Part shown: piece after piece, positions 1 through 64,000 of the stretch | Numbering within the stretch: position 1 is the first letter of the stretch | Layout: each line of letters starts with the position of its first letter | Notes under the pieces: generated by a model | What the model saw: the letters and a program-made list of their open reading frames with translations, nothing else | Databases searched by the model: none | Told to the model about the DNA's origin: nothing | Translations under genes and position numbers: made by a program | Origin: PVC group bacterium | Lineage (GTDB): Bacteria; Verrucomicrobiota; Kiritimatiellia; CAIKKV01 | Reading direction: 5' to 3' | NCBI GenBank assembly: GCA_945898015.1 | Contig: CAMDGM010000009.1 | Location: forward strand, 31,703 to 95,702 | DNA: 64,000 bases

Positions 1-864
1 ATCGCGATTCCTTTCCGCGGCCGCCCGCTGCTGGCGCACTCGCCACTCTGCGGCCGCCCGCACCACCAGTGTCACCAGCGCCAGACAGGCCAGCAGCGAG
101 GCGACAGCGTTGGCGGCGGCAAAATTGTACTCGTTGAACAGCGCTTCCACATGCAGGGGCAGCGTGTTGGTGCGGCCCCGGATATGACCCGAGACCACGG
201 ACACGGCACCAAACTCGCCCATGGCCCGCGCGTTGCACAGGATCACGCCATAGATCAAGCCCCACTTGATGTTGGGCAGGGTGACGGACCAGAAGGTGCG
301 CCAACCCGAGGCCCCCAGCAACCGCGCGGCATCCTCCTCCTCGTGGCCCTGGGATTCCATCAGGGGAATAAGCTCGCGGGCTACGAAGGGCGAGGTGACG
401 AACAGGGTGGCCAGCACCAGGCCAGGGAATGCGAAAATGACGTGAATGTCATGCTGTTCCAGCCAGGGTTGAAACCACCCCTGGCGGCCGAACAGCAACA
501 CGAAGAGCAGTCCCGCGATTACGGGCGAAACCGAAAAGGGTAGATCGACGAGAGTGGCGATCAACCGGCGGCCGCGGCAGGGGTTCTTGGCAATCGCCCA
601 TGCCAGGGCCACGCCAAACACGGTGTTGAGGGGCACCGTCACGGCGGCGACGCCCAGCGTCAGCCAGATAGCGGACAGGGCGTCGGGCTCGACAATTGCG
701 GCGGCATACACCTTCCATCCCTTTGACAGGGCCATGACAAGCACCTGAACCAGGGGCAGGAAAATGAACGCGCCGAGATAAAGGAGGGTTCCCGCCACCA
801 GCAGAAAACGGATGGGGCGTGGTTCCCGGATGGAGGGCAAGCGCGATGTGTCAGCGATTGGCAT
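1..864 (-). CDS. cysW: Sulfate ABC transporter permease CysW (3' end runs off the window)
   Basis: Not in the ORF track; translated by hand from ATG 864: MPIADTSRLPSIREPRPIRFLL...DLPFSVSPVIAGL...EEEDAARLLGA...ARAMGEFGAVSVVSGHIRGRTNTLPLHVEALFNEYNF; overlaps cysT stop; no stop before position 1. Confidence 0.92.
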   Translation of the reverse strand, partial: MPIADTSRLPSIREPRPIRFLLVAGTLLYLGAFIFLPLVQVLVMALSKGWKVYAAAIVEPDALSAIWLTLGVAAVTVPLNTVFGVALAWAIAKNPCRGRRLIATLVDLPFSVSPVIAGLLFVLLFGRQGWFQPWLEQHDIHVIFAFPGLVLATLFVTSPFVARELIPLMESQGHEEEDAARLLGASGWRTFWSVTLPNIKWGLIYGVILCNARAMGEFGAVSVVSGHIRGRTNTLPLHVEALFNEYNFAAANAVASLLACLALVTLVVRAAAEWRVRQQRAAAERNRD

Positions 865-1675
865 AACGCGAACGGCTCCAGCTTTGCAGCGAGTTGATGA
901 CCAGAAGCATGATAAACGACATGGACAGCAGAACGGTGGCCAACGCCGCGGCCCCGGCGTAATCATACTGCTCCAGCCTCGTGACGATCAGAAGTGAGGC
1001 GATTTCGGACTTCATCGGCAAGTTGCCGGCGATGAAAATCACCGATCCGTATTCGCCGAGCCCCCTGGCGAAAGCCATGGCGAATCCGGTGAGGAGGGCG
1101 GGGGCCAGCGCCGGGAAGATCACCTTCGCGAAAGTCACCCCGCGCGAAGCGCCCAAGCAGATGGCCGATTCTTCCAGCGCCGGATCCAGCTCCTCCAACA
1201 CCGGTTGGAGGGTTCGGACCACGAACGGGAGTCCGATGAACACCAGCGCCACGAAGACCCCGGCGGGTTGATAGGCAACCTGGATGCCAAGGGGGGCCAG
1301 AAAGCGGCCGATCCACCCGTCCGGCGCATACAGTTGCGCCAGGGCAATCCCCGCCACGGCGGTGGGCAGAGCGAAAGGAAGGTCCACCAAGGCATCGACC
1401 AGTCGGCGCCCCGGGAAGGGAATGCGGACCAGCACCCAGGCCACCAGCAGGCCCATCACGGCATTCAGGGCCGCCGCTAAAAAGGCTGCCCCGAACGTCA
1501 GCTTATAAGAGGCGATGGCGCGTGGGGAGGCTACAGCAGCCCAAAAAGCGGAACCATCAAGGGTCGCACCTTTCAGGATGGCGGTTGAGAGCGGAAGCAA
1601 GACGACGAGCCCCAGGTACATCATCGTCAGCCCCAGAATCAAACCGTGCTTGCCTGATGTGGAAGAGCCTTTCAT
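851..1675 (-). CDS. cysT: Sulfate ABC transporter permease CysT
   Basis: DALVDLPFALPTAVAGI, EESAICLGA (EAA loop), FARGLGEYGSVIFIAGN. Confidence 0.95.
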   Translation of the reverse strand: MKGSSTSGKHGLILGLTMMYLGLVVLLPLSTAILKGATLDGSAFWAAVASPRAIASYKLTFGAAFLAAALNAVMGLLVAWVLVRIPFPGRRLVDALVDLPFALPTAVAGIALAQLYAPDGWIGRFLAPLGIQVAYQPAGVFVALVFIGLPFVVRTLQPVLEELDPALEESAICLGASRGVTFAKVIFPALAPALLTGFAMAFARGLGEYGSVIFIAGNLPMKSEIASLLIVTRLEQYDYAGAAALATVLLSMSFIMLLVINSLQSWSRSRYANR

Positions 1676-1678
1676 CGA

Positions 1679-2674
1679 TCAGGGACGGACCATGATCTGG
1701 TCAAAGGTAGCGCCTTCGTCAAAATGATCCTTCTGCGCCTTGGCCCATCCTCCGAATTCGTCATCGATTGTGACGCAGGAAACCGGAACAAAGCGCTTCA
1801 TGTCGGCGGGATCGGCCATCTCTGGAAACGAGGGACGAAAGAAATTTTTTGCCGCCAGTTTCTGGCCGGCGGCCGTGTAGAGGAACGTCAGGTAGGCTTC
1901 GGCAATCTTCCGGGTTCCGCGCTTGTCGGACACGGCGTCCACGACGGCCACGGGCGGTTCTGCCAGAATGCTGACCGAGGGCACCACGATTTCGAACTGT
2001 TTGTCTGCGAACTCCTTTTGTGCCAGAAAGGCCTCGTTTTCCCAGGCCAGGAAGACGTCGCCCAGACCGCGTTGGCAAAAGGTGGTGGTTGAACCACGGG
2101 CGCCAGAGTCCAGAACGGGCACACGTTTGAAGAGTTCGCGCATATAGGCCATCGCGCCATCCCGGCCGCTGCGGTTTTTCATAGCCCAGGCCCAGGCGGC
2201 GAGGTAGTTCCATCGCGCACCCCCCGAGGTTTTGGGATTGGGCGTGATCACGGAGACGTCGGAGTTGAGCAGGTCGCCCCAGTCCTTGACGCCCTTGGGG
2301 TTCCCCTTGCGGACTAGGAAGACGATGGTGGAGGTGTAAGGGGCGCTGTTGCGGGGGAGGCGGGTCTGCCAGTTCTCGGGTAACAGGTTTGCCTGCTTGG
2401 CGAGGGCATCGATATCGTAGGCGAGGGCGAGGGTGACCACATCAGCCTGAAGGCCGTCGATCACGGCGCGGGCCTGTTTGCCAGACCCCCCGTGGGATTG
2501 TTCGATACGCAAGTCCTGTCCGGTTTCTGTTTTCCATGCCGCGGCGAAGGCCGTATTGACGGCTTTATAAAATTCGCGGGTCGGATCGTAGGAGACGTTC
2601 AGCAGCGTCGTGGGTTCGGCAGCCCGACCGATCGAGGCGAGGGCTAGCAGGCTGGCGAGGATTACGATTTTCAT
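1679..2674 (-). CDS. sbp: Sulfate/thiosulfate-binding periplasmic protein
   Basis: Signal peptide; [40 protein letters not shown]. Confidence 0.95.
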
Positions 2675-2685
2675 GATAACACCTT

Positions 2686-2707
2686 ATCCTATCTTTTATG
2701 TAGACAT
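2686..2707. promoter_or_regulatory. Putative Rrf2 operator (CTA-N9-TAG) upstream of sbp
   Basis: atcCTAtcttttatgTAGacat; the same core recurs at 3262-3276 upstream of the Rrf2 gene. Confidence 0.55.
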
Positions 2708-2744
2708 GTTGCAAATAAATGGAGTATCGGGCTGGCGTGGCGGG

Positions 2745-3254
2745 TCAGGAAGTCGGATTGGAGCGGCGGGGTTTGCGGGCATGCGCGGGCTTGACCGCGG
2801 TCGGACGGGTCTCGGCCAGAGCACCTTTGACGGCGTCGGACCGTTTCTGCATGTCGGCAAGACTGGTTTGGTCGAGAATGTTGGCCATCGCGTCACGTAC
2901 CTCCTTCATGACCAACCGGAGGCCGCAGGATGACTCGTCGCCACAGTCGGGGCATGGGCGGTAGGCGGTAACGCTGACGCAGGGGATTGGGGCCAGAGGT
3001 CCATCGATCCGCCGGATCAAATCGCCCAGCATGATCGTGTTGGCGGGGCGTGCCAGCCCATAGCCGCCTTCGGGCCCCCGCCGGCTGTACAGGATGCCGT
3101 CCCGGTTGAGTTGCAGAAGGATTCGCTCCAGAAATTTTTGAGGTATTTTTTCTTCGCGGGCGATGTCGCCAATCCGGACCGGCGCGCCGCCTTCGGGCCG
3201 GCGCGCAAGGTAAGCCAGTGCTTTGATCGCATATTTAGCGGAACGAGTGAGCAT
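2745..3254 (-). CDS. Rrf2-family transcriptional regulator with Cys cluster
   Basis: wHTH (IPQKFLERILLQL, SRRGPEGGYGLA) and PCVSVTAYRPCPDCGDESSC; heads the sulfate operon. Confidence 0.93.
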   Translation of the reverse strand: MLTRSAKYAIKALAYLARRPEGGAPVRIGDIAREEKIPQKFLERILLQLNRDGILYSRRGPEGGYGLARPANTIMLGDLIRRIDGPLAPIPCVSVTAYRPCPDCGDESSCGLRLVMKEVRDAMANILDQTSLADMQKRSDAVKGALAETRPTAVKPAHARKPRRSNPTS

Positions 3255-3256
3255 TT

Positions 3257-3281
3257 ATTCCCTATCGATTTAGTAGGGATA
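3257..3281. promoter_or_regulatory. Putative Rrf2 autoregulatory operator
   Basis: attccCTAtcgatttagTAGggata palindrome directly upstream of the ATG. Confidence 0.55.
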
Positions 3282-3327
3282 ATAGCTCAACCGCCACGTC
3301 AAACAAGAACTATTTTTCGTTTCCGAC

Positions 3328-3864
3328 TCAGCCCACGACGGGAACGATTTGGAAAAAGGATTGCGGATGGGCGCAAACCGGGCACTTATCCAGCGCTTTC
3401 GTTCCTTCGTGGGTGAACCCGCACTCCCGGCATTCCCATTTGACCTTGTCCGTTTTCTGGAAAACCGTTCCGGCTTCCACGTTTTTCAGGAGAGCCTGAT
3501 ACCGCGCTTGATGCTCTTTTTCGATTTTGCCGATGTTTTCAAAAACACGGGCGATCTCGGCGAATCCCTCGTCACGGGCTTCCTTGGCCATCCGAGGATA
3601 CATGTCCGTCCACTCCTGACCTTCACCGGCAGCGGCGGCTTTCAGGTTCGCGGCGGTGTTGCCGATTCCCGCCAGTGCCGTGAAATGCAGCTTGGCATGG
3701 CACTTTTCCTGCTCGGCTGTTTTCAGGAAAATTTCGGCGATCTGTTCAAACCCTTCTTTTTTCGCGACGGTCGCGAAAAAGGTGTATTTGTTTCGAGCCT
3801 GGGATTCCCCCGCAAAGGCTTCCTGCAGGTTTTTTTCAGTCTTCGTTCCCTTGAGTTCGGCCAT
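3328..3864 (-). CDS. rbr: Rubrerythrin
   Basis: NLQEAFAGESQARNKY diiron domain; C-terminal WECRECG...CPVCAHP rubredoxin domain. Confidence 0.96.
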   Translation of the reverse strand: MAELKGTKTEKNLQEAFAGESQARNKYTFFATVAKKEGFEQIAEIFLKTAEQEKCHAKLHFTALAGIGNTAANLKAAAAGEGQEWTDMYPRMAKEARDEGFAEIARVFENIGKIEKEHQARYQALLKNVEAGTVFQKTDKVKWECRECGFTHEGTKALDKCPVCAHPQSFFQIVPVVG

Positions 3865-4039
3865 GACGCTCTCCTTTTGTTATGACTGATGACGTAAGCG
3901 ACCAGTTTACAACGTAATTCTCAAATCATATCAATAACGCCTTGTCATGACAAGCCTGCATCTCCCGGTTCAGGAAATAATGACGTTGCATAACCGGTGT
4001 CGCCTTGCCATCATGCGGGTTTTCCAAAGGAGTCACGAC

Positions 4040-7000
4040 ATGTCGTTAAATTCTGAATGGCGCGCAAAAATAGAGCAATGGCGCGATGCGATCGGGTGCA
4101 TGGTTTTCCGCAAATTAGCCGATGCGCCGCTGGCGGGCTTCAAAACCCGCGAGCAGTTGGCGCCGGGCCAAGCCAGCAAGCGGGCTTTCGTCGCCATGCC
4201 GGAAGGGCGCGCCTGGGGCGCCAAATGGGAATACGCCTGGCTACGCACGCGCGTTGTCACGCCTGCCACAGCCCGGGGAAAGCGATTAGTTTTCCGTTTC
4301 GGCGAGAGCGGTTCGTTCACCGTCAATCCGGGCGGGGAAGGGCGTTTCATTGTCAACGGCCGCGAAGCTGGCGCTTGTGACTGGGCGCATCCCGAGGTGT
4401 TGCTGGCGGCCCGGGCCACGCCAGGCAAATCGTATGAGCTGCTCATCGAGCTTTACGCGGGGCACGGTGCCACCCCATGCGGGCGAGGGCCTGTTTTGGA
4501 CGAAGAGGCGAGTGTTCCGGAACCGCCCCCTAACCAGCAACGCATTCCGGTGGCCTCCGTCGGCATCTGGGAGGAAGACGCCTTCCAGACCTGGCTTGAT
4601 CTTCAAACCCTTCTGGATGTGCGGGACAACCTTGACGCCGACAGCTTGCGAGTCATGAAAATCGACGAAGCCCTGCGCGACTTTTGCGTGGCCTTCGATC
4701 CCGAATTGCCGGCCGACCGGCGGATCGGCGTCTTACGGAAAGCGCGCCAACTCTTGAAGCCTGTGTTGGCATGCCAGAATGGATCCACGGCGCCGGCCTA
4801 TTATTGTTTCGGTCATTCTCACATTGATGTGGCCTGGCTGTGGCCTCTCGCGGAAACAGAGCGTAAGTGCGCGCGAACGTTTGGGGTGCAACTGGCCCTG
4901 ATTGAGCAATATCCGGAATTCCGCTTTTTCCAGAGCCAGCCGCACCTCTATCGCATGACCAAGCGCCTTTACCCCGAGCTCTATGCGAGAATCAAGCAGG
5001 CTGTCCGGAAAGGCCAATGGCTGGCGGACGGCGGCATGTGGGTGGAATGCGACACCAATGTGGCCGGCGGCGAGGCCATGATTCGCCAATTCATCCACGG
5101 CAAGCGTTTTTTCAAGGAGGAGTTCGGCATCACCAGCGAGCTCATGTGGTTGCCCGATGTATTCGGTTATTCCGGCGCGTTGCCGCAGATCATGGCCGGA
5201 TGCGGCGTCCAGTATTTTTCCACCCAGAAGATTTCATGGAACTATAACAGCGAACTGCCGCTGAAGGTACAGACGTTCTGGTGGGAGGGCATCGACGGCA
5301 CCCGCGTGCTCACGCACCTCCATCAGGATTACAATTCGCAGACCACGCCCGGTTGCTTGATGAAGCGGTGGAAAGAACGTTTCCAGAAGGATGGCATCGA
5401 TTCACGACTGATCCCCTTCGGCTGGGGCGATGGGGGCGGAGGACCGACCCGCCAGCATCTCGAGTTTCTGCGGCGGCAGAAGGATTTGGAAGGAGCGCCA
5501 CGGTGCCGCATCGCGGGGCCGGTCGAGTTCTTCAAAGACGAACTCCGCAAGGGGCGCGACCTGCCGGTCGTCGTGGGTGAACTCTATTTCCAGGCCCACC
5601 GGGGAACCTACACGTCCCAGGCGCGCACCAAGCGCGGCAACCGGAAGGCCGAGTTCGCTCTGCGGGATATGGAGCTCTGGGGGCAGGCGGCGGCGATGCT
5701 CGTGCGAAAACCCTATCCTCTTGCCAAGGCTGACGAGTTGTGGAAAGGCGTGCTTCTGAACCAGTTCCACGACATCCTGCCCGGTTCCTCAATCCATCGC
5801 GTGTATGTGGAAGCCGAGGCGTTGCATCAGCAGGTGATCAACGAGGCCGTGCTGGAGTCCGACGCTGCCCAGCAATCGCTGGTCACGCCGCAGGTCAAGG
5901 CGCTCACAGTCTTTAATTCCTTGTCGTGGGACCGGCCGGTTCTGGTTCGCCTGCCCAAGTCGCTGGCGGGTGTTGAGTCGGATGGCGCAATGTTGCCGAT
6001 TCAGAAAATCGGCGATGACCGGTATGTGGAAGCCCGGGTGCCGCCGTGCGGCTGGAAAACCCTCCTGGCGGGGATTCCTGGAGCGATCGTTGAGGGCCCC
6101 CGTGCTTCTTCGAAGGGGCTTGAAAATGAGCGGATCCGGGTGGCCTTTAACGACTATGGGGAGATTACGAGCCTCGTTGACAAAGAAACCGGCCTCGAAT
6201 TAGCCGCTTCCCCGATGAACCGGTTCCGCCTGTTCAAGGATGTGCCGCGGGCCTATGACGCGTGGGATGTGGACTCCAATTACGAGCAGTTTGAAGTGGC
6301 TCTTTCGGAAAAGGCCCGGATCGATGTGGTTTCGGAAGGGCCGCTAGCCGCGGTAATCCGGATCACCCGGCGGGTCAGTCGGTCGACCATCACCCAGGAA
6401 GTCTGGCTGCGGCGCGACAGCCGGAGGCTGGATTTCAAAACCGTGGTGGACTGGCAGGAAAAACACCGGCTTTTGAAGGTGGCCTTTCCCACGGCGCTTC
6501 ATGCTCAGGAGGCCATCCATGAAATTCAATTCGGTCATCTGAGGCGTCCGGGCCACCGGTCCCTGCCGTACGACGCGGATCGGTTCGAAGTGTGCAATCA
6601 CAAATGGACGGCCCTGGAAGAGGGGAATCGCGGCGCCGCGGTTTTAAACGATTGCAAATACGGCGTCAACGTGATCGGCGGATCGATCCAGCTGACGCTG
6701 TTGCGTTCCCCGAAAGCGCCGGATATGACCGCGGACGTCGGGTTGCAGGAATTCACCTATTCGTTCCATTCCTGGAATGGTCCGTTCTTCGAAGCGGATG
6801 TGGTGCGAGAAGCGTATGACCTCAACGTGCCGCCGACGGTCCAGTCCGGGTCCGCGGGAGAGGCCTCTCTTTTCCAGATAAACGCCCTCAACGTGATCGT
6901 TGAAGCGGTTAAACCGGCGGAGGATGGCAGCGGGGACTGCATTGTGCGATTGTACGAATGCAAACACGCCGCGACCCCCTGCGTGCTGCGGACGACCCTG

Positions 7001-7126
7001 CCGGTGAAAAAGGCCGCTCAAGTCAATATGCTGGAAGAGCCCGTTCGCGCCCTGTCATTTCTGAAAGGGGCGGTCACGCTGACATTCAAGCCGTTTGAAG
7101 TGATCACCCTTCGGTTCAAGCCTTAA
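4040..7126 (+). CDS. Alpha-mannosidase, glycoside hydrolase family 38
   Basis: GHSHIDVAWLWP, WLPDVFGYS, GWGDGGGGP, LNQFHDILPGSSI; start moved to ATG 4040 after AAGGAG RBS. Confidence 0.93.
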   Translation: MSLNSEWRAKIEQWRDAIGCMVFRKLADAPLAGFKTREQLAPGQASKRAFVAMPEGRAWGAKWEYAWLRTRVVTPATARGKRLVFRFGESGSFTVNPGGEGRFIVNGREAGACDWAHPEVLLAARATPGKSYELLIELYAGHGATPCGRGPVLDEEASVPEPPPNQQRIPVASVGIWEEDAFQTWLDLQTLLDVRDNLDADSLRVMKIDEALRDFCVAFDPELPADRRIGVLRKARQLLKPVLACQNGSTAPAYYCFGHSHIDVAWLWPLAETERKCARTFGVQLALIEQYPEFRFFQSQPHLYRMTKRLYPELYARIKQAVRKGQWLADGGMWVECDTNVAGGEAMIRQFIHGKRFFKEEFGITSELMWLPDVFGYSGALPQIMAGCGVQYFSTQKISWNYNSELPLKVQTFWWEGIDGTRVLTHLHQDYNSQTTPGCLMKRWKERFQKDGIDSRLIPFGWGDGGGGPTRQHLEFLRRQKDLEGAPRCRIAGPVEFFKDELRKGRDLPVVVGELYFQAHRGTYTSQARTKRGNRKAEFALRDMELWGQAAAMLVRKPYPLAKADELWKGVLLNQFHDILPGSSIHRVYVEAEALHQQVINEAVLESDAAQQSLVTPQVKALTVFNSLSWDRPVLVRLPKSLAGVESDGAMLPIQKIGDDRYVEARVPPCGWKTLLAGIPGAIVEGPRASSKGLENERIRVAFNDYGEITSLVDKETGLELAASPMNRFRLFKDVPRAYDAWDVDSNYEQFEVALSEKARIDVVSEGPLAAVIRITRRVSRSTITQEVWLRRDSRRLDFKTVVDWQEKHRLLKVAFPTALHAQEAIHEIQFGHLRRPGHRSLPYDADRFEVCNHKWTALEEGNRGAAVLNDCKYGVNVIGGSIQLTLLRSPKAPDMTADVGLQEFTYSFHSWNGPFFEADVVREAYDLNVPPTVQSGSAGEASLFQINALNVIVEAVKPAEDGSGDCIVRLYECKHAATPCVLRTTLPVKKAAQVNMLEEPVRALSFLKGAVTLTFKPFEVITLRFKP

Positions 7127-7154
7127 CGCCCGACGGCGTAACGTGTGTGGAGGA

Positions 7155-7183
7155 TTGACTCGCCACGCCGGGCGCGCTAGTGT
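7155..7183 (+). promoter_or_regulatory. Possible sigma70 promoter of the GH4 gene
   Basis: TTGACT-17 nt-TAGTGT. Confidence 0.35.
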
Positions 7184-7220
7184 AATCAGTCTTAACAGGA
7201 TAATCATGGGGAGACGGTTT

Positions 7221-9128
7221 ATGGCAATCAAAGTGGCGTTTATCGGGGCCGGAAGCATTGGTTTCACGCGGGGTCTGGTGCGGGACATTTTGGCCGTGCC
7301 CGAGTTCAAGGACACCCGGTTTACCTTTACCGACATCAATCCCCGAAACCTCGAGATGGTGGCGTTGCTTTGCCAGAAGGATATCCGGGAAAGCACCCTG
7401 CCGGCGACGATCACGTCCACGGTGAATCGCCGAAAAGCGTTGCAGGACGCCGATTATGTCATCAGTTGCGCCCGGATCGGGGGGCTGTCCGCGTTTGAAA
7501 CGGATATTGAAATCCCGTTGAAATACGGCGTGGACCAGTGCGTGGGCGACACCCTTTGCGCGGGTGGCATCATGTATGGGCAGCGCAATGTCGCCGCCAT
7601 CCTTGATTTTTGCCGGGACATCCGAGAGGTCTCCAAAAAGGGCGCCCTTTTCCTGAATTACGCGAACCCCAACGCCATGAACACCTGGGCCGCCAACCAT
7701 TTCGGAAAAGTCAACACCATCGGCTTGTGCCACGGCGTCATGGGTGGACATCATCAGATTGCCGAAGTCATCAAACTGCTGGTGAATGACAAGAAGAAGC
7801 CTGGCGAGCGGGGTTATGTGGCGGTCACCGCCAAAGATGTGGACATTATCTGCGCGGGCATCAACCACCAGACCTGGTATGTCCGCGTTCAATACAAGGG
7901 GAAAGATTGGACCGGGCGACTGCTTGAGGGTTTTGAGCGACACCCCGTCTATTCCGAAACGGAAAAGGTGCGCATCGATATGCTGCGCCGTTTCGGGTAT
8001 TTTTCTACCGAGAGCAACGGTCACCTGTCCGAATACGTCCCCTGGTATCGCAAGCGGCTCAAGGAGATCGGGAAGTGGATTTCGCTTTCCTCCTGGATCA
8101 ACGGAGAGACCGGCGGCTATCTGCGGGTTTGCCGGGAAGGCCGACAGTGGTTCAATACGGAATTCCCGAAGTGGCTGAAGGCGAAGGATCGTCCCATCAC
8201 CGCGGAAAACCGTGGCCACGAACACGGCAGCTATATTATCGAGGGCCTTGAGACCGGCCGGGTATACCGCGGTCATTTCAATGTGGTGAATAACGGGGCG
8301 ATCACCAACCTGCCGGATGACTCAATTGTTGAATTGCCGGGATATGTTGATCGGAATGGTGTCAACATTCCCAAAGTCGGCCCCCTGCCGCTCGGTTGCG
8401 CGGCGGTCTGCAATGTTTCTATTTCGGTTCAGCGTTTGGCTGTTGAGGCCGCTGTTCACGGTGATGTGGCGTTGCTGAAGCAAGCCATGATGCTGGATCC
8501 GCTCACCGGAGCGGTCTGCGACCCCGAGGATATTTCCCAGATGACGGATGAGATGCTCGTGGCGCAGGCCGAATGGCTGCCCCAGTATCGCAAAGCCATT
8601 CCCGCGGCGAAACAACGACTGGCAGCGGCCAAGCGGAGCGGCGCCTACCGGGGAACCTGCACGGCGAAGGGCATTCGCAACACCTCGGCGAAAAAGACCA
8701 CCTGGGCTCGCGTTATCCTGACCCGGTACGCGGTCAGCAACTTGCAGGAACCGGTAAAGGATATCCGGAAAGTGGGGCTTCCTTCAGCCAGTCTATGCCG
8801 CGAAGATATTGAGGGTCGGGTGAATCTCATGCCCGATGGGTTTGCGGATCTCCGGGGCGTGCATGGCGGCAAGGATGGCGTGATTTTTGCGGCGGTTTCC
8901 TATCGGGCCCGCCATGCGTTCAAAGGGAGTTTGTGCTATGGCGCGGACGGCCCGGTCAAGGTCTGGGTCAACGGTCGCGAAGCCGACTGCCAGCCCAAGG
9001 CTTCTAATCCGGCCGTGCCCGGCATTTTCAAGGCGGCGGTTTCGTGGAAACGGGGGGCTAACACCGTTTTGTTTGCCCTGTCCAGCAATGGCGGAAAAGC
9101 ATGGGGACTGTACGCCGGCATTCGCTAG
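7221..9128 (+). CDS. NAD+-dependent GH4 alpha-galactosidase/glucosidase with extra C-terminal beta-sandwich domain
   Basis: KVAFIGAGSIGF, DQCVGDTLCAGG, LNYANPNAM, GLCHGV, AGINHQTW, STESNGHLSEY; about 150 aa C-terminal extension. Confidence 0.92.
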   Translation: MAIKVAFIGAGSIGFTRGLVRDILAVPEFKDTRFTFTDINPRNLEMVALLCQKDIRESTLPATITSTVNRRKALQDADYVISCARIGGLSAFETDIEIPLKYGVDQCVGDTLCAGGIMYGQRNVAAILDFCRDIREVSKKGALFLNYANPNAMNTWAANHFGKVNTIGLCHGVMGGHHQIAEVIKLLVNDKKKPGERGYVAVTAKDVDIICAGINHQTWYVRVQYKGKDWTGRLLEGFERHPVYSETEKVRIDMLRRFGYFSTESNGHLSEYVPWYRKRLKEIGKWISLSSWINGETGGYLRVCREGRQWFNTEFPKWLKAKDRPITAENRGHEHGSYIIEGLETGRVYRGHFNVVNNGAITNLPDDSIVELPGYVDRNGVNIPKVGPLPLGCAAVCNVSISVQRLAVEAAVHGDVALLKQAMMLDPLTGAVCDPEDISQMTDEMLVAQAEWLPQYRKAIPAAKQRLAAAKRSGAYRGTCTAKGIRNTSAKKTTWARVILTRYAVSNLQEPVKDIRKVGLPSASLCREDIEGRVNLMPDGFADLRGVHGGKDGVIFAAVSYRARHAFKGSLCYGADGPVKVWVNGREADCQPKASNPAVPGIFKAAVSWKRGANTVLFALSSNGGKAWGLYAGIR

Positions 9129-9149
9129 AGCGTAGGCGTGATCTGAGCT

Positions 9150-10544
9150 ATGCAGTATATCAGCACCAGAGGGGGCGGCGACCCGCTTGGCTTTCAACAG
9201 GCCGTCATGACCGGGTTAGCGCGCGATGGCGGCTTGTTGTTGCCCGCCGTTATTCCCGACGTGCGTGACCGCCTCGACGCCTGGCGTTCGCTTTCCTACG
9301 TTGATCTGGCCGTTGAAATCATACGCCTGTTTGCCGATATTCCGGAAACCGACTTGCGCCGGATTATAAAGGAAAGCTACGCCTCCTTCCGTCATCCGGA
9401 GATCACGCCGGTTGTAAAGGTTGGCGAGGCGTATGTGCTGGAATTGTTTCATGGCCCCACGTTGGCCTTCAAGGATGTCGCCTTGCAATTCCTTGGCGGG
9501 GTGTTCGAGTATATTCTGGCCCGGCAAGGGGGCCAGTTGAACATTGTGGCGGCAACCAGCGGGGATACCGGGTCGGCCGCCATTTACGGCGTCCGCGGAC
9601 GGGATCGTATTCGCATCTTTGTGCTGTTTCCAAAAGGAAGGGTCAGCCCCACCCAGGAACAGCAGATGACCTCCGTGCTCGATGACAATGTCTTTTGCGT
9701 CTCGGTCGAAGGCACGTTCGACGATTGCCAGGGCATCGTGAAGGCCCTTTTTAACGACCTTGAATGGCGCGATTCCGCATCGCTGGGAGCGGTCAACTCC
9801 ATCAATTGGGCGCGCATTTTGGCGCAGATCGTCTATTATTTTTATGGTGCTTTTCGCGTTCAGGCCCTGACCGGCGCCCCCCGTGTTCGGTTCGCCGTGC
9901 CGACCGGCAATTTCGGCGACATCTTTGCCGGCTACATGGCTGCCCGCATGGGACTGCCCATCGGCAAACTGGTGCTTGCCGCCAACGATAATGATATCCT
10001 CTCCCGGTTCTTCAACACCGGCGTCTATGCCCAGGGGGCGGTACATGTCACGCCCAGTCCATCCATGGATATCCAGGTGGCCAGCAATTTCGAACGGTAC
10101 CTGTTTTATCGCGCCAATGGGGAGGCGTCCGTCGTCCGTGGCTGGATGGAGGATTTTAAGCGAACGGGCAAGCTGGAGGTTTCAGACTGGAACGTCCGTC
10201 CCGATCCCTTGTTTCTGGCAGGGTCTGCATCCACGGAAGAGACTCTGGCGTGTATCCGCCGCATCTGGCAGGACCACGCTTACCTGGTTGATCCGCACAC
10301 CGCAGTCGGCTTGGTCGTGTCGGCCCGGACGACGGGTTCCGAGGAACCCATGATTGCCCTTGCCACAGCACATCCGGCAAAATTCAACCAGGCTATCGTG
10401 GACGCGACAGGCGAAGATCAGGCGCATCACCCGATTCTTGATGCCTTGGCGGGGCTTCCGGTCCGTTGCGTCACGCTTCCGGCGTCCGAAGACGCCATTC
10501 GCCTTTTTGTTTCCGATCATATCGACAAACCAACCGCCGTGTGA
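9150..10544 (+). CDS. thrC: Threonine synthase
   Basis: YISTRG, LELFHGPTLAFKD (PLP Lys), ATSGDTGSAA, VPTGNFG. Confidence 0.96.
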   Translation: MQYISTRGGGDPLGFQQAVMTGLARDGGLLLPAVIPDVRDRLDAWRSLSYVDLAVEIIRLFADIPETDLRRIIKESYASFRHPEITPVVKVGEAYVLELFHGPTLAFKDVALQFLGGVFEYILARQGGQLNIVAATSGDTGSAAIYGVRGRDRIRIFVLFPKGRVSPTQEQQMTSVLDDNVFCVSVEGTFDDCQGIVKALFNDLEWRDSASLGAVNSINWARILAQIVYYFYGAFRVQALTGAPRVRFAVPTGNFGDIFAGYMAARMGLPIGKLVLAANDNDILSRFFNTGVYAQGAVHVTPSPSMDIQVASNFERYLFYRANGEASVVRGWMEDFKRTGKLEVSDWNVRPDPLFLAGSASTEETLACIRRIWQDHAYLVDPHTAVGLVVSARTTGSEEPMIALATAHPAKFNQAIVDATGEDQAHHPILDALAGLPVRCVTLPASEDAIRLFVSDHIDKPTAV

Positions 10545-10554
10545 GGATTCCGTC

Positions 10555-12213
10555 ATGGTACCGTCTCTGAAAAAAACGTTGTTTCCGGGCCCCAAGGGCC
10601 CTGTTGTTTTGGCCATTCTGGACGGCGTCGGGCTTTCCCCATACACGGACGGAAATGCCGTACATGCGGGAAATACGCCTAATCTCAATTGGCTTATGAA
10701 AAACGCCCTGTTTACGAGCCTGAAGGCGCATGGAACGGCGGTGGGGCTGCCGTCCGATGAGGACATGGGCAATAGCGAGGTGGGACACAATGCCATTGGC
10801 TGCGGACGAGTCTTTGACCAGGGAGCCAAACTGGTGACGGAAGCGCTTCGTTCGGGCGCCCTGTTCAGAGGCCAGGCGTGGAAAGAGATTACCGGGAATT
10901 GCCTCCAGAGCAGCTCGACGATTCATTTCATCGGCTTATTTTCGGATGGAAATGTGCACAGCCATCTCGACCATTTGAAAGCGATGCTGGAGCAGGCCAA
11001 GCGAGAAGGGGTGAAAAAGGCCCGCATCCACATCCTGCTTGACGGCCGTGATGTGGGAGAGACGAGCGCGCTCGAGTATGTGGATCCGTTTGAAGCCTTT
11101 CTCGCGCAGTTGAACGCGGATGGAACCGTTGACTTTCGCATCGCCTCGGGCGGCGGACGCATGGCCATCACGATGGACCGTTACAATGCCGACTGGTCCA
11201 TGGTTCAACGCGGCTGGGATACGCATGTGCGAGGCAAGGGGACGCCGTATGCCTCGGCCCGCGAGGCCATCCTGGCCATTCGCAAGGATCATCCCGGCGT
11301 CATCGACCAGGATCTTGCCCCATTCGTCATTGTGCGCGACGGGAAACCCGTGGGCCCAGTTGTGGACGGCGACAGTGTGGTCTTCTTCAATTTCCGCGGG
11401 GATCGCGCCATTGAAATCACACGGGCTTTTGATGACGACGTCTTGGACCGGTTCGACCGGACGCCCCGTCCCAGGGTCGTTTATGCGGGCATGATGCAGT
11501 ATGACGGCGATCTGAAATTGCCCAAGCGCTTTCTGGTCACCCCCCCTGCCATTGACCGGACAATGGGGGAGTTTCTGGCCCGTACGGGCGTGTCGCAATA
11601 CGCGATCAGTGAAACCCAGAAATTCGGCCATGTCACTTATTTTTTCAACGGGAATCGCTCGGGAAAATTCGACGATCACACGGAAACCTACGTTGAAATT
11701 CCGTCTGATATTGTCCCCTTTGAACAGCGCCCCTGGATGAAAGCCGCGGAAATTACAGACACGCTTCTGGATGCGATTCGGCAGAATCGTTGGCGGTTCA
11801 TGCGGGTCAATTTCCCGAACGGGGACATGGTGGGGCACACGGGCGTTTTCCCGGCTGTTCAGGTTGCCGTGGAGTCTGTGGATCTTTGCCTCGGACGACT
11901 GATTAAGGCGGTGGACGCCGCCAAGGGAATTCTCGTGGTATCGGCCGATCACGGGAATGCGGAAGATATGATCGAGCGGAACAAGAAGACCGGCAAGCTT
12001 ATCGTGGATCCCGATACCGGCATTTTGAAGGTTAAAACGGCACATTCACTCAATCCGGTGCCGTGTCTGGTGTACGACGCCGCCAAGAGCGGGCGGCTTT
12101 CTCTTGCCGACCACAGCGGGCTTGGCATTTCCAGCCTGGCCGCAACCTGCATCCGACTGCTCGGATACGAGCCGCCGGCGGATTACGATCCGTCGGTTAT
12201 CGATCTCGCGTGA
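10555..12213 (+). CDS. gpmI: 2,3-bisphosphoglycerate-independent phosphoglycerate mutase
   Basis: ILDGVG, DMGNSEVGHNAIG, NFRGDRA, SETQKFGHVTYFFNG, NGDMVGHTG, SADHGNAE; start at ATG 10555. Confidence 0.96.
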   Translation: MVPSLKKTLFPGPKGPVVLAILDGVGLSPYTDGNAVHAGNTPNLNWLMKNALFTSLKAHGTAVGLPSDEDMGNSEVGHNAIGCGRVFDQGAKLVTEALRSGALFRGQAWKEITGNCLQSSSTIHFIGLFSDGNVHSHLDHLKAMLEQAKREGVKKARIHILLDGRDVGETSALEYVDPFEAFLAQLNADGTVDFRIASGGGRMAITMDRYNADWSMVQRGWDTHVRGKGTPYASAREAILAIRKDHPGVIDQDLAPFVIVRDGKPVGPVVDGDSVVFFNFRGDRAIEITRAFDDDVLDRFDRTPRPRVVYAGMMQYDGDLKLPKRFLVTPPAIDRTMGEFLARTGVSQYAISETQKFGHVTYFFNGNRSGKFDDHTETYVEIPSDIVPFEQRPWMKAAEITDTLLDAIRQNRWRFMRVNFPNGDMVGHTGVFPAVQVAVESVDLCLGRLIKAVDAAKGILVVSADHGNAEDMIERNKKTGKLIVDPDTGILKVKTAHSLNPVPCLVYDAAKSGRLSLADHSGLGISSLAATCIRLLGYEPPADYDPSVIDLA

Positions 12214-12533
12214 GCCCGACCCGGCAATGCACCCGCTGTGGAAACTGCTGCCGGTGGTCCGGGTATGTCCGTCTGGCGGCAGGAGAAGCCGAGGCCATTT
12301 CGGCCTATTTGGGTCAGTCGATGGATTCTTTCATGGACCGGTTTACACGCTTGACCGATGATCGGCGCGGGATTAGTCTGATTGAGAAACCGGATGGTTC
12401 CTGCATCTTTCTGGAAAGCGTTTCCACGTGCCGGATTCAACCGGTAAAGCCCGCCCAGTGCGCGGGGTTCCCACATGTATGGAATTTTCCTGGTTTTGAA
12501 AAACAATGCCGCTCCAAGGTGAACCATGACTAG
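12210..12533 (+). CDS. YkgJ-family cysteine-cluster (CxxCxxCC) protein
   Basis: CTRCGNCC...CIFL...CRIQPVKPAQCAGFP; GTG start overlaps gpmI stop. Confidence 0.85.
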   Translation: MSPTRQCTRCGNCCRWSGYVRLAAGEAEAISAYLGQSMDSFMDRFTRLTDDRRGISLIEKPDGSCIFLESVSTCRIQPVKPAQCAGFPHVWNFPGFEKQCRSKVNHD

Positions 12534-14778
12534 TCGACCCGGCCATATTGAAAGCGCCGATGTGCTGCAACTACTGCAACAACCGGGTTATGCCCCCATG
12601 ACGGCATCGGAAATTGCGGCCGTTCTGAGCTTAAAGGCCAGGGGACGTAAGCAAATCACGGGGTTGCTCGACTCCATGGTACACGCAGGGCAAATCGTGA
12701 TCCTCCGTCATAACAAATATGGACTCGGCGATCCAGCCGATCTAATCACAGGGCGTCTTGAAATCCGCCGGTCTGGCGGAATTCTCAACACCCTTGACGG
12801 CACGCCGCTCATGTTTATCCCCAAGGGTTCGCAGGGAACCGCCCTGCCGGGCGACCTGGTCACGGCTCGTCGCGATTCGTCCCAACCGATAAGGCCCGGA
12901 AAGCTGGGGGAGGGGAAGATTGTCCGGATCGTGGAACGCGGACAACGGCTGGTGGTGGGTACGCTTCGGACCGCCGGCAAGTTTCTCTGCGTGGTGCCGA
13001 TCGACTCGTCTTACGAAAAGGATTTTTACGTCACCGACGCCAAGGGGGCCCATCCGGGTGATCGCGTGGTAATCCAGTTCACGGCGTGGGAAAACAGTCA
13101 TGTCAGTCCCGAAGCCGAGATCGTGGACGTGATTGGGCCTTCCGATAATCCGTCCCTGGATACGATTACCATTATCCGGCATTACGATCTGCCTCAGGAA
13201 TTTCCAGCTGCCGTGCTGAAGGAGGCCGAGGAAGCGGCGGTGCAAGGCGCTCGGCCCGGTAAACGGATGGACTTGAGGGGGGTCTATATTTTCACCATCG
13301 ATCCCGAACGCGCCCGCGATTTTGATGACGCCATTTCGCTTGAAATCGATCCTGCCGGCCGACGTGTGCTGGGGGTCCACATCGCCGATGTGGCGCACTA
13401 CATCCGGGAGGGATCCGCGCTGGACAAGGAAGCCCACAAGCGCGGCACCAGTGTCTATTTTCCCGATGGTGTTTTGCCCATGCTGCCCGAGCAGCTTTCC
13501 AATGGCGTCTGCAGCCTGCGGCCGGACGAGGACCGCCTGGCGTTTTCCGTGTTTCTAACGCTGGACGAAAAGAATACCGTTGTCGAGCGCTCCTTTGCCA
13601 AGAGCCTCATCCGGTCCCGCCTGCGCCTGACTTACGAGCAAGCGCTGGCCGTGCTGAACGGCACACAACCCGAACCCTTTCCGGCTGAGGCCCGCGACCG
13701 CATTCTGCGGGTGAACGAACTGGCCCAGCAACTCCGCAAGCAGCGATTTGCCCGGTATGCGCTGGACCTTGAAATGCCCGAATGTGAATTCGTAATTGGC
13801 CCCGACCAGCTTATTAAAGAGATTAAGATTACCGGCGCTGACCCCTCGCACCAGCTTATCGAGGAATGCATGGTGGCGGCTAACGAAGCGGTGGACTGGG
13901 AACTCAGCCGGCGCGGGCTGCATCTTCTGCATCGCGTCCACGAACCGCCGGCCGAAGAAAAAATCGCCGATCTGGCGGTCGAGCTGGAATCCATGGGCTA
14001 CAAGCCAGGGAATCTGAACATTCCCCGCAATTTGGCCCAGTTTCTAGCCACCATCAAGGATGATCCGCTGGGTCATCATATTCAAACCTCAGTCTTGCGC
14101 AGTATGAAACGGGCCATTTATTCGCCCAAAGCGGATGGTCATTACGGCCTCGCAAAAAAGTATTACGCCCATTTCACGTCGCCCATTCGCCGCTATCCCG
14201 ACCTGGTGGTTCACCGGATTCTGGCGGCCGTACTGGCGGGAGTCAAACCTCCTTATCAAAATGAACGGTTGCCCATGCTTGCGGAGCACTGTTCGCTGAC
14301 GGAGCGAAAGGCGGAAGAGGCCGAGCGCAGCCTTATGGAAATCAAAAAGTACCGCTATCTTGAGCAGCAGCTGACGCAGAAGCGACAGGACGAATACGAC
14401 GCCGTGATTGTCACGGTGACCAATTTCGGAATGTTTGTGGAGTTGCTGGACCTTCAACTTCAGGGACTCGTTCACGTATCGACCATCTCCCGGCAGTTTG
14501 TGTCTTTTGACAGCGCTCACAAGACGCTTCGCAGCGGGCCGGATTCCGTGTTCTCAATCGGCATGAAGGTCAAGGTTCGCGTTGTTAAAGTTGACTTCGA
14601 CAAGCGCCGAATTGACTTTCTGCTGGTCGGGGCCCCGGAGTCCCGTCCGCCTGTTAAAAGGACCGACCCGGGCCGCCCTCAACCGGCGAGACAAGCACCG
14701 TCGCGAACCGGTCATTCCGGGCGGCAGGGAGACCGCCGGGAAGGCAAGGAGCGCAAGCATCGGCGCGGACGGTCATAA
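12526..14778 (+). CDS. rnr: Ribonuclease R
   Basis: FTIDPERARDFDDAIS, HFTSPIRRYPDLVVHR, C-terminal S1 domain and basic tail. Confidence 0.96.
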   Translation: MTSRPGHIESADVLQLLQQPGYAPMTASEIAAVLSLKARGRKQITGLLDSMVHAGQIVILRHNKYGLGDPADLITGRLEIRRSGGILNTLDGTPLMFIPKGSQGTALPGDLVTARRDSSQPIRPGKLGEGKIVRIVERGQRLVVGTLRTAGKFLCVVPIDSSYEKDFYVTDAKGAHPGDRVVIQFTAWENSHVSPEAEIVDVIGPSDNPSLDTITIIRHYDLPQEFPAAVLKEAEEAAVQGARPGKRMDLRGVYIFTIDPERARDFDDAISLEIDPAGRRVLGVHIADVAHYIREGSALDKEAHKRGTSVYFPDGVLPMLPEQLSNGVCSLRPDEDRLAFSVFLTLDEKNTVVERSFAKSLIRSRLRLTYEQALAVLNGTQPEPFPAEARDRILRVNELAQQLRKQRFARYALDLEMPECEFVIGPDQLIKEIKITGADPSHQLIEECMVAANEAVDWELSRRGLHLLHRVHEPPAEEKIADLAVELESMGYKPGNLNIPRNLAQFLATIKDDPLGHHIQTSVLRSMKRAIYSPKADGHYGLAKKYYAHFTSPIRRYPDLVVHRILAAVLAGVKPPYQNERLPMLAEHCSLTERKAEEAERSLMEIKKYRYLEQQLTQKRQDEYDAVIVTVTNFGMFVELLDLQLQGLVHVSTISRQFVSFDSAHKTLRSGPDSVFSIGMKVKVRVVKVDFDKRRIDFLLVGAPESRPPVKRTDPGRPQPARQAPSRTGHSGRQGDRREGKERKHRRGRS

Positions 14779-14808
14779 GCCTGACGCCCGAACAACAAGG
14801 AATCGGCT

Positions 14809-15702
14809 GTGGTTATCGACATTCATGCCCATGTGTATGCGTGGCCCAAGAGGCAGAATAAGAACGCCAAAACCCCGTTCATGTCGATGCAGGAACAGGT
14901 CGCGACTATGGACGCCTTGGGCGTCGACAAGGCTGTCATTCTGCCGATCGTCAACGCCGAGTCTCCCGCCGAACCCCAGAGCATGGGGGAGGTTCTCTAT
15001 ATTTGTGACCAATATCCCGGTCGTTTCATTCCCTTTTATAATCTCGACCCCCGGCTTCCCCGGCGGCCCGATCTGATTACCGTGGAGGACTACCTTTACC
15101 TGCTTGAGCAAATCAAGGGATTCGGATTCAAGGGGATCGGCGAGATGACGCCCCGGATATATTGGGATGATCCTTCGCTTTTGAAGTTTTTTGCCGCTTG
15201 CGAAATAACCGGACTCCCGATCACGTTTCACACCATCACGCCCGAAGCGGACGAGTACGGCCTGATTGATGAGCTTGGCTTTCCGCGGTTCGAAAAGGTT
15301 TTAAAACGGTTTCCGGATCTTGTTTTTTTTGGCCACAGCATGTCTTTTTGGAGCGAAATCTCAGGCGATTTGACGCCCGAAACGAAAAACACGTATCCCA
15401 AGGGGCCGATTGTGCCCGGCGGGAAACTGATATCCCTGTTCCGTCAATATTCCAATCTGCATGGCGATCTTTCCGCAGGCAGTGGGTTTAACGCCATATC
15501 CCGGGATCCGGTTCAGGGCTATGCCTTTCTTGATGAGTTCCAAGACCGGCTCCTGCTGGGCCTGGATTTCTGTTCCTCGTTAAACAACATGCCTCACATT
15601 TCCTGGATGAAGAAAGGGCTTTACGAGGGGGCTATCAGCCAGATTGCTTATGACAAAATCATGTGGCAAAACGCCAATCGACTGCTTAAACTAGGCTTGT
15701 AA
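14809..15702 (+). CDS. Amidohydrolase-family (Amidohydro_2) metal-dependent hydrolase
   Basis: IDIHAH, GFKGIGE, PITFH, FFGHS, LLLGLD. Confidence 0.85.
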   Translation: MVIDIHAHVYAWPKRQNKNAKTPFMSMQEQVATMDALGVDKAVILPIVNAESPAEPQSMGEVLYICDQYPGRFIPFYNLDPRLPRRPDLITVEDYLYLLEQIKGFGFKGIGEMTPRIYWDDPSLLKFFAACEITGLPITFHTITPEADEYGLIDELGFPRFEKVLKRFPDLVFFGHSMSFWSEISGDLTPETKNTYPKGPIVPGGKLISLFRQYSNLHGDLSAGSGFNAISRDPVQGYAFLDEFQDRLLLGLDFCSSLNNMPHISWMKKGLYEGAISQIAYDKIMWQNANRLLKLGL

Positions 15703-15719
15703 CAGAAGAGAGAGGACCG

Positions 15720-16169
15720 GTGCGCATCATGAGCTTAATCCGAAAGGCTGGTTGTCTTGTGGCCATCATGCTGATGGCCGGATGCGCTTCTGTTCAAACT
15801 TTTGTCGAAACAATTGATCCGTCGTGGGATTCGGTTGGCGTGCGAACCGGTGTTCCTTATGATCAATCGTGGGACCGGTCCGTTGATTACCTCGTCAAAC
15901 GATTTGATCTGGAAGTCCTGTCAAGGGCTGACGGGTATATCCGGACAAGCTGGAATTACTCCTGGAACGGGAAGTTAGAGGATTCCTACCGGGTACGGGT
16001 GACCTTGAAGTTTACACCCGATCGGAAAACACTAGAGATTAAAACGGAAGCGGAGAAGGGCGGTCCCGGGCATTGGATTCTCGGCACTGACACACGATTG
16101 ACGGACGCCATGAGCACGGATCTGGCAGCGTTAATTGGAAATGATTCAAACACGGGTGAGGTGAAATGA
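15720..16169 (+). CDS. Predicted lipoprotein, unknown function (paralog 1)
   Basis: Lipobox MAGC; clearly similar to the next ORF. Confidence 0.75.
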   Translation: MRIMSLIRKAGCLVAIMLMAGCASVQTFVETIDPSWDSVGVRTGVPYDQSWDRSVDYLVKRFDLEVLSRADGYIRTSWNYSWNGKLEDSYRVRVTLKFTPDRKTLEIKTEAEKGGPGHWILGTDTRLTDAMSTDLAALIGNDSNTGEVK

Positions 16170-16600
16170 AAATCAGATTTTCCCTTATACTGGTTGTGCT
16201 AAGCATGCTCGTGTCCGGCTGTTCTTCACCTGACGCGCCCATGGCGTTTTCGAGGTTTAATGCGCCTGGCTGGTCTTTGCTTGAGATCCGAAACGACGTG
16301 GCGTACGACCGCTCCTGGAAGGTGGTAATCGGCATTATCGTTCGCACGTTCGACTTGGAATTCATTTCCAAAGAAGAGGGGTATATCCGGACAGCTTGGC
16401 TACATACGTGGACCGGCATCTACCTGCCAAATTATCGGGTCCGCGTAACGGTCCTGTTTTCAGAAGATCGCAAAACCCTTCAACTTAAACCGGAGGCGCA
16501 GTCCCTGGAAGAGGGGGCCTGGGTAGAGGGCGCGGACACACGGCTCTTGCCTAATCTGAAGGCTGAGCTGGTTGGCACCATCGGGCGTACATTACGGTAG
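16166..16600 (+). CDS. Predicted lipoprotein, unknown function (paralog 2)
   Basis: Lipobox VSGC; shares YDxSW, FDLE, GYIRTxW, YRVRVT, DTRL motifs with the upstream ORF; ATGA overlap. Confidence 0.75.
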   Translation: MKIRFSLILVVLSMLVSGCSSPDAPMAFSRFNAPGWSLLEIRNDVAYDRSWKVVIGIIVRTFDLEFISKEEGYIRTAWLHTWTGIYLPNYRVRVTVLFSEDRKTLQLKPEAQSLEEGAWVEGADTRLLPNLKAELVGTIGRTLR

Positions 16601-16685
16601 AGCCCCGGCCCGTCCTGCGTTCGCCCGCCGATCTTTTTCTTTGTGGTGGAACTGGTGTGTATTATCCCTTATATTATGACGGGTT

Positions 16686-17498
16686 ATGACAAAACTTCTC
16701 CAGTTTTTCCGCGAGCTATGGGAACACCGTGAATTAGTGGCCATTCTGGTCCAGCGGAACATCAAAATCAGGTATAAAGGGTCCGTGTTAGGATTCTTCT
16801 GGTCGTTGGCCAGTCCTGTTTTCTTCATCCTGATTTATGGCACGTTCCTCAAATTGATTGCGCGAGGGTTCGCGTTTGATCTACAGGTGCTGGTGACCGG
16901 CATCATTATCTGGCAGTTCATCAGCCTCTGTACGAACGATTCCCTGAGTGCGGTGGTGGGAAACGCTAATTTGATCAAAAAAACGGCGTTCCCGCGGATT
17001 ATTCTGCCCTTGGCCACCGTATTAGCGAATTTGGTCAACTTTCTCATGTCCGGGTTCGTCCTGATCGTCTATTTGCTCATGGTGCATGCGTCGGTCCAAT
17101 GGTCCGGCCTTATTTGGTTGCCGTTCATCATTTTGACCCAGGCCGCGCTCTGCTTTGGCCTGGCGGCACTGCTTTCCGCCGCAAATGTCTTTTTCCGGGA
17201 TGCCGAACACATTCTTGGCCATGCCGTCATGGCGTGGTTTTTCCTTACCCCCGTTCTCTATCCTCTGTCCCTGCCGCTTGAGCTGATCCGCGGCAAGCTT
17301 CCTGCGTTTGTAGAACCACTCTATTTCTGCAATCCCATGACGGGACTCATGCTGGCGTACCGCCGGATTCTCCTCGGCACGCCGGCGGACGTGAGCGCCT
17401 GGCTCCCGGCCTTGTCGTTCGCCGTATGCTGGGTGATTCTGTTTGCAGGAGTCGCCCTGTTCCAGAAAGTTCAACCCCGTTTTGGCGATGAATTGTAA
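16686..17498 (+). CDS. wzm: ABC-2 polysaccharide export permease
   Basis: IKIRYKGSVLGFFWSL, NANLIKKTAFPR, FFLTPVLYP, NPMT. Confidence 0.9.
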   Translation: MTKLLQFFRELWEHRELVAILVQRNIKIRYKGSVLGFFWSLASPVFFILIYGTFLKLIARGFAFDLQVLVTGIIIWQFISLCTNDSLSAVVGNANLIKKTAFPRIILPLATVLANLVNFLMSGFVLIVYLLMVHASVQWSGLIWLPFIILTQAALCFGLAALLSAANVFFRDAEHILGHAVMAWFFLTPVLYPLSLPLELIRGKLPAFVEPLYFCNPMTGLMLAYRRILLGTPADVSAWLPALSFAVCWVILFAGVALFQKVQPRFGDEL

Positions 17499-17501
17499 CG
17501 C

Positions 17502-18683
17502 ATGAAACAGGCTATTATCGAATGTCGAGATGTGAGCAAGAAGTTTCTCCTCCAGAGAAGCGGCTCGCGGACATTGAAGGCGGCCATGCTTGGCCTATTT
17601 CACCGAATGCCGCTTCGGGAGTTCTGGGCACTTCGTGATGTGTCGTTCTCCGTCGGGGAAGGGGAAACGCTCGGGATCATCGGCGCCAACGGGGCCGGGA
17701 AAAGCACGCTTCTTTCCATTCTGGCCGGCACGCTCACGCCCAGCGCGGGATCCATCCGCGCTCAGGGGAGGATTTCTTCGCTGCTGGAGCTTGGCGCCGG
17801 ATTTCATCCGGAATTGACCGGCCGGGAGAATGTTTTCTTGTGGGGCTCGATCATGGGCCTTTCGAGAGGCAAGATGCGAGACCGCTTCGATCGTATCGTG
17901 GATTTTGCGGAGTTGCGCGACTACATTGACCAGCCCGTCAAGCACTACTCCTCGGGGATGTATGTCCGCCTCGGGTTTGCCGTGGCCGTGGAAGTGGATC
18001 CGGACATCCTGCTCGTGGACGAGGTGCTGTCCGTTGGCGACCTGTCGTTCCAGAAAAAATGTCTCCAACGCATGGATGATTTCCGGAAACGCGGGAAAAC
18101 CATGTTGATTGTTTCGCACGACATGCAGACTATCCAAGCCATCAGCAGCCAAATTCTTTTCCTCAATGCGGGTCGGGTGCTGGGTCACGGCGCTCCTGAC
18201 GCCATGGTTGGGAAATACGAGTCACACCTCCAGATGGCACACGCGGGTGTGATGCGCCGGGAGTGGGGGACGCGTGAAGCCCTGATCACACAGGTTTCCT
18301 TTTGTGGCACGGATGGCCAGGCGAAAAACGAATTTTTATGGAATGAGCCCGTTCATGTGGCCATTCGCTACCAGGCGCCTCATCGCATAGAGCAGCCGGT
18401 ATTCGGTTTTTCCATCGCCGATCAATCCGGCCACCCTCTTTATGGAAACAATACCCAGAATGAGGCTGTCTCGATTCCATGCATCGAGGGGGAGGGGATC
18501 ATTCGACTCCGGTTTCCCCGATTGCCGTTTTCCAATGGAACCGTCCTGTTTTCAGTGTCACTCCACTCCGCCGACCACAAGACGCATTTTCATCATATCG
18601 ACAACGGGTATCCGCTTCAGATCTCGGCCCCGTTCGGATTCGTGGGTTCTTATCTCCCGATTCAATGGGAGGTTCCGTCATGA
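17502..18683 (+). CDS. wzt: Polysaccharide ABC transporter ATPase with Wzt C-terminal domain
   Basis: GANGAGKST, LELGAGFHPELTGRENV, YSSGMYVRLGFA, LLVDEVLSVGD. Confidence 0.92.
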   Translation: MKQAIIECRDVSKKFLLQRSGSRTLKAAMLGLFHRMPLREFWALRDVSFSVGEGETLGIIGANGAGKSTLLSILAGTLTPSAGSIRAQGRISSLLELGAGFHPELTGRENVFLWGSIMGLSRGKMRDRFDRIVDFAELRDYIDQPVKHYSSGMYVRLGFAVAVEVDPDILLVDEVLSVGDLSFQKKCLQRMDDFRKRGKTMLIVSHDMQTIQAISSQILFLNAGRVLGHGAPDAMVGKYESHLQMAHAGVMRREWGTREALITQVSFCGTDGQAKNEFLWNEPVHVAIRYQAPHRIEQPVFGFSIADQSGHPLYGNNTQNEAVSIPCIEGEGIIRLRFPRLPFSNGTVLFSVSLHSADHKTHFHHIDNGYPLQISAPFGFVGSYLPIQWEVPS

Positions 18684-19549
18684 CTGTCACGCTTCCCGAT
18701 CTTGCCGCCGATCCGACGGTGATGGCGACCCTTCGCCGGGCCCTGCGGGAGGATATCGGTTCTGGCGACGCCACAACCCGGGCATTGATTCCCCCCCGGC
18801 TACACGCCTTCGGGCAGATCTTGGCCCGCTCCTCCTGCACGGTGGCTGGAACTGGAGTCGCTCGTTCCGTTTTTCGGCAACTCGACCAAGCCATGTCGTG
18901 TGATATTCTAATTCCGGATGGCACCCAGGCTGGTCCTGGAGATGTGATTATGACGCTTCGCGGAAATGCGGGGAAAATGCTGACCGCGGAACGCGTGGCC
19001 CTCAATTTCATGCAACGGATGACCGGCATCGCCTCCCTGACGGCGCAATTCGTTGACCGAGTCAAGCCGTATCGGGTCAAGATTCTCGATACGCGCAAGA
19101 CCACGCCAACCCTCCGCGTTTTCGAAAAGTATGCCGTCCGCTGTGGCGGAGGAACGAATCACCGGATGGGGCTTTTTGACATGGGTCTGCTCAAAGATAA
19201 TCACCGGTTTCTCTGGCGACAGGCAGGCATTCTGGACCTTGCCGCCGCAGTCCGTCGAATCCGTGAAACACACCCGGGGTTACCGATTGAGGTGGAGGTG
19301 GAAAATCTCGCCGACATGAAGACCGTGTTGAAAGAAAAGCCCGAGTGGATCATGCTCGACAATATGACGCTGGATGACATGCGAGCATGCGTCCGGATTG
19401 GTGATGGACAAGCCAAGCTGGAAGCATCCGGAGGGGTTACGCTGGAACGCGTGGGTGCCATTGCCGCCACGGGAGTGGATGCCATTTCAATCGGGGCTTT
19501 AACCCATTCCGCTCCGGCCGCCGATCTCTCTCTGGAGCTTTCGGCATGA
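18680..19549 (+). CDS. nadC: Nicotinate-nucleotide diphosphorylase (carboxylating)
   Basis: ALREDIGSGDATT, LDTRKTTP, NHRMGL, MLDN, EASGG, SIGALTHS; ATG 18680 overlaps wzt stop. Confidence 0.96.
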   Translation: MTVTLPDLAADPTVMATLRRALREDIGSGDATTRALIPPRLHAFGQILARSSCTVAGTGVARSVFRQLDQAMSCDILIPDGTQAGPGDVIMTLRGNAGKMLTAERVALNFMQRMTGIASLTAQFVDRVKPYRVKILDTRKTTPTLRVFEKYAVRCGGGTNHRMGLFDMGLLKDNHRFLWRQAGILDLAAAVRRIRETHPGLPIEVEVENLADMKTVLKEKPEWIMLDNMTLDDMRACVRIGDGQAKLEASGGVTLERVGAIAATGVDAISIGALTHSAPAADLSLELSA

Positions 19550-20325
19550 GTGCTAAAGCGTCAACTGCCCCCCTGATATTAGTTGATGTGGGGAATACCC
19601 GTTGTTCTGTGGCTGTGACGAACGGTCGTCGTATACGGCGGCTTGGCGCTGTGTTGACCCGTGAGGCCACTTTTGCCACGGTCGCTCTGGTTTTGAAAAA
19701 AGCCGCCGATCGCAACGTTTTCGCCGGCGCCGTGTTATGCTCCGTGGTGCCGGCTGTCCATGCGATCTGGATGAAAGCGCTCGCCGCTGTGAGTCGGACG
19801 CCACCCATGCTGGTAACAAACAAATTGGATTTTGGAATAGCGATTCGTTACCCCCGGCCGGAGACAATCGGGGCCGATCGATTGGTTAATGCCGCTGCCG
19901 CGGCGGCCCGTTTTGGAACACCGGTTGTGGCTCTGGATTTTGGGACGGCATTGACCTGTGATGTCGTCTCGCGTGAAGGCGCCTTTGTCGGTGGCATCAT
20001 CGCACCGGGTCTACGGTTGCTGACGGATTATCTTCACGAGCGGACGGCTCTGCTTCCCGAAGTTCCTTTTGAACCGTCTCGACGAATGATTGGACGGAGC
20101 ACCGCAGAGGCCATGAGGATTGGAGCCTGGGTCGGGTACCGTGGCCTTGTGGGAGAATTAATGAGGGGGCTGAAACGCGAATTGGGGCGTGGAACACGAT
20201 TTTGCGCGACAGGCGGGGACGTGAGTGTCCTGGCAGCCATGCTCGGACCGACCTGTTCGATAATTCCGGATCTGACATTCGACGGCATGCGACTGGTTTT
20301 TGTGCGGAATACGCCAAAAGGGTAA
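19546..20325 (+). CDS. coaX: Type III pantothenate kinase
   Basis: VDVGNT, IGADRL, DFGTALTCD, GGIIAPG, ATGG. Confidence 0.95.
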   Translation: MSAKASTAPLILVDVGNTRCSVAVTNGRRIRRLGAVLTREATFATVALVLKKAADRNVFAGAVLCSVVPAVHAIWMKALAAVSRTPPMLVTNKLDFGIAIRYPRPETIGADRLVNAAAAAARFGTPVVALDFGTALTCDVVSREGAFVGGIIAPGLRLLTDYLHERTALLPEVPFEPSRRMIGRSTAEAMRIGAWVGYRGLVGELMRGLKRELGRGTRFCATGGDVSVLAAMLGPTCSIIPDLTFDGMRLVFVRNTPKG

Positions 20326-20366
20326 GCTGGAGTTGGGATGTCAATAGGCCACACGCGGGGTTCGGC

Positions 20367-23246
20367 ATGCGGCAGTCCATAAAAATTGATTTTCATTGTC
20401 ATTCCTCTTTTAGCGATGGCGAATGGGATCCTGATAAAATTGCCCAAACCTGCTCGGCGGCTGGCGTGCGCTATGCCGCTTTGACGGATCATACCACGTT
20501 GGATGGATTGGACCGTTTTGAGGCGTCGTGCGAGCGATACGGGGTGGGGGTTGTGAATGGACTTGAACTGCCCGTATACCAGGGAAAACGCGAAGTCCAC
20601 CTTCTTTGTTATGGGTTTGACCGAACGAACGCCGCCGTGCTGAGATCGGTAAAGGCGGTGCGTGAGGCGCTTATTCTCAAAAGTGCCCCGTACGCCTTAT
20701 TTGAAAAAAAAACCATTTCGGAATTAATCCACCAGATCCATCAAGCGGGCGGAATCGTACTTCTGGCGCATCCCCTTGTGACGGAGCCTGATATTGTCAA
20801 ACTGGAGTCCCTTCTTGCGGACTTAATACAGGCCGGATTAGACGGCATTGAGGTCTATCACCCCACCGCCACCTCCGCCCAGCAGACTTATCTGCGTGAA
20901 CTTGCTGAAAAAAATGTCTTCGTTGCTTCAGGAGGGACCGACCATCATGGGTTCACTGGAGTTGAGGGTCCTGAGATGGGCGTTGAAATCCCCCTTGACG
21001 CCTGGGAATCCTTCCGTGACGTTCTGGTCAAGCGACGGAAGCAGGTGCAGCAGGAATGCGAATCCCGAAGCCGGACAGCCCGGCCCGAATTTCCGGCCAC
21101 CCGGCAATCCGGACGGATGCGCATGTTGATTTCGATGGCGTTACCCGCGATAGCCGTTGTTTTTCTCTTCGCGATAGCCCTGTTTGGCTTTTTTCTTCCG
21201 GGATATGAAAACGCGCTGATGGATCGAAAGCGGGAAATGATTCGCGAGTTGACCCGGACGGTGTGGAGCCTGCTCGACGAGGCGGAAAAGAATGTGCAAG
21301 CCGGACTGATATCGCCCGAGTCTGCCAGGATGCAAGTGGTTGAGCGAGTCCGATCCTTACGCTATGGACGTGAAGGGAAGGACTATTTTTGGATTCAAGA
21401 TCTGGCTCCCCGGATGCTCATGCATCCCTATCGTCATGACCTGGAAGGTCAGGATTTGGCCGCATTCAAAGATTCTCGGGGCATTTGTATTTTCACGGTA
21501 TTTGCCGACAAGGTTCGTCGAGACCGTGAAGGCTATGTGGACTATGTGTGGCAATGGAAGGATGATCCGTCACGAGTGGAAGCCAAAGAGTCGTATATCC
21601 GGCTCTTTGAGCCGTGGGGCTGGGTGATTGGGACTGGGTTGTATGTGCATGATGTGGTTGCCGAAATTCACATCCTGAAGCTGAACCTGTTCTATGTCAT
21701 GGGCGGTACTATTGCGATTTTGATTATGCTTCTGGCGGTTATGTTGAGGGGGGGCTGGAGAGCAGATCAGCGTCGAGCAACCGCCGAAATGCGTCTTCAG
21801 GAATCCCATGAGCGCTATCTTTCGTTGGTTCGAGCCTCCGCCGAGGGAGTCCTTTTTGTTCGGAATTTCCGATGCGTCTATGCCAATCCTATCTTTCTTG
21901 AATTGGCGGGGTGCGACTTGGAGGAGCTGCCACTGCTCGATTGCCAGGAGCTTTTCCCCGGACTTTTGCAGGAATTCTCGAGGAGCATGAATGCCAGCGC
22001 CGATGTGTACGTGGAGGCCCTGCTTCAGAGGCGCGATGGCGTCGACTTGAAGTGTCGAGTCGCCCGGAAAGCGATGTCCGAAAAGGGATCGGGTAGTTTT
22101 GTGGTTTTGGTACGCCGCCCTGAAGAGGCCGGCGTCCGGTTGTCCGCCAGACCCGATGGTCTATTAAAACGGCTTTTGAATCTACCCTCCTCGGCTGCGG
22201 AGGATATTGCTCGGGAAATCGGCATGGCGGAAACCGACGACCAAGTCGTGGGCCTTTGCCGTGGTGTGCCCGGATTGGTAAACGCCATGCTGGAGAGTGG
22301 CGCCTCCCCTGGCGCCATGGCGGGCATGATTTCCTCCATCACGGATTCGGCCACAAGCCGATTTGTTGAAATAGCTCAAAAGGAGTTAGGCCCCGCTCCT
22401 GTAGGATTTTCATTTGTGGCATTGGGCAGTCAGGGCCGAAAGGAGCAGACTCTTTTCACGGATCAGGATAACGCCATCATTTATGAGGCCCAAGGCCAAG
22501 ATGTAGACGGGTCGCGGCAGCACTATTTTTCTGCCTTAGCGTTTCGTGTATGCGAGGCCCTGACACGATCCGGTTATCGGGATTGCAAGGGCTTGGTCAT
22601 GGCCAGCAATCCAAAATGGTGTCAACCGGTGGACGTCTGGAAAGGGTATTTCACGAATTGGATTTCCAAAGCGGACGAACATGAAATGATGGAGGTTGGG
22701 ACATTTCTTGATTTGCGCTGCGTGAAAGGCGACGAAAACCTGGTCCAACTTCTTCGGACGCACATCCAAAACGAGACTGCGCGGACGCCTTTGTTCTACA
22801 CGCAAGCGGCCCGGACCGCTCTTCTTTTCAAGAGTCCGCTACGCCTTTTTGGGAATATTGTCACGGCGGGGAGTTCAAAAGAAAAGTCCGGATATCTCGA
22901 CCTGAAGACGGTCATGATGCCGATTGTCAGCTTTGCACGTCTTTATGCGCTCCATCGAGAGAGCGCTTGCACATCCACCTTGGAGCGGCTCTCGGCGCTG
23001 TCCGATAAAGGCGTCCTTTTGCCGTCGCAACATCATGACCTCGTGACCGCCTTTGAAACTTTATTGCGGTTGAGGCTGAGACATCAAGTGATGACGATTC
23101 AAAAAGGAGACGAACCGGACAACCTGATAGCGCCATCGTGTCTGGGGCATATTGATGAAGCCGTCCTGAAGGAATGTTTCAAGGAAATCGATCAGATCCA
23201 GGATAGAATTAACCGGGATTTTCTGGGGGGCGCGTTGAAACTCTAA
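20367..23246 (+). CDS. Membrane sensor fusion: PHP phosphoesterase - TM - sCache_2 - TM - PAS-like - DUF294 nucleotidyltransferase - DUF294_C
   Basis: PHP: DFHCHSSFSDG, LTDH, AHP, GLDGIEVYH, GGTDHHG; Cache: DYFWIQD...MLMHP...YVDYVWQWK...KESY...WGWVIGTGLY; NTase: ALGSQGRKEQTLFTDQDNAII, CKGLVMASNPKW; two hydrophobic helices; start set at ATG 20367. Confidence 0.88.
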   Translation: MRQSIKIDFHCHSSFSDGEWDPDKIAQTCSAAGVRYAALTDHTTLDGLDRFEASCERYGVGVVNGLELPVYQGKREVHLLCYGFDRTNAAVLRSVKAVREALILKSAPYALFEKKTISELIHQIHQAGGIVLLAHPLVTEPDIVKLESLLADLIQAGLDGIEVYHPTATSAQQTYLRELAEKNVFVASGGTDHHGFTGVEGPEMGVEIPLDAWESFRDVLVKRRKQVQQECESRSRTARPEFPATRQSGRMRMLISMALPAIAVVFLFAIALFGFFLPGYENALMDRKREMIRELTRTVWSLLDEAEKNVQAGLISPESARMQVVERVRSLRYGREGKDYFWIQDLAPRMLMHPYRHDLEGQDLAAFKDSRGICIFTVFADKVRRDREGYVDYVWQWKDDPSRVEAKESYIRLFEPWGWVIGTGLYVHDVVAEIHILKLNLFYVMGGTIAILIMLLAVMLRGGWRADQRRATAEMRLQESHERYLSLVRASAEGVLFVRNFRCVYANPIFLELAGCDLEELPLLDCQELFPGLLQEFSRSMNASADVYVEALLQRRDGVDLKCRVARKAMSEKGSGSFVVLVRRPEEAGVRLSARPDGLLKRLLNLPSSAAEDIAREIGMAETDDQVVGLCRGVPGLVNAMLESGASPGAMAGMISSITDSATSRFVEIAQKELGPAPVGFSFVALGSQGRKEQTLFTDQDNAIIYEAQGQDVDGSRQHYFSALAFRVCEALTRSGYRDCKGLVMASNPKWCQPVDVWKGYFTNWISKADEHEMMEVGTFLDLRCVKGDENLVQLLRTHIQNETARTPLFYTQAARTALLFKSPLRLFGNIVTAGSSKEKSGYLDLKTVMMPIVSFARLYALHRESACTSTLERLSALSDKGVLLPSQHHDLVTAFETLLRLRLRHQVMTIQKGDEPDNLIAPSCLGHIDEAVLKECFKEIDQIQDRINRDFLGGALKL

Positions 23247-23271
23247 ATTGTCCTTGCTTCATATCCCGTTT

Positions 23272-23312
23272 TTGCTTAAACATAACTTTGGTTGTAAAAT
23301 ACATTTATAACC
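23272..23312 (+). promoter_or_regulatory. Sigma70-like promoter of DUF485-actP with overlapping palindromic operator
   Basis: TTGCTT-17 nt-TAAAAT (23272-23300); inverted repeat GGTTGTAAA-N5-TTTATAACC (23290-23312). Confidence 0.55.
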
Positions 23313-23330
23313 TCTTATCTGGAGCAACTG

Positions 23331-23552
23331 ATGAGTAGTCCGGTGAATATGCGACGTAAAGCCTTTCTTGATTTTGGACTCTTCGGCCTTTTTTTCGTGT
23401 TCTACATGGGGGCCGCTATCGTTCAAACTCCTTTGGGTAAAAATGTGGCAACTGTGCCCGTGCTGGGTATGCCATTTGGCTTGCTCATGTCGCTTGCCAT
23501 ATTCCCGGTTTCGTGGCTCATCATCATCATCTGGTTCTGGAAAGCGAAGTAA
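23331..23552 (+). CDS. DUF485 (YjcH-like) small membrane protein, ActP partner
   Basis: 73 aa, two hydrophobic helices, FFVFY and GMPFGLLMSLAIF; directly upstream of an SSS transporter. Confidence 0.8.
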   Translation: MSSPVNMRRKAFLDFGLFGLFFVFYMGAAIVQTPLGKNVATVPVLGMPFGLLMSLAIFPVSWLIIIIWFWKAK

Positions 23553-23557
23553 TCACC

Positions 23558-25264
23558 ATGTTAAATGCACTGTGCCATAATCCTGGACCGCTTGCCGTGC
23601 TGACAACTCCTGTCGCCGAATCGTCGGGTCCCTCATCTCTCAATGCCGGGATCGTTATAGGGTTTATCCTGTTTTTTGTAATTGCCAGCATCGTAATCAC
23701 ATGGTGGACGAGCCGCTCCAGTAAGTCCGCCGGAGATTTTTATGTGGCAGGAAAAGGGGTCCCGTGGATTCAGGTCGGGATTGCCATGGTCGGCAGCTAT
23801 CTTTCGGCAGCGAGTTTTCTGGGATGTGCCGGGGATATCGGTGTTTTTGGCATCGACTCCATCTGGTTGTCGATTGGTTTTTTCGGGGGCTATATGGCGG
23901 TGTTGCTGCTGATTGCCGGCCCCTTGCGTAATGTGGGGTCGTACACGGTTGCCGGCGCGCTCCATCGGCGTTATCCCGATGACAAAATCAAGCTGTCGAT
24001 CATGGTTTGTACGGTCATCATTTCAACGTTTTATCTCGTGCCCCAGATGCTGGGCGCCGGATTGCTCTTCGAAATGCTGCTCGGTTGGAACTTCATTGCG
24101 GTTATTATCGGGCTCGGCATTCTCATGAGCGTCTACATTATTTTTGGCGGTATGAAGTCGACTCTTTACAATCAAGTCATTCAAGCGGTCTTTTTGTGGG
24201 TAGCCATGGTGGTGCTGGTCGTGATGGCCTATTTCATCGTAGGTCACGGTTCTTTTTCAGGAATTTTGGCGACCGCAACTCAGGCGGTTCCGCCCATTCT
24301 TGCGGGGAAGAATCCCGCTGTTGTTACCGCCATTGCCCACTTGCCCGCGGATCAGGCGATCATGGTCGCCCGGGAAATGATGCCTTCCGCAGATAGCGTG
24401 ATGAGTATTGGCGTCAAAAGCAACAACACGCTTGCCATGATCAGCACCGTGATTGCCCTGATTTTCGGGACCGCCGGCCTTCCACATATTTTGATCATGT
24501 TTTTTACCGTGCCCAGCGCCAAGGCGGCCAAGAAAAGTGTGACATTTTGCATCGCCGCTTTGGGGATCTTTTATTTGTGCGCCATTGTTTTGGGATTCCT
24601 GCTATTCCCGGCTATTTATCCGAAGCTGGTGAGCTGGATTTCACAGGGGCCGACTGGTGTTGGGTTAGCCAAAAACATGGCAGTCTTGGAGATTAGCCAG
24701 ATGGTGGGGGGGCCCTGGCTGATGGCCATTGGCGCCGCCGGCGCCGTGGCCGCCATTCTCTCTACCGCGGCAGGATTGATGATTACGGTCGCATCCTCCA
24801 TCAGTCATGATCTTTATAAAGTCTATATTAATCCGGCGGCAACCGAGAAACAGGAACTGGGCATCGCTAAAATCACCACGCTTCTGATGTCCGCCATTGC
24901 GGTCGGTTTGGCGGTTTTGCTCAAAAAGGAAAACATTGCATGGCTGGTCATGCTGGCGTTCAGCATTGCTGCCAGTGCTATTTTTCCCGCCATGTTGGCG
25001 ACGCTCTGGTGGAAACGTGCCACCCGGCAAGGCGTTATTGTCAGCATTCTGACGGGATTAACGATTTCGGTGCTGTTCATCATCATGTTGCTGACCGGCG
25101 TCAAGAATGACCCTCTATTTGGACTTCCTACCGCTGGTGGACCAGGTGTTTTCGGCGTCACAGGTGCGTTTTTGGCGCTTATTGTGGTAAGCCTTTTGAC
25201 CCGTGACACGGGCAAGGACTCAGCCGAGTTCCTGGCACTGGCACATAAATCCGAGGACGATTGA
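23558..25264 (+). CDS. actP: Cation/acetate (monocarboxylate) symporter, ActP-type solute:sodium symporter
   Basis: DFYVAG, YLSAASFLG, FYLVPQMLGAG, FGGMKST, FGTAGLPHILIMFFTVP, AILSTAAGL, SHDLY; start ATG 23558. Confidence 0.88.
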   Translation: MLNALCHNPGPLAVLTTPVAESSGPSSLNAGIVIGFILFFVIASIVITWWTSRSSKSAGDFYVAGKGVPWIQVGIAMVGSYLSAASFLGCAGDIGVFGIDSIWLSIGFFGGYMAVLLLIAGPLRNVGSYTVAGALHRRYPDDKIKLSIMVCTVIISTFYLVPQMLGAGLLFEMLLGWNFIAVIIGLGILMSVYIIFGGMKSTLYNQVIQAVFLWVAMVVLVVMAYFIVGHGSFSGILATATQAVPPILAGKNPAVVTAIAHLPADQAIMVAREMMPSADSVMSIGVKSNNTLAMISTVIALIFGTAGLPHILIMFFTVPSAKAAKKSVTFCIAALGIFYLCAIVLGFLLFPAIYPKLVSWISQGPTGVGLAKNMAVLEISQMVGGPWLMAIGAAGAVAAILSTAAGLMITVASSISHDLYKVYINPAATEKQELGIAKITTLLMSAIAVGLAVLLKKENIAWLVMLAFSIAASAIFPAMLATLWWKRATRQGVIVSILTGLTISVLFIIMLLTGVKNDPLFGLPTAGGPGVFGVTGAFLALIVVSLLTRDTGKDSAEFLALAHKSEDD

Positions 25265-25328
25265 GGGATTGGCTAATTCCACGCTCGCGCTACCGGTCGA
25301 GGCGCGGCATCAGGGATAGGAGGATAAA

Positions 25329-26756
25329 ATGGGCCACGCCCTGATCGCCAGCTTATTTCTACTTCTGTCGTGTTTCCCGGCATGGGCGGATCTTTTGAAT
25401 TCCACCCCTCCGGCGTACCCGGTCAAACTCATTTTCATCCATCATTCCACCGGAGAAAATCTTCTGCGCAATGATTATGGCCGCTTGGGGATTGCGCTTA
25501 AAACCAACAACTACTTCGTCAGCGACACGAATTATGGGTGGGGACCGGATTCTATCGGTGACCGCACTGACATTCCCGATTGGATCGAATGGTTCCGGTC
25601 CACTTCCACGACAACGGTTGTGGATGCGCTTTTAGCGGAATACGGGAAGCACGCATCGTATTCACGGCTCGCCGCCGATCCTGGGGGTCAAAACTCGATT
25701 ATACTCGTCAAATCCTGTTTCCCCAACTCTAACCTGGAAGGCAATCCCAATGATCCGCCTTCTTCGGAGGGGTGGTTGACGGTGGGTCACGCCAAGTGGG
25801 TTTACAATCAGCTATTGACCTTTTCCCGCGCGCATCCGGACAAACTGTTTGTTGTGATCACCGCGCCGCCCGTCCAGGATCCGACTTATGCTCTTAACGC
25901 CCGCGCGTTCAATAACTGGCTCGTTAATCATTGGCTTGTGGACAATCAATATCCATTTAAAAACGTAGCGGTTTTCGATTTTTACAATGTGCTGACTGAT
26001 CCGCAGGCCCATCACCGATATAACCCCGCCACGGCGACCATCGAGCATAAGGTCGTATCCGGGCACAACACCTCCGCTTTTGCCTCATCGCCAGATGATG
26101 ACCATCCTAATGTGGCGGGAAGCCAAAAAGCGACATCGGAATTAGTGCCCTTGCTGAACATCTTTTACAATAGCTGGAAAACAGCAAGTCGTGTCCGCAC
26201 GACAACCGCATATTCCTCTCCCGTGCTGGACGGTTGGATTCTTGAGTCCTCAGAAAACAGCAGCATCGGGGGAGCGGTTAATAATTCGGCCGATACGTTA
26301 AGGGTTGGAGACGACATGGCAAATAGGCAATACCGAAGCATTTTGTCATTCAGTTTGAATTTGCCCACCAATGCCGTCATGGCCACCGCTAAGCTTAAGA
26401 TCAAAACGCATTCACTCGTCGGGACGGATCCGTTTGCGACACACGGAAAACTGCTGGTGGATATCCATAAATTTCGTTTCGGGTCAAGCCCCGCTCTTTT
26501 AAATGAGGATTTTCTGGCGGCCGCTAATCAGGCCGCCGCGGCCTCGCTTGCAGGGTCTCCGGTCAATGGTTGGCTGACAGCGGGAATCGCAAGCTCGGGC
26601 CTTCCCTATATTAACTCGAAGGGGATCACGCAATTCCGGCTGCGTTTTTCGAAAGGCGATAACGACGATTTCAACGAAGACTTCTATGGTATATATAGCG
26701 GCCATACCGCTTCAACCAATCAACCCAAGTTGATCATCCAGTACTATGTTCCGTAA
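25329..26756 (+). CDS. Secreted protein: SGNH-like hydrolase domain plus DNRLRE-like C-terminal domain
   Basis: Signal peptide (PAWA); IFIHHSTG, KSCFP, DDDHPN; C-terminal DGWILESSE...TQFRLRF...PKLIIQYYVP. Confidence 0.65.
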   Translation: MGHALIASLFLLLSCFPAWADLLNSTPPAYPVKLIFIHHSTGENLLRNDYGRLGIALKTNNYFVSDTNYGWGPDSIGDRTDIPDWIEWFRSTSTTTVVDALLAEYGKHASYSRLAADPGGQNSIILVKSCFPNSNLEGNPNDPPSSEGWLTVGHAKWVYNQLLTFSRAHPDKLFVVITAPPVQDPTYALNARAFNNWLVNHWLVDNQYPFKNVAVFDFYNVLTDPQAHHRYNPATATIEHKVVSGHNTSAFASSPDDDHPNVAGSQKATSELVPLLNIFYNSWKTASRVRTTTAYSSPVLDGWILESSENSSIGGAVNNSADTLRVGDDMANRQYRSILSFSLNLPTNAVMATAKLKIKTHSLVGTDPFATHGKLLVDIHKFRFGSSPALLNEDFLAAANQAAAASLAGSPVNGWLTAGIASSGLPYINSKGITQFRLRFSKGDNDDFNEDFYGIYSGHTASTNQPKLIIQYYVP

Positions 26757-26766
26757 GGAGAATCGA

Positions 26767-27858
26767 ATGGCAACCAACCGATATGCGGTGATCATGTCCG
26801 GAGGGCGAGGGGAGCGTTTCTGGCCGCTCAGCACGATCCGCCGTCCCAAGCAACTTCTCTCCCTTATCGGCGGGAAGCCCTTGCTGGCCGCCGCCGTGGA
26901 TCGGCTTGAGGGCTTCATTCCCAAGGACCGGATCTTTATTGTGACGAGCCGGGAATTGGTCGCTCCCACCCGCGAGATCATGCCCGACTTCCCGGCCGCT
27001 CAGATTGTCGGCGAGCCCTGCCGCCGGGATACGGCTGCCGCCGTAGCGTTGGGTTCGGTTTTGGTTGCCATGCGTGATCCGTCTGCCTCATTTTGCGTCC
27101 TGACCGCAGACCAGGTGATCCCGGATACGCAGAAGTTCCAATCGGCCTTAAACCGTTGCTTTGACCTCGCCGAGGTCGACGAAGCACTTGTCACCATGGG
27201 TATCAATCCAGTTTTCCCCAGCACGGGATTTGGCTATATTGAAGCAGGCGAGCCCTTGCCGGGCAAGGCGAACGAGGTGCCGGCCTTCAAAGCGGTTAGG
27301 TTTGTGGAAAAACCGGATGCGGCCACGGCGGCGGCCTATGTCAAAAATGGCCGCTTTTATTGGAATTCAGGGATGTTTTTCTGGAAGGTTTCTTCGATTC
27401 AGCAAGCCTTCCGAAAATTTTGCGCCCCTTTGGGTGCGCTTTGTCGTGATCTCGGCGACTGCCAAAATATGAAATCGCTGGCATCCCGACTGGAAAGCGC
27501 TTACGCCCCGCTTCAGCGTATCTCCATTGATTATGCCGTGATGGAAAAAGCGTCACCGATCGTCGTGGTCAAGGGGGATTTCGGGTGGGACGACGTCGGA
27601 TCATGGCCGGCTATCGCGAACCATTTCCCCAAAGATGTCCACGGAAACGTGCTGATTGGTCCGAATGTGACGCTTGATTCGAAAGACAATGTGCTCGTTT
27701 CTCCCGATGGCCGCTTGACCGTCCTGCTTGGAATTGATGACCTGATCGTGGTTCAGGCGCCTCAGGTCACGTTGATCTGCCGGAAGGATCGGGCCCAAGA
27801 TGTTAAAAAAATCGTGCAGCTGCTGGACCAGCAGGATGCCTACAAGTCTTTGATGTAA
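26767..27858 (+). CDS. manC: Mannose-1-phosphate guanylyltransferase
   Basis: IMSGGRGERFWPLS, PKQLL, EPCRRDTA, FVEKPD, WNSGMF, ISIDYAVMEK, WDDVGSW. Confidence 0.94.
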   Translation: MATNRYAVIMSGGRGERFWPLSTIRRPKQLLSLIGGKPLLAAAVDRLEGFIPKDRIFIVTSRELVAPTREIMPDFPAAQIVGEPCRRDTAAAVALGSVLVAMRDPSASFCVLTADQVIPDTQKFQSALNRCFDLAEVDEALVTMGINPVFPSTGFGYIEAGEPLPGKANEVPAFKAVRFVEKPDAATAAAYVKNGRFYWNSGMFFWKVSSIQQAFRKFCAPLGALCRDLGDCQNMKSLASRLESAYAPLQRISIDYAVMEKASPIVVVKGDFGWDDVGSWPAIANHFPKDVHGNVLIGPNVTLDSKDNVLVSPDGRLTVLLGIDDLIVVQAPQVTLICRKDRAQDVKKIVQLLDQQDAYKSLM

Positions 27859-27876
27859 CCAACCAAGGAGGCCTCT

Positions 27877-28299
27877 GTGCCACGTCGAATGGGTATCGAT
27901 TACGGAATCAAACGTATGGGCGTGGCGGTTTGCGATCCGGCTGAAATGTTCGCCACGCCGTTATGCGTGGTTCCTGTTCGGGGTGATGCCCATGCGGCGA
28001 CGGAGGTGAAACGCCTGGTCGATGAAACCGGGGCCCAATCAGTGGTCATCGGCTTACCTGTCAATATGAACGGCACCAAGGGGCCCATGGCAGAAAAGGT
28101 CACGGCTTTTGCTGAACGGGTACGTGAATTGACCGGCCTGCCCGTGACCCTGTGGGATGAGCGGTTGACCAGCGCGATGGCCGAACGTACGCTGATTGAA
28201 GCGGACGTGCGAAGAGAGAAACGCAAAAACATCGTGGATATGCTGGCGGCACAGTCTATCCTGCAATCCTATATGGATTCGATCCAGCAACCGCCATGA
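27877..28299 (+). CDS. ruvX: YqgF/RuvX pre-16S rRNA nuclease / Holliday junction resolvase-like
   Basis: GIDYGIKRMGVA, VIGLP, WDERLTS, DMLAAQSILQSY. Confidence 0.94.
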   Translation: MPRRMGIDYGIKRMGVAVCDPAEMFATPLCVVPVRGDAHAATEVKRLVDETGAQSVVIGLPVNMNGTKGPMAEKVTAFAERVRELTGLPVTLWDERLTSAMAERTLIEADVRREKRKNIVDMLAAQSILQSYMDSIQQPP

Positions 28300-29030
28300 G
28301 ATACAGGATTACAGTCGCCTACGACGGCACGGTTTATGGTGGCTGGCAAGTGCAGCTTGGCACGGTCACCGTTCAGGAGAAGCTTGAGTTGTCGCTGGAA
28401 CGGATGACCGGAACACGACCCAAGGTTCATGGCAGTGGACGCACCGACCAAGGCGTTCATGCCGTAGGGCAAGTGGCTCATTTTGATCTGGAGCGCCCGT
28501 TTACACCGGTATCCTTGCAGCGGGGGTTGAACGCCCTGTTGCCCTTGGATGTTCGGATTATGGCGTGTGCAAAAACCGAGCCGGATTTCCACGCCCGGCG
28601 CTCTGCCATTTGGAAAGAATACCGCTATTTTATCTGGAATGGCCCTGTTGTGCCGCCGCATTTGCGTCTCTATCGGGCGCATGTATCACGGCCCCTTAAC
28701 GTAACGTCGATGCGCGAAGCCGCCATCCATCTTGTCGGTCGATATGATTTCGCGGCTTTAACTGCCAATCCTAACCGCGTGGTGGAAAGTACGGTAAGAG
28801 AGATCAGCCGGTTGGAGGTGCAGAAAAAGGGCCCTGAACTAGTCATGGTGGTCCGTGGAGATGGTTTTTTGTATAAAATGGTAAGAAGCATTGCTGGCGT
28901 CCTTATCCGGTTCGGGGAGGGGGCCATGCCGTCCTCTGAAATGGCCCTTATCCGGGAATCAAAAATCCGGACCGCCCGAGTGCCAACCGCACCGGCGCAA
29001 GGTCTTTTTCTCTGGCGCGTCGGGTATTGA
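28296..29030 (+). CDS. truA: tRNA pseudouridine(38-40) synthase
   Basis: YDGTVYGGWQ, GSGRTDQGVHA, FHAR, GFLYKMVR. Confidence 0.96.
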   Translation: MRYRITVAYDGTVYGGWQVQLGTVTVQEKLELSLERMTGTRPKVHGSGRTDQGVHAVGQVAHFDLERPFTPVSLQRGLNALLPLDVRIMACAKTEPDFHARRSAIWKEYRYFIWNGPVVPPHLRLYRAHVSRPLNVTSMREAAIHLVGRYDFAALTANPNRVVESTVREISRLEVQKKGPELVMVVRGDGFLYKMVRSIAGVLIRFGEGAMPSSEMALIRESKIRTARVPTAPAQGLFLWRVGY

Positions 29031-29042
29031 CATGGCATACTT

Positions 29043-29798
29043 ATGAGCTTTATGCAGCCTATTATGCCAATCCTTTCAAATCGACAATCTGGCCGCCGGG
29101 GCGTTATTCGCATTATGCCCTCGTTGCTGGCTGCCGATTTCGGTTCTCTGGCGGAGGCCTGCCGCCATGCGATAGAGGCTGGCGGCGATGCCTTGCACAT
29201 CGACATCATGGATGCGCATTTCGTTCCGAATCTCAGCATGGGTCCGGATGTGGTGAAAATGGCACGCCGGACCGTTTCCGCTGAGCTGCATGTCCACTTA
29301 ATGATGACCAGGCCGGACCTCTATTTGAAGCGGTTCATCGAGGCTGGCGCCGACACCTTGCTGATTCACATCGAATCGGATTGTGACGTGCGGGTTGCGC
29401 TTCAGGAAATCCGGGCACTCGGCGCCAGGCCGGGGATCACCCTGAAGCCCGACACCGCCGCTGAGGCCGTGTTCCCTGTTTTGGAATTCGTAGACGATGT
29501 CCTGGTGATGAGCGTACATCCGGGTTATGGCGGTCAGCGCTTCATGGAAACCATGATGCCAAAGATGCGATCCCTCTACGACTACGGGCAGACGCATCAT
29601 TTGAACTACGATGTGTCGGTGGATGGCGGGATCGACTTGGCGACAGCGCCTATTGCGGCCGCGAACGGCGCTAATCTTTTTGTGGCAGGGACCTCTTTGT
29701 TCGGGGCTCCTGACATGAAGACTGCAATTTCAGCCATGCGTGACGGCGCTTGCCGCGTCCACCCTGAAACGATTGATTTCACCCGGAAAGGGGTATAA
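29043..29798 (+). CDS. rpe: Ribulose-phosphate 3-epimerase
   Basis: PSLLAADF, HIDIMDAHFVPN, HVHLM, MSVHPGYGGQ, VDGG; exact start uncertain. Confidence 0.95.
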   Translation: MSFMQPIMPILSNRQSGRRGVIRIMPSLLAADFGSLAEACRHAIEAGGDALHIDIMDAHFVPNLSMGPDVVKMARRTVSAELHVHLMMTRPDLYLKRFIEAGADTLLIHIESDCDVRVALQEIRALGARPGITLKPDTAAEAVFPVLEFVDDVLVMSVHPGYGGQRFMETMMPKMRSLYDYGQTHHLNYDVSVDGGIDLATAPIAAANGANLFVAGTSLFGAPDMKTAISAMRDGACRVHPETIDFTRKGV

Positions 29799-29805
29799 GG
29801 CGTCT

Positions 29806-31611
29806 ATGGCCCGTGACCTGAAACATGTCCGAAACTTCTGCATTATCGCCCATATCGACCATGGGAAGTCGACGCTCGCTGATCGATTGCTCCAGATGAC
29901 CGGAACTGTTTTGGATCGAGACATGAAGGAACAGTTGCTGGACGGCATGGACCTGGAGCGCGAACGCGGCATCACGATCAAGTCTCATCCCGTCACCATG
30001 TACTATAAAGCTCCGGACGGAGAAACCTACGAACTCAATCTGATAGACACGCCCGGACACGTGGACTTCACCTATGAGGTGTCGCGCAGTATGGCGGCCT
30101 GTGAAGGCGCTGTACTCCTGATCGACGCGACCCAGGGCGTGGAAGCGCAGACGGTCGCCAACACGTACCTGGCGATTGAGAATAATCTCGAGATTATTCC
30201 GGTGCTGAACAAGGTGGACATGCCTACCGCCAAGGCCGACGAAGTGGCCAAGCAAGTTGAGGATATTCTCACGCTGAGCATGGATGGCGCTCCGCGCGTC
30301 AGCGCCAAGACCGGACTCAACGTCCAGGATGTCATGAATGCGGTTTTAGCGCGCGTCCCGCCGCCTAAAACGGTTGAGGGAGCGCCTCTTCGCGCCTTGA
30401 TCTTTGACTCCACCTACGATGCGTTTCGGGGAGTCATCCCATACGTAAGGGTGGTCGATGGCCGCATCAAAGTGGGCGACAAGATTCGCCTCATGGGCAG
30501 CGGTTTGCAGACCGAAGTCAAGGAGGTCGGCATTTTCCGGCCGAAACAGATGCCCACGTCATCCTTGGAAGCCGGGCAGGTCGGCTATGTGATTGGCACC
30601 ATCAAGGAAGCGGAGCAGGTCAAAACGGGTGACACCATCACGGAAGCGAACCGGCCTTCCACCGCACCCTTGCCCGGCTTCCGCGAAGTGCATCCCATGG
30701 TGTTCAGTGGCATTTATCCTGTCGACACCGCCGAACTGGAGAAGTTGAAGCACAGCCTTGAAAAACTGAAACTCAATGACAGCTCGCTTGCCTTTCAATC
30801 CGAATCTTCCGTGGCGCTCGGGTTTGGCTTCCGCTGTGGATTTTTAGGGCTGCTCCACTTGGAAATAGTCCAGGAACGGCTGCGGCGCGAATTCGACATG
30901 GACATCATCAGCACTTATCCTTCCGTGATTTACCGGGTTTATCTTAAGAACGGCGAGTTCCTGGAAATCGACAATCCTCACCACATGCCGGATCCGACGC
31001 AGATTGACCGGATGGAGGAGCCTATGATTCGCGCCTTCATTATTTGTCGGAATGAAAACATCGGCGATATTATCCGGATATGCCGGGATCGCCGTGGCGA
31101 GGTGGTCAAAACCGATTCCCTGGATACGACCCGGATCATGATGACCTGCCAGCTCCCGTTGAATGAGATCTTGGTGGATTTTCATGATGCCCTGAAAAAT
31201 GTCAGTAAGGGCTATGCGTCCATGGATTACGAACACAGCGGGTACCAGGAGTCCGACTTGGTCAAGATGGACATCCTGCTGAACGGCGAGTCGGTGGACG
31301 CCTTTTCGGCCATTGTTCATCGCAGTAAAGCCGTCTACCGGGGGCGGCAGATGTGCGAAGCGTTGAAAGAAGTGATTCCCTCGCATCAGTTTGCAGTGCC
31401 CATCCAGGCCGCGATCAACAAGACCATCGTCGCCCGTGAGACAATCAAAGCCATGCGCAAGGACGTCACGGCGAAATGCTACGGGGGCGATATTTCACGT
31501 AAGCGCAAACTGCTGGAACGCCAAAAAGAAGGCAAGAAGAAGATGAAGCAATTCGGAAGCGTGAACGTTCCGCAGGAAGCTTTCATTTCGGTGCTCAAGA
31601 CCGGTTTTTAA
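29806..31611 (+). CDS. lepA: Translation elongation factor 4 (LepA)
   Basis: RNFCIIAHIDHGKSTLADR, ERERGITIK, LIDTPGHVDF, KCYGGDISRK. Confidence 0.98.
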   Translation: MARDLKHVRNFCIIAHIDHGKSTLADRLLQMTGTVLDRDMKEQLLDGMDLERERGITIKSHPVTMYYKAPDGETYELNLIDTPGHVDFTYEVSRSMAACEGAVLLIDATQGVEAQTVANTYLAIENNLEIIPVLNKVDMPTAKADEVAKQVEDILTLSMDGAPRVSAKTGLNVQDVMNAVLARVPPPKTVEGAPLRALIFDSTYDAFRGVIPYVRVVDGRIKVGDKIRLMGSGLQTEVKEVGIFRPKQMPTSSLEAGQVGYVIGTIKEAEQVKTGDTITEANRPSTAPLPGFREVHPMVFSGIYPVDTAELEKLKHSLEKLKLNDSSLAFQSESSVALGFGFRCGFLGLLHLEIVQERLRREFDMDIISTYPSVIYRVYLKNGEFLEIDNPHHMPDPTQIDRMEEPMIRAFIICRNENIGDIIRICRDRRGEVVKTDSLDTTRIMMTCQLPLNEILVDFHDALKNVSKGYASMDYEHSGYQESDLVKMDILLNGESVDAFSAIVHRSKAVYRGRQMCEALKEVIPSHQFAVPIQAAINKTIVARETIKAMRKDVTAKCYGGDISRKRKLLERQKEGKKKMKQFGSVNVPQEAFISVLKTGF

Positions 31612-31629
31612 CCCAGCAGAGGGAATCGC

Positions 31630-32736
31630 ATGCGCTTTTTTGAAAAACGGCGATTGAGAAAAAAGGCGGACGCTCTTTTGCAAGGAGCCAAACTGGCGCG
31701 GAATATGCGCGAGGATATTGCGCCCGGGGCTGACTTGGACCGACTCTCGCTGGCTGAGAACGCCGTTAAAGCGGCCGTCCGGAAATCCGATTCCGCGGCC
31801 TTCGAGCAAGCCGCCCAGTCGTTAAGTGACATGGCCCAAGCTGTGTATCCAGCCCCACGGCACCCGGTCGTACGGGAATGGATCGAGTTGATTGTCGTGG
31901 CGCTTGCCGTTGCCATGGGATTCCGGACTTATTTGCTTCAACCGTTCAAAATCCCAACCGGATCCATGCAGCCGACTTTGTACGGAATTCACTACAGCCC
32001 TGACCGTGCGCCCGCGATATTTCGCGATTTTTTGCCGCTTCGGATGACGCGGTGGCTTGTCACAGGCGAAATGCCGATCGATTTCCGTGCTCCGAATGGA
32101 GGCCGGGTGCTCATTGATCCGCGCATACCTGCGCGGTACCCGGATGACCGCTGGATCATCGGAGGAGTTCCTTTCCCCACGTTAATCCCGAAAAACCTCT
32201 CGCGCCACGTGGAGCCCGGAGATACGGTGGTGCCGGGCCAGCTTTTGGCCTCGGGTGTCCGGATTGCCGGCGATCACCTGTTTGTCAACAGAATGGCCTG
32301 GAACTTTCGACGGCCTAGGGTAGGGGAAGTGATGGTTTTCAGCACTCACGGCATGGACCCTACGCAAATCACCCCCGACACGCATTACATCAAACGTCTG
32401 GCGGGCAGGCCGGTTGATCGGCTACGCATTGATCCCCCCATGCTGCTCGTGAATGGAACGCCAACGGATAAGACGCCGGGGATGAAAAAGGTGGTCACCC
32501 GGCAGACGGGTTATAATTTCGGTTATCAAAATGGACAACGTCTGCCGGATGTTCAATTCATGCGGACCTCCAGTGAAGAATATGCGGTCCCCGTCGGTCA
32601 TTATTTTGGTCTCGGCGACAACACGATGAACAGCCGGGACAGTCGCTATTTCGGACCGATACCGGAAGACAAGCTGATGGGACCGGCTTTGCTTGTGTAT
32701 TGGCCGCTGAGCCTTCGATGGGGCTTGATTGATTAG
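31630..32736 (+). CDS. lepB: Signal peptidase I
   Basis: FKIPTGSMQPTL, GDHLFV, YIKRL, GDNTMNSRDSRYFG; follows lepA. Confidence 0.95.
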   Translation: MRFFEKRRLRKKADALLQGAKLARNMREDIAPGADLDRLSLAENAVKAAVRKSDSAAFEQAAQSLSDMAQAVYPAPRHPVVREWIELIVVALAVAMGFRTYLLQPFKIPTGSMQPTLYGIHYSPDRAPAIFRDFLPLRMTRWLVTGEMPIDFRAPNGGRVLIDPRIPARYPDDRWIIGGVPFPTLIPKNLSRHVEPGDTVVPGQLLASGVRIAGDHLFVNRMAWNFRRPRVGEVMVFSTHGMDPTQITPDTHYIKRLAGRPVDRLRIDPPMLLVNGTPTDKTPGMKKVVTRQTGYNFGYQNGQRLPDVQFMRTSSEEYAVPVGHYFGLGDNTMNSRDSRYFGPIPEDKLMGPALLVYWPLSLRWGLID

Positions 32737-32871
32737 CGCTTGTTTTAAATGGCTCGATTGATACCTGTTCACATCTTGTGAATCACGGCACTCTGCTCAT
32801 CTAATATTCAGGATATCAACAGGAATCGCAACTCATTCAACCGCAATTGGTTACGCTATTAACAGATAGCG

Positions 32872-32899
32872 ACGTCGCATAATATATCTTATGTAATGT
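32872..32899 (+). other. dif: Probable chromosomal dif site (XerC/XerD recombination site)
   Basis: ACGTCGCATAA-TATATC-TTATGTAATGT versus E. coli dif GGTGCGCATAA-TGTATA-TTATGTTAAAT; lies in an AT-rich gap between convergent genes where gene orientation flips. Confidence 0.8.
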
Positions 32900-32942
32900 A
32901 GCGTGTCGCCTTGCCTGGTTTTGTGGATGACAGCAGAAATGC

Positions 32943-33890
32943 TCACCGCAGTTCGTAGACCACTTTAACGGGCTGGCCGGCCCGTTCCAATTCCAGCACA
33001 GCCACGTTCAACTGGTTGTTTCCAAAATCTCGGATGAAGCCTTCGGCTACCCGTCGGTTCTGCATAGGGACCGAGTTGACTTTTCGAATCACGTCGCCTT
33101 CTTGAAGCCCGACTTCTTTGAAAAACTCCTTTTCGCCCTCAGGAATCAATATGTAACCGTTGATTTTGCGTGATTCGTCATACAAGGGTTTTAAGGAGTC
33201 AAACAAGGCCACCAAACGGTCCGCATCCTCCAGGACGGAATTATAGTAGTCCAGCACCTTGCGGCGCTCAATAAGCCAGCGATCCGCCTGTATCTGAACG
33301 CCAAATTGGCCCCGGCTTAATATTTCATAGCCTTGGGTTGCGTTTTCAAAGCCATTCGAGCCGCTCCCGGCTTGCGGCGAAGACTGGTTCGTGCCCTGAA
33401 ATTGAAGCGTCAAGGTGCACGTCACATCGCGCTGAACCAGTTCCACGCGGTTATCGAAGATGCCGCGAACAAATATACCCTCTCCCAGAGAGTCGCCCGG
33501 GGATACGATGATGGACTGATTAGACCGCACGAGATCGCATAGAACCGCTTTGGGTATCGCTTGGTCACCGGGCTGGATGACTCGAAATGTACCGGCAAGG
33601 CGAAAACGGCTGAAAAGCGAACCCGACACCACACGGATGGCGTCCCCATCCATTCGAAAAGCCGCCCAGGCTTCCAGCGGAATCGAAACCGCCCCGGATT
33701 TCGGGGTTTGTTCAAGGCCGGCCTTAGCAGTCGCAGGGCCAGAACAAGCGTTCTTATCCGGGACGGGATCAAACGGATTCGTCACAATCCAAGCGACCCC
33801 AAGACCGGCAATCGCCAGCGTGGCCGATAGAGCCACGACGGCTGTTTTCCGGTTTGATAGAAAAAATGAATGTCGAGGGGAAAGGGACAT
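32943..33890 (-). CDS. GspC-like membrane protein with C-terminal PDZ domain
   Basis: N-terminal TM helix, FRLAGT, GLQEGDVIRKVNSV, LERAGQ; start uncertain (ATG 33890 or GTG 33836) because the 5' end overlaps rnpB. Confidence 0.7.
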   Translation of the reverse strand: MSLSPRHSFFLSNRKTAVVALSATLAIAGLGVAWIVTNPFDPVPDKNACSGPATAKAGLEQTPKSGAVSIPLEAWAAFRMDGDAIRVVSGSLFSRFRLAGTFRVIQPGDQAIPKAVLCDLVRSNQSIIVSPGDSLGEGIFVRGIFDNRVELVQRDVTCTLTLQFQGTNQSSPQAGSGSNGFENATQGYEILSRGQFGVQIQADRWLIERRKVLDYYNSVLEDADRLVALFDSLKPLYDESRKINGYILIPEGEKEFFKEVGLQEGDVIRKVNSVPMQNRRVAEGFIRDFGNNQLNVAVLELERAGQPVKVVYELR

Positions 33891-34256
33891 AAGCCGGATT
33901 TTGTTCACGTTGGCGTGTCGGTCATTTTTCTACGCGATCAACCCGAAACTGTGTCCCCGAAGGAACGTGAGACGGGCAGCCTCGTCGTTTCCTATTTGAT
34001 CTTGCTCCGGATGGGGCTTGCCTTGCGAAACCCCCTCGCGGGCGTTTCCGGTGGTCTCTTACACCGCCTTTTCACCCTTACAGTCGCCCTTGCGAACGGC
34101 TGCGGTATGTCTCTGTGGCGCTTTCCATTCCTTCCGTTTACCGGAAGGCTTCCCGTCGATTAAGACGGGACACCCTGCCCTGCGGAGTCCGGACTTTCCT
34201 CCCCGGAATATCCTTTCGGATATTCCGCAGCGACCGAATCGCCCTTCCCCCTCGAC
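33872..34256 (-). ncRNA. rnpB: RNase P RNA (type A, apparently lacking P18)
   Basis: GAGGAAAGTCCGGACT, GAAAGCGCCACAGA, GGGTGAAAAGGCGGTGTAAGAG, GAGCAAGATCAAATAG, ACAAAATCCGGCTTA; P1 formed by GTCGAGGGGGAAGGG / CCCTTTCCCCTCGAC. Confidence 0.96.
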
Positions 34257-34273
34257 AAAATACAAATCAAAAC

Positions 34274-34963
34274 TCAGGCGTACAGCATGCGGCCGCAGAA
34301 CGTACAGGTGATGATCTCCACCCGTTTTTTGGCGTCATGCTTTTGTGTGGGCGGAAGCGACATATGGCATCCGCTACAGACACCATTTCTCACTTCCACC
34401 AGCGCCCGGTCTTTTTTCTTGTTTAGAATGCGGTCGTAAATCACCAGCCATTGGGGGTCAATGCCCGCGGACATGGCTTGGCGTTCAAGTTTCAATACCG
34501 TCAATTCTTTTTGAAGCTCGGCGATTCTGACGTCCAACCCCTTGACGTCCTGCTGCACCATGGAGTCTTCGCCTTTAAGATCGCTTTCTTTCGCCTTGAC
34601 GACGGCGGCATGCGACTCGGCCATGTCCCAGATTCCAAGAATCTGGTCTTCAATTTTGCTGATTTCCTGTTCGACGGCGCGAATTTGCGACGTCATGGCG
34701 GAGTATTCTTTATTGGTCTTGAGATTGCCCTGATCCGTGAGCAATTTCTTTATCTTTTCCCGCCGGCTTTCAATTTCGAGATCAAACATCTTGATCTTGG
34801 ACTGCTGGATCTTGAGCTTTTCCCGGGCATCCGCAAGCGCGGTCTTGGAATCGCCCATGCGCGACAGCATCTGCTCCTTGCGTGCAGGATTGTCTCGCAA
34901 CTCCTTCTCGATCTGGAAGATCCGGAGATCCCGTTCCTGCAATTCCAGTAATTTGTCAATCAT
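34274..34963 (-). CDS. Coiled-coil C4-type zinc ribbon protein (DUF164/CT398 family)
   Basis: LLELQERD start, long coiled coil, NKEY, CSGCHMSLP...CTFCGRML; typical neighbour of rnpB. Confidence 0.9.
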   Translation of the reverse strand: MIDKLLELQERDLRIFQIEKELRDNPARKEQMLSRMGDSKTALADAREKLKIQQSKIKMFDLEIESRREKIKKLLTDQGNLKTNKEYSAMTSQIRAVEQEISKIEDQILGIWDMAESHAAVVKAKESDLKGEDSMVQQDVKGLDVRIAELQKELTVLKLERQAMSAGIDPQWLVIYDRILNKKKDRALVEVRNGVCSGCHMSLPPTQKHDAKKRVEIITCTFCGRMLYA

Positions 34964-35081
34964 CGTTTTCCTGCCTCGAGGTATTACAAAGCCTTTGATA
35001 CTAACACCTCCCCACCCCATGGTCAATCCTTGATCCGGATTTTATTAGGGCCGCCTGCAGCGGTCGGCCCTCTTTACACGA

Positions 35082-35732
35082 TCAAAGAAAGCCGGCCTCG
35101 TTTAGCCGTTCCAAGGTCAGAGTCCCGGTGCGGATGTCGCCGCCATTCCGTTCCAGAAAGCCTTTCACGTACTTTCCGAGCATATCGGTTTCCAAGTTGA
35201 CCGCGTCGCCGTCCCGAATCAGGTGCAACGTGGTTTGACTCCAGGTGTGCGGAATAAGATGAACGGAAAAAGAACCGGTGTTCATCCGGGCCAGCGTCAG
35301 GCTGACGCCGTTGACGGTAATGGATCCCTTGAACACCATGCCGCTTAACAAGTCCGCCGAGCAGGCAATCTCCAGCACCCAGTCCGGTCCGGCCCGGCCA
35401 ATCGACGCCACTGTTCCAACGCCGTCCACGTGGCCGCTGACAAAATGTCCACCCAGTCTCCCATTCGCTTGCAGCGCTCGCTCAAGATTCAGCGGGGAGC
35501 CCGCTTTTTTACGCCCCAACGTCGTGCGCGACAGTGTTTCCCTAAGGATATCACAGGTGAAGCCATTCAGGGTGATGGTGGTGATGGTTAAGCAGACGCC
35601 TTCCACCGCTACACTTTCCCCCAGGCGAAGCGGGTCAGGCCAGTGCGCCGCATCGATGGCCAGTTGCGCGCCTTCTCCTCGATTCGCAATGCCCAACAAC
35701 GTTCCAACCCGGTCGACTAGTCCTGTGAACAT
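35082..35732 (-). CDS. ribE: Riboflavin synthase (alpha chain)
   Basis: MFTGLV, GESVAVEGVCLT, LNLERAL, GGHFVSGHVD, VNLETD. Confidence 0.96.
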   Translation of the reverse strand: MFTGLVDRVGTLLGIANRGEGAQLAIDAAHWPDPLRLGESVAVEGVCLTITTITLNGFTCDILRETLSRTTLGRKKAGSPLNLERALQANGRLGGHFVSGHVDGVGTVASIGRAGPDWVLEIACSADLLSGMVFKGSITVNGVSLTLARMNTGSFSVHLIPHTWSQTTLHLIRDGDAVNLETDMLGKYVKGFLERNGGDIRTGTLTLERLNEAGFL

Positions 35733-36850
35733 GCGGTCTCCTCCTCCTGCGTTCGCGGATGAGCCTTGATCAGGATATCCCGGCCCACCCGGGAAACGGA
35801 CGTAAACGTTAACTTCGGCGTTTCATCCAGCGCCCACCCGGTCCCGCCAAAACCGGAGACAGCCGTTCCGCCCAGAATGCGCGGGGCATAAAACAACCAG
35901 TATTCATCAACGAGATCCGCGTGTACCAGAGCTTCGGCCAGTTGCCCGCCCCCTTCACAGACGATGTGCAGGAGTCCCATTTTTCCAAGTCGGTTCATCA
36001 TTTCGGCCAAATTCACAAGCTTGTCCTGCGACGGCAGGCGCCACACCACAGAACCGTTCGACTCCCATTTTCGGGATCTCGCAGCGGGGCAACTGGTGGA
36101 CGTCACCAGCAGGGTGTTCATGGCGCAGGCATCTGTAAGCACCGTAGAATTTGCGGGCACAATCCCTTTCCCGTCAACAATGACACGAAAGACGGGATTG
36201 GGATCGGAGCCTTGGGGCAAAAGGCTGGGATTATCGGCACAAATGGTATGCGCGCCGACCAAGATGGCATCGGCCCGGCGCCGCAACTTCTGAACTTGCT
36301 GCCGGGCTTCCGGGCCGGTAATCCAGCGTGATTGTCCAGCGGCGTCTGCGATTCGGCCATCGGCCGTCATGCCCAGCTTGAGCGTCAGATAGGGCCGGCC
36401 GGTTTGTACCCATTTACGAAACGGCGCGACCAGGCGAAGGCATTCGTCTTGAAGCACGCCCTGGGTAGACGGGATTCCGGCCTTTTTGAGAATTTGGTAC
36501 CCCCGGGACGCGTGACGGGGATTGGGATCGCCAGCTCCGGTCACAACCTGGCGAATACCGGCCTGGATGATGGCCTCGGTACAGGGCGGAGTGCGCCCCC
36601 AGGTCGAGCAAGGCTCCAGCGTGATATAAAGGGTGGCGCCCCGGGCAGCTTTTCCGGCCTCGGCCAGCGCGAACACTTCCGCATGAGGCCCTCCGGCTTT
36701 CTGGTGCCAACCCCGGCCAACGATTCGACCTTGCTTGACGATGACGGCCCCCACCGGTGGATTGGGTCTTGTCCGCCCCTCCCCTTTGCGAGCCAACCGG
36801 ATGGCCTCGCGCATCCATTGCCGATCCACCTTGTCAGAAACGGTTTTCAT
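35717..36850 (-). CDS. ribD: Bifunctional riboflavin deaminase/reductase
   Basis: PNPPVGAVI, HAE, TLEPC...TPPC, SRWIT, EGGG. Confidence 0.96.
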   Translation of the reverse strand: MKTVSDKVDRQWMREAIRLARKGEGRTRPNPPVGAVIVKQGRIVGRGWHQKAGGPHAEVFALAEAGKAARGATLYITLEPCSTWGRTPPCTEAIIQAGIRQVVTGAGDPNPRHASRGYQILKKAGIPSTQGVLQDECLRLVAPFRKWVQTGRPYLTLKLGMTADGRIADAAGQSRWITGPEARQQVQKLRRRADAILVGAHTICADNPSLLPQGSDPNPVFRVIVDGKGIVPANSTVLTDACAMNTLLVTSTSCPAARSRKWESNGSVVWRLPSQDKLVNLAEMMNRLGKMGLLHIVCEGGGQLAEALVHADLVDEYWLFYAPRILGGTAVSGFGGTGWALDETPKLTFTSVSRVGRDILIKAHPRTQEEETACSQD

Positions 36851-37761
36851 GCCGATTCTGTTTCCCCGGTCAACGACTCGATTCCCAGCAAGGCCCGCAC
36901 GTATTCGCGCGGATTAAAAGGCACCAGATCGTTCATGCTTTCTCCCAATCCAGCAAAGCGAATCGCGATATTCAGCTCCTTGCGTAAACCCAGGATGAAT
37001 CCGGCTTTGGAGGATCCGTCCAGCTTGGAAACGATGATTCCGGTTAGCGGGATCACGTCGTGAAAATGTTTAACCTGGGAAATGGCGTTATTCCCCAGCG
37101 CAGCGTCCACCACCATCCACACCTCGTGAGGGGCACCGGAAAGGCACTTCCCGAGCGTACGATGAACTTTTCGAAGTTCGTCCATCAGCGGTAGCCGTGT
37201 ATGCATGCGTCCGGCCGTATCCACCAGCACCAGGTCGATCTTTCGAGTCAGGCCGGCTTTGACCGAGTCAAAGGCCACGGCGGCGGCATCCGACCCTTGT
37301 ACGCCGGAAACGCATTCACAGCCCACCCGCTCCGCCCAGATGCGAAGCTGGTCCGTTCCAGCCGCGCGAAAGGTGTCGGCGGCCGCCAGAAGAACCGACC
37401 GGCCCCGACTCTTGGCGAGATGAGCCAGTTTTGCCGCCGTCGTGGTCTTGCCGGACCCGTTGACGCCAATGAGCAGCACGACGCGCGGCGTTTCCTGGAA
37501 AGCCCAATCGAAGCGCACAGCCTCCCCCACTAGCTCCATCATGGCCGTTTCAAGCCGATCCGACAATTCTGATCCAGAACCGTGCCGGCGAACGTCCTCC
37601 AGCATCTGGGCGGCCAGCCGGGGCGGAACGTCAGCCTTGATCAGCAATTCCTCAAATTCCTCCAGGGAGCGGGAATCCAAACGACCGGCTCCGACCAGAG
37701 CCCGGAACCGGTCCACGATGACCTGCCGCGTACGGGTCAGGGCTTGAAACCACTTCTTCAC
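36847..37761 (-). CDS. ftsY: Signal recognition particle receptor FtsY
   Basis: GVNGSGKTTT, DTFRAA, DTAGR, SKLDGSSKAG, GLGE. Confidence 0.96.
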   Translation of the reverse strand: MKKWFQALTRTRQVIVDRFRALVGAGRLDSRSLEEFEELLIKADVPPRLAAQMLEDVRRHGSGSELSDRLETAMMELVGEAVRFDWAFQETPRVVLLIGVNGSGKTTTAAKLAHLAKSRGRSVLLAAADTFRAAGTDQLRIWAERVGCECVSGVQGSDAAAVAFDSVKAGLTRKIDLVLVDTAGRMHTRLPLMDELRKVHRTLGKCLSGAPHEVWMVVDAALGNNAISQVKHFHDVIPLTGIIVSKLDGSSKAGFILGLRKELNIAIRFAGLGESMNDLVPFNPREYVRALLGIESLTGETESA

Positions 37762-38255
37762 GGCGCAGGCTCCGGAATGGCTTTCGGATCCGGGTCGGCA
37801 GAGGCGTCCTGTTCGTTCACTGTGCGCAGAGGACGATCCAGATCCTTGCTGATCCGGTCCAGCACGCCGTTCACGAACTTGCCCGACACCCCTCCCGAGA
37901 AATCACGCGCGATATCCACCGCTTCGTTAATGGAGACCACCGGAGGAATGTCCGTTCGGAATTTCATTTCATAGATTGCAATGCGCAGAACGTTGCGGTC
38001 CACCCGCGACATCCGCTTGACTTCCCAATTGTCGGCCACCTTTTTAAGGGTGGCGTCCAGGGCCTCCATATGCTCGAGTACGCCCCAGATCAATTGCTCA
38101 GAAAAACCATGGCAATCCGGCGACACGGATTTCTCCTGAAGCGTCCAGAACTCATTCAACGTTTCCTGAATATCGGAGTGCTCGTATTCGATTTCAAAAA
38201 GGAACTGAAGCGCGTATTCCCGCGCCTCGCGTCTCATTTTCATGCGTTCATTCAT
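37758..38255 (-). CDS. nusB: Transcription antitermination factor NusB
   Basis: RREAREYALQFLF, DRNVLRIAIYE, VSINEAV, FVNGVLD. Confidence 0.96.
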   Translation of the reverse strand: MNERMKMRREAREYALQFLFEIEYEHSDIQETLNEFWTLQEKSVSPDCHGFSEQLIWGVLEHMEALDATLKKVADNWEVKRMSRVDRNVLRIAIYEMKFRTDIPPVVSINEAVDIARDFSGGVSGKFVNGVLDRISKDLDRPLRTVNEQDASADPDPKAIPEPAP

Positions 38256-38713
38256 AATTGCTTGAGAAGATTCGCCATTTCAATCGCAGCCTGAGCCGCC
38301 GTCCAGCCTTTGTTCCCGGCCTTTGTGCCGGCTCGCTCGACCGCCTGTTCAAGATTTTCCGCGGTGATGACACCGTTGATGACGGGCACTTTCGACTCCA
38401 ATCCGATCGTAATGAGGGACCTGGAAACCTGGGCGTTGATCATCTCCGCGTGGCGGGTGGCTCCTTGAATCACGCAACCCAGCACGATGACCGCGTGGAA
38501 TTTTCCGGATTGCGTCAGCTTTTGAGCCGCATAGGGGGTTTCGTTCGCGCCGGGCACCCAGACAACCGTGACGTTGTCGGTCTCCACCCCGTGCCGGATC
38601 AGGCAGTCGACCGCCCCGCCGAGGAGCTGTTTGGTGAGGAAATCATTGAACCGGCTGACCACAATACCAACCTTGATCCCGTTCCCGATGAGGGATGCCC
38701 CGATTTCTTTCAT
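38252..38713 (-). CDS. ribH: 6,7-dimethyl-8-ribityllumazine synthase
   Basis: IVVSRFN, WVPGA, GCVIQGAT, QAVERAG, NKG. Confidence 0.96.
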   Translation of the reverse strand: MKEIGASLIGNGIKVGIVVSRFNDFLTKQLLGGAVDCLIRHGVETDNVTVVWVPGANETPYAAQKLTQSGKFHAVIVLGCVIQGATRHAEMINAQVSRSLITIGLESKVPVINGVITAENLEQAVERAGTKAGNKGWTAAQAAIEMANLLKQL

Positions 38714-38746
38714 GACTTTGCTCCCGCGTGTTCGTGTTTGTCTGGT

Positions 38747-39985
38747 TTAGAGTAAATGACCCATTTTGTCTTTTTTCGTCTGAAGGTACCGGTGGCTATG
38801 TTCGCTCGACGGGGTGACAATCGGCACACGTTCTGCGATTTCAAGGCCATACCCCTCAAGCCCCACCACCTTGCGCGGATTGTTTGTAATCAGCCGAATC
38901 CGCCGCAAGCCGAGATCCGCCAGAATTTGGGCACCGATTCCATAATCCCTCAAATCCGCGGCAAACCCAAGCCGTTCATTGGCCTCAACCGTGTCCAATC
39001 CCTGGTTTTGCTGAAGCGCATAGGCATGGATTTTATTGGCGAGCCCGATCCCCCGCCCTTCCTGGCGCATATACAGGATGACTCCGGCGCCTTCCTTCGC
39101 CACCATCGCCATGGCGTGATGTAATTGGTCGCCGCAATCGCACCGTTGGGAGCCAAACACATCGCCGGTCAGGCATTCGCTATGGACGCGGACCAGGGGG
39201 CACTCAAAGGAAGTCGAATCCCCCATGATCAGCGCAAGGTGGTGATCGCCGTCAAGAATGGAACGGTACAGCTTGAGCGTGAAGAGCCCGTGCAGGGTGG
39301 GCAGCTGGATCGTTTCGACTTTTTCAATCAGTTTTTCACGTTGCTGGCGCCAGGCGATCAACTGGCGGACCGAGGTCATCTTGAGGTTGTGTTTTTTTGC
39401 AAAAACGCGGAGTTCGGCGAAGCGCGCCATCTGTCCGTCTTCCCGGAGAATCTCGCAAATAACGCCCGCCGGCTTAAGCCCTGCCAGTCGAGCGAGGTCG
39501 ACCGCCGCTTCCGTGTGTCCAGCCCGGCGCAAGACGCCGCCTTCCCGTGCCTGCAGGGGGAACGTATGACCCGGGCTTAGAAAGTCACGCCGTGTGTTGG
39601 ATTCATCAAGCAGGGCCTGGATGGTGCGGGCCCGGTCAGGCGCGCTGATTCCGGTCGTGGTTCCATGCTTGACGTCCACCGTTTCCATAAAGGCGGTTCC
39701 GTGCGTGTCCCCATCGCCCGTCCGGGGCATGGGGCCGATTTGAAGTTGTGCCAGCCTGTCGTGGGTCATGGCCGCACAGATCAGCCCCCGGCCATGGGTA
39801 ACCATGAAGTTGATCGCGGAATCGGTGACGCGCTCAGCGGCCATGACAAGATCCCCCTCGTTTTCACGGGTCTCATCATCGGTGACAATCACCATCTCGC
39901 CTTTGCGGATCGCCCCCAGGACCACGTCAATTCCATCCAGCTCAGACGGACTGGCCGGCGATTCCCTGTTATTGCTTTCTGTCAT
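38747..39985 (-). CDS. ribBA: Bifunctional DHBP synthase / GTP cyclohydrolase II
   Basis: [54 protein letters not shown]. Confidence 0.97.
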
Positions 39986-39993
39986 AGTGCCTC

Positions 39994-40028
39994 AAAAAAA
40001 ACGCCCGAAGACAATAATGTCTCCGGGC
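39994..40028 (-). terminator. Intrinsic terminator (expression platform of the FMN riboswitch)
   Basis: GCCCGGAGACA-TTAT-TGTCTTCGGGC hairpin followed by G and T8, just upstream of the ribBA ATG. Confidence 0.85.
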
Positions 40029-40064
40029 ACAACGGGTCGAAGTCGCGTTGCCGCAAGATCGGTT

Positions 40065-40199
40065 GCTTCTCCCATCCAGACTATACTGTCGGCTCCGGAG
40101 CTTCACCGGATCTGTCCCGTCATTCGGCAGGACTCGCGGGCTTTACCGCCGGTCAGGACTTTCCGCCGATGGCGGCAGATCACCTGAATCCCGAAGACA
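40065..40199 (-). promoter_or_regulatory. FMN (RFN) riboswitch aptamer
   Basis: ACCGGCGGTAAAGCCCGCGAG, AGATCCGGTGAAGCTCCGGAGCCGACAGTATAGTCTGGATGGGAGAAG; upstream of rib genes. Confidence 0.95.
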
Positions 40200-40288
40200 T
40201 GTCTCTTGCGTTTCTGCCCCCTATTTCATATCTTATTGGCCGTCGAGGCAAGCTAAAAAACAAACTCATTCGAGAAAGGACCTTCCTC

Positions 40289-41773
40289 ATGAATCCTTTG
40301 AAAAACACGCCTGTGGTCAAGCTCGGCGTGGTGGGCGTAAGCCGGGACTGCTTCCCGATCGAATTGACTCGGAAACGTCTGCAGGAGGTGGTCGAGCAGT
40401 GCCGCAAGTTGAAATTGCCGGTCATTCCCGCTAAAACCATCATTGAAACGGAACGGGACGCTCTGGCCGCCGCCGGGGAATTGCGCGATCAAGGCGTCAA
40501 CGCCGTCGCCATCTACCTCGGCAATTTCGGGCCCGAAGGACCGACCACGATTTTCGCGCAGAAACTGGGTGTGCCTTTCATGTTGTGCGCGGCGGCGGAG
40601 GAAAGCCGAAAAACGCTGATCGACGGACGCGGCGACGCCTATTGCGGCATGTTAAACGCGTCTATTAACTGCGGCCTCCGCAAACTCGTTCCTCATATTC
40701 CTCAAATGCCCGTGGGGCTTCCGCGTGAAGTCGCCCGCATGATTGCGCATTTCGTGGACGTGGCCCGCGTCGTGATCGGCGTGCAGAACCTCAAGACGTT
40801 CTCATTTGGTCCCCGCCCTCATGATTTTTACGCCTGCAATGCCCCGATCAAGCCTCTCTACGACCTGGGCATTGAGGTCATGGAAAACTCCGAACTCGAC
40901 ATGTTCGAACTCTATCGTTCCATGGCGGACCGGAAAAAGGACATTGAGGCCATTGCCGCGGATATGGCAAAGGAGCTGGGAGCGGGTAATAAAATGCCCC
41001 AGAAATTGCTCCAGCTCGCTCAGTTTGAGCTGGCGCTGACCAAGTTTTTCGAGGAAAACCTCGGCTCCCGCCAATTCGGCATTTACGCGAATAAGTGCTG
41101 GCCCGCTTTTGAAAAAGCCTTTGGCTTTGTCCCCTGTTATGTCAACAGCCGTCTCGTGGCCCGTGGCATTCCGGCCGCCTGCGAGGTGGACATCTATGGC
41201 GGCGTGTCGGAATACATGGCCCAGCTGGCGTCCATGCACCCGGTGACGCTGCTGGACATCAACAACACGGTTCCTGATGACATCAAGATCAAGAACCTGC
41301 ACGGCGCCAGCCGCGAGGACCTGTTCATGGGGTTCCACTGCGGGAATACACCGGCCTGCTGTTTGTGCGAGGGCGCCTGCATGAAGTTCCAGCTGATCAT
41401 GCATCGGCTCATGGAGCCGGGCCGCGAGGCGAATATCACCTGCGGCACGCTTGAGGGAACGCTCAAGCCCGGTCCCACCACGGTGTTCCGCCTTCAGAGC
41501 ACGGCCGACTGCCACCTGCAGTCCTACATCTCAGAAGGTCATATCCTGGACGCGGATCCCGCCTCTTTCGGCGGCATCGGCGTGTTTGGCATGCCCGGGT
41601 TCGCGCGCTTCTACCGCCACGTGCTCATCGAAAAACAGTACCCTCACCATGCCGCCATCGCGTTCAAGCATGCGGGCCGGACCTTATTTGACGCGCTCGC
41701 CATGCTGGGCGTTTCGGACGTGTCCACCCCTCGGGCGGCCGGCAACCTCTATCCCAGCGAAAACCCCTTCTAA
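40289..41773 (+). CDS. L-fucose/L-arabinose isomerase-family protein
   Basis: VSRDCFP, YLGNFGPE, RGDAYCG, NKCWP, CEVDIYG, FHCGN, YPHH; true start ATG 40289 (the track's 39665 start is spurious). Confidence 0.85.
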   Translation: MNPLKNTPVVKLGVVGVSRDCFPIELTRKRLQEVVEQCRKLKLPVIPAKTIIETERDALAAAGELRDQGVNAVAIYLGNFGPEGPTTIFAQKLGVPFMLCAAAEESRKTLIDGRGDAYCGMLNASINCGLRKLVPHIPQMPVGLPREVARMIAHFVDVARVVIGVQNLKTFSFGPRPHDFYACNAPIKPLYDLGIEVMENSELDMFELYRSMADRKKDIEAIAADMAKELGAGNKMPQKLLQLAQFELALTKFFEENLGSRQFGIYANKCWPAFEKAFGFVPCYVNSRLVARGIPAACEVDIYGGVSEYMAQLASMHPVTLLDINNTVPDDIKIKNLHGASREDLFMGFHCGNTPACCLCEGACMKFQLIMHRLMEPGREANITCGTLEGTLKPGPTTVFRLQSTADCHLQSYISEGHILDADPASFGGIGVFGMPGFARFYRHVLIEKQYPHHAAIAFKHAGRTLFDALAMLGVSDVSTPRAAGNLYPSENPF

Positions 41774-41790
41774 ACGAGGACATGATCTCC

Positions 41791-43500
41791 ATGGCAAAGC
41801 AAAAACGATACGCATTGGGCTTGGACTACGGCACCAATTCCTGCCGCAGCCTGATCGTGAACCTGGCGGACGGATCCGAAGTCGCCACCGCCGTGTTCCC
41901 CTACCCCACCGGCGAGGCCGGCATCGTGCTCGACCCGCGCGATCCCAACCTGGCGCGCCAGAACCCCCAGGATTATATCGACGGATTCATCGCCGTAACC
42001 CGCAAGGCGCTCGAACTGGCCAAAAAGAATCGCCCCGGATTCGATCCCGCCGCCATTGTCGGCATCGGGGTGGATACCACCGGCAGCACGCCCATGCCTG
42101 TGGACGCGGAGGGAACCCCCCTCTGCATGACTGCCCGGTTCAAAAACCGGCCCGCGGCCATGGCCTGGCTGTGGAAGGACCACACCTCCTTCGCCGAAGC
42201 CGCGGCCATCACTCAGAAGGCCGCCAAGCTCCGTCCCCAGTACCTGGCCAAATGCGGCGGCACCTACTCCTCCGAGTGGTTCTGGAGCAAGGTGCTGCAT
42301 TGCAAGAAAGAGGACCCCGCCGTTTTCAAGGCGGCCGCCAGTTTTGTGGAAATCTGCGACTGGATCCCCGCCGTGCTGGCGGGCGATACCCGGCCCGACC
42401 GCCTCATTCGCGGCGTCTGCGCGGCCGGCCACAAGGCCATGTATTGCGAAGAATGGGGCGGATTGCCGGACAAGAAATTCCTGGCCACCCTCGATCCGGA
42501 CCTGGCGGCCTTGCGTGACCGCCTATTCGACAAGGCCGTTCCCTCTAACCGTCTGGCCGGCCGATTGAGCCCGAAGTGGGCTGCCAAGCTGGGCCTCAAA
42601 CCCGGAATCGCCATTGCCGCCGGGGCGTTCGACGCCCATATGGGCGGCGTGGGGTGCGGGATCAAGGTCGGCACGCTGGCCAAGATTCTCGGGACCAGCA
42701 CCTGCGATATGATGGTCTGGCCGGCCACGAATACACTGGCCGACATTCCCGGTGTCTGCGGGATCGTGAAGGGTTCGATTCTACCCGGTGCTTACGGCAT
42801 AGAAGCCGGGCAATCGGCGGTGGGCGACATCTTCCTCTGGTTCGTCAACCACCTGGTGCCGGACTCCTACGGAAAGACGGTGGACGAAAAGTTCCAACGG
42901 CTGAACGAACTGGCGTCCAAACAGAAGGCCGGTGAATCGGGGCTTCTGGCGCTGGACTGGAACAACGGCAACCGCACCATTCTCGTGGATGTGCGACTGA
43001 GCGGCCTTCTGCTCGGCCAGACCCTGCACACCGAGGCGCATGAGATCTATCGCGCTTTGATCGAGGCCACCGCGTTCGGCGCGCTGACCATCATCAAGCG
43101 CATCGAGGAGTTCAAGGTGCCGGTCCGCGAAATCGTGAACTGCGGCGGCCTGGCCGGCAAGAGCCCGCTGCTGATGCAAATCTATGCGGATGTGACGGGG
43201 CGGCCCATGATGGTGTCGCGCAGCGATCAGACTTGCGCGCTGGGCGCCGCGATCTTCGGCGCCGTGGCCGCCGGAAAGGCCGCCAGCGGCTTCCGGAGCG
43301 TGGAGCAGGCCCAGAAGGCCATGTGCGGCGTGCGCAAGCATATCTACCGGCCGAATCCTAAGAACCAGGCCGTCTACGCAAAGCTATACCCCCTGTATCG
43401 CCGTCTGCATGATTCGTTCGGCATGACTGCCGATGCGGGAGGCCTCCAGGACGTCATGAAGGACCTGATCGCCATCCGCGAGGCGCAACGCAAAGGCTGA
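41791..43500 (+). CDS. araB: Ribulokinase
   Basis: LGLDYGTNS, DTTGSTP, LWKDHT, YSSEWFWSK, FDAHMG, EAGQSAVGDIF, LDWNNGNRT. Confidence 0.93.
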   Translation: MAKQKRYALGLDYGTNSCRSLIVNLADGSEVATAVFPYPTGEAGIVLDPRDPNLARQNPQDYIDGFIAVTRKALELAKKNRPGFDPAAIVGIGVDTTGSTPMPVDAEGTPLCMTARFKNRPAAMAWLWKDHTSFAEAAAITQKAAKLRPQYLAKCGGTYSSEWFWSKVLHCKKEDPAVFKAAASFVEICDWIPAVLAGDTRPDRLIRGVCAAGHKAMYCEEWGGLPDKKFLATLDPDLAALRDRLFDKAVPSNRLAGRLSPKWAAKLGLKPGIAIAAGAFDAHMGGVGCGIKVGTLAKILGTSTCDMMVWPATNTLADIPGVCGIVKGSILPGAYGIEAGQSAVGDIFLWFVNHLVPDSYGKTVDEKFQRLNELASKQKAGESGLLALDWNNGNRTILVDVRLSGLLLGQTLHTEAHEIYRALIEATAFGALTIIKRIEEFKVPVREIVNCGGLAGKSPLLMQIYADVTGRPMMVSRSDQTCALGAAIFGAVAAGKAASGFRSVEQAQKAMCGVRKHIYRPNPKNQAVYAKLYPLYRRLHDSFGMTADAGGLQDVMKDLIAIREAQRKG

Positions 43501-43521
43501 GGATCAGCCGGAAGGGCCGTC

Positions 43522-44217
43522 ATGCTGGACGAACTCAAAGTCGCCGTGTGCGAGGCCAATCTCGAACTGGCCCGGCTCAAGCTGGTGGCCCTGACGTGGG
43601 GGAACACCAGCGGCGTGGACCGCGCCAAGGGCGTGTTTGTGATCAAGCCCAGCGGCGTGCCCTACGAGACACTGAAGCCCGCCGACATGGTGGTGGTGAG
43701 CCTGGAGGACGGGCGCACGGTGGAAGGCAAACTACGCCCCTCGTCCGACACGCCCACGCACCTTCAGCTGTACCGGGCGTTCACCGCGATCGGGGGCATC
43801 ACACATACGCATAGCTCGTATGCCACCATGTTCGCTCAGGCGGGTCGGGCCATCCCCTGCCTTGGCACCACGCATGCCGATACCTTTCATGGCGAGGTGC
43901 CCGTTACCCGGATCCTGAAGCCCGGCGAAGTGGAATCGGATTACGAGGGGAACACCGGCGTGGTGATCGTGGAGCGATTCAAGGGTCTGGATCCCGTGGC
44001 CGTGCCGGCTGTCCTGGTGGCCGGGCATGCCCCGTTCGCGTGGGGGAAAAACGCCATGGACTCCGTCCATCACAGCCTGATTCTGGAGGAAGTCGCCAAA
44101 ATGGCGCTGGGCACATTCCAACTCAATCCGAAGGCCGCCCCTCCCCCGGAATACGTCATCCGCAAGCATTACATGCGAAAGCACGGGCCGAATGCCACCT
44201 ATGGGCAGGGATGCTAG
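43522..44217 (+). CDS. araD: L-ribulose-5-phosphate 4-epimerase
   Basis: TWGNTS, IKPSGV, PSSDTPTH, HTHS, GTTHAD, HYMRKHGPNATYGQ. Confidence 0.95.
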   Translation: MLDELKVAVCEANLELARLKLVALTWGNTSGVDRAKGVFVIKPSGVPYETLKPADMVVVSLEDGRTVEGKLRPSSDTPTHLQLYRAFTAIGGITHTHSSYATMFAQAGRAIPCLGTTHADTFHGEVPVTRILKPGEVESDYEGNTGVVIVERFKGLDPVAVPAVLVAGHAPFAWGKNAMDSVHHSLILEEVAKMALGTFQLNPKAAPPPEYVIRKHYMRKHGPNATYGQGC

Positions 44218-44262
44218 CACGATAAAACTCGAGATGCCGCAATCCATCACCCGTTAACGCTA

Positions 44263-45324
44263 TCAGTCCCGATCCATCTTCTTCAGCGCCGACTTGACGA
44301 AACGCCCGAAGACCTTGTCTTTCTTTCGTTTGTCGACATAGGACCGGGCGTGGTGGTCGGATTCCTTCTTGAGCTTGATGAAGCTGCGATAGCGCTCCTC
44401 GCCCAACTCGCCGTTTGCCACCGCGGCCAGGATCGCACAGCCTGGCTCCTTGACGTGATGGCAGTCGGCATAGCGACAGTTGGCTGAAAGAAGGCGAATG
44501 TCTTCAAAGCTCTGATCCACCCCGTCGGTGGCGCCCAGCAGGCCTAACTCCTTCATTCCCGGGGAATCAATCAGCATGCCGCCCGGCTCAAGGACAATCA
44601 GGTGCCGTCGTGACGTGGTGTGGGTGCCTTCACCCGTTTCACTTACGGGATTCACGCTAAAAAAATCGCCCCCGAGCAGCCTGTTGAGGAGCGTTGTCTT
44701 GCCGACTCCCGAGGAGCCCAGCAGGCAGTAGGTCTTTCCCGGCATCAGCACCTTCTTGAATTCGTCAAAGCCGACCCCCGTGACGTTGCTGAGCGCCAGA
44801 ACGCGGGACGTGATTCCGCTTTCGTGGATAGCCGCCAGCATCTCTTCCAGTTCATCGGGAGCCATCAAGTCGGTCTTGGTCAGGACAAGGATCGGCTCAA
44901 TATGCCCGTCATGAACGGCTGCGATATAGCGCTCAAGCCGGCGCAAGTTGAAGTCAAAGTGGCAGGACTGCACAATGAAGGCCGCGTCGATATTGGCGGC
45001 GATCATTTGAAAATCGACGTCCTTGCCCGCGCATTTGCGGCGCAAGACCGTCTTTCGAGGGAATACCCCATGGATGATGGCCGACGCTTCGGCGTTGTGG
45101 TAATGCATCGTGACCCAATCTCCGACGCACGGCAAGTCCATGGGGCTCCGATGATCGAAGCGGAATTTCCCGGACAGTTCAGCCAGGATTTCCCGGCTCT
45201 CCGTTCGGAGGAGATACCCGCCCCGGTCCACCGTGGTCACCCGGGCAATGTGCCGCCCCGGTTGAGGCACGCTCCCGGCTTGTGCTTCAAACCACGAATC
45301 AAAGCCTAGTTCGCTTAAATGCAT
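44263..45324 (-). CDS. rsgA: Ribosome small subunit-dependent GTPase A
   Basis: VGDWV, AANID, TKTD, GSSGVGKTT, GTHTT, DSPG, CRYADCHHVKEPGC. Confidence 0.94.
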   Translation of the reverse strand: MHLSELGFDSWFEAQAGSVPQPGRHIARVTTVDRGGYLLRTESREILAELSGKFRFDHRSPMDLPCVGDWVTMHYHNAEASAIIHGVFPRKTVLRRKCAGKDVDFQMIAANIDAAFIVQSCHFDFNLRRLERYIAAVHDGHIEPILVLTKTDLMAPDELEEMLAAIHESGITSRVLALSNVTGVGFDEFKKVLMPGKTYCLLGSSGVGKTTLLNRLLGGDFFSVNPVSETGEGTHTTSRRHLIVLEPGGMLIDSPGMKELGLLGATDGVDQSFEDIRLLSANCRYADCHHVKEPGCAILAAVANGELGEERYRSFIKLKKESDHHARSYVDKRKKDKVFGRFVKSALKKMDRD

Positions 45325-45357
45325 ATTTCCTTTTCGCTGAACGGGCGCGACCCCGCG

Positions 45358-45864
45358 CTACATCTCATATAGGGTTTTGTCATGGGTGGGGGCCGCACGA
45401 TTTTTCCCGGGCAGCTTCCGTGTCTCGCCTGGCGCCAGAGGATCTTCCGCCTCCAGCCGGTCGCCCATTTCGGCTTCCACCGTTTCGGGGTCTTCGCCCG
45501 CCTCCAGCCGGCGGATCGCCTCTTCCATCCCCTCGCCCATCTTCATGCCGGTAGCGGCCGTGAACTTCCGCATCAGGTTGGCGGCCTGGCGCGGATCGGC
45601 GTCATCCATCCCGGCCGCCTCTTCCGCAAGCGATTCCATCGCCTTTCCCATCCGGGCCTCGTCAAGGTCGGGCCCGCCCATCCCGGCTTCGGCCCCCGCA
45701 GGCCCCTCCTTGTGCCGGCCTATGGACGCAAAGGCCGAAACCTCTCGCGACAGCTTGATCTTTTTACACCGCGGGCACACCGGCTGACCGGCCGTATTGA
45801 TCCGCCGTGAAAAGAAGCTGAAGATCCTGTGGCAGGATTTGCAGTAGAATTCGTAGATGGGCAT
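45358..45864 (-). CDS. FmdB-family zinc-ribbon protein
   Basis: MPIYEFYCKSC...CPRC; C-terminal RLEAGEDPE. Confidence 0.88.
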   Translation of the reverse strand: MPIYEFYCKSCHRIFSFFSRRINTAGQPVCPRCKKIKLSREVSAFASIGRHKEGPAGAEAGMGGPDLDEARMGKAMESLAEEAAGMDDADPRQAANLMRKFTAATGMKMGEGMEEAIRRLEAGEDPETVEAEMGDRLEAEDPLAPGETRKLPGKNRAAPTHDKTLYEM

Positions 45865-45879
45865 GCTCTTTTCTCCACG

Positions 45880-47910
45880 TCACCTGAATTTTTTCAAAAA
45901 AGGTTTTGACCGCTTCTTCTTCAGGGTGGCCGGCAATTCGAGGCCGGCGGCTTCCATCAGCTCTGTCAGCTGATCGCGCAGCATCCCGGCGCGCTCAAAC
46001 GCCAGCGACTCCGCCGCCGCCAGCATCTCGCGCTTGAGCTCCTCCGCGACCTGGTGAACGTCGTAGGATTCGCCCGCTTCCTTGAGCACGTTTTCCTCGA
46101 TCTCCCCGGCCTTTTTCTCGATCGCCAGGTTGTCCTCGATCTCCTTGACCACGGTCATGGGCGTGATCCCGTGGCGCTCATTATACGCCAGTTGACTGAT
46201 CCGGCGAGAGGTCGTCACGTCCATCATTCGCTTCATCGAGTCGGTGACCCGGTCAGCATACAGGATCACTTTCCCATCCACATTTCGTGCCGCCCGTCCT
46301 GCTGTTTGGATCAGCGAGGTGTCCGACCGCAGAAAGCCCTCCTTGTCCGCATCCAGCACCGCCACCAGCGACACCTCCGGAAGGTCCAGCCCCTCGCGAA
46401 GCAGGTTCACGCCCACCAGGCAGTCGAAATCGTGAAGCCGCAGGTGCCGGAGAATCTGAACCCGGTCCAGCGCCGTGATGTCGGAGTGCAGGTATTGGAC
46501 GCGCAGGCCGGACTCGTTGAGATAGCGGGTGAGATCCTCGGCGGTCTTCTTGGTCAGCGTCGTCACCAGCACCCGCTCCTTGCGTTCGGCATGCTTTTTG
46601 ACCTCTTCCATCAGGTCGTCGATCTGCCCCGTGAGGGGCCTCACCATCACGGGCGGATCGAGCAAACCCGTGGGCCGGATCAACTGCGGCACCGATTTCG
46701 GCGCCATCTGGTGTTCGAAGGGGCCGGGCGTGGCCGACACGAACAACACCTGCCGGACTTTGTTGAGGAATTCGTCGAAATTAAAAGGGCGATTATCACG
46801 TGCCGAAGGCAGTCGGAACCCGTATTCAATCAGCCTGTTTTTCCGGGCCTGATCCCCGTTGTACATGGCGCGCAGCTGGGGCATGGACACATGCGATTCA
46901 TCAATAATGGTCAGGAAGTCGTCCGGGAAATAATGCATGAGCGTTTCGGGCGGTTCTCCGGCCTTGCGCCCGCTCAGGTGCCGGGAATAATTCTCGATGC
47001 CGCTGCAATAGCCCACCGCCTTGAGTGTCTCCAGATCGTAGAGCGTCCGCTGCTTGATCCGCTGGGCCTCCAGCAACTTGTTCTGCGATTCAAACTCGCG
47101 GATGCGCTCGTCCAGTTCGGCCCGGATCCTGTCCATGGCCTTCTCGATCTTGTCCTGCGGCATCACAAAGTGGTTGGCCGGCGAGACGACAACCCCCGGA
47201 AGCTCGGCGATGGCGTTGCCCGTCAGGGGGTCGATTTCCGTGATCTTTTCAACCACATCACCGAAAAAGACGATTCGGAATCCGTTTACATGATAAGAGG
47301 GGAAAACGTCCAGCACATCGCCGTGACATCGGAATGTGCCGGGCTCAACGGCGTAATCGTTTCGCGTATACTGGATGTCCACGAGCTTCCGCAGCACCTC
47401 GTCGCGGTCGGCCGTTTCATCCTTGCGGAGCCGCACCACCATGGTCCGGTAATCCTCCGGCGAACCCAGCCCGTAGATGCAGGAGACCGAGGCCACAACA
47501 ATCACGTCCTCGCGTGACAAAAGCGAATTGGTGGCGGCCAGGCGAAGCCGCTCGATCTGTTTGTTGATCGAGGAATCCTTTTCGATGTAGGTATCGGTCT
47601 GCGGGATATAGGCTTCGGGCTGATAGTAATCGTAATAACTGATGAAAAACTCCACCGCATTGTGCGGAAAAAAGCCCTTCAGCTCCCCGTACAGCTGGGC
47701 GGCCAGCGTCTTGTTGTGGGAAATCACCAGGGTGGGTTTGTTCAGTGATGCGATTACATTGGCCATGGTGAAGGTCTTGCCGGACCCGGTCACGCCTTCC
47801 AAGGTCTGGAATCGAGAGCCGTTCTCATACTCACGGCAGAGGGTGGCAATAGCCGTCGGCTGGTCGCCGGTCGGCTGGTAGGGGGAAACAAGGGTGAACA
47901 ATCGGCTCAT
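45880..47910 (-). CDS. uvrB: Excinuclease ABC subunit B
   Basis: GVTGSGKT, HNKTLAAQL, YYDYYQPEAY, DESH, LLREGLD, GRAARN. Confidence 0.98.
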   Translation of the reverse strand: MSRLFTLVSPYQPTGDQPTAIATLCREYENGSRFQTLEGVTGSGKTFTMANVIASLNKPTLVISHNKTLAAQLYGELKGFFPHNAVEFFISYYDYYQPEAYIPQTDTYIEKDSSINKQIERLRLAATNSLLSREDVIVVASVSCIYGLGSPEDYRTMVVRLRKDETADRDEVLRKLVDIQYTRNDYAVEPGTFRCHGDVLDVFPSYHVNGFRIVFFGDVVEKITEIDPLTGNAIAELPGVVVSPANHFVMPQDKIEKAMDRIRAELDERIREFESQNKLLEAQRIKQRTLYDLETLKAVGYCSGIENYSRHLSGRKAGEPPETLMHYFPDDFLTIIDESHVSMPQLRAMYNGDQARKNRLIEYGFRLPSARDNRPFNFDEFLNKVRQVLFVSATPGPFEHQMAPKSVPQLIRPTGLLDPPVMVRPLTGQIDDLMEEVKKHAERKERVLVTTLTKKTAEDLTRYLNESGLRVQYLHSDITALDRVQILRHLRLHDFDCLVGVNLLREGLDLPEVSLVAVLDADKEGFLRSDTSLIQTAGRAARNVDGKVILYADRVTDSMKRMMDVTTSRRISQLAYNERHGITPMTVVKEIEDNLAIEKKAGEIEENVLKEAGESYDVHQVAEELKREMLAAAESLAFERAGMLRDQLTELMEAAGLELPATLKKKRSKPFLKKFR

Positions 47911-47923
47911 AGGTGGGGTGGGC

Positions 47924-48952
47924 TCAGAGTGTCAGCATGCGGGCCAGGCACAGCCGGGCTTCGGCGGCAAGTTCCGGCGACACCTGCACGCGATTGGCCG
48001 CAGGCCAGGTTTCCAGCACGGCGAGCAGGGTTTCGGGCGTGGTCCGGGCCATGTCGGGACAAGTGGACGGAAACAGCGGATGAATACTGAGCCGGCCGGC
48101 GTGCTCCTCGGCCAGCCGCTGAACGAGGTGGTTCTCCGTGCCAATGGCGATCTCGCTGCCGTCCGGCGCCTGGCGGACATAGTCGATGAGCTGCGTGGTG
48201 GAGCCGTGGAAGTCGCACATTCGCACCACGTCCTTGGGCGCTTCCGGGTGCACAATGACCCGCGCCGCCGGATGGCGGGCCCGGGCATGGAGAACGTGCT
48301 CCGCCGTAAAGGCGCGATGCACATGGCAGTACCCCTTCCAGACCACGATTTTTGCGCCCGCCAGCGCTTTGTCCGTCAGTCCACCCTCGGGCTTGAGCGG
48401 ATCATATACCGCCACCTGACTGTCAGGCAGCCCTAGATCATGGGCCGCGTTGACACCCAGATGTTCATCCGGCAAGAACAGGATCCGCTTGCCGGAATCC
48501 AGGACCCATTTGAAAACCCGGACGGCATTGCTGGAGGTGCAGGCGCTCCCCCCGCGACGGCCGCAAAAGGCCTTGATGGCAGCGGAGCTATTCACGTAGA
48601 CGACCGGGAGCCAGTCCCCCTTCCAAACCGGAGCCAGTCGTTTCGCGCACGCTTCCGCCTGGGAGTCGGTCGCCATGTCGGCCATGGGGCAGCCGGCGGC
48701 CGGATCAGGCATATAAACGGACTGGCCCGGCACTTTGAGGATGTCGGCGGTCTCGGCCATGAAGCGGACGCCGCAAAAAACGATTTTTTCGGCGCCGCGC
48801 TGGGCGGCGGTCCGGCGGGACAGTTCGAGAGAGTCGCCGGTGGCATCCGCATGGCGCAGGATGGCGCTGTCCTGGTAATAGTGGGCAGGGATGAACAGAC
48901 GGGCGCCCCATTCTTGGCGCAGGCGGTCAATGGCTCGCTCCACAGTGTTCAT
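47924..48952 (-). CDS. nadA: Quinolinate synthase
   Basis: AHYYQ, GDSLEL, FCGVRFMAE, AGCPMA, YVNSS, CTSSNA, GYCHVH, VHPE, GTE, CPDM. Confidence 0.96.
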   Translation of the reverse strand: MNTVERAIDRLRQEWGARLFIPAHYYQDSAILRHADATGDSLELSRRTAAQRGAEKIVFCGVRFMAETADILKVPGQSVYMPDPAAGCPMADMATDSQAEACAKRLAPVWKGDWLPVVYVNSSAAIKAFCGRRGGSACTSSNAVRVFKWVLDSGKRILFLPDEHLGVNAAHDLGLPDSQVAVYDPLKPEGGLTDKALAGAKIVVWKGYCHVHRAFTAEHVLHARARHPAARVIVHPEAPKDVVRMCDFHGSTTQLIDYVRQAPDGSEIAIGTENHLVQRLAEEHAGRLSIHPLFPSTCPDMARTTPETLLAVLETWPAANRVQVSPELAAEARLCLARMLTL

Positions 48953-49019
48953 GAATACATTCCCTTTCCCCGTATTATAGGCAGGATTATAAATAAATGA
49001 AATGGTAAGAAATGATGCC

Positions 49020-49048
49020 TTGCATCCCCACTTTAAACCTTCTATATT
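49020..49048 (+). promoter_or_regulatory. Sigma70 promoter of tRNA-Arg
   Basis: TTGCAT-17 nt-TATATT, 16 nt upstream of the tRNA. Confidence 0.6.
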
Positions 49049-49064
49049 GACTGCCTTTCAACGC

Positions 49065-49141
49065 GTACCTGTAGCTCAATTGGATAGAGCATCAGACTAC
49101 GAATCTGAGGGTTGCAGGTTCGATTCCTGCCAGGTACGCCA
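49065..49141 (+). tRNA. tRNA-Arg (anticodon ACG)
   Basis: GTACCTG acceptor stem / CAGGTAC-G-CCA; D arm GCTC/GAGC; anticodon arm TCAGA-CTACGAA-TCTGA; T arm GCAGG-TTCGATT-CCTGC. Confidence 0.98.
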
Positions 49142-49283
49142 CTAAAATCAAGCCTGTCTACGAGCTTGACCTTGTTTTGCCCTTTCCGTAATTCATAAGT
49201 GTGCCCATTTTTGCGCTGTTAATTTTCAAATTCTGATGCCGGACTCCCGCTGCAACATTGAGCACAGTCACGGGAGATTGTCG

Positions 49284-49522
49284 ATGTCCACCCTTTTCAA
49301 AAGGTCCAACAGCCCCTATTGGTTTGTCCGCTTCCAGCGTGATGGCAAGGTCCATCACATCAGCACGAAGGAAATAAAGAAATCCGAGGCGGAGAAACCC
49401 TTGATCAGGTCTATAGCTCAGGCCAGGCCTTCCGGGACACCCCTCTGCCGCCCATTGAGTGCCTGGAAATCCACATCCAAGACCACCGGATTTATACGTT
49501 ACCACACGCTACAGACATGTCG
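49284..49522 (+). pseudogene. Tyrosine integrase remnant (N-terminus plus possible C-terminal catalytic fragment; core deleted)
   Basis: MSTLFKRSNSPYWFVRFQRDGKVHHISTKEIKKSEAE resembles a phage-integrase arm domain; DLYVTTRYRHV in another frame resembles the TxxYxH box; directly 3' of a tRNA. Confidence 0.6.
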
Positions 49523-50525
49523 CCGCCTCCGCCATGGCTTCCACATTTCGTGGAGGAACATTGGCCAGCAACGCTTCATGGCTGGGGCTGACAATCAAGC
49601 GCGGTCCCAGCAGTTTCCGGATTCGCAACACCTCCGCCCTCACTTCGTCAGGAGTCGCATGAACCAAAAGATGTTGCGTATCAACCCCACCCATGAAGGC
49701 GATACGCCCTTTGAAATCACGTGCCAACGTCCCGGCGTCCATGTTCGCCGCCAGCGCTTGCAACGGGTGGAGACAATCCACTCCGGCGGCAATCAGGCGA
49801 TCAACCACTTTGTGAATCGCTCCGCAGGAATGGAGAATGGCCTGATAGCCATGCCGGTGCGCCTGCTGCGTGAACCGCTCGAACCACGGAAGGATGAATT
49901 GATCAAACTGGGCCGGCCCACAGATGAGATCAAGCTGGGTGCCGAAATCGTTGCCAAAAAAGAACCCGTCAACCTTATCTCCGGCGACCGCGAAAAACCG
50001 CTCGTTTGCTTCGTGGTAAAAACCGCACACCCGGTCCGTCACCGCCTGCACCACTTCGGGATGTGTATACATCTTGACCATGTAGCTCTCCATGCCGAAA
50101 AGATCCATGATGTTGTGATAAAAACACGTCCAAAAGCCGCTGGCCCTGTACACCTCTCCCGCTTGGCCCAAGGCGTCGAGACAGGAATCAAAGTCCAGAT
50201 AATCCGGATTCGGCCAAGAAAACGCCTCAACTTCGCTAACCGTCTCACACTCTGCAAGCGGGCCCGGCGTCCCGTGGGCGTTTTTCTTCAGTCCCCCATC
50301 AAACATCGCCCGACCGGCCGGATCCCGGTAGACATCAGGAAAGAACTGCGGACAGACCCAGACCAGATCGTCACCCAGTTTCTGCCGCAGTTCCTGCTCC
50401 GTGGTGGTGTGAAAATACCGATGCAATGCCGGCCAACTCTCCTCATGCGGATTGCCCATCCAAAATCCACAACGATCCGCCGGCTCTCCGGCAATAATGG
50501 CCTTGATTCTTTGCCTGCTGTTCAT
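49509..50525 (-). CDS. Uroporphyrinogen decarboxylase-superfamily (MtaA/CmuA-like) protein
   Basis: MNSRQRI...EPADR, WP, NDFGTQ, LHSCG, LHPLQ, GGVDTQ, SPSH; alternative start 50543. Confidence 0.85.
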   Translation of the reverse strand: MNSRQRIKAIIAGEPADRCGFWMGNPHEESWPALHRYFHTTTEQELRQKLGDDLVWVCPQFFPDVYRDPAGRAMFDGGLKKNAHGTPGPLAECETVSEVEAFSWPNPDYLDFDSCLDALGQAGEVYRASGFWTCFYHNIMDLFGMESYMVKMYTHPEVVQAVTDRVCGFYHEANERFFAVAGDKVDGFFFGNDFGTQLDLICGPAQFDQFILPWFERFTQQAHRHGYQAILHSCGAIHKVVDRLIAAGVDCLHPLQALAANMDAGTLARDFKGRIAFMGGVDTQHLLVHATPDEVRAEVLRIRKLLGPRLIVSPSHEALLANVPPRNVEAMAEAATCL

Positions 50526-50628
50526 TTCGAATGTCACTCTCATCTCGTCTATAATGTTATACGCCCTCTAAATCGTAGATAACCGAACTGTCCGGGGAAC
50601 GCCCCCTGTTTGAGAGCGTTCCTTCCGG

Positions 50629-50835
50629 TTATTCGACCACGCGCCGGTCCGGCAACAATTGCAGCATGCCTCGGACGCCGTTGAAATTGGTGCCCGCTAT
50701 GGTGAGACGCCCCTGATGGCTGATGATCCCGGGCACCTGTGCGCTCGTGTGGCCCGCCCAGGCACAGAGGAAGAGGACGGCTCCGACCCCGCTGGAACAC
50801 CTGCGACACCACGTCCGGGTCAACGGCTGCGCCAT
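50629..50835 (-). pseudogene. Truncated N-terminus of a secreted protein
   Basis: Signal peptide, then AQVPGIISHQGRLTIAGTNFNG, then an abrupt stop; resembles the start of large secreted surface/tail-fibre-like proteins. Confidence 0.45.
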
Positions 50836-51102
50836 GGAAAAAAAGTCGACAGCGCTGACGTTGCCGCTGTAATCCTGACTCTTCATGGAATAACTCACCG
50901 TTTCCTCGTGGGGAAAGCCAAGCCCTTGAACGCAAATCATTAAAAGCTCTACATAGTTAGACAAAAATCACACATAAATGCGCCGCTGTCACGATCAAAC
51001 GGAGCTTACCAATAACCATCATCAACCGTTCAAAAACAGGTTCTCCCTTGACCGGCAAGGCACGCTTCCAGATAATACCAGCTTTATCAACCGGGTGAGT
51101 TC

Positions 51103-52392
51103 ATGGCGGTCCCATCGGCCCCTTCATCTTCGTCAACGCGGCTTTCTCTGGAATCGTTCAACTGGAACGCTTCCCTCCGAAGCATTTTCGACACGGTCTG
51201 CGGCATGTCGGGCTTCGTATTTGTGACCTTCACGCTCGCCCTCGGCATCCCCAAGGAACGGCTTGGCGTCATCGCCTCCATCGCGAGTTTCGCGTGCCTG
51301 TTCCAAATGCTGGGGCTCATAACCCTGAAAAACATCGGCGATAAAAAGCGATACGCTATCCGTCTGGGCGTGCTGGAGCCCCTGCTCCTGATCATCACCG
51401 TGCTGCTGCTTCCGTTCCTCCCCCCGGGGCTCCGATTTCCCGTCCTGTGCATCGCCGTCTTTGTCACAGCGGCGGCCATTAATTTAACCCGCCCGATCAC
51501 GGACGACTGGCTGGCCTCCTCCATCCCGGGAAGCCTCCGCGGCCGCTACCTGGGCAAGCGCATGCAGATCTCGAGCCTGATCCTGATCCTCGCGCTAGCG
51601 GGATCCGGATTCCTGGCCCGCCAACTCTCCAAAGACGACCCGTTCTCCTACGCCTTGTTCCTCACCGCAGGCGCCTTGTTCGGAATCCTGGCCGCCGTCT
51701 CCCTGCGGCGCGCCCACCTTCCCGATGTCCCGGGAGTGGATTCTTTTTCCTGGTCGGCTTTCCCCGGCATTCTCCGGAATAAACTCTTCCGAAGCTGCGT
51801 GCTGATTAACATCGTCTACAACATCCCGTTCTGGTTCGCCATGCCGTTTTACCAGGTCTTCTACCTCCGCGTCCTGCACATGAACGAAATCGCCATCGCC
51901 GGCATGCTCGGCCTCTATTACGTGTTCAAAATCATGTTCTCCCCCATGATCGGCCGCTGGATCTCCCGCTTCGGGGCCAGGGCCATCTTTTTCTGGGTCA
52001 CGATTCCCTATCTCTATCTCTTCTTCTCGTTCTCCCTCTGCACCCCCGAGCGCACCTGGCCACTCTGGCTGGGATGGATCGGAGCCAGTCTCGCGGACGC
52101 CGCCTTCTCGCTCACGCTCACCTCCGTCCTGTATGAATCCATTCCCCGGTCCGGTCCGCGGCGCGCCTATTTCGTGGCCAACAACCTCTTCTCCTTCGCT
52201 GCGGCCGGAACCCTGACCGCCTGCGCCACCCTGCTGGCCGAGGCCTTGAAAGACCGCGTGCTGGACTTCGGAACCTGGCATCTCGGACAATTCCACATCC
52301 TTTACCTGATCTGCGCCGCCGCCCTGATCCCCCTGGGGTTCGGAAGCGCCTTTTTCCTGCCCGCCCGGAAGCGAAAGGCACAGGCCTCATGA
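51103..52392 (+). CDS. Major facilitator superfamily transporter
   Basis: About 12 hydrophobic helices, IPGSLRGRYLGKR, GRWISRFGAR. Confidence 0.85.
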   Translation: MAVPSAPSSSSTRLSLESFNWNASLRSIFDTVCGMSGFVFVTFTLALGIPKERLGVIASIASFACLFQMLGLITLKNIGDKKRYAIRLGVLEPLLLIITVLLLPFLPPGLRFPVLCIAVFVTAAAINLTRPITDDWLASSIPGSLRGRYLGKRMQISSLILILALAGSGFLARQLSKDDPFSYALFLTAGALFGILAAVSLRRAHLPDVPGVDSFSWSAFPGILRNKLFRSCVLINIVYNIPFWFAMPFYQVFYLRVLHMNEIAIAGMLGLYYVFKIMFSPMIGRWISRFGARAIFFWVTIPYLYLFFSFSLCTPERTWPLWLGWIGASLADAAFSLTLTSVLYESIPRSGPRRAYFVANNLFSFAAAGTLTACATLLAEALKDRVLDFGTWHLGQFHILYLICAAALIPLGFGSAFFLPARKRKAQAS

Positions 52393-52597
52393 ATGTCATC
52401 CCGCACACCCGACTCTACCGCCTCCTGGTGCTTGAAAGCGCGGGGAGCGAGATCCAGGTCGCCCTGACGCTCGGTTCATGCTGATTACGACCGTGCCGCC
52501 GCCCGCCACGATCACCTCGAACACGCCCGCCTACACCGCCTTCCCGCCTTTTAAAGAGTCCACGGGCCGTCCAAACGGATGACAGCGCCAGCGTCAC

Positions 52598-53008
52598 TCA
52601 TTTCAGAATGCAATTCTCGCGGGTAATCTGGGAACTGCGTTCCGTGTATTGGTGAAACTCGATCCGTACGCCGCTGGGGTCCGTGGTCCAGAATTGCCAG
52701 CTGTTATCGGCCCCGAGCTTTTTCGGCGTCGCTTCGTAGCCGTTTTCCGTGAGGCGCCTGGCAATCGGATCGAGGTCATCAGCCTCCACGCAGAAATGCG
52801 TGATGGGGCTGACCGCCTGGGCGTCGACCCCGTCCCGCTGGAAGATCTCGATAAACGAGCCCGGAACCAGTTCCAGGTAGAACCCGGCAACGCGATCATT
52901 GCGGATGAAGTCGAAGACTTTCTTCAGCCCCAGCCCGTTGCAGTAGAAACGCTCCGCCGCGCCCAGATCGACCGCCAGCAAACAGACATGCGCAAAGCCC
53001 TTGATCAT
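52598..53008 (-). CDS. VOC/glyoxalase-family protein
   Basis: GFAHVCL, FYCNGLGL, FIEIF, ITHFCVE, DPSGVRIEF. Confidence 0.9.
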   Translation of the reverse strand: MIKGFAHVCLLAVDLGAAERFYCNGLGLKKVFDFIRNDRVAGFYLELVPGSFIEIFQRDGVDAQAVSPITHFCVEADDLDPIARRLTENGYEATPKKLGADNSWQFWTTDPSGVRIEFHQYTERSSQITRENCILK

Positions 53009-53126
53009 GATTCTTTCCTTTATACGGCACGAGGCGACCGAGGTCACTAAGGAATGGTCGACTCGATTGACCGGAAACCAATTTGCCCAATTAGATTAGC
53101 GCCTGGCAAGAACTATTACCGGTTTG

Positions 53127-54404
53127 TTATACTCCGCTGGCAACTGCTTTCTCGGGTGACACGGCGGAGAGAGTGGACAGCCAGTTCCACGGCAAGGCCA
53201 CGACATCGGGCGTAATCCGGCGGGGCTTCTCGACCGCACAGACAAGAAGGCCGGGCGCCAGGGAAACTAACGGGTGGGCGACCTTGAAAGCCGCCAGCCC
53301 CGAACAATCGCGTGGACGGGGGTTGCTCGTCAGCTTGATCTCCACGGGAAACAGGCAACCGTCCCGCTCCAGAATCAAATCCACTTCCGCGCCGCCGGCC
53401 GCCCGCCAATGCCAGAATCCGGGACGCACGCTCAAGGCGTCGGCCTGGCGCCAGATATCGTTGATGATCGCCGTTTCGAACAGCGCGCCAAAAAGGGGAT
53501 GCCCGGGCAAACCCAGCGGTGACGAAATGCGTTGCCCGTGACAAATGAGCCCCGTGTCCGACAAATACCCTTTAGGCTTGGAAGAAACGCGTTTAACGGC
53601 ATTGCCTTTCCAGGCTGGAACTTCGAACCATTGAAACGTCCCAGCCAGGATGTCCAGCCATTTTCGGGCTGTCCGGGGGGTGACTCCAATCTCCCGCCCC
53701 AGTTGACTGATGTTGACCTCCTGGGCGCTCAAGGATCCGGCCAACCGCAGAAAAAGGCTGAACTGCTGCCAGTCGGAAAGCTCGGCCATCAGCCGGGCAT
53801 CCCGCTCAATATAGGTCCTTTGGTAGGAATCCCAAAAGGCAGGAATCAAGTCGTTGGCGACCGTCAGGACACCGGGAAGCGTTCCCCTCCAGATCCAGTT
53901 GACGGGCGTTTCCATATATCGAAAACCCGGAAACTGTTCCAGCCGGCCCTGCGGGTCAGCAAGCCAATCGGCAAGCCAGCCCGCTTGAGGAGCATCCGCC
54001 AACTCGGCCAGACTCAACCCATGCAAGTCGATGAACACCGCCCGCCCGGCAAGGCTCTCGGCAAGAACGCGCATGACCTGCCACTGTTGGGAACCGGTCA
54101 AAATGTATTGCCCTGGCGCATCGCCGTTCCGATCCACACGGCGCTTCAGCGCCGCCACCAATTCCGGGGCATATTGAATCTCGTCGAAAATGGCGGGTGA
54201 CGGATGATTATCGAGAAAAAAATCAGGATCCGCGCGGACATGTTCCACATCTTCCACAGGATCAAAGGTAATAAAATCACGGTCCGGAAAAAGCTTCCGC
54301 AAGAGAGTTGTCTTTCCGGTCTGCCTCGCTCCGCTAAGCACGACAACACGAAAGCTCTCGACCGCCTTCTTGATCTTCCCTTGAATAGACCTCTCTTTAT
54401 ACAT
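53127..54404 (-). CDS. AAA_14 ATPase with DUF4143 (PD-(D/E)XK-like) C-terminal domain
   Basis: GARQTGKTT, FDEIQ, LTGS, ESLAGR, TYIERD, PKGYLSDTG, EVDLILE...PVEIK. Confidence 0.9.
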   Translation of the reverse strand: MYKERSIQGKIKKAVESFRVVVLSGARQTGKTTLLRKLFPDRDFITFDPVEDVEHVRADPDFFLDNHPSPAIFDEIQYAPELVAALKRRVDRNGDAPGQYILTGSQQWQVMRVLAESLAGRAVFIDLHGLSLAELADAPQAGWLADWLADPQGRLEQFPGFRYMETPVNWIWRGTLPGVLTVANDLIPAFWDSYQRTYIERDARLMAELSDWQQFSLFLRLAGSLSAQEVNISQLGREIGVTPRTARKWLDILAGTFQWFEVPAWKGNAVKRVSSKPKGYLSDTGLICHGQRISSPLGLPGHPLFGALFETAIINDIWRQADALSVRPGFWHWRAAGGAEVDLILERDGCLFPVEIKLTSNPRPRDCSGLAAFKVAHPLVSLAPGLLVCAVEKPRRITPDVVALPWNWLSTLSAVSPEKAVASGV

Positions 54405-54539
54405 ACCTGTCATTCTGATACTGCGGGTATCATTAAGCAAGTATATTAATGATTAATTTTTCGTAGGGGGCTGCAGAGAGACCACGAGGAACAGCAGCCC
54501 GAAAGAGCCGACCGCCAAGACGCTTTCTAAATCCGGCGT

Positions 54540-54566
54540 TCCGTCAGATCCGTCAGATCCGTCAGA
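54540..54566. repeat. Tandem repeat TCCGTCAGA x3
   Basis: Three exact 9-nt units in an intergenic region. Confidence 0.9.
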
Positions 54567-54700
54567 ACAGCGTTCGACCCGCCCGCCTCCGAACGCCGCA
54601 GAAACCAGGTTCCCAATGCACGGGGCGACAACGGCGCCATCGATAGAATCTGGCCTATCGCGGCTCGTCTCGATGCTCATATTCATGCGTGACGGCCCCC

Positions 54701-55213
54701 TCACTCGACCGAAAAGATCTCGAAGGTTTGCAGGGCGGGGCCAACCTTCAGCTCGAACGATTCGCCCGCCTTTTTCCCGGAAAGGGCCTGGCCCAGCGGG
54801 GACTGGACCGTCACCACGGTGATCTCTTCCCCGTCCACAACCAGTGTCTCGCCGCCGGCCGCCGACCCGAACAGGAGGGTGCTCGAGGTTCCGCTGCCGG
54901 CCTTCAGGCGGATCAGGGCGCCGAACTGGACCGGGCTGCCCTTCGGCAGTTCGTTCACCGGCAGCATCTGCAGCGACTCCAACGCGGCGGCCAGATCCTT
55001 CACGCGCCTGGCCTGCCCCCGGGCCAGGAACGACTCCTCCAGCTTGAAGGTGTCATACTTGTGCTCCGAGCGGTTCGCCTCGTCCGTGGCGGAGGCAAAC
55101 GACGATTTCGCCGATGCCGTGATCGCGTCCAGTTCCTGCCGCAACTGGTCGAGGAAACGCTGGTGGATCTCAGGCTTGGTGACGGGCCGTGCTCGTGGAC
55201 GTGTTTTTTTCAT
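54701..55213 (-). CDS. GreA/GreB-family elongation factor-like protein
   Basis: EHKYDTFKLEESFLARGQARRV; VQFGALI; SPLGQALSGKKAGE. Confidence 0.85.
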   Translation of the reverse strand: MKKTRPRARPVTKPEIHQRFLDQLRQELDAITASAKSSFASATDEANRSEHKYDTFKLEESFLARGQARRVKDLAAALESLQMLPVNELPKGSPVQFGALIRLKAGSGTSSTLLFGSAAGGETLVVDGEEITVVTVQSPLGQALSGKKAGESFELKVGPALQTFEIFSVE

Positions 55214-55268
55214 AAAGAGAAAGATGATCGCAGGTTTGCCGGCTGTGGGGGCCAAGGCTTAGCCGTCC

Positions 55269-56138
55269 CTATTTCGGTATCTCGGCGATCCGGAACGTGC
55301 TGATCAGGTGGATCATCACGAAATAGTATTTCCTGAACAGGTTCTTCGGCGCGGTATAGCTGATCATGTAATAATACGGTTCATGGTCGATTATCGACTG
55401 CATCTGCTGGTACGCATTTCCGCCGGGCGTCTCAAAACTGGCAACCAGATAGGTCGCCGTGTTTCCGTTCAAATCCCCCGTGTTGCTCTGAATCAGCTTG
55501 AATTCGTTCATGGCCTTCCACTGCGACACAATCTCATCGGCCTCACCCTGGAGCGTGCTCCCGGGCTTCTTGTTGATGATCTGGAAATTTACCGTCGCGT
55601 CATACTCTTCGGTGCCCTTGGCTCCGCAGAATAGAGCCGTGTCGTCCTTGACCTGCGACTCCCAGTGCGCGGGCAGCTCGGCAACAAACCCGAACTTCTT
55701 GTTCACATACTTGTCGTATTTGAGCCCCGCAGGGCCGGCCGCGGCCTCTTCGCCGGACTGGGGATCCCAATCCTTCAGGGGTGACACGACTGGCAGCGCC
55801 GGCTTATCCGGGACACCGGTGTTTGCCCCGCTGCTGACATCCTTCTTTTCCCCGTCCCCGGACGACCCGATAATGCCAAGCACAACAAGTATGCCAAGGA
55901 TGCCCGTCACCACCAGCACAACGGGCATACATCCCCGCTTCTTCGCAGGGCCGGAAGGACTTTCCGTTACCGCCGCCACGGCATTCTTGATGTCCTGTTT
56001 TGTAACGAGTTCCTTGTCCGCATTGAAAACACCATTCACCAGGAACTCCGCAGGCATGTCCTTCGCATTCCTATAGGTCCCCGTCTTGGAGCCATACCTA
56101 ATGACGCCTAGTTTTCGAAGAATATCGATAACGCTCAT
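55269..56138 (-). CDS. Membrane-anchored protein with PsbP-like C-terminal domain
   Basis: Single TM helix (GCMPVVLVVTGILGILVVLGIIG); YVNKKFGFVAELPAHW; YMISYTAP. Confidence 0.65.
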   Translation of the reverse strand: MSVIDILRKLGVIRYGSKTGTYRNAKDMPAEFLVNGVFNADKELVTKQDIKNAVAAVTESPSGPAKKRGCMPVVLVVTGILGILVVLGIIGSSGDGEKKDVSSGANTGVPDKPALPVVSPLKDWDPQSGEEAAAGPAGLKYDKYVNKKFGFVAELPAHWESQVKDDTALFCGAKGTEEYDATVNFQIINKKPGSTLQGEADEIVSQWKAMNEFKLIQSNTGDLNGNTATYLVASFETPGGNAYQQMQSIIDHEPYYYMISYTAPKNLFRKYYFVMIHLISTFRIAEIPK

Positions 56139-56185
56139 ACTTGCTCCGTTTTGTTGTCAACCGGTCCAGAGGTCAAGCCTGCTAA

Positions 56186-58084
56186 TCACGCCTGCGCCAA
56201 CCACTGGCGATACCGGGCGATTTTCGCGGAAAACTCCTTGGTCAGCCAGCCATTGATATTGCCATAGTACCAGGCCTCTGGCGGCAAACCCGCCGCCAGC
56301 GCCTTGTCCCGCGCCGCCGCCAGGGACAGCACGGCCTGCTCGAGCGCGGCCACGGCTTTTTCCAGCACCGCCGGGTCGCGTGTCGTCATGAATTCCCCGA
56401 AGCCGTTCATCGCCTGCTGCTGCTTCGCCATCACGGCAAGTTCGACCGCTTCGAATCGGGCGCGCCCCGTTTCCTGGCGGACCAGGCGGCGCACGCGCTC
56501 CGGCCAAGCGGGTTGCAGCGCGGCCTCCAGGTCGCCCGCCGCCTCAGCCAGCTGCGTTGCGGCGTCCGCATAAACCGCCGCCATCTCCCGGCCGAAGGAA
56601 TCCGTCGTCTCCGGCAGCCACCGGTAATCAAGATAGATATCCACATTGTGGCCGCACATGCGCATGGCCGCCGCGTAGATTTCGGCCCGGCGTGTCAGAT
56701 ACGTGACCCACGGCTGCGACGCGGCGTGGCAAATGGCCCGCCCCAGATCGGCCATGAAGGCGGCGGGCGTCAGATCGGCCTGCCACTGACCCCGGGCAAA
56801 GACCAGCATGTTGAACTCGGGCGAAATCGCCGGTCCGCCAACCTGCAGGGACATGTGGCTCTCGATGCCATGCGCCGCATAGGTCTGCATGTCCCCCAGA
56901 ATGATCGCAGGCAGGAACGGATGGAGCCCGCGAAACAGGATCTGGTCAAAGTAGTACTCGAAGGTGTGGGCATCGTCGATGCCGGCAAAGGTGCGCGTCC
57001 ACGCCTTGAGCGCGGCGAGATAGAAGCGATTGCGGGCGCAGGACGGATCGTCGAGCCTATGGCCATAGCAACGCTCGCGCGGCGCGAAGAGCAAAAAGCC
57101 CTCGCGCGGCGGGGCGATCTGGTTGCCGGGCATCATGGTGTCGTGATACGCGATCACCGGCACCCGCATGGGAAGGCCCGTCCGCGCCAGCGTCTCCCCC
57201 ATATAGCGCATCGCCAGCATGGCCTGATCCGAGGGCTCCAGCGCCCGGCAGGACGAGCAGAGGCACCACCCGCCCGCCGGGAGATCATCGGCCCAGGCGT
57301 GGACGGCGTAGGCGCCCCGGGTCGCCTCCAGTCGCTCCAGATAATGCTGCTGAACAATCCGGGCCGCCTCCGGGTTTGTGACGCAGAGATTGGAGTCCGG
57401 ATTGCGCTTGCCGCCGAAATCCTCGGGCTGGAACAGGCGAAACAGCTCCGGCTTCTCTGCGAACAGGTCGCGCGGCAGCAGGGAGGCAAGCCCGTGGCCA
57501 CCGACCTCCAGGCGGATGCCCAGTTCGCGGGCGACCGGCAAATCCTTGATGTCGTGCGAGACCGCGTTAAAACGAAGCTTGGCAAAAAAGCGCAGCCACT
57601 CCTCTACCGTGTAATCGGGACTCCCGCAGGGATCCCAAAACACGCCGCGATGCTTAAAGCGTGGATTCACGCGCCATTCGCCGGCCGACATTCGCGGAAC
57701 CACGCCCCCTTCGGGCATCCACTCGCCGTCCAAACCCGGCAGAAGAAAGAGGACTCCGAGCCTTTCCGCCAGATCATAGACGGCATTCAGCACGCCTTTT
57801 TCCGTGGCGGACGAAAGGACGACTCCGTCCGCCGACACCCGCAAGATATAGCCATCCGGCATCATCCCATCCAGCGGCGGCGTCCGCAAAGGAGGGGCGC
57901 CCGCGCGCTGAACCAGACACAAACTGAACCCGTCTATACGCGCCACTTGCGTCTCCAGGGTCACAACCCGGCCCAAGCGGCCTAGAATACGCCGGAGTTC
58001 CGCCACCGCATAGGCATAGCACGGGGCTCCCGTCGTATCGGCATGCTGAAGAACAATCGGATCGGCAACAACAAACGCGGTCAT
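56186..58084 (-). CDS. DUF4838-domain putative glycoside hydrolase
   Basis: GH67/GH20-type N-terminus (AVAELRRIL, DGYIL, GVLNAVYDLAERLG), PRFKHRG, GGHG, FAEKPE, LCVTNP, WCLCSSC, IAYH, EYY. Confidence 0.75.
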   Translation of the reverse strand: MTAFVVADPIVLQHADTTGAPCYAYAVAELRRILGRLGRVVTLETQVARIDGFSLCLVQRAGAPPLRTPPLDGMMPDGYILRVSADGVVLSSATEKGVLNAVYDLAERLGVLFLLPGLDGEWMPEGGVVPRMSAGEWRVNPRFKHRGVFWDPCGSPDYTVEEWLRFFAKLRFNAVSHDIKDLPVARELGIRLEVGGHGLASLLPRDLFAEKPELFRLFQPEDFGGKRNPDSNLCVTNPEAARIVQQHYLERLEATRGAYAVHAWADDLPAGGWCLCSSCRALEPSDQAMLAMRYMGETLARTGLPMRVPVIAYHDTMMPGNQIAPPREGFLLFAPRERCYGHRLDDPSCARNRFYLAALKAWTRTFAGIDDAHTFEYYFDQILFRGLHPFLPAIILGDMQTYAAHGIESHMSLQVGGPAISPEFNMLVFARGQWQADLTPAAFMADLGRAICHAASQPWVTYLTRRAEIYAAAMRMCGHNVDIYLDYRWLPETTDSFGREMAAVYADAATQLAEAAGDLEAALQPAWPERVRRLVRQETGRARFEAVELAVMAKQQQAMNGFGEFMTTRDPAVLEKAVAALEQAVLSLAAARDKALAAGLPPEAWYYGNINGWLTKEFSAKIARYRQWLAQA

Positions 58085-58129
58085 ACGGTCTCCTCGGGTT
58101 GACGAGTTCCATGAGAATAAACGCCACGA

Positions 58130-58942
58130 TTATTCGATCGACCGCAAATAGGCGACCGCTTTGCGGATGGCGTCGTAGGGGTTCTCCGACCCTTCGTACT
58201 CGATGTTGATGCACCCGCCGTAATTCGCCTGCTGCATGGCTTTGAGAACCGCGGGGTGGTTGAGTATCCCCTCCCCGATCAAGGCCGGCTTGAAGCGTAA
58301 TCCGTTCAGCATCTCGATGCCGCCCTCTTCCTTGGAGGTCAAGACGGTCCAATCCTTGAAATGGGCATGCGCGGCAGCGGTGGCGCAACGCGCAAACGAC
58401 TCGGCCGGCTCTTCGCCACTCGCAGCGTTGCCGCTGTCGAAGGTAAGCCCCAGATCCGGCAGATCCCGCTTCGCGTCCAGGAAATCAGCGGCCGTGACAA
58501 AGGGACTATTTTTGCCGGGAAAGTTCTCGACCGTCAACCGGATGCCCGCTGCCTTCGCCAGACCCATGATGGGCTTCAATCCCGTCACGTACCGGCGCCG
58601 CGTTTCGGCCCGGGGCAGGTCGGCACGGCCATGCGTCACCACCATGATCACCGGCGCGCCCAATATTCCGGCAAACTGGATGGCCTCCTTGATCGCGTCC
58701 GAGGCTTTTGAAATGTCCTCCGGCTTGTCGGACATCAATCCTCCGCCGGGCACCGTGTGGCACACCACCGGGATGCCTTTGTCGTCGCACCGTTTCCGCA
58801 AATCAGATGCTTTCTGGCCGTGCAACGTCACGAAATCCACGCCGGCCATGCCGATTTCCTTCGTCAGGTTCAGCATTTTGTCGACGTCGAAAACAGCGGG
58901 GCCCTGGCGGGCGATCGTATAGCTCATCATGGAATAGCGCAT
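58130..58942 (-). CDS. Sugar phosphate isomerase/epimerase (xylose-isomerase-like TIM barrel)
   Basis: LTVEN, LTFDSGN, HAHFKD, GEG, INIEYEG. Confidence 0.88.
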   Translation of the reverse strand: MRYSMMSYTIARQGPAVFDVDKMLNLTKEIGMAGVDFVTLHGQKASDLRKRCDDKGIPVVCHTVPGGGLMSDKPEDISKASDAIKEAIQFAGILGAPVIMVVTHGRADLPRAETRRRYVTGLKPIMGLAKAAGIRLTVENFPGKNSPFVTAADFLDAKRDLPDLGLTFDSGNAASGEEPAESFARCATAAAHAHFKDWTVLTSKEEGGIEMLNGLRFKPALIGEGILNHPAVLKAMQQANYGGCINIEYEGSENPYDAIRKAVAYLRSIE

Positions 58943-58956
58943 ATTCGGTCCTTTGA

Positions 58957-60396
58957 TTAAAACCACTGATTGATGAGACGAAGAGATTCCTCGACGATTT
59001 TAGTCCCGGCCTCGGCGGAGGCGGGCGAACTGGCGAACCAGGACCCATAGCCGCCGCCGGCCACGGATCGGGCGGTCGGCAAATATGCACCTTCGCCTGC
59101 CAATTGAACCACGAACGTTTGCAGGGCCCGTGACCGCGCCTTGATGCGCTGGCCGAAATCCAGATAATATTCGAACCGGTTTGTGGTCATCGCCACATCC
59201 CCGATGCGCATGGCGTGGACCACGACCGGCATTTCCAGATCGCCCGCCTGTTGCCGGGCATGACGCGCCAAGGCCCAGGTGTAATAGACCTTTTGCGCGT
59301 AAGGGACCGAATACGCGGCGGAGATCGGATCCGCCTCCTTGATGAGCGCCAGTTTTTGATTGGCTTCCGCAATGATCCTGTTCGACTCGTTTGTTTCCCA
59401 CGGCGTCAAAAGGCGGCGGGGAACCGGAAAGACGGACTGCTCATGAGTCAGCTCCACGGAGGTCCGGATATCGTTACGGACGGCCGGCAAGGCCTCTTCC
59501 ACCGCCTGGGAAATGCGCCGGCCAATGACGCGGCGCTGGGCAATAACAAACAACTCGTTGTGGTCCATGAACCCCATCAGCCGGGTCATTCGCTCTTCGG
59601 CGGCCTGGTTGATGGTGTGGTGGGGCGATTGGTCGCCCGCGGCGCTACACTGGGGCAGGATGAACAGTCCGGCGCCAAGCCGGCCACGGAGGTCGACCCG
59701 GACTTCATGCCAGTAGTCCGCCGAGATTTCGGATAGATTCTCCGTGCATTGCGAGGGGCATGCCACATTGACGAGAACGCCGGTCAATTGGTTTTCGGGG
59801 TCGAAGGTGTACAGGAGGTTGACCGAATGATCGCAATTGCCTTCAACGTGTGAAAACATGGGGTCGGCGGTTGACCCGTACATGATCGCTTGGCCATTCA
59901 GGTAACAGGATCGGCGATTGAACCCCACGGCGGCAAAGCTTTGTCCCCAGGCAATCCCGCCTAAACGGCGTGCCTGCCAGGCTTCGGCGGCTACCCGGGC
60001 CAACCGTTCAGCCAGAAAGTCGCCATAGGCTTCGGGCGCTTTGAAGGAGTCCGGCAACGGGGGATACCAGGATTCCGGGGCGCTTTGCTGGGGCGCCGTA
60101 TGGGTGTGCGTGCCATGGAGCACAATCTGGTCCGGATTGAATCCCGGCAAGCGCTCGGCGATCAGACGGCGAAACGCCTGTTGAACGTACAGCGAAATCT
60201 GGACGCAATCGACCGAAACCAGGATGAAGCCCTGGGCCTGATTCTCGCTTTCCAACGCCAGCGCGGTTGCCGTGATCGGATCCAAGGCGCGGGTGGCGAT
60301 GCGGACGTTAAACTGGCCTTTCAAATTCACGGGCCAGTCCGGCGTGATATCCACCGAGCTCCAGCCAATTTTGATCGGATTCGATTCTGGCTTCAT
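58957..60396 (-). CDS. Neutral/alkaline ceramidase-like metallohydrolase
   Basis: GWSSVDITP, DPITATALAL, GTHTHTAP, GFNRR, ACPSQ, ISADYW, AAGDQSP, EYYLDFG, YLPT, GGGYG; GGAGG RBS. Confidence 0.75.
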   Translation of the reverse strand: MKPESNPIKIGWSSVDITPDWPVNLKGQFNVRIATRALDPITATALALESENQAQGFILVSVDCVQISLYVQQAFRRLIAERLPGFNPDQIVLHGTHTHTAPQQSAPESWYPPLPDSFKAPEAYGDFLAERLARVAAEAWQARRLGGIAWGQSFAAVGFNRRSCYLNGQAIMYGSTADPMFSHVEGNCDHSVNLLYTFDPENQLTGVLVNVACPSQCTENLSEISADYWHEVRVDLRGRLGAGLFILPQCSAAGDQSPHHTINQAAEERMTRLMGFMDHNELFVIAQRRVIGRRISQAVEEALPAVRNDIRTSVELTHEQSVFPVPRRLLTPWETNESNRIIAEANQKLALIKEADPISAAYSVPYAQKVYYTWALARHARQQAGDLEMPVVVHAMRIGDVAMTTNRFEYYLDFGQRIKARSRALQTFVVQLAGEGAYLPTARSVAGGGYGSWFASSPASAEAGTKIVEESLRLINQWF

Positions 60397-60511
60397 GGAC
60401 AACCTCCGTTGATGCCGATGGGTGAAAGAGAAGAACGGCAACAAAATAGATTCAGAGAATAGGCTTAGCGCCGGAGGGAATCAATCAAAACCGCGCCACA
60501 ACCCACCCGCT

Positions 60512-60537
60512 CTACAGGGTCCCCGGCCGTTACCGGC
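60512..60537. repeat. 26-bp direct repeat, copy 1
   Basis: CTACAGGGTCCCCGGCCGTTACCGGC identical to 61881-61906. Confidence 0.95.
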
Positions 60538-61579
60538 AGACCGGGCGGTAGTTCCGGGCGGCCCGCATGAAGGTCACATCGTTCTCGAGCAGGTTTCGAG
60601 GGGGATCCGGATCGAAGGGGCCGGCCGACGGCGAGAGAATGAAGCGCCGGCCGTTCACCTCGTCGAGCGTGTCGCGCACGGCGCGCGCCATGGCCGCGGG
60701 GGAGCAGGAGCGGAAGTCATCATACTGGATGTTGCCGATCAGGGTGATGCGGTTGGCGGTGGCGGCGTAGGCCTGTGTGTGCGTGCAGTTTCCCACAGGC
60801 GGGGCCTCGATGGTATGCAGGCCGTCGGGCGCCATGGCCACGAAGTCGGGCAGCACCTCCCGGATCTGGCCGTGGTAGTGCTGGATGACCTTCTTGCCGG
60901 CCGCGTGAATCATCGCGATCAGGTCGCGTTCGAAGGGAACGATCCAGCGCTGGAAGGTGGCGCGGCTGACAAGGGGTGGCGAAGCGAGTTCACTGCCCAC
61001 GAGGAAATAGACGTCCGCGAGGTCGCGCTCCAGCGCGTAGCGGTAGATGACGCGGAGACGCTCCATGTTCCTCCGGAGCAGATCCTCGACGAGGTCGAGG
61101 TGGGTGAGCGACCAGACCGACAGGGATTCCAGGTTGGCGGCGTGGTAGAGCGAATTGATGGGCGAGCCGAGGTCGAGCATCATGGATCCGAGCTCGGGCG
61201 GGAATTCGGCTTTTTCGCGCCGGTAGTTTTCCAGTTGCGTGTCCAGCGCGGCCGTGAGGCGGACCGGATCGGTTTCGACGGGGAGCGCGCAATAGGCTTC
61301 AAGGTCGGCGTCCTCGATGAGAAATCGTTTGGAGGGATCGGCGGCCGGAACCACCCCGGGCGTGTGGAGGGGGGCGCAAAGGTTGCGCCGGTTCAGCATG
61401 ATGGCGCCGAGTTCACGAGAGGCCTCGAAGACCGGCCGGTAGCGGGGATGGTTGCGGACATCGACGTAGTACCCGGTCGAATGATAGGGGAAGAGGAGCC
61501 AGACGGGGGTTTGATCCGTGGGTTGGCCGCTCAGCGCGGCGAAGAGTCTTTCTCGGGGTGTCATCTCAACCACGTTCAT
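60530..61579 (-). CDS. Second uroporphyrinogen decarboxylase-superfamily protein
   Basis: MTPRERLFAAL...PTDQTP, GSELASPPLVS, HYHG, EAPPVGN, LIGNI, FILSPSAG. Confidence 0.8.
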   Translation of the reverse strand: MNVVEMTPRERLFAALSGQPTDQTPVWLLFPYHSTGYYVDVRNHPRYRPVFEASRELGAIMLNRRNLCAPLHTPGVVPAADPSKRFLIEDADLEAYCALPVETDPVRLTAALDTQLENYRREKAEFPPELGSMMLDLGSPINSLYHAANLESLSVWSLTHLDLVEDLLRRNMERLRVIYRYALERDLADVYFLVGSELASPPLVSRATFQRWIVPFERDLIAMIHAAGKKVIQHYHGQIREVLPDFVAMAPDGLHTIEAPPVGNCTHTQAYAATANRITLIGNIQYDDFRSCSPAAMARAVRDTLDEVNGRRFILSPSAGPFDPDPPRNLLENDVTFMRAARNYRPVCR

Positions 61580-61740
61580 CAACCTCGCTTCTCGATATTC
61601 CGCTTCACACCTGTCCCCTCATCCCCTTGCGCGGAGCTGGGAGGGCGCGGCTCCGTCCGCGCCGCGCCGTTTAAGTCCGGCAGCCGCTTTTGCGGATTGC
61701 CATCAAAAGCCCGAAGTATCCTTCATGCTTGTATGCCGCT

Positions 61741-61769
61741 CTTATATCCCGCCCGCCAACCCTCCTCAA
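61741..61769 (-). promoter_or_regulatory. Possible sigma70 promoter of the second URO-D-like gene
   Basis: TTGAGG-17 nt-TATAAG on the minus strand. Confidence 0.35.
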
Positions 61770-61859
61770 CCCGATCGTCCACCAATGTGAATGAGAAGAC
61801 CCGACCCTGGCCCGTTTTGACCCCTCAGTCCCATCGATCCCCTGGAGACGGCCGCATTG

Positions 61860-61932
61860 CCTGTAGTAGCGCTTCGCCTACTACAGGGTCCCCGGCCGTT
61901 ACCGGCGGAGGACCCTTCGGTAGCTCAGGGCC
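61860..61932. repeat. REP-like palindromic cluster containing direct repeat copy 2
   Basis: CCTGTAGTAG-cgcttcgc-CTACTACAGG perfect 10-bp stem; GGGTCC...GGACCC stem; CCCTTCGGTAGCTCAGGG. Confidence 0.6.
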
Positions 61933-62095
61933 GGCCGCCGGCTCCTTTCCTCTGCGCATCCTGCCTTAACTCGCTTCCCCGCCAATTAAACAGCGAAGGC
62001 CCCTCAGCTTTCCCTGCTGCCACTCGGCCATCTAATTTCTACTTACAGGGCTGACCCCAATCCTAGGCGAAGCTCACGTCCGAAGCCCGGCGCGA

Positions 62096-63994
62096 TTAGC
62101 AACGGAATTCGACAAGCAGGCAGGCGTGCGGGCTCAAATCGGCCGCCAGACGACCGTGCCGGACCGGGACAGGCTCCCCGGTCCAGAAATTCCGGGCGTC
62201 CCCGCCAGGCAGGTCCCGGCCCGTCAAGTCCAGCGAGACGCGCCGGGCCCGGTCGCTCCAGTTGACCAGCAGCACGCGCTGCCCGCCCCGAACCGACTGC
62301 ACCCAGAAGCTCGGCCGGGCGCTGCGGAACAGGTCCAGCGGCACGCCGGCTCCGCCGCGCTCCGCGGCCACAGTCCGCCTCACCAGGTCCAGCCCCGCGG
62401 CGTTGAGCTTGGTCAGGTCGTCCGAAAGATTCACCGCGCCGCCCGAAATCAACACCAGGCTCAGCAGGGTGCGGGCCTCGTCCAGGGTGAGGGTTGCGAG
62501 CACGTAGGGCTCGAGCTTGGCCTCCCGCATCTCCGGCTTTACGAACACCAGACACGGGCGCAGCCGCGTGAGGTCCGGGTCGACTGACGTCTGGGGCCCC
62601 CGGCAGAGGGCGAAGTCCGGATCGTTCCCCCACAGCCGGCCCTGCGCCCACCAGCGCCCCGCGATGGAGGCGACGTTCTCCTTGACGCAGTCCCACTTGG
62701 CATGGATGTCGCCGGAGGTCCTCACCTCGTCCACGAATTCCGTGCCGGCCATGAAGTCGTAGCCGCAGCCCATGATCCGGCCGCGGCCCTTCAGCGCCTG
62801 GTGCGCCGTCTCGACCAGCATGCGGACAATCTGCCCGCGCGGCACCGCCGGATCGGCAAAGACCGGCGCCTTGAGCGTCTGCACCAGGAAATCCAGCTTG
62901 AAATAGCGGTAGCCCATGCCCGCGTAGCGGTCAAAGAGGTCGTGGATCCAGCGGCGCGTCTTCGGCACGGTCGGGTCAAGCACAAACCCGAACCGCTCCA
63001 TGCAGGAAAAGGCCAGGCAGGGCAGCCCGCTGCGCCCCCGGGCCAGCATGTCCATGTCCCACTGCGCGATCCGGGCATGCGGTTCGATGACCGCGGGCGC
63101 GATCCAGAGCCCGGGCTCGAAGCCCAGGGTTGTCAGCCGCTTGGCCAGCCACTTCATGCCGTGCGGGAAGAGCGGGTTGGCGTCCCACTCGCCATAGCAG
63201 TACTGCCAGCCGTCGTCCACGATGATCCGCTTCACATGCCGGCGCAGCACGGGATCGGCGGCGATGAACTCCGCATTCTTCAGCACCGCCTCTTCAGTGA
63301 TTGTCCAACGGTAGTAATCCCAGGAGTTCCAGCCGGCCACGGCGGCCAGCGTCTTCACAACCCCGCGCTCGCCCTCGGCCCAGGCCTCCATCAGGGCATG
63401 GCCGTCGGCGGCGGCATACATGGTCACCGGCTCGGCCCGCACCCGCCCGGACGTCCCCTCCTCCACCGGCGTGCCCGCCGTCAGGTCCAGAACCGCCCCG
63501 CCCTTGACGCGGCCATGCACGGCCGACGGCTGCTCCTGCCGCAGCGGATGGGCAACCTGGAGCGTGTCACCCCGCCGCGTGATCATGGTCTGCAGGAAGC
63601 TCCGGAACGCCTCCTCCCGGGCGGCCGGCAGTGGAATCGCCTCGCACCCGCCCGCCGAGCGGCCGTGAACCAGCAGATGGTCGGCCCGGAGGCTCCGCAC
63701 GGCCAGCGGAATGAGCTCCGTGACGCGCGCGCCCTTGGCCAACCGGCCTGCCATTTCAAGCCGGAGCCCCGGAACGCCCCGGGCATTGGTTGCGGCCGAA
63801 AAAACCAGCGTCCATTGCCCCGACCTCGTGGCGCCTTCCAGCCGCAGGCGGTCGCCTGTGCGCGTCCCCGCCGTCCAGGTGATGTGCTCCAGCACCCCGT
63901 CGTCCCGCTTGACAAACGTTCCGCAGCCGGACAAGTCGAACCCGGGAAACCGGATCGCATACCGACCGCGCCTTCGGTCCACGGCCAGCGTCAC
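62096..63994 (-). CDS. Alpha-galactosidase-like glycoside hydrolase (GH36, clan D); 5' end may lie outside the window
   Basis: GWNSWDYY, IVDDGWQ, FPHGMK, GLWIAP, YFKLDF, RTSGDI, NDPD, LSDD. Confidence 0.87.
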   Translation of the reverse strand: MTLAVDRRRGRYAIRFPGFDLSGCGTFVKRDDGVLEHITWTAGTRTGDRLRLEGATRSGQWTLVFSAATNARGVPGLRLEMAGRLAKGARVTELIPLAVRSLRADHLLVHGRSAGGCEAIPLPAAREEAFRSFLQTMITRRGDTLQVAHPLRQEQPSAVHGRVKGGAVLDLTAGTPVEEGTSGRVRAEPVTMYAAADGHALMEAWAEGERGVVKTLAAVAGWNSWDYYRWTITEEAVLKNAEFIAADPVLRRHVKRIIVDDGWQYCYGEWDANPLFPHGMKWLAKRLTTLGFEPGLWIAPAVIEPHARIAQWDMDMLARGRSGLPCLAFSCMERFGFVLDPTVPKTRRWIHDLFDRYAGMGYRYFKLDFLVQTLKAPVFADPAVPRGQIVRMLVETAHQALKGRGRIMGCGYDFMAGTEFVDEVRTSGDIHAKWDCVKENVASIAGRWWAQGRLWGNDPDFALCRGPQTSVDPDLTRLRPCLVFVKPEMREAKLEPYVLATLTLDEARTLLSLVLISGGAVNLSDDLTKLNAAGLDLVRRTVAAERGGAGVPLDLFRSARPSFWVQSVRGGQRVLLVNWSDRARRVSLDLTGRDLPGGDARNFWTGEPVPVRHGRLAADLSPHACLLVEFRC

Positions 63995-64000
63995 CTCGCC

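Follow-up and report, generated by a model that had tools for sequence, protein, structure and literature searches.

A transmembrane receptor combining a carboxylate-type Cache sensor with a predicted GlnE-like nucleotidyltransferase and a PHP phosphoesterase, encoded beside an SSF symporter

What might a bacterial membrane receptor do that carries a phosphoesterase at one end of its chain, a nucleotidyltransferase at the other and an extracytoplasmic sensor between them? The question is raised by a window of 64,000 nucleotides from a PVC group bacterium (Verrucomicrobiota, Kiritimatiellia; GCA_945898015.1, contig CAMDGM010000009.1), in which a sequence-only reading had noticed one 959-residue open reading frame and proposed that its product both writes and erases a nucleotide modification or messenger. 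Translation of the forward strand gives a single uninterrupted frame of that length followed by a stop (P0001), and Pfam and model evidence bears out all the named domains, confirming the order PHP, TM1, sCache_2, TM2, PAS, DUF294, DUF294_C (Table 1). The earlier coordinates were right to a few residues, except that the catalytic motif starts at 22425, not 22424. In the program-made listing the frame begins earlier, at TTG 20202, a start that would make it run into coaX (19546-20325) on its upstream side, whereas ATG 20367 agrees with the N-termini of aligned homologues and with the identical 959-aa database protein P0002; the ATG was therefore taken as the start.

Table 1. Features of the receptor gene and of the two genes downstream of it (positions in the window)
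Feature	Position	Strand	Details
Whole receptor gene (P0001)	20367..23246	+	959 aa; one open frame and stop
PHP phosphoesterase core, cytoplasmic	20367..20993	+	residues 1-209; Pfam PHP 8-84, E 1.2e-11
Helix 210-237, then tether 238-247, linking PHP to TM1	20994..21107	+	AF2 model
TM1	21123..21197	+	residues ~253-277; Kyte-Doolittle maximum 2.73
Extracytoplasmic sCache_2 sensor	21204..21668	+	residues 280-434; Pfam hit 284-434, E 8.8e-32
TM2	21687..21752	+	residues ~441-462; hydropathy maximum 2.44
PAS domain	21810..22121	+	residues ~482-585; Pfam PAS_8 482-536, E 1.2e-3, weak, below cut-off
DUF294 Pol-beta-type nucleotidyltransferase domain	22266..22679	+	residues 634-771; Pfam 1.8e-42
Catalytic motif G687-S-Q-G-R-K-E-Q-T-L-F-T-D699-Q-D701-N702	22425..22472	+	
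DUF294_C helical domain, HEPN/KNTase_C-like	22791..23222	+	residues 809-952; Pfam 2.6e-36
Small two-TM protein, DUF485/YjcH-like, presumed small symporter partner	23331..23552	+	Pfam DUF485 6.7e-4, below cut-off
SSF symporter, ActP/MctC monocarboxylate type	23558..25264	+	Pfam SSF 2e-70

The window comes from a MAG of 89.6% completeness and 4.9% contamination, which gives some ground for suspecting that PHP was joined to the receptor by chimeric assembly, a point already raised by the sequence-only reading, or that the PHP domain is a decayed, inactive relic. However, a 13,081-nt Logan contig from a separate assembly, possibly of the same source sample, covers 20300-23600 with one difference, and a contig of a ~95%-identical strain from a different study runs through the PHP/TM1/Cache junction (21040-21687). 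Relatives of the receptor are encoded in 349 species-level genomes; of the 120 homologue clusters listed, 117 combine PHP, Cache, DUF294 and DUF294_C, and the match to P0001 begins at residue 1-7 in 76 of 79 fetched loci, the other three being cut by contig ends. The nine PHP metal ligands (H10, H12, D17, H42, E67, H78, H135, D192 and H194) are all invariant or at least 90% conserved in an alignment of 70 homologue sequences, so the metal site is intact, as had been claimed. Homologue architecture, independent contigs and ligand conservation effectively refute a chimera or relic, the probability of which is negligible. The architecture is widespread, not rare, and is auto-annotated in public records but otherwise unstudied; literature searches found no paper describing a PHP+Cache+PAS+DUF294 receptor.

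The receptor is of the transmembrane one-component type. Exactly two hydrophobic segments were found by Kyte-Doolittle analysis, and the 20 residues preceding the first contain six K/R against one D/E, which fits the proposed topology, with PHP and transferase in the cytoplasm and an external Cache domain. In the full-length AF2 model TM1 runs as a single helix (249-311) into the Cache domain and TM2 lies in one helix (427-489), prolonged on the cytoplasmic side to residue ~489; the pTM of 0.46 does not allow the mutual arrangement of the domains to be read from this model. Because the linker between PHP and TM1 varies across the homologue alignment and its tether is modelled with pLDDT below 50, PHP need not be ligand-regulated. 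The sCache_2 domain matches the PDB profiles 4k08 (2.8e-32) and 5g4y (7.4e-31), and its model superposes on 4k08 with TMt 0.95, rmsd 1.0 and 37% identity (Foldseek). Its pocket is of the C2/C3-carboxylate type (Y340, W342, H353, F376, Y393, W395, K407), and all seven residues are invariant in the 70 sequences. The ligand contacts of PscD are Y90, W92, H103, F126, Y143, W145 and K156 (PMC5062169), and seven of seven aligned positions are identical in P0001. The sCache_2 sensors of the chemoreceptors PscD, McpP and Adeh_3718, which respond to C2/C3 carboxylates, share 36-37% identity with the domain (rmsd 1.0-1.5), but their output is an MCP signalling domain, whereas here cytoplasmic enzymes flank the Cache domain on both sides. 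Judged by its pocket residues, the receptor probably responds to external acids of the acetate kind, in line with the carboxylate-type sensor suggested before. The PAS-like segment is backed by TIGR00229 (2.1e-3), by the strands at 494-583 in the AF2 model, by PpsR, DosP, FixL and MmoS among the Foldseek matches and by strong PAS matches in a long-form homologue; within it C503 is conserved and C563 invariant in the 70 sequences.

The PHP domain matches the PDB entries 3e0f, 2yb1, 9etk and 7ug9 at profile level (E 1e-31 to 1e-34) and, as a model, the RNase AM PHP core 7ug9 with TMt 0.84 and rmsd 1.9 (Foldseek). It shares this core and the trinuclear metal site with RNase AM (YciV/TrpH) and with Cv1693, a 3',5'-nucleoside bisphosphate phosphatase; its nine ligands correspond to H13, H15, D20, H45, E72, H83, H198, D255 and H257 of RNase AM. 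However, ~55-60 residues are absent between the two aligned halves, where RNase AM has an insertion domain of ~70 aa (residues 107-176) forming the 5'-phosphate cavity, and RNase AM R201 aligns with V138. The NCBIfam matches (3',5'-bisphosphate phosphatase 5.8e-31, RNase RNM 1.3e-22) fall far below the equivalog cut-offs. The domain is thus an RNase AM/Cv1693-type core that lacks their insertion domain.

The C-terminal module was modelled separately (residues 590-959, pLDDT 91.3) and compared in a wide structural search listing 50 rows. The top three matches, aligned over 301-321 residues, are all domains that transfer adenylyl groups to proteins or take them off again, namely the GlnE N-domain (Z 28.3, 321 residues), the GlnE C-domain (25.1) and the AMPylation domain of Legionella DrrA/SidM (24.8). 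Among the matches listed these are the closest solved folds, followed by a shorter DrrA fragment (3nku_B, Z 10.9), with the next-best distinct entry at 9.6 and aminoglycoside transferases at 8.0 or less. The DUF294_C region lies within the aligned part; HEPN domains also match it (Z 8-9.6), and it was grouped earlier with the C-terminal domains of GlnD and GlnE (PMC3710099). At sequence level the Pfam DUF294 model matches residues 43-125 of E. coli GlnD (26.3 bits, cut-off 21), and hhalign aligns the P0001 family marginally with GlnE and GlnD (E 0.11 each), the GlnE match falling in residues 128-386, where the P0001 motif meets G..G..E....SDxD of the E. coli protein; P0001 gave no match to the Pfam GlnE and GlnD_UR_UTase models. 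The module is a predicted nucleotidyltransferase of the GlnD/GlnE/DrrA type by an assignment that rests mainly on predicted structure, since the profile-level link is marginal, and this agrees with the earlier grouping. Its motif is intact, as first read: G687, S688, R691, D699, Q700, D701, D782 (the third invariant acid, encoded at 22710-22712) and R784 are invariant in the 70 sequences. A weak alignment shows the G..G..E....[ST]DxD motif to be common to GlnE, DrrA and the module, but sequence identity is only 12%, and GlnE removes its modification via a second transferase domain, not a phosphoesterase. Both GlnE and DrrA modify tyrosines. The closest fold, the GlnE N-domain, removes rather than writes, so the fold match does not fix the direction of the predicted reaction.

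Two results go beyond the sequence-only reading: the swapping of phosphoesterases among related receptors and the symporter neighbours. In eight of nine fetched PHP-less loci, all from the same order, a Metallophos (calcineurin-like) gene follows directly downstream, overlapping the receptor 3' end or sitting at most ~50 nt away; a tblastn search with the Metallophos protein, a weak match to the YfcE phosphodiesterase family (3e-5), found no counterpart in the window or at any of the 79 loci where PHP is present. A 3'-5' exonuclease is encoded within two genes of a soluble DUF294 gene in 5/6 annotated plasmid records, and the three exonucleases scanned, from three of those five records, all match RNase_T; the two plasmid DUF294 proteins scanned are both cNMP-CBS-DUF294, the usual soluble form as stated earlier. 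Fused PHP, Metallophos gene and RNase_T gene in different forms indicate that the transferase travels with some phosphoesterase, a partner that is obligatory, interchangeable among three unrelated families and complementary in distribution (117/120, 8/9, 5/6). This strengthens the idea of a writer and an eraser, although as an overall interpretation it is only partly supported. All three families include nucleases, so the partner set would be just as much in keeping with a substrate that is a nucleic acid or an oligonucleotide.

The strongest functional clue, missed by the sequence-only reading, is the conserved DUF485-SSF symporter pair next door. The symporter matches the NCBIfam models of ActP (2.2e-101), MctC (1.2e-98) and the VC_2705 family (7.6e-85), all below cut-off, and orthologues of the DUF485-like protein are encoded beside the symporter at related loci. 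In 59/79 loci, and in 40/48 of those where each flank reaches 2.5 kb or more, the receptor has an SSF gene no more than 1.5 kb away; in all nine PHP-less loci the two genes are adjacent. Unbiased clustering of flanking ORFs returned SSF and DUF485-like proteins as the only conserved neighbours, with no conserved candidate protein target besides the transporter pair. By tblastn the fetched DNA of 20 of the 79 loci gave no SSF match, eight of them with flanks of 2.5 kb or more to either side; in one of these (L073) a divergent SSF gene is present that tblastn overlooked.

Two further protein families combine such activities in one chain. According to Pfam, E. coli GlnD likewise carries a Pol-beta transferase with a helical domain, a metal-dependent phosphohydrolase and sensors, but its hydrolase is HD, as had been stated before, and its sensors are ACT, whereas the receptor has PHP, Cache and PAS and is membrane-bound; the flanking-ORF clustering connected it with neither PII nor nitrogen metabolism. 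Bacterial family X DNA polymerases also join a Pol-beta-superfamily transferase to PHP, which edits the polymerase product, and their PHP domains are weak sequence matches (3au2, 3b0x, E 6e-4). In the receptor, however, the domain order is reversed, a membrane sensor lies between the domains and the transferase is GlnE-like rather than a templated polymerase.

The best reading overall, which we hold tentatively, is a carboxylate-gated cycle of nucleotidylylation and removal that controls the neighbouring symporter. The sCache_2 domain would very probably bind a C2/C3 monocarboxylate (acetate, glycolate, propionate or pyruvate), to judge from its residues, and the signal would be relayed via TM2 and PAS to the DUF294/DUF294_C module, which may, with about even chances, move NMP from NTP to a hydroxyl of a target that is most likely a protein. 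The N-terminal PHP domain, flexibly tethered at the same membrane face, would be the opposing phosphodiesterase and take the nucleotide off as NMP; that the two enzymes act on the same bond is reasonably probable. The cycle would control monocarboxylate uptake, and a functional link between receptor and symporter is likely, whereas it is rather unlikely that the target being modified is the symporter itself or its small subunit.

Carboxylate might instead prompt the module to synthesize a small signalling nucleotide (an oligonucleotide, linear or cyclic, or a nucleotide conjugate), which PHP, Metallophos or RNase_T would degrade and the symporter or another effector would read. Pol-beta-fold enzymes do include messenger synthases, DncV and HalB of Hailong being among the weak structural matches, and all three partner families contain small-nucleotide hydrolases, the YfcE-like Metallophos protein fitting this too; RNase AM/Cv1693 acts on pAp and short 5'-phosphorylated RNAs (PMC9410882). 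The lack of a conserved nearby protein target apart from the transporter also speaks for such a messenger. However, the synthases match far more weakly (DncV, Foldseek probability 0.08; HalB, Z 6.3) than GlnE and DrrA, DUF294_C is the helical domain common to GlnD and GlnE, and the neighbourhood conserves no messenger-receptor domain, which makes this an unlikely reading. It is less probable still that the transferase adds untemplated nucleotides to the 3' end of an RNA (for instance the symporter mRNA or an sRNA) and a nuclease trims them, giving post-transcriptional control of the symporter. The partners, an RNase_T exonuclease and a PHP domain akin to the 5'-3' exoribonuclease RNase AM, would suit such a role, but they work in opposite polarity (RNase_T is 3'-5') and are not obvious equivalents on RNA, the insertion domain that forms the 5'-phosphate pocket is missing here, and one would not expect an RNA-modifying system to have its two enzymes tethered to the membrane; CCA-adding enzyme, poly(A) polymerase and other RNA-tailing enzymes are absent among the 50 structural rows and the Foldseek matches listed. 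Slightly more doubtful again is a reversal of roles, in which the GlnE-like domain mainly removes nucleotides by phosphorolysis and PHP has a different task, for instance the hydrolysis of pAp or of the nucleotide set free. It draws on the deadenylylating GlnE N-domain as best structural match and site of the weak hhalign alignment, yet the gap in Z to the adenylylating C-domain is small and DrrA, a writer, is close behind; moreover, no separate writer is conserved nearby, the source genome has one DUF294 gene only, and the complementary distribution suggests that the phosphoesterases supply the opposing activity.

The receptor can also be set beside the soluble cNMP-CBS-CBS-DUF294 proteins (COG2905; e.g., PP_0354/PA3233 of Pseudomonas) and their RNase_T-type partners (PP_0353/PA3232). 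The DUF294+DUF294_C module is common to both, with the same Pfam models (30% identity over 337 residues to the P. denitrificans protein, tblastn), and a long form of the receptor family still retains the CBS pair. The soluble proteins, too, adjoin an SSF symporter with a small subunit (DUF4212-SSF-DUF294 are consecutive in 4/6 plasmid records) and have a phosphoesterase partner. The differences are a Cache domain between two TMs plus PAS instead of cytoplasmic cNMP/CBS, a fused PHP instead of a separate RNase_T gene, and a DUF485-like instead of a DUF4212 small subunit. An SSF/DUF4212 transporter shows cofitness with a nearby COG2905/RNase T gene (10.1101/072470), and PP_0353/PP_0354, a pair whose function is given as unknown, rank with the genes that rely most strongly on MxtR/ErdR; deletion mutants are impaired in growth on propionate, and those lacking PP_0353 on pyruvate too (10.64898/2026.09.07.749794). 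In the reading preferred here, the receptor would be a counterpart, fused and membrane-bound, to the soluble cNMP-CBS-DUF294 and RNase_T pairs that Proteobacteria encode beside SSF symporters.

The receptor is encoded by a single open reading frame, whose domains and neighbours are listed in the table. The mechanical ORF listing runs the frame back to a TTG at 20202, and this extension overlaps the upstream pantothenate kinase gene; the N-termini of homologues agree with the ATG at 20367 chosen in the sequence-only reading, and an identical 959-aa protein (P0002) exists in the database. The domain set proposed in that reading is recovered by Pfam in every part, with the PAS domain matched weakly. 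A hydropathy scan reveals exactly two membrane-spanning segments, which flank the sCache_2 domain, and the region preceding TM1 is strongly positive; therefore the PHP and transferase domains are assigned to the cytoplasm and Cache to the outside, as had been suggested. Both the domain set and the topology are strongly supported. AlphaFold modelling, proposed earlier as a check, was carried out for the full-length protein (mean pLDDT 84.8, pTM 0.46) and for the transferase module separately; at this pTM, how the domains lie relative to each other, PHP and transferase included, is not reliably predicted. It is also worth noticing that the PAS region contains an invariant cysteine, C563 (window 22053-22055), and a second one, C503 (21873-21875), conserved in at least 90% of 70 aligned homologues, and that C740 of the transferase domain is likewise invariant in this alignment; the conservation hints at a redox or cofactor input besides the Cache ligand.

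Features of the receptor, its neighbourhood and selected partner loci (nucleotide coordinates refer to the window unless a locus is named)
Feature	Nucleotides	Receptor residues	Basis or remark
ABC-2 permease and Wzt-type ATPase with Wzt_C domain (polysaccharide exporter)	16686-18683		upstream
nadC ORF as listed	18479-19549		overlaps exporter end
Receptor ORF, 959 aa	20367-23246 (+)		translation
PHP core		1-209	full-length AlphaFold model
PHP		8-84	Pfam E 1.2e-11
Helix		210-237	full-length AlphaFold model
Disordered tether		238-247	full-length AlphaFold model
Long helix through TM1 into Cache domain		249-311	full-length AlphaFold model
TM1		about 253-277	hydropathy scan
sCache_2		284-434	Pfam E 8.8e-32, 110.6 bits vs 25 cut-off
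Long helix from Cache domain through TM2 into cytoplasm		427-489	full-length AlphaFold model
TM2		about 441-462	hydropathy scan
PAS_8		482-536	Pfam E 1.2e-3, weak
PAS strands		494-583	full-length AlphaFold model
Low-confidence linker, followed by transferase module		587-605	full-length AlphaFold model
DUF294 (PF03445)		634-771	Pfam E 1.8e-42, 144.9 bits vs gathering score 21
DUF294_C (PF10335)		809-952	Pfam E 2.6e-36, 125.1 bits vs gathering score 22.5
73-aa two-TM protein	23331-23552		directly downstream of receptor; weak DUF485 match
SSF symporter	23558-25264		downstream of receptor; ActP 2.2e-101, MctC 1.2e-98, VC_2705 family, all below NCBIfam cut-offs
475-aa ORF	25329-26756		downstream of symporter; no Pfam match, weak DNRLRE-domain match 7.4e-4
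326-aa ORF in partner slot of the ninth PHP-less locus	L093:8507-9487		no Pfam match even at E<=5
Alphaproteobacterial hypothetical protein	L094:7061-7558		plasmid record
Alphaproteobacterial hypothetical protein	L098:5540-6058		plasmid record
Alphaproteobacterial hypothetical protein	L099:5568-6098		plasmid record
Alphaproteobacterial hypothetical protein	L097:5496-6077		plasmid record

The receptor architecture is neither an artefact nor rare. A chimeric join between PHP and TM1 had been named as a possible source of error, and the junction is intact in two further places: a second assembly, from a lake-water run that may be the source sample, has the complete gene, with a single difference, on a contig of 13,081 nt, and a contig of an approximately 95% identical strain from another study crosses the PHP/TM1/Cache junction. 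A word-index search of 5.8 billion proteins gave 1208 matches at E<=1e-3 among 8000 scored candidates, and PHP, Cache, DUF294 and DUF294_C occur together in 117 of the 120 matches listed. Homologues come in two length classes, short (about 930-1016 aa) and long (about 1106-1247 aa); members of the long class have an extra CBS pair ahead of DUF294, as seen in the long-form homologue P0077. The taxonomic spread, raised as a question in the sequence-only reading, proved wide: a scan in which each GTDB species was represented by one genome gave 349 encoded relatives, from which 79 loci, all in metagenome-derived or uncultured records, were retained. By record titles, the closest relatives (67-69% identity) belong to Kiritimatiellia, Lentisphaerae/Victivallis and Verrucomicrobiota, and further titles refer to Fibrobacterota, Latescibacterota, Cloacimonadota, Clostridia, Spirochaetales, Planctomycetota, Chloroflexota, Armatimonadota, Omnitrophota, Sumerlaeaceae, Thermoanaerobaculaceae and one Bathyarchaeota bin; together the titles cover 13 or more phylum-level groups. 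The alignment begins at query residue 1-7 in 76 of the 79 loci, and the remaining three end at contig edges. A search for shorter forms returned 52 matches, most of them on short contigs whose ends probably truncate the gene, with no sign of a split gene. Four related genomes (G003, G016, G026 and G032) carry two or three paralogous receptors each, which differ in form (a short form that bears PHP, a long form that has both PHP and CBS, or a PHP-less form). The full-length member in the bin labelled Bathyarchaeota (L037, on the 181-kb contig CAWDRR010000003.1) reflects either mis-binning or transfer into an archaeon.

The PHP metal site, read as intact from the sequence, is indeed complete. 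Profile matches at E 1e-31 to 1e-34 were obtained with 3e0f, 3o0f, 2yb1 (Cv1693, a 3',5'-nucleoside bisphosphate phosphatase), 9etk (V. cholerae RNase AM) and 7ug9 (E. coli RNase AM). The metal ligands reported for RNase AM (PMC9410882) align with receptor H10, H12, D17, H42, E67, H78, H135, D192 and H194, and all nine residues of this trinuclear site are invariant or at least 90% conserved in the 70 sequences. The alignments omit approximately 55-60 residues of the solved RNase AM and Cv1693 enzymes, query residues 104-106 joining residues 101 and 162 of 2yb1, and at the insertion position the receptor model has only helix 89-106 and a loop. In RNase AM, the skipped insertion domain and the PHP core are described as forming the 5'-phosphate cavity (PMC9410882). 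The best fold match is an RNase AM crystal structure in which the PHP core alone is ordered (TMt 0.84, rmsd 1.9), Arg201 of RNase AM aligns with V138 of the receptor, and the NCBIfam equivalogs score far below cut-off (NF041577, 107.7 bits vs 400; NF047791, 80.3 vs 375). The nine kept ligands, the missing insertion and the low equivalog scores argue for a phosphoesterase, very probably an active, metal-dependent one, that is no orthologue of RNase AM or of pAp phosphatase. The open active site could admit a larger substrate.

Residues G687, S688, R691, D699, Q700, D701 and the third acid, D782, of the DUF294 transferase are invariant in the same alignment, and the catalytic sites of both enzymes are intact. 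A PDB sequence-profile search found no solved structure matching the DUF294 part. The AF2 model of the transferase module (residues 590-959), built from the 70-row alignment, is of high confidence (pLDDT 91.3, pTM 0.90) and consists of a Pol-beta fold followed by a helical GlnD_UR_UTase/KNTase_C-like domain. Foldseek returned only four matches at E<=0.001, representing three entries: the GlnE N-domain (1v4a, E 5.5e-9), DrrA (6yx5_B, 1.4e-8) and chains B and A of the GlnE C-domain (3k7d, 1.1e-7 and 2.1e-7). A wide structural search of 48,161 chains gave the same three, 1v4a with Z 28.3 (rmsd 3.5, 321 residues aligned), 3k7d with Z 25.1 and 6yx5 with Z 24.8, after which the scores fall to Z 10.9 for a DrrA fragment, about 8-9.6 for HEPN domains and at most 8.0 for aminoglycoside transferases. 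The sequence-level connection is thin: the protein matches neither Pfam GlnE (PF03710) nor GlnD_UR_UTase (PF08335), and aligning the family profile by hhalign with E. coli GlnE and with E. coli GlnD gave E 0.11 in both cases, too weak on its own; the GlnE alignment does set GSQGRKEQTLFTDQD against the corresponding motif of GlnE. With the Pfam DUF294 model, residues 43-125 of E. coli GlnD score 26.3 bits against a cut-off of 21, and DUF294_C has been grouped with the C-terminal domains of GlnD and GlnE (PMC3710099). The structural matches, the DUF294 hit on GlnD and this published grouping together place the modelled module in the GlnD/GlnE/DrrA branch of Pol-beta enzymes, in line with the GlnD/GlnE-like group given in the sequence-only reading, and the GlnE/DrrA-like fold is strongly supported. 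Since the top fold match is to the GlnE domain that removes nucleotides, the structure does not tell in which direction the reaction runs.

The Cache domain matches Adeh_3718 (4k08, E 2.8e-32) and PscD (5g4y, E 7.4e-31). In PscD, propionate is reported to be held by hydrogen bonds from Tyr90, His103, Tyr143 and Lys156 and to lie between Trp92 and Trp145 in a pocket closed by Phe126, and McpP and Adeh_3718, sensors of acetate and C2/C3 acids, are described as having the same seven residues (PMC5062169). In the HMMER alignment, PscD Y90, W92, H103, F126, Y143, W145 and K156 correspond to receptor Y340, W342, H353, F376, Y393, W395 and K407, all seven invariant in the 70 sequences, and the modelled domain superposes on 4k08 with rmsd 1.0, 37% identity and TMt 0.95. 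Because the PscD contacts are aligned and invariant and the model superposes on 4k08, the ligand is predicted to be a C2/C3 monocarboxylate. The carboxylate-type Cache claimed from the sequence is thereby strongly supported as regards pocket type.

The role of the PHP domain can be considered in the light of relatives that lack it. In a search of 40 related genomes, the receptor family was found in 20 of 41 including the window's own, and some forms are without the first 240-260 residues or so. Nine such PHP-less loci were examined, and every one encodes TM-Cache-TM-PAS-DUF294 with an adjacent SSF gene and has no PHP-like sequence anywhere in the locus. At eight of them, a same-strand ORF of 256-301 aa overlaps the receptor stop or follows within about 50 nt; these eight are calcineurin-like metallophosphoesterases (Metallophos/Metallophos_2, E 1e-8 to 1e-12), 44-93% identical to each other, with no tblastn match in the 79 PHP-bearing loci, the 64-kb window or its genome and no PDB sequence relative at E<=0.1. 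A third arrangement is seen with soluble DUF294 proteins, for which six annotated plasmid records (Paracoccus, Vibrio, Hymenobacter, Ruegeria, Shinella and Skermanella) were inspected. Both of the two proteins scanned have the cNMP-CBS-CBS-DUF294-DUF294_C order, in agreement with the soluble form given as usual in the sequence-only reading. A 3'-5' exonuclease or exonuclease-domain gene is adjacent or two genes away in five of the six records (all but Skermanella), RNase_T was matched by each of the three exonucleases scanned, from three of these five, and DUF4212, SSF and DUF294 genes are consecutive in four of the six. For four of the partner exonucleases, tblastn at E<=1e-4 gave nothing in the window, in the 79 PHP-bearing loci or in the nine PHP-less ones; in the window's own genome, matches lie only on other contigs (C12 and C16). 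The fused PHP takes the place of the separate RNase_T-type exonuclease gene. PHP, Metallophos and RNase_T are three unrelated phosphoesterase folds that occupy the same functional slot beside one transferase, an arrangement that speaks for a need to form as well as to cleave a nucleotide phosphodiester.

Two further proteins were noted at the partner loci. The 326-aa ORF of the ninth PHP-less locus may be a fourth kind of partner. In each of the four alphaproteobacterial plasmid records, the soluble DUF294 gene is followed by a gene for a hypothetical protein, conserved and 165-193 aa long (25-41% mutual identity). An exonuclease gene comes after it in three of these records, immediately in L098 and L099 and behind a response-regulator gene in L094. 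The hypothetical protein has no Pfam match and no tblastn match in the window's genome or the receptor loci; it could be an adaptor or a substrate of the soluble system.

The second recurrent partner is the transporter. By tblastn, an SSF gene lies within 1.5 kb of the receptor in 59 of the 79 related loci, and in 40 of the 48 with at least 2.5 kb on both flanks; in the 59, it is upstream on the same strand in 40, downstream on the same strand, as in the window, in 5, convergent in 9 and divergent in 5. Unbiased clustering of 652 flanking ORFs from 80 loci, window included, yielded only two conserved families: SSF itself (57 of 80 loci) and, next to it, a DUF485-like protein of roughly 100 aa (32 loci, and a further cluster of five loci to which the window belongs). 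Neighbours at the SSF-less loci are unrelated. Both the linkage to an ActP/MctC-like symporter (MctC being a monocarboxylate transporter) and the obligatory pairing with a phosphoesterase are strongly supported. At four PHP-less loci (L085-L087 and L091), the symporter orthologue is 79-81% identical to that of the window and stands beside a receptor of only some 40-50% identity, so one receptor type has replaced another at a transporter that stayed the same. At L008, SSF genes are found on both sides of the receptor.

Single cases were also recorded. At the SSF-less locus L045:4833-6821, glutamine synthetase is convergent to the receptor at a distance of 180 nt, which is notable because GlnE targets that enzyme, and at another (L026:1275-2660) an adenylate/guanylate cyclase lies 24 nt upstream of the receptor. 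In the window, the 475-aa ORF beyond the symporter is shared with one of the 79 related loci and is probably outside the system. The QRPTase domain of the listed nadC ORF begins only at residue 97 and the ORF overlaps the exporter, so the true start is probably later. Between 18300 and 26900, a scan counted 3 promoter-like sites (6.5 expected) and 17 terminator-like ones (11.3 expected), which did not resolve the operon borders.

It is proposed that external acetate-like acids would alter the conformation of Cache, TM2 and PAS and in this way set the transferase activity, that the transferase would nucleotidylylate a target and PHP would hydrolyse the mark, and that the output would be control of monocarboxylate uptake. 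Characterised enzymes of the GlnD/GlnE/DrrA branch transfer nucleotides to proteins or remove them, and the target might be the symporter or its small subunit, or else a different protein. The mutual substitution of three phosphoesterases narrows the chemistry to the making and breaking of one nucleotide phosphodiester; a product that is an RNA or a small nucleotide instead of a protein mark is also possible. In the structural comparisons, the cyclic-dinucleotide synthase DncV came up only with Foldseek, at probability 0.08. The most specific version of the protein mark, in which a sensor-gated GlnD-like enzyme marks the SSF symporter or small subunit, an interchangeable phosphoesterase erases the mark and the external substrate thereby switches transport post-translationally, is speculative and in our judgement rather unlikely. 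The predicted complex of the symporter with the transferase module scored 0.00 in both runs, a result that weighs neither way.

Two other pointers were followed and rejected. The upstream coaX and nadC genes might have indicated CoA/pAp chemistry; both are found in just 2 of the 79 related loci, and their presence is therefore taken as coincidence. AcsA was considered as the target; with the query used, its best match in the window's genome, which is 89.6% complete and has a single DUF294 gene, reaches 42 bits against a cut-off of 725, which makes an Acs-centred model unlikely in this organism, and Acs is not among the flanking families conserved across the 79 loci and the window. Overall, the observation made in the sequence-only reading holds, and its functional interpretation, reversible nucleotidylation gated by a ligand, is supported in part and sharpened.

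Among known systems, GlnD is most alike, being also a sensor, transferase and hydrolase in one chain. The receptor is a member of the DUF294/COG2905 family, with which it shares the location beside an SSF symporter and small subunit; unlike the classical COG2905 architecture, it has no Pfam match to cNMP_binding or CBS, and it differs from those proteins by the membrane Cache sensor and the fused PHP. By its Pfam matches it does not fall into the GlnE or GlnD families, and it does not belong to the RNase AM equivalog either. [quoted passage not shown] PA3232-PA3235, including ActP, are described as approximately 16-fold up on propionate (10.1101/2022.08.25.505149), and Price et al. report a DUF4212+SSF lactate/D-alanine transporter cofit with a nearby COG2905/'RNase T domain' gene (10.1101/072470). 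According to these sources, DUF294/COG2905 proteins and their exonuclease partners are among the strongest-induced genes of the Pseudomonas acetate/short-chain-fatty-acid regulon and, in fitness screens, cofit with SSF transporters. Literature searches, covering main texts, found no paper on the PHP-Cache-DUF294 architecture, which the sequence-only reading too had treated as not known to be characterised, or on DUF294 biochemistry; the family is known, and for the architecture and the three-way phosphoesterase substitution these searches found no description.

The fused receptor can be regarded as a Rosetta stone, in which the transferase is physically tied to a phosphoesterase and the system is tied to a sensor whose ligand, a C2/C3 carboxylate, can be predicted, and, genomically, to an ActP/MctC-like symporter. 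If the symporter or its small subunit is marked, the receptor and its soluble relatives would constitute a signalling output not recognised before, and COG2905/DUF294 would gain a function. Should the cycle act on a protein, many uncultured anaerobic lineages would have a new class of receptor output and a new way of controlling transporters.

Follow-up and report, generated by a model that had tools for sequence, protein, structure and literature searches.

A gene in the window (the whole 64,000-nucleotide stretch of DNA analysed here) encodes a 959-aa membrane protein in which a PHP phosphoesterase domain, an extracytoplasmic sCache_2 sensor and a DUF294 nucleotidyltransferase module are carried on one chain, and it is followed on the same strand by genes for a small two-helix protein and a sodium:solute symporter (SSS). 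Across related genomes, the PHP domain alternates, in a mutually exclusive way, with phosphoesterase genes of the Metallophos, DEDDh or HD families. We give a probability of about 0.45 to the reading that the protein is a carboxylate receptor, with DUF294 as putative writer and PHP as putative eraser of a mark that would tune short-chain carboxylate uptake or first-step metabolism.

Gene layout and domains of the fusion protein

The fusion gene extends from an ATG at 20367 to a stop codon at 23244-23246 on the + strand (ORF list and sequence), a start that is backed by alignment with 22 homologues against an upstream TTG at 20202. It lies 41 nt downstream of coaX (Pan_kinase, E 2.7e-49), which ends at 20325, and 84 nt upstream of a small ORF at 23331-23552, with all of these genes on the + strand, as described in a sequence-only reading of the same DNA made before this analysis. 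A link to CoA supply, which that reading had drawn from the position of coaX, was not borne out, as a CoaX neighbour was seen in one related locus (L079) only and in 0/71 set A loci. Conserved coaX/nadC linkage was likewise rejected: with the CoaX and NadC of the window as phmmer queries, matches among the ORFs of all loci came only from L079, which belongs to a genus relative. A promoter and terminator scan of 18400-27000 gave counts near those of shuffled sequences, with no listed site in the gaps 20326-20366 and 23247-23330. The locus comprises the following features:

20367..23246, + strand: fusion gene, 959-aa PHP-TM-sCache_2-TM-PAS-DUF294-DUF294_C protein, stop included (ORF list, Pfam, homologue alignment)
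20367..21050, + strand: PHP phosphoesterase domain, N-terminal, cytoplasmic, residues 1-228 (Pfam, NCBIfam, PDB profile matches)
21141..21197, + strand: transmembrane helix 1, residues 259-277 (hydropathy 2.73 across a 19-residue stretch; the model shows one unbroken helix, 250-311)
21216..21668, + strand: sCache_2 sensor, extracytoplasmic, residues 284-434 (Pfam, PDB matches, aligned ligand contacts)
21687..21743, + strand: transmembrane helix 2, residues 441-459 (hydropathy 2.44; helix 427-490 in the model)
21810..22121, + strand: PAS domain, cytoplasmic, about residues 482-585 (PAS_8, TIGR00229, model)
22266..22679, + strand: DUF294 nucleotidyltransferase domain, residues 634-771 (Pfam, invariant residues, fold)
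22791..23222, + strand: DUF294_C helical 'substrate-binding' domain, residues 809-952 (Pfam 125.1 bits; model pLDDT 93)
23331..23552, + strand: 73-aa protein with two TM helices, placed where SSS carboxylate transporters have their DUF485/DUF4212 small subunit (weak Pfam match, topology, homologue neighbours)
23558..25264, + strand: 568-aa sodium:solute symporter, ActP/MctC-like (Pfam SSF, NCBIfam)

Pfam, hydropathy and the model agree in placing sCache_2 between the two TM helices and both PHP and DUF294 on the cytoplasmic side, one per TM helix; the full-length model has a pTM of 0.46, at which inter-domain geometry is unreliable. PAS is weakly matched (PAS_8 at 19.1 bits, E 0.0012, cut-off 21.8; TIGR00229 at E 0.0021), with PAS-like strands at 494-583 in the model. 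Pfam found no cNMP_binding or CBS match on the fusion, which carries PHP, sCache_2 and PAS instead.

The sensor scores 110.6 bits with Pfam sCache_2 and matches solved sensors in the PDB (4k08, E 7.6e-31; 5g4y, E 1.7e-29). Residues Y340, W342, H353, F376, Y393, W395 and K407 align to Y94, W96, H107, F130, Y147, W149 and K160 of acetate-bound Adeh_3718 (4k08), which are its acetate contacts (PMC3831638) and match the seven residues with which PscD contacts propionate (PMC5062169). All seven aligned positions of the pocket are invariant in 86 homologues. The fusion therefore has the same ligand-contact residues as the sensors of PscD (5g4y/5g4z), McpP and Adeh_3718 (4k08), matched at E about 1e-30, but the output of those proteins is methyl-accepting chemotaxis, whereas the outputs of the fusion are a nucleotidyltransferase and a phosphoesterase. 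The protein is probably a sensor of extracellular acetate-like acids, and at the level of sequence the fully conserved carboxylate pocket backs the earlier proposal of control by an extracellular substrate through the Cache domain.

Both parts of the transferase module lie above their gathering scores (DUF294, PF03445, 144.9 bits versus a cut-off of 21; DUF294_C, PF10335, 125.1 versus 22.5). Neither the 86 homologues nor 66 DUF294 modules of mixed types show any variation at G687, S688, D699, D701 and D782. G687-S688, D699/D701 and D782 correspond to the G-S, D-x-D and third acidic residue of the Pol-beta-type catalytic motif, and the interval from G687 to D699-x-D701 has the G-x11-D-x-D spacing of GlnD/GlnE/DrrA-type transferases. 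When a model of residues 594-959 (pLDDT 93.3) was searched with Foldseek, the best match was Rab8a-bound DrrA (6yx5_B; E 9.6e-9, TM 0.63/0.68), followed by the N-/C-terminal domains of GlnE (1v4a, E 2.8e-8; 3k7d, E 5.9e-8), with TM 0.60-0.68 overall; small-molecule ANT/KNTases came behind DrrA and GlnE, at E above 1e-2 only. The modelled fold is closest to the protein AMPylators DrrA and GlnE, a kinship that leaves room for acceptors other than protein. This structural likeness comes without sequence-level membership: the fusion has no match to the GlnE/GlnD Pfam families, and residues 600-959 have no PDB match by profile at E up to 1.

The PHP domain scores 45.6 bits against a Pfam cut-off of 26.4. 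Its metal ligands (H10, H12, D17, H42, E67, H78, H135, D192 and H194) are invariant in 86 homologues and align, as counted by hand, to H7, H9, D14, H39, E64, H75, H191, D248 and H250 of 2yb1. The best PDB profile matches (2yb1, 3e0f, 9etk and 7ug9, E about 1e-33) and the shared ligand set place it with the TrpH/YciV-type enzymes (RNase AM; the 3',5'-nucleoside bisphosphate phosphatase Cv1693, 2yb1), among which the solved structures are titled in the PDB as nucleotide or RNA phosphoesterases. Unlike these enzymes, the fused domain is tethered to a membrane receptor, lacks a segment of ~60 residues (about 101-162 of the 2yb1 chain; the TrpH/YciV/Cv1693 insertion), and falls far under the curated equivalog cut-offs (107.7 bits versus 400 for NCBIfam NF041577, 3',5'-nucleoside bisphosphate phosphatase; 80.3 versus 375 for the RNase RNM model). 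Stand-alone TrpH-like PHP genes are common in the window's order, and since the window's genome retains one (G000:C20), the fused copy is not its only one.

Downstream, the 73-aa protein has two hydrophobic helices and is encoded directly upstream of the SSS gene, an arrangement echoed by its homologues, 7/7 of which adjoin an SSS gene. Because its match to Pfam DUF485 is weak (20 bits, E 6.7e-4, under the cut-off of 28), the label 'DUF485' is positional and topological and not proven by sequence. An hhalign comparison with DUF485-positive neighbours of DUF294 loci gave a probability of 40% (E 2.9e-4, 69 columns), and local HMMs of DUF485-like and DUF4212-like neighbours gave no match even at E up to 10. 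The SSS product scores 238 bits on Pfam SSF and lies below the curated ActP and MctC scores (339.9 versus 750 and 276.7 versus 1099 for NCBIfam ActP subfamily models; 330.9 versus 670 for MctC). What stands of the DUF485-ActP pair named by the sequence-only reading is thus the SSS gene with a two-TM protein in the expected position, the DUF485 assignment itself remaining under the cut-off. Predicting a complex between the DUF294 module, the SSS symporter and the small protein gave a score of 0.00 ('no answer'), which says nothing either way.

Phosphoesterase partners and transporter synteny

PHP, Cache and DUF294 occur together in 118 of the best 120 homologue clusters, across several phyla. 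Partners were counted in related genomes using our own ORF calls, with 26 PHP loci sampled (16 fused in set A, 7 fused in the window's order, and 3 with a separate adjacent PHP gene); two further loci (L058, L075), each with the Cache protein alone, were dropped. Metallophos, RNase_T or HD genes were present within two genes of 0/26 PHP loci, and none of the 83 ORFs flanking these loci belongs to any of those families by Pfam. By comparison, 28/39 PHP-less Cache-DUF294 genes had a partner within two genes (Metallophos 27, HD 1), and those of the window's order had Metallophos in 3/3 cases. Partner presence in 0/19 PHP versus 25/36 PHP-less loci gives p = 2.5e-7 in a Fisher test without phylogenetic correction. 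Among cNMP-CBS-DUF294 genes of at least 560 aa, sampled from one phylum, DEDDh was found within two genes in 17/32, Metallophos in 3 and HD in 1.

These counts bear on the earlier proposal that PHP replaces the DnaQ-like (DEDDh) exonuclease and that the two should be mutually exclusive. Replacement holds, because a partner is seen in 0/26 PHP loci versus 28/39 PHP-less Cache loci, with DEDDh beside 17/32 of the cNMP-CBS forms; however, the nearest Cache-type relatives swap PHP with Metallophos, occasionally with HD, and not with DEDDh. DEDDh goes with the cytoplasmic cNMP-CBS forms and Metallophos with the Cache-type relatives. As that reading had also noted, no separate DEDDh gene lies nearby: none of the window's 52 ORFs of 90 aa or more belongs to the RNase_T family by Pfam, and the two RNase_T matches of the genome are on other contigs (C12 and C16). 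A search for single-chain DEDDh-DUF294 fusions, using one DUF294-associated DEDDh protein as query against longer proteins, found PF03445 in 0/120 of the listed matches, a count that does not imply absence. The matches were mostly PAS-DEDDh proteins of about 700 aa.

A partner within two genes was missing from 11/39 PHP-less Cache loci, from 11/32 long cytoplasmic forms and, as any phosphoesterase nearby, from 12/17 short CBS-DUF294 genes (set B); a dedicated eraser is therefore not universal. Two of the 11 partnerless Cache loci were cut by a contig end and three have an AP_endonuc_2 gene downstream (L019, L035, L036); sugar epimerase, Nfo and CbiR models match these genes about equally, and they were not counted as partners. 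In a tree of the catalytic region (120 rows), partner type changed at least twice for PHP and at least six times for Metallophos on well-supported branches, and the clade around the window's PHP clade of 19 rows (support 81, no star) also includes Metallophos-type genes of the same order.

Linkage of the fusion's homologues to SSS transporters, likewise anticipated, was recovered within 3.2 kb of 22/26 PHP loci (15/19 in set A, 7/7 in the window's order), and also at 28/36 PHP-less Cache loci in set A. Where PHP is a separate gene, in the three actinobacterial loci, a Gpr1/Fun34/YaaH channel gene is present as well.

Two kinds of relative show what the fusion has in common with other DUF294 systems. 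The COG2905 and RNase_T/DnaQ-like pairs (P. putida PP_0354/PP_0353, P. aeruginosa PA3233/PA3232, P. fluorescens Pflu5625) share its DUF294 and DUF294_C module, a dedicated phosphoesterase partner and a genomic or regulatory link to ActP/DUF485 and to short-chain carboxylate use. They are, however, soluble proteins that sense through cytoplasmic cNMP and CBS domains and have their DEDDh enzyme encoded separately, whereas in the fusion two TM helices flank an extracytoplasmic sCache_2 and PHP is fused at the N-terminus. Three papers place the cNMP-CBS-DUF294 and RNase_T genes in actP/acetate regulons of Pseudomonas (PMC9927547, PMC5715377, PMC9765439); this pairing, which the sequence-only reading had cited as background, recurs in the 17/32 long cytoplasmic genes given above. 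A supplementary section of a preprint reports that a COG2905/RNase T gene near a DUF4212-SSS transporter is cofit with the transporter (Price et al., 10.1101/072470, Supplementary Note 2). Mutants in PP_0354/PP_0353 are reported to show a moderate impairment on pyruvate and propionate, and Pseudomonas mutants of the DUF294/RNase_T pair are described as having no acetate phenotype; the discussion section of a 2026 preprint counts the Pseudomonas DUF294/COG2905 genes among those most dependent on the acetate two-component system and calls their chemistry still unknown. The second kind of relative, sCache_2-PAS-(CBS)-DUF294 receptors that have a Metallophos gene next to them, for which our literature search found no paper, has the receptor core, carboxylate pocket and SSS neighbourhood of the fusion. 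It differs in lacking the N-terminal PHP and in using a separate phosphoesterase of ~250 aa from an unrelated fold family.

Proposed switch and competing explanations

Under the reading we prefer, that of a carboxylate receptor with writer and eraser, the fusion would be a transmembrane receptor enzyme of the one-component type. Acetate, glycolate, propionate or pyruvate, as a C2/C3 monocarboxylate, would bind to the periplasmic sCache_2, and the two TM helices would relay the signal to a pair of catalytic modules in the cytoplasm. The GlnE/DrrA-like DUF294 and DUF294_C module, reached through the PAS on TM2, may attach an NMP to a protein hydroxyl, and PHP on TM1, as a metal-dependent phosphoesterase, may hydrolyse that phosphodiester and reverse the mark. 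Such a writer/eraser pair, comparable to the NTase and HD domains of GlnD, would act as a switch that tunes short-chain carboxylate uptake by the adjacent small-subunit and SSS transporter, or first-step metabolism. The combination of a transferase with a reversing metal-dependent hydrolase has precedents, as GlnD joins an NTase to a uridylyl-removing HD domain and DrrA/SidM is paired with the de-AMPylase SidD. The sensor domains of GlnD, GlnE and DrrA differ from those of the fusion, and the eraser candidates of fusion-type systems are PHP, Metallophos, DEDDh or HD. It is a more doubtful step to make the protein the first receptor-type protein nucleotidylyltransferase, in which external acetate would switch between AMPylation/UMPylation and PHP de-modification of the SSS transporter, the small subunit or an acetate-activating enzyme. 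Our literature search found no biochemical datum on any DUF294 protein, the name mostly retrieving DUF2946.

A nucleic-acid substrate would be equally natural for the partner enzymes, because PHP is TrpH/YciV-like and DEDDh is DnaQ/RNase T-like. DUF294 might then tail an RNA end that PHP, DEDDh or Metallophos trims, like the pair of CCA-adding enzyme and RNase T, so that external carboxylate would control the transporter operon post-transcriptionally. This would suit partner families that are classical nucleases, a PHP domain closest to TrpH/YciV-type entries (including the 5'-3' exoribonuclease 7ug9) and to NF041577, and DEDDh partners that match DnaQ/RNase T-type models. We nevertheless consider it unlikely: the best folds are protein AMPylators, with no RNA nucleotidyltransferase among the matches listed; Pfam and NCBIfam found no RNA-binding domain in the fusion; and 5'-3' PHP-type, 3'-5' DEDDh and HD-GYP-like enzymes interchange, yet would be improbable trimmers of one RNA end. 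The PHP, Metallophos, DEDDh and HD-GYP-like families also all include nucleotide or oligonucleotide phosphodiesterases, the HD partners match a c-di-GMP phosphodiesterase model, and a synthase and a hydrolase on one receptor are a common second-messenger design. On sensing carboxylate, DUF294 could accordingly make a diffusible nucleotide signal (an oligonucleotide, cyclic or linear, or else a modified nucleotide) that the phosphoesterase degrades, as in GGDEF/EAL or CD-NTase/phosphodiesterase systems. That such a messenger is made here seems quite improbable, given a fold nearest GlnE/DrrA with no cGAS/DncV-like or OAS structure among the matches listed, a published classification (PMC3710099) in which the conserved helical DUF294_C corresponds to the GlnD/GlnE-type C-terminal domain, and loci in which, the transporter apart, no candidate effector or receptor gene recurs.

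It is also conceivable, but very improbable, that the function of the PHP domain has nothing to do with the transferase, being for example housekeeping pAp or oligonucleotide turnover, and that the two were joined by a neutral accident of gene order. The abundance of stand-alone TrpH-like genes in the order, this genome included, and a PHP score under every curated equivalog cut-off would accord with such an accident. Against it, the fusion is kept in nearly all of the best homologue clusters and in several phyla, PHP recurs as a separate adjacent gene in the three actinobacterial loci, other phosphoesterase partners are absent from all 26 PHP loci, and the genome retains a separate TrpH-like gene.

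Implications for DUF294 proteins

If the receptor-type reading is true, PHP, Metallophos, DEDDh and HD would be interchangeable protein de-nucleotidylases, an activity that is known for HD, in GlnD, and that to our knowledge has no known example among the PHP, Metallophos and DEDDh folds. The alternation of four unrelated phosphoesterase folds narrows their shared reaction to nucleoside-5'-phosphodiester hydrolysis, and the PHP fusion physically ties the transferase to its partner hydrolase. Cache-type receptors supply a predicted external ligand for the widespread DUF294/COG2905 family, and this compact three-gene system makes the targets of DUF294, together with a possible post-translational tuning of short-chain-acid uptake, a question that can be tested at the bench.

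Gene order and domain architecture

The gene under study encodes a 959-aa fusion protein and lies in a series of forward-strand genes.

Genes around the fusion gene (window coordinates, from the ORF list; families by Pfam)
18479–19549, +, nadC (QRPTase), ORF as listed
19546–20325, +, coaX
20367–23246, +, fusion gene, 959 aa
23331–23552, +, 73-aa ORF
23558–25264, +, SSS transporter gene

The ORFs confirmed the order fusion gene, small ORF and SSS gene on one strand, as proposed in the sequence-only reading, with gaps of 84 nt (fusion gene to 73-aa ORF) and 5 nt (73-aa ORF to SSS gene). The claim that no separate exonuclease gene lies nearby also held, as a Pfam scan of the window's 52 ORFs that reach 90 aa found no RNase_T (DEDDh) family member. 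The gap of 41 nt between coaX and the fusion gene is real, but the linkage is not conserved among related loci, and the suggested connection to CoA supply is not supported. In the genome as a whole (3.29 Mb, 72 contigs, 89.6% complete), the fusion gene is the single DUF294 gene, two RNase_T matches both lie on contigs other than that of the window, and a separate TrpH-like PHP gene is present on contig C20. After the SSS gene, a gene at 25329–26756 (+) encodes a protein of 475 aa whose N-terminus is hydrophobic and which has no Pfam family beyond a weak DNRLRE match (E = 7e-4); its homologue sits upstream of the fusion gene in a relative from the same genus (L078).

Domains of the 959-aa protein (Pfam)
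residues 8–84, PHP, 45.6 bits
residues 284–434, sCache_2, 110.6 bits
residues 482–536, PAS, weak match
residues 634–771, DUF294, 144.9 bits
residues 809–952, DUF294_C, 125.1 bits

Two strongly hydrophobic segments (residues 259–277 and 441–459) bracket sCache_2, and both form long helices (250–311 and 427–490) in a full-length model (mean pLDDT 84.5), the domain packing of which is unreliable because its pTM is 0.46. Since these segments flank the Cache domain, the N-terminal PHP and C-terminal PAS-DUF294 parts are both cytoplasmic, one per TM helix, with the Cache domain outside.

The solved structures closest to this Cache domain are Adeh_3718 (4k08, E = 7.6e-31) and PscD (5g4y, E = 1.7e-29). 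Acetate in Adeh_3718 is contacted by Tyr94, Trp96, His107, Tyr147, Trp149 and Lys160, with Leu129, Phe130 and Phe133 surrounding its methyl group (PMC3831638). PscD contacts propionate through seven residues that McpP and Adeh_3718 share, and all three sensors bind C2/C3 carboxylates (PMC5062169). Counted along the alignment, the window protein has the same seven contact residues as these three sensors (Y340, W342, H353, F376, Y393, W395 and K407), and two positions of the methyl pocket are occupied by I375 and F379. Across 86 homologues, the seven predicted ligand contacts are invariant.

Within the transferase, G687-S688, D699-x-D701 and D782 are invariant among homologues, and the spacing is G-x11-D-x-D, the motif of GlnE and DrrA. 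A profile search for solved relatives of the transferase part found none. A model built with 66 DUF294 modules (pLDDT 93.3) has a predicted fold that matched DrrA bound to Rab8a first (6yx5_B, E = 9.6e-9, TM 0.63/0.68), followed by the N-terminal domain (1v4a, E = 2.8e-8) and the adenylylation domain (3k7d, E = 5.9e-8) of GlnE; aminoglycoside nucleotidyltransferases matched this model only at E > 1e-2. A published classification (PMC3710099) groups DUF294_C with the GlnD/GlnE-type C-terminal domains.

In a profile search the PHP domain matched 3e0f, 7ug9 (a 5'-3' exoribonuclease), 2yb1 and 9etk, all at E ~1e-33, and its nine metal-ligand positions do not vary across 86 homologues. It lacks ~60 residues found in 2yb1 between residues 101 and 162 of the latter, and scores far under NCBIfam equivalog cut-offs.

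Phosphoesterase partners of DUF294 genes

Among the best 120 homologue clusters, all combine Cache with DUF294 and 118 also have PHP. Two forms occur, one of ~960 aa and one of ~1230 aa with additional PAS and CBS domains, and the source names include Planctomycetes, Armatimonadota, Clostridia, Fibrobacterota and Latescibacteria. No description of Cache-DUF294 receptors or of the PHP fusion was found in the literature searched.

Related loci were surveyed in three sets. Set A came from a single scan of species-representative genomes and comprised 71 loci, of which two Cache-only loci were dropped. Set R contained 11 loci, with flanks of 1.5 kb only, found in 41 genomes belonging to the order of the window. 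Set B consisted of 40 DUF294-match regions: three came from two other genomes and 37 from a 121-genome sample of the phylum to which locus L066 belongs, 37 of these genomes having a match. Genes were taken from our own ORF calls and labelled with HMMs of Pfam-named clusters, checked by further Pfam scans, and partners were counted up to two genes away from the DUF294 gene.

Partners by DUF294 type
PHP fusion (16 in set A, 7 in set R), n = 23: Metallophos, DEDDh or HD in 0
PHP encoded by its own neighbouring gene (L028, L031, L043), n = 3: Metallophos, DEDDh or HD in 0
PHP-less Cache-DUF294, set A, n = 36: Metallophos 25, HD 1, AP_endonuc_2 3, none 7 (two cut by contig end)
PHP-less Cache-DUF294, set B, n = 3: Metallophos 2
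PHP-less Cache-DUF294, set R, n = 3: Metallophos 3
Cache absent, 560 aa or longer (cNMP-CBS where scanned), n = 32: DEDDh 17, Metallophos 3, HD 1, none 11
Shorter than 560 aa (often CBS-DUF294), set B, n = 17: DEDDh 5, none 12

The sequence-only reading had PHP taking the place of a DEDDh exonuclease. The replacement itself is borne out, as none of the 26 PHP loci has another phosphoesterase (Metallophos, DEDDh or HD) within two genes, but the PHP-less Cache forms pair mostly with Metallophos; the DnaQ-like partner described for cNMP/CBS-DUF294 genes was recovered, with DEDDh within two genes in 17/32 long no-Cache genes. Pfam likewise found no RNase_T, Metallophos or HD among 83 ORFs flanking PHP loci. 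For the Cache types, Fisher's test (0/19 versus 25/36, counted before three further loci were resolved) gave p = 2.5e-7, which overstates the case because the rows are related.

On a tree of the DUF294 catalytic region (120 rows, quick search), the PHP forms fall into two well-supported clades, one of 19 rows that includes the window protein (support 99) and one of eight rows (support 95). PHP forms make up seven of the eight, including all three with a separate PHP gene. A weakly supported clade (81) unites the 19-row clade with Metallophos-type genes of the window's order. Because well-supported branches require at least two changes involving PHP and at least six involving Metallophos, and PAS-DEDDh and HD partners are nested within the same large clade, partner type is exchanged repeatedly.

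HD-GYP-like (HD_5) proteins, one with GAF, directly adjoin DUF294 genes of differing sensor type at L040:6708-7877 and L157:8072-9256, where other loci have PHP, Metallophos or DEDDh. For cytoplasmic DUF294 genes, the DEDDh partner comes from a large group of ~700-aa proteins with a C-terminal RNase_T domain; PAS domains are often present in this group, and the exonuclease partner can therefore carry its own sensor.

Transporters and other neighbours

The DUF485-actP pair of the sequence-only reading was upheld in part. The 73-aa ORF is DUF485-like in size, position and its two TM helices, and the SSS protein is an ActP/MctC-like symporter of SSF type, but both score beneath curated cut-offs, with the DUF485 match weak in Pfam (20 bits versus a cut-off of 28) and by hhalign (40% probability). 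All seven homologues of the 73-aa ORF lie beside an SSS gene. Linkage of fusion homologues to SSS transporters was confirmed, with an SSS gene within 3.2 kb at 15/19 PHP loci of set A and 7/7 of set R; it was also found at 28/36 set A Cache loci that lack PHP. A small ORF resembling DUF485 or DUF4212 usually accompanies the SSS gene. Price et al. (10.1101/072470) assign DUF485 and DUF4212 to ActP-like transporters and report a nearby COG2905/RNase T gene as cofit with the transporter.

A second acetate-related transporter, encoded by a Gpr1/Fun34/YaaH gene (SatP-type acetate/succinate channel), occurs at four loci (L028:6731-7783, L043:6732-7784, L031:6723-8120 and L120:10538-11107), where its gene either separates the SSS gene from the PHP and Cache-DUF294 genes or sits next to them. 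At 13 loci (e.g. L051:2525-3769, L029, L048, L034 and L044), mostly in Bacteroidota/Ignavibacteria-type MAGs, a ~415-aa protein without a Pfam family recurs, often alongside a TPR-like protein of ~255 aa; its gene has SSS on one side and Metallophos and Cache-DUF294 on the other.

In Pseudomonas, PP_0354/PP_0353 (cNMP-CBS-DUF294 and RNase_T) is reported to be a direct, strong MxtR/ErdR target whose deletions gave no acetate defect but moderate pyruvate and propionate defects (PMC9927547; preprint 10.64898/2026.09.07.749794), and PA3232-PA3235 are upregulated ~16-fold on propionate (PMC9765439). Elsewhere, beside DUF485-SSS, a small DEDDh gene has a DUF294 gene on each side (L133:6104-10024, L135:6974-10891 and L141:4536-8422). 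The longer, cNMP-CBS copy gives very weak matches to the DUF294 catalytic model at two of these loci (E = 1.4e-8 and 1.1e-9) and none at the other, and the shorter CBS copy scores normally; a dead sensor copy may thus be paired with an active one. A sensor-less subfamily of ~390–430 aa (L148, L149 and L151) lies in another setting that is likewise conserved among its loci: the valyl-tRNA synthetase gene precedes it and an amidase (GatA-like) gene is close by, with an HD + HD_assoc gene in two of the three, a CBS-pair gene in one and no transporter nearby.

A possible carboxylate-gated switch

The reaction common to DEDDh exonucleases, TrpH-type PHP, Metallophos and HD enzymes is probably phosphodiester hydrolysis releasing a nucleoside 5'-monophosphate, and removal of AMP or UMP from Tyr, Ser or Thr would need such hydrolysis. 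Many short CBS-DUF294 genes stand without any partner (12/17 in set B). The transferase might tail RNA that the phosphoesterase then trims, which we consider unlikely; that it makes a nucleotide messenger degraded by its phosphodiesterase seems less probable still.

We tentatively favour, at a probability of roughly 45%, a carboxylate-gated writer/eraser switch acting on a protein target near the transporter. This reading is suggested by the fused, intact PHP domain and the lack of other phosphoesterases within two genes at PHP loci, by the repeated swapping of four unrelated metal-dependent phosphoesterase folds, and by the combination of a GlnE/DrrA-like transferase, a carboxylate pocket and a constant SSS neighbour. 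The carboxylate pocket of the Cache domain would gate the switch, the GlnE/DrrA-like transferase would be the writer on a protein target near the transporter, and the fused PHP domain, with its intact catalytic residues, would be the eraser.
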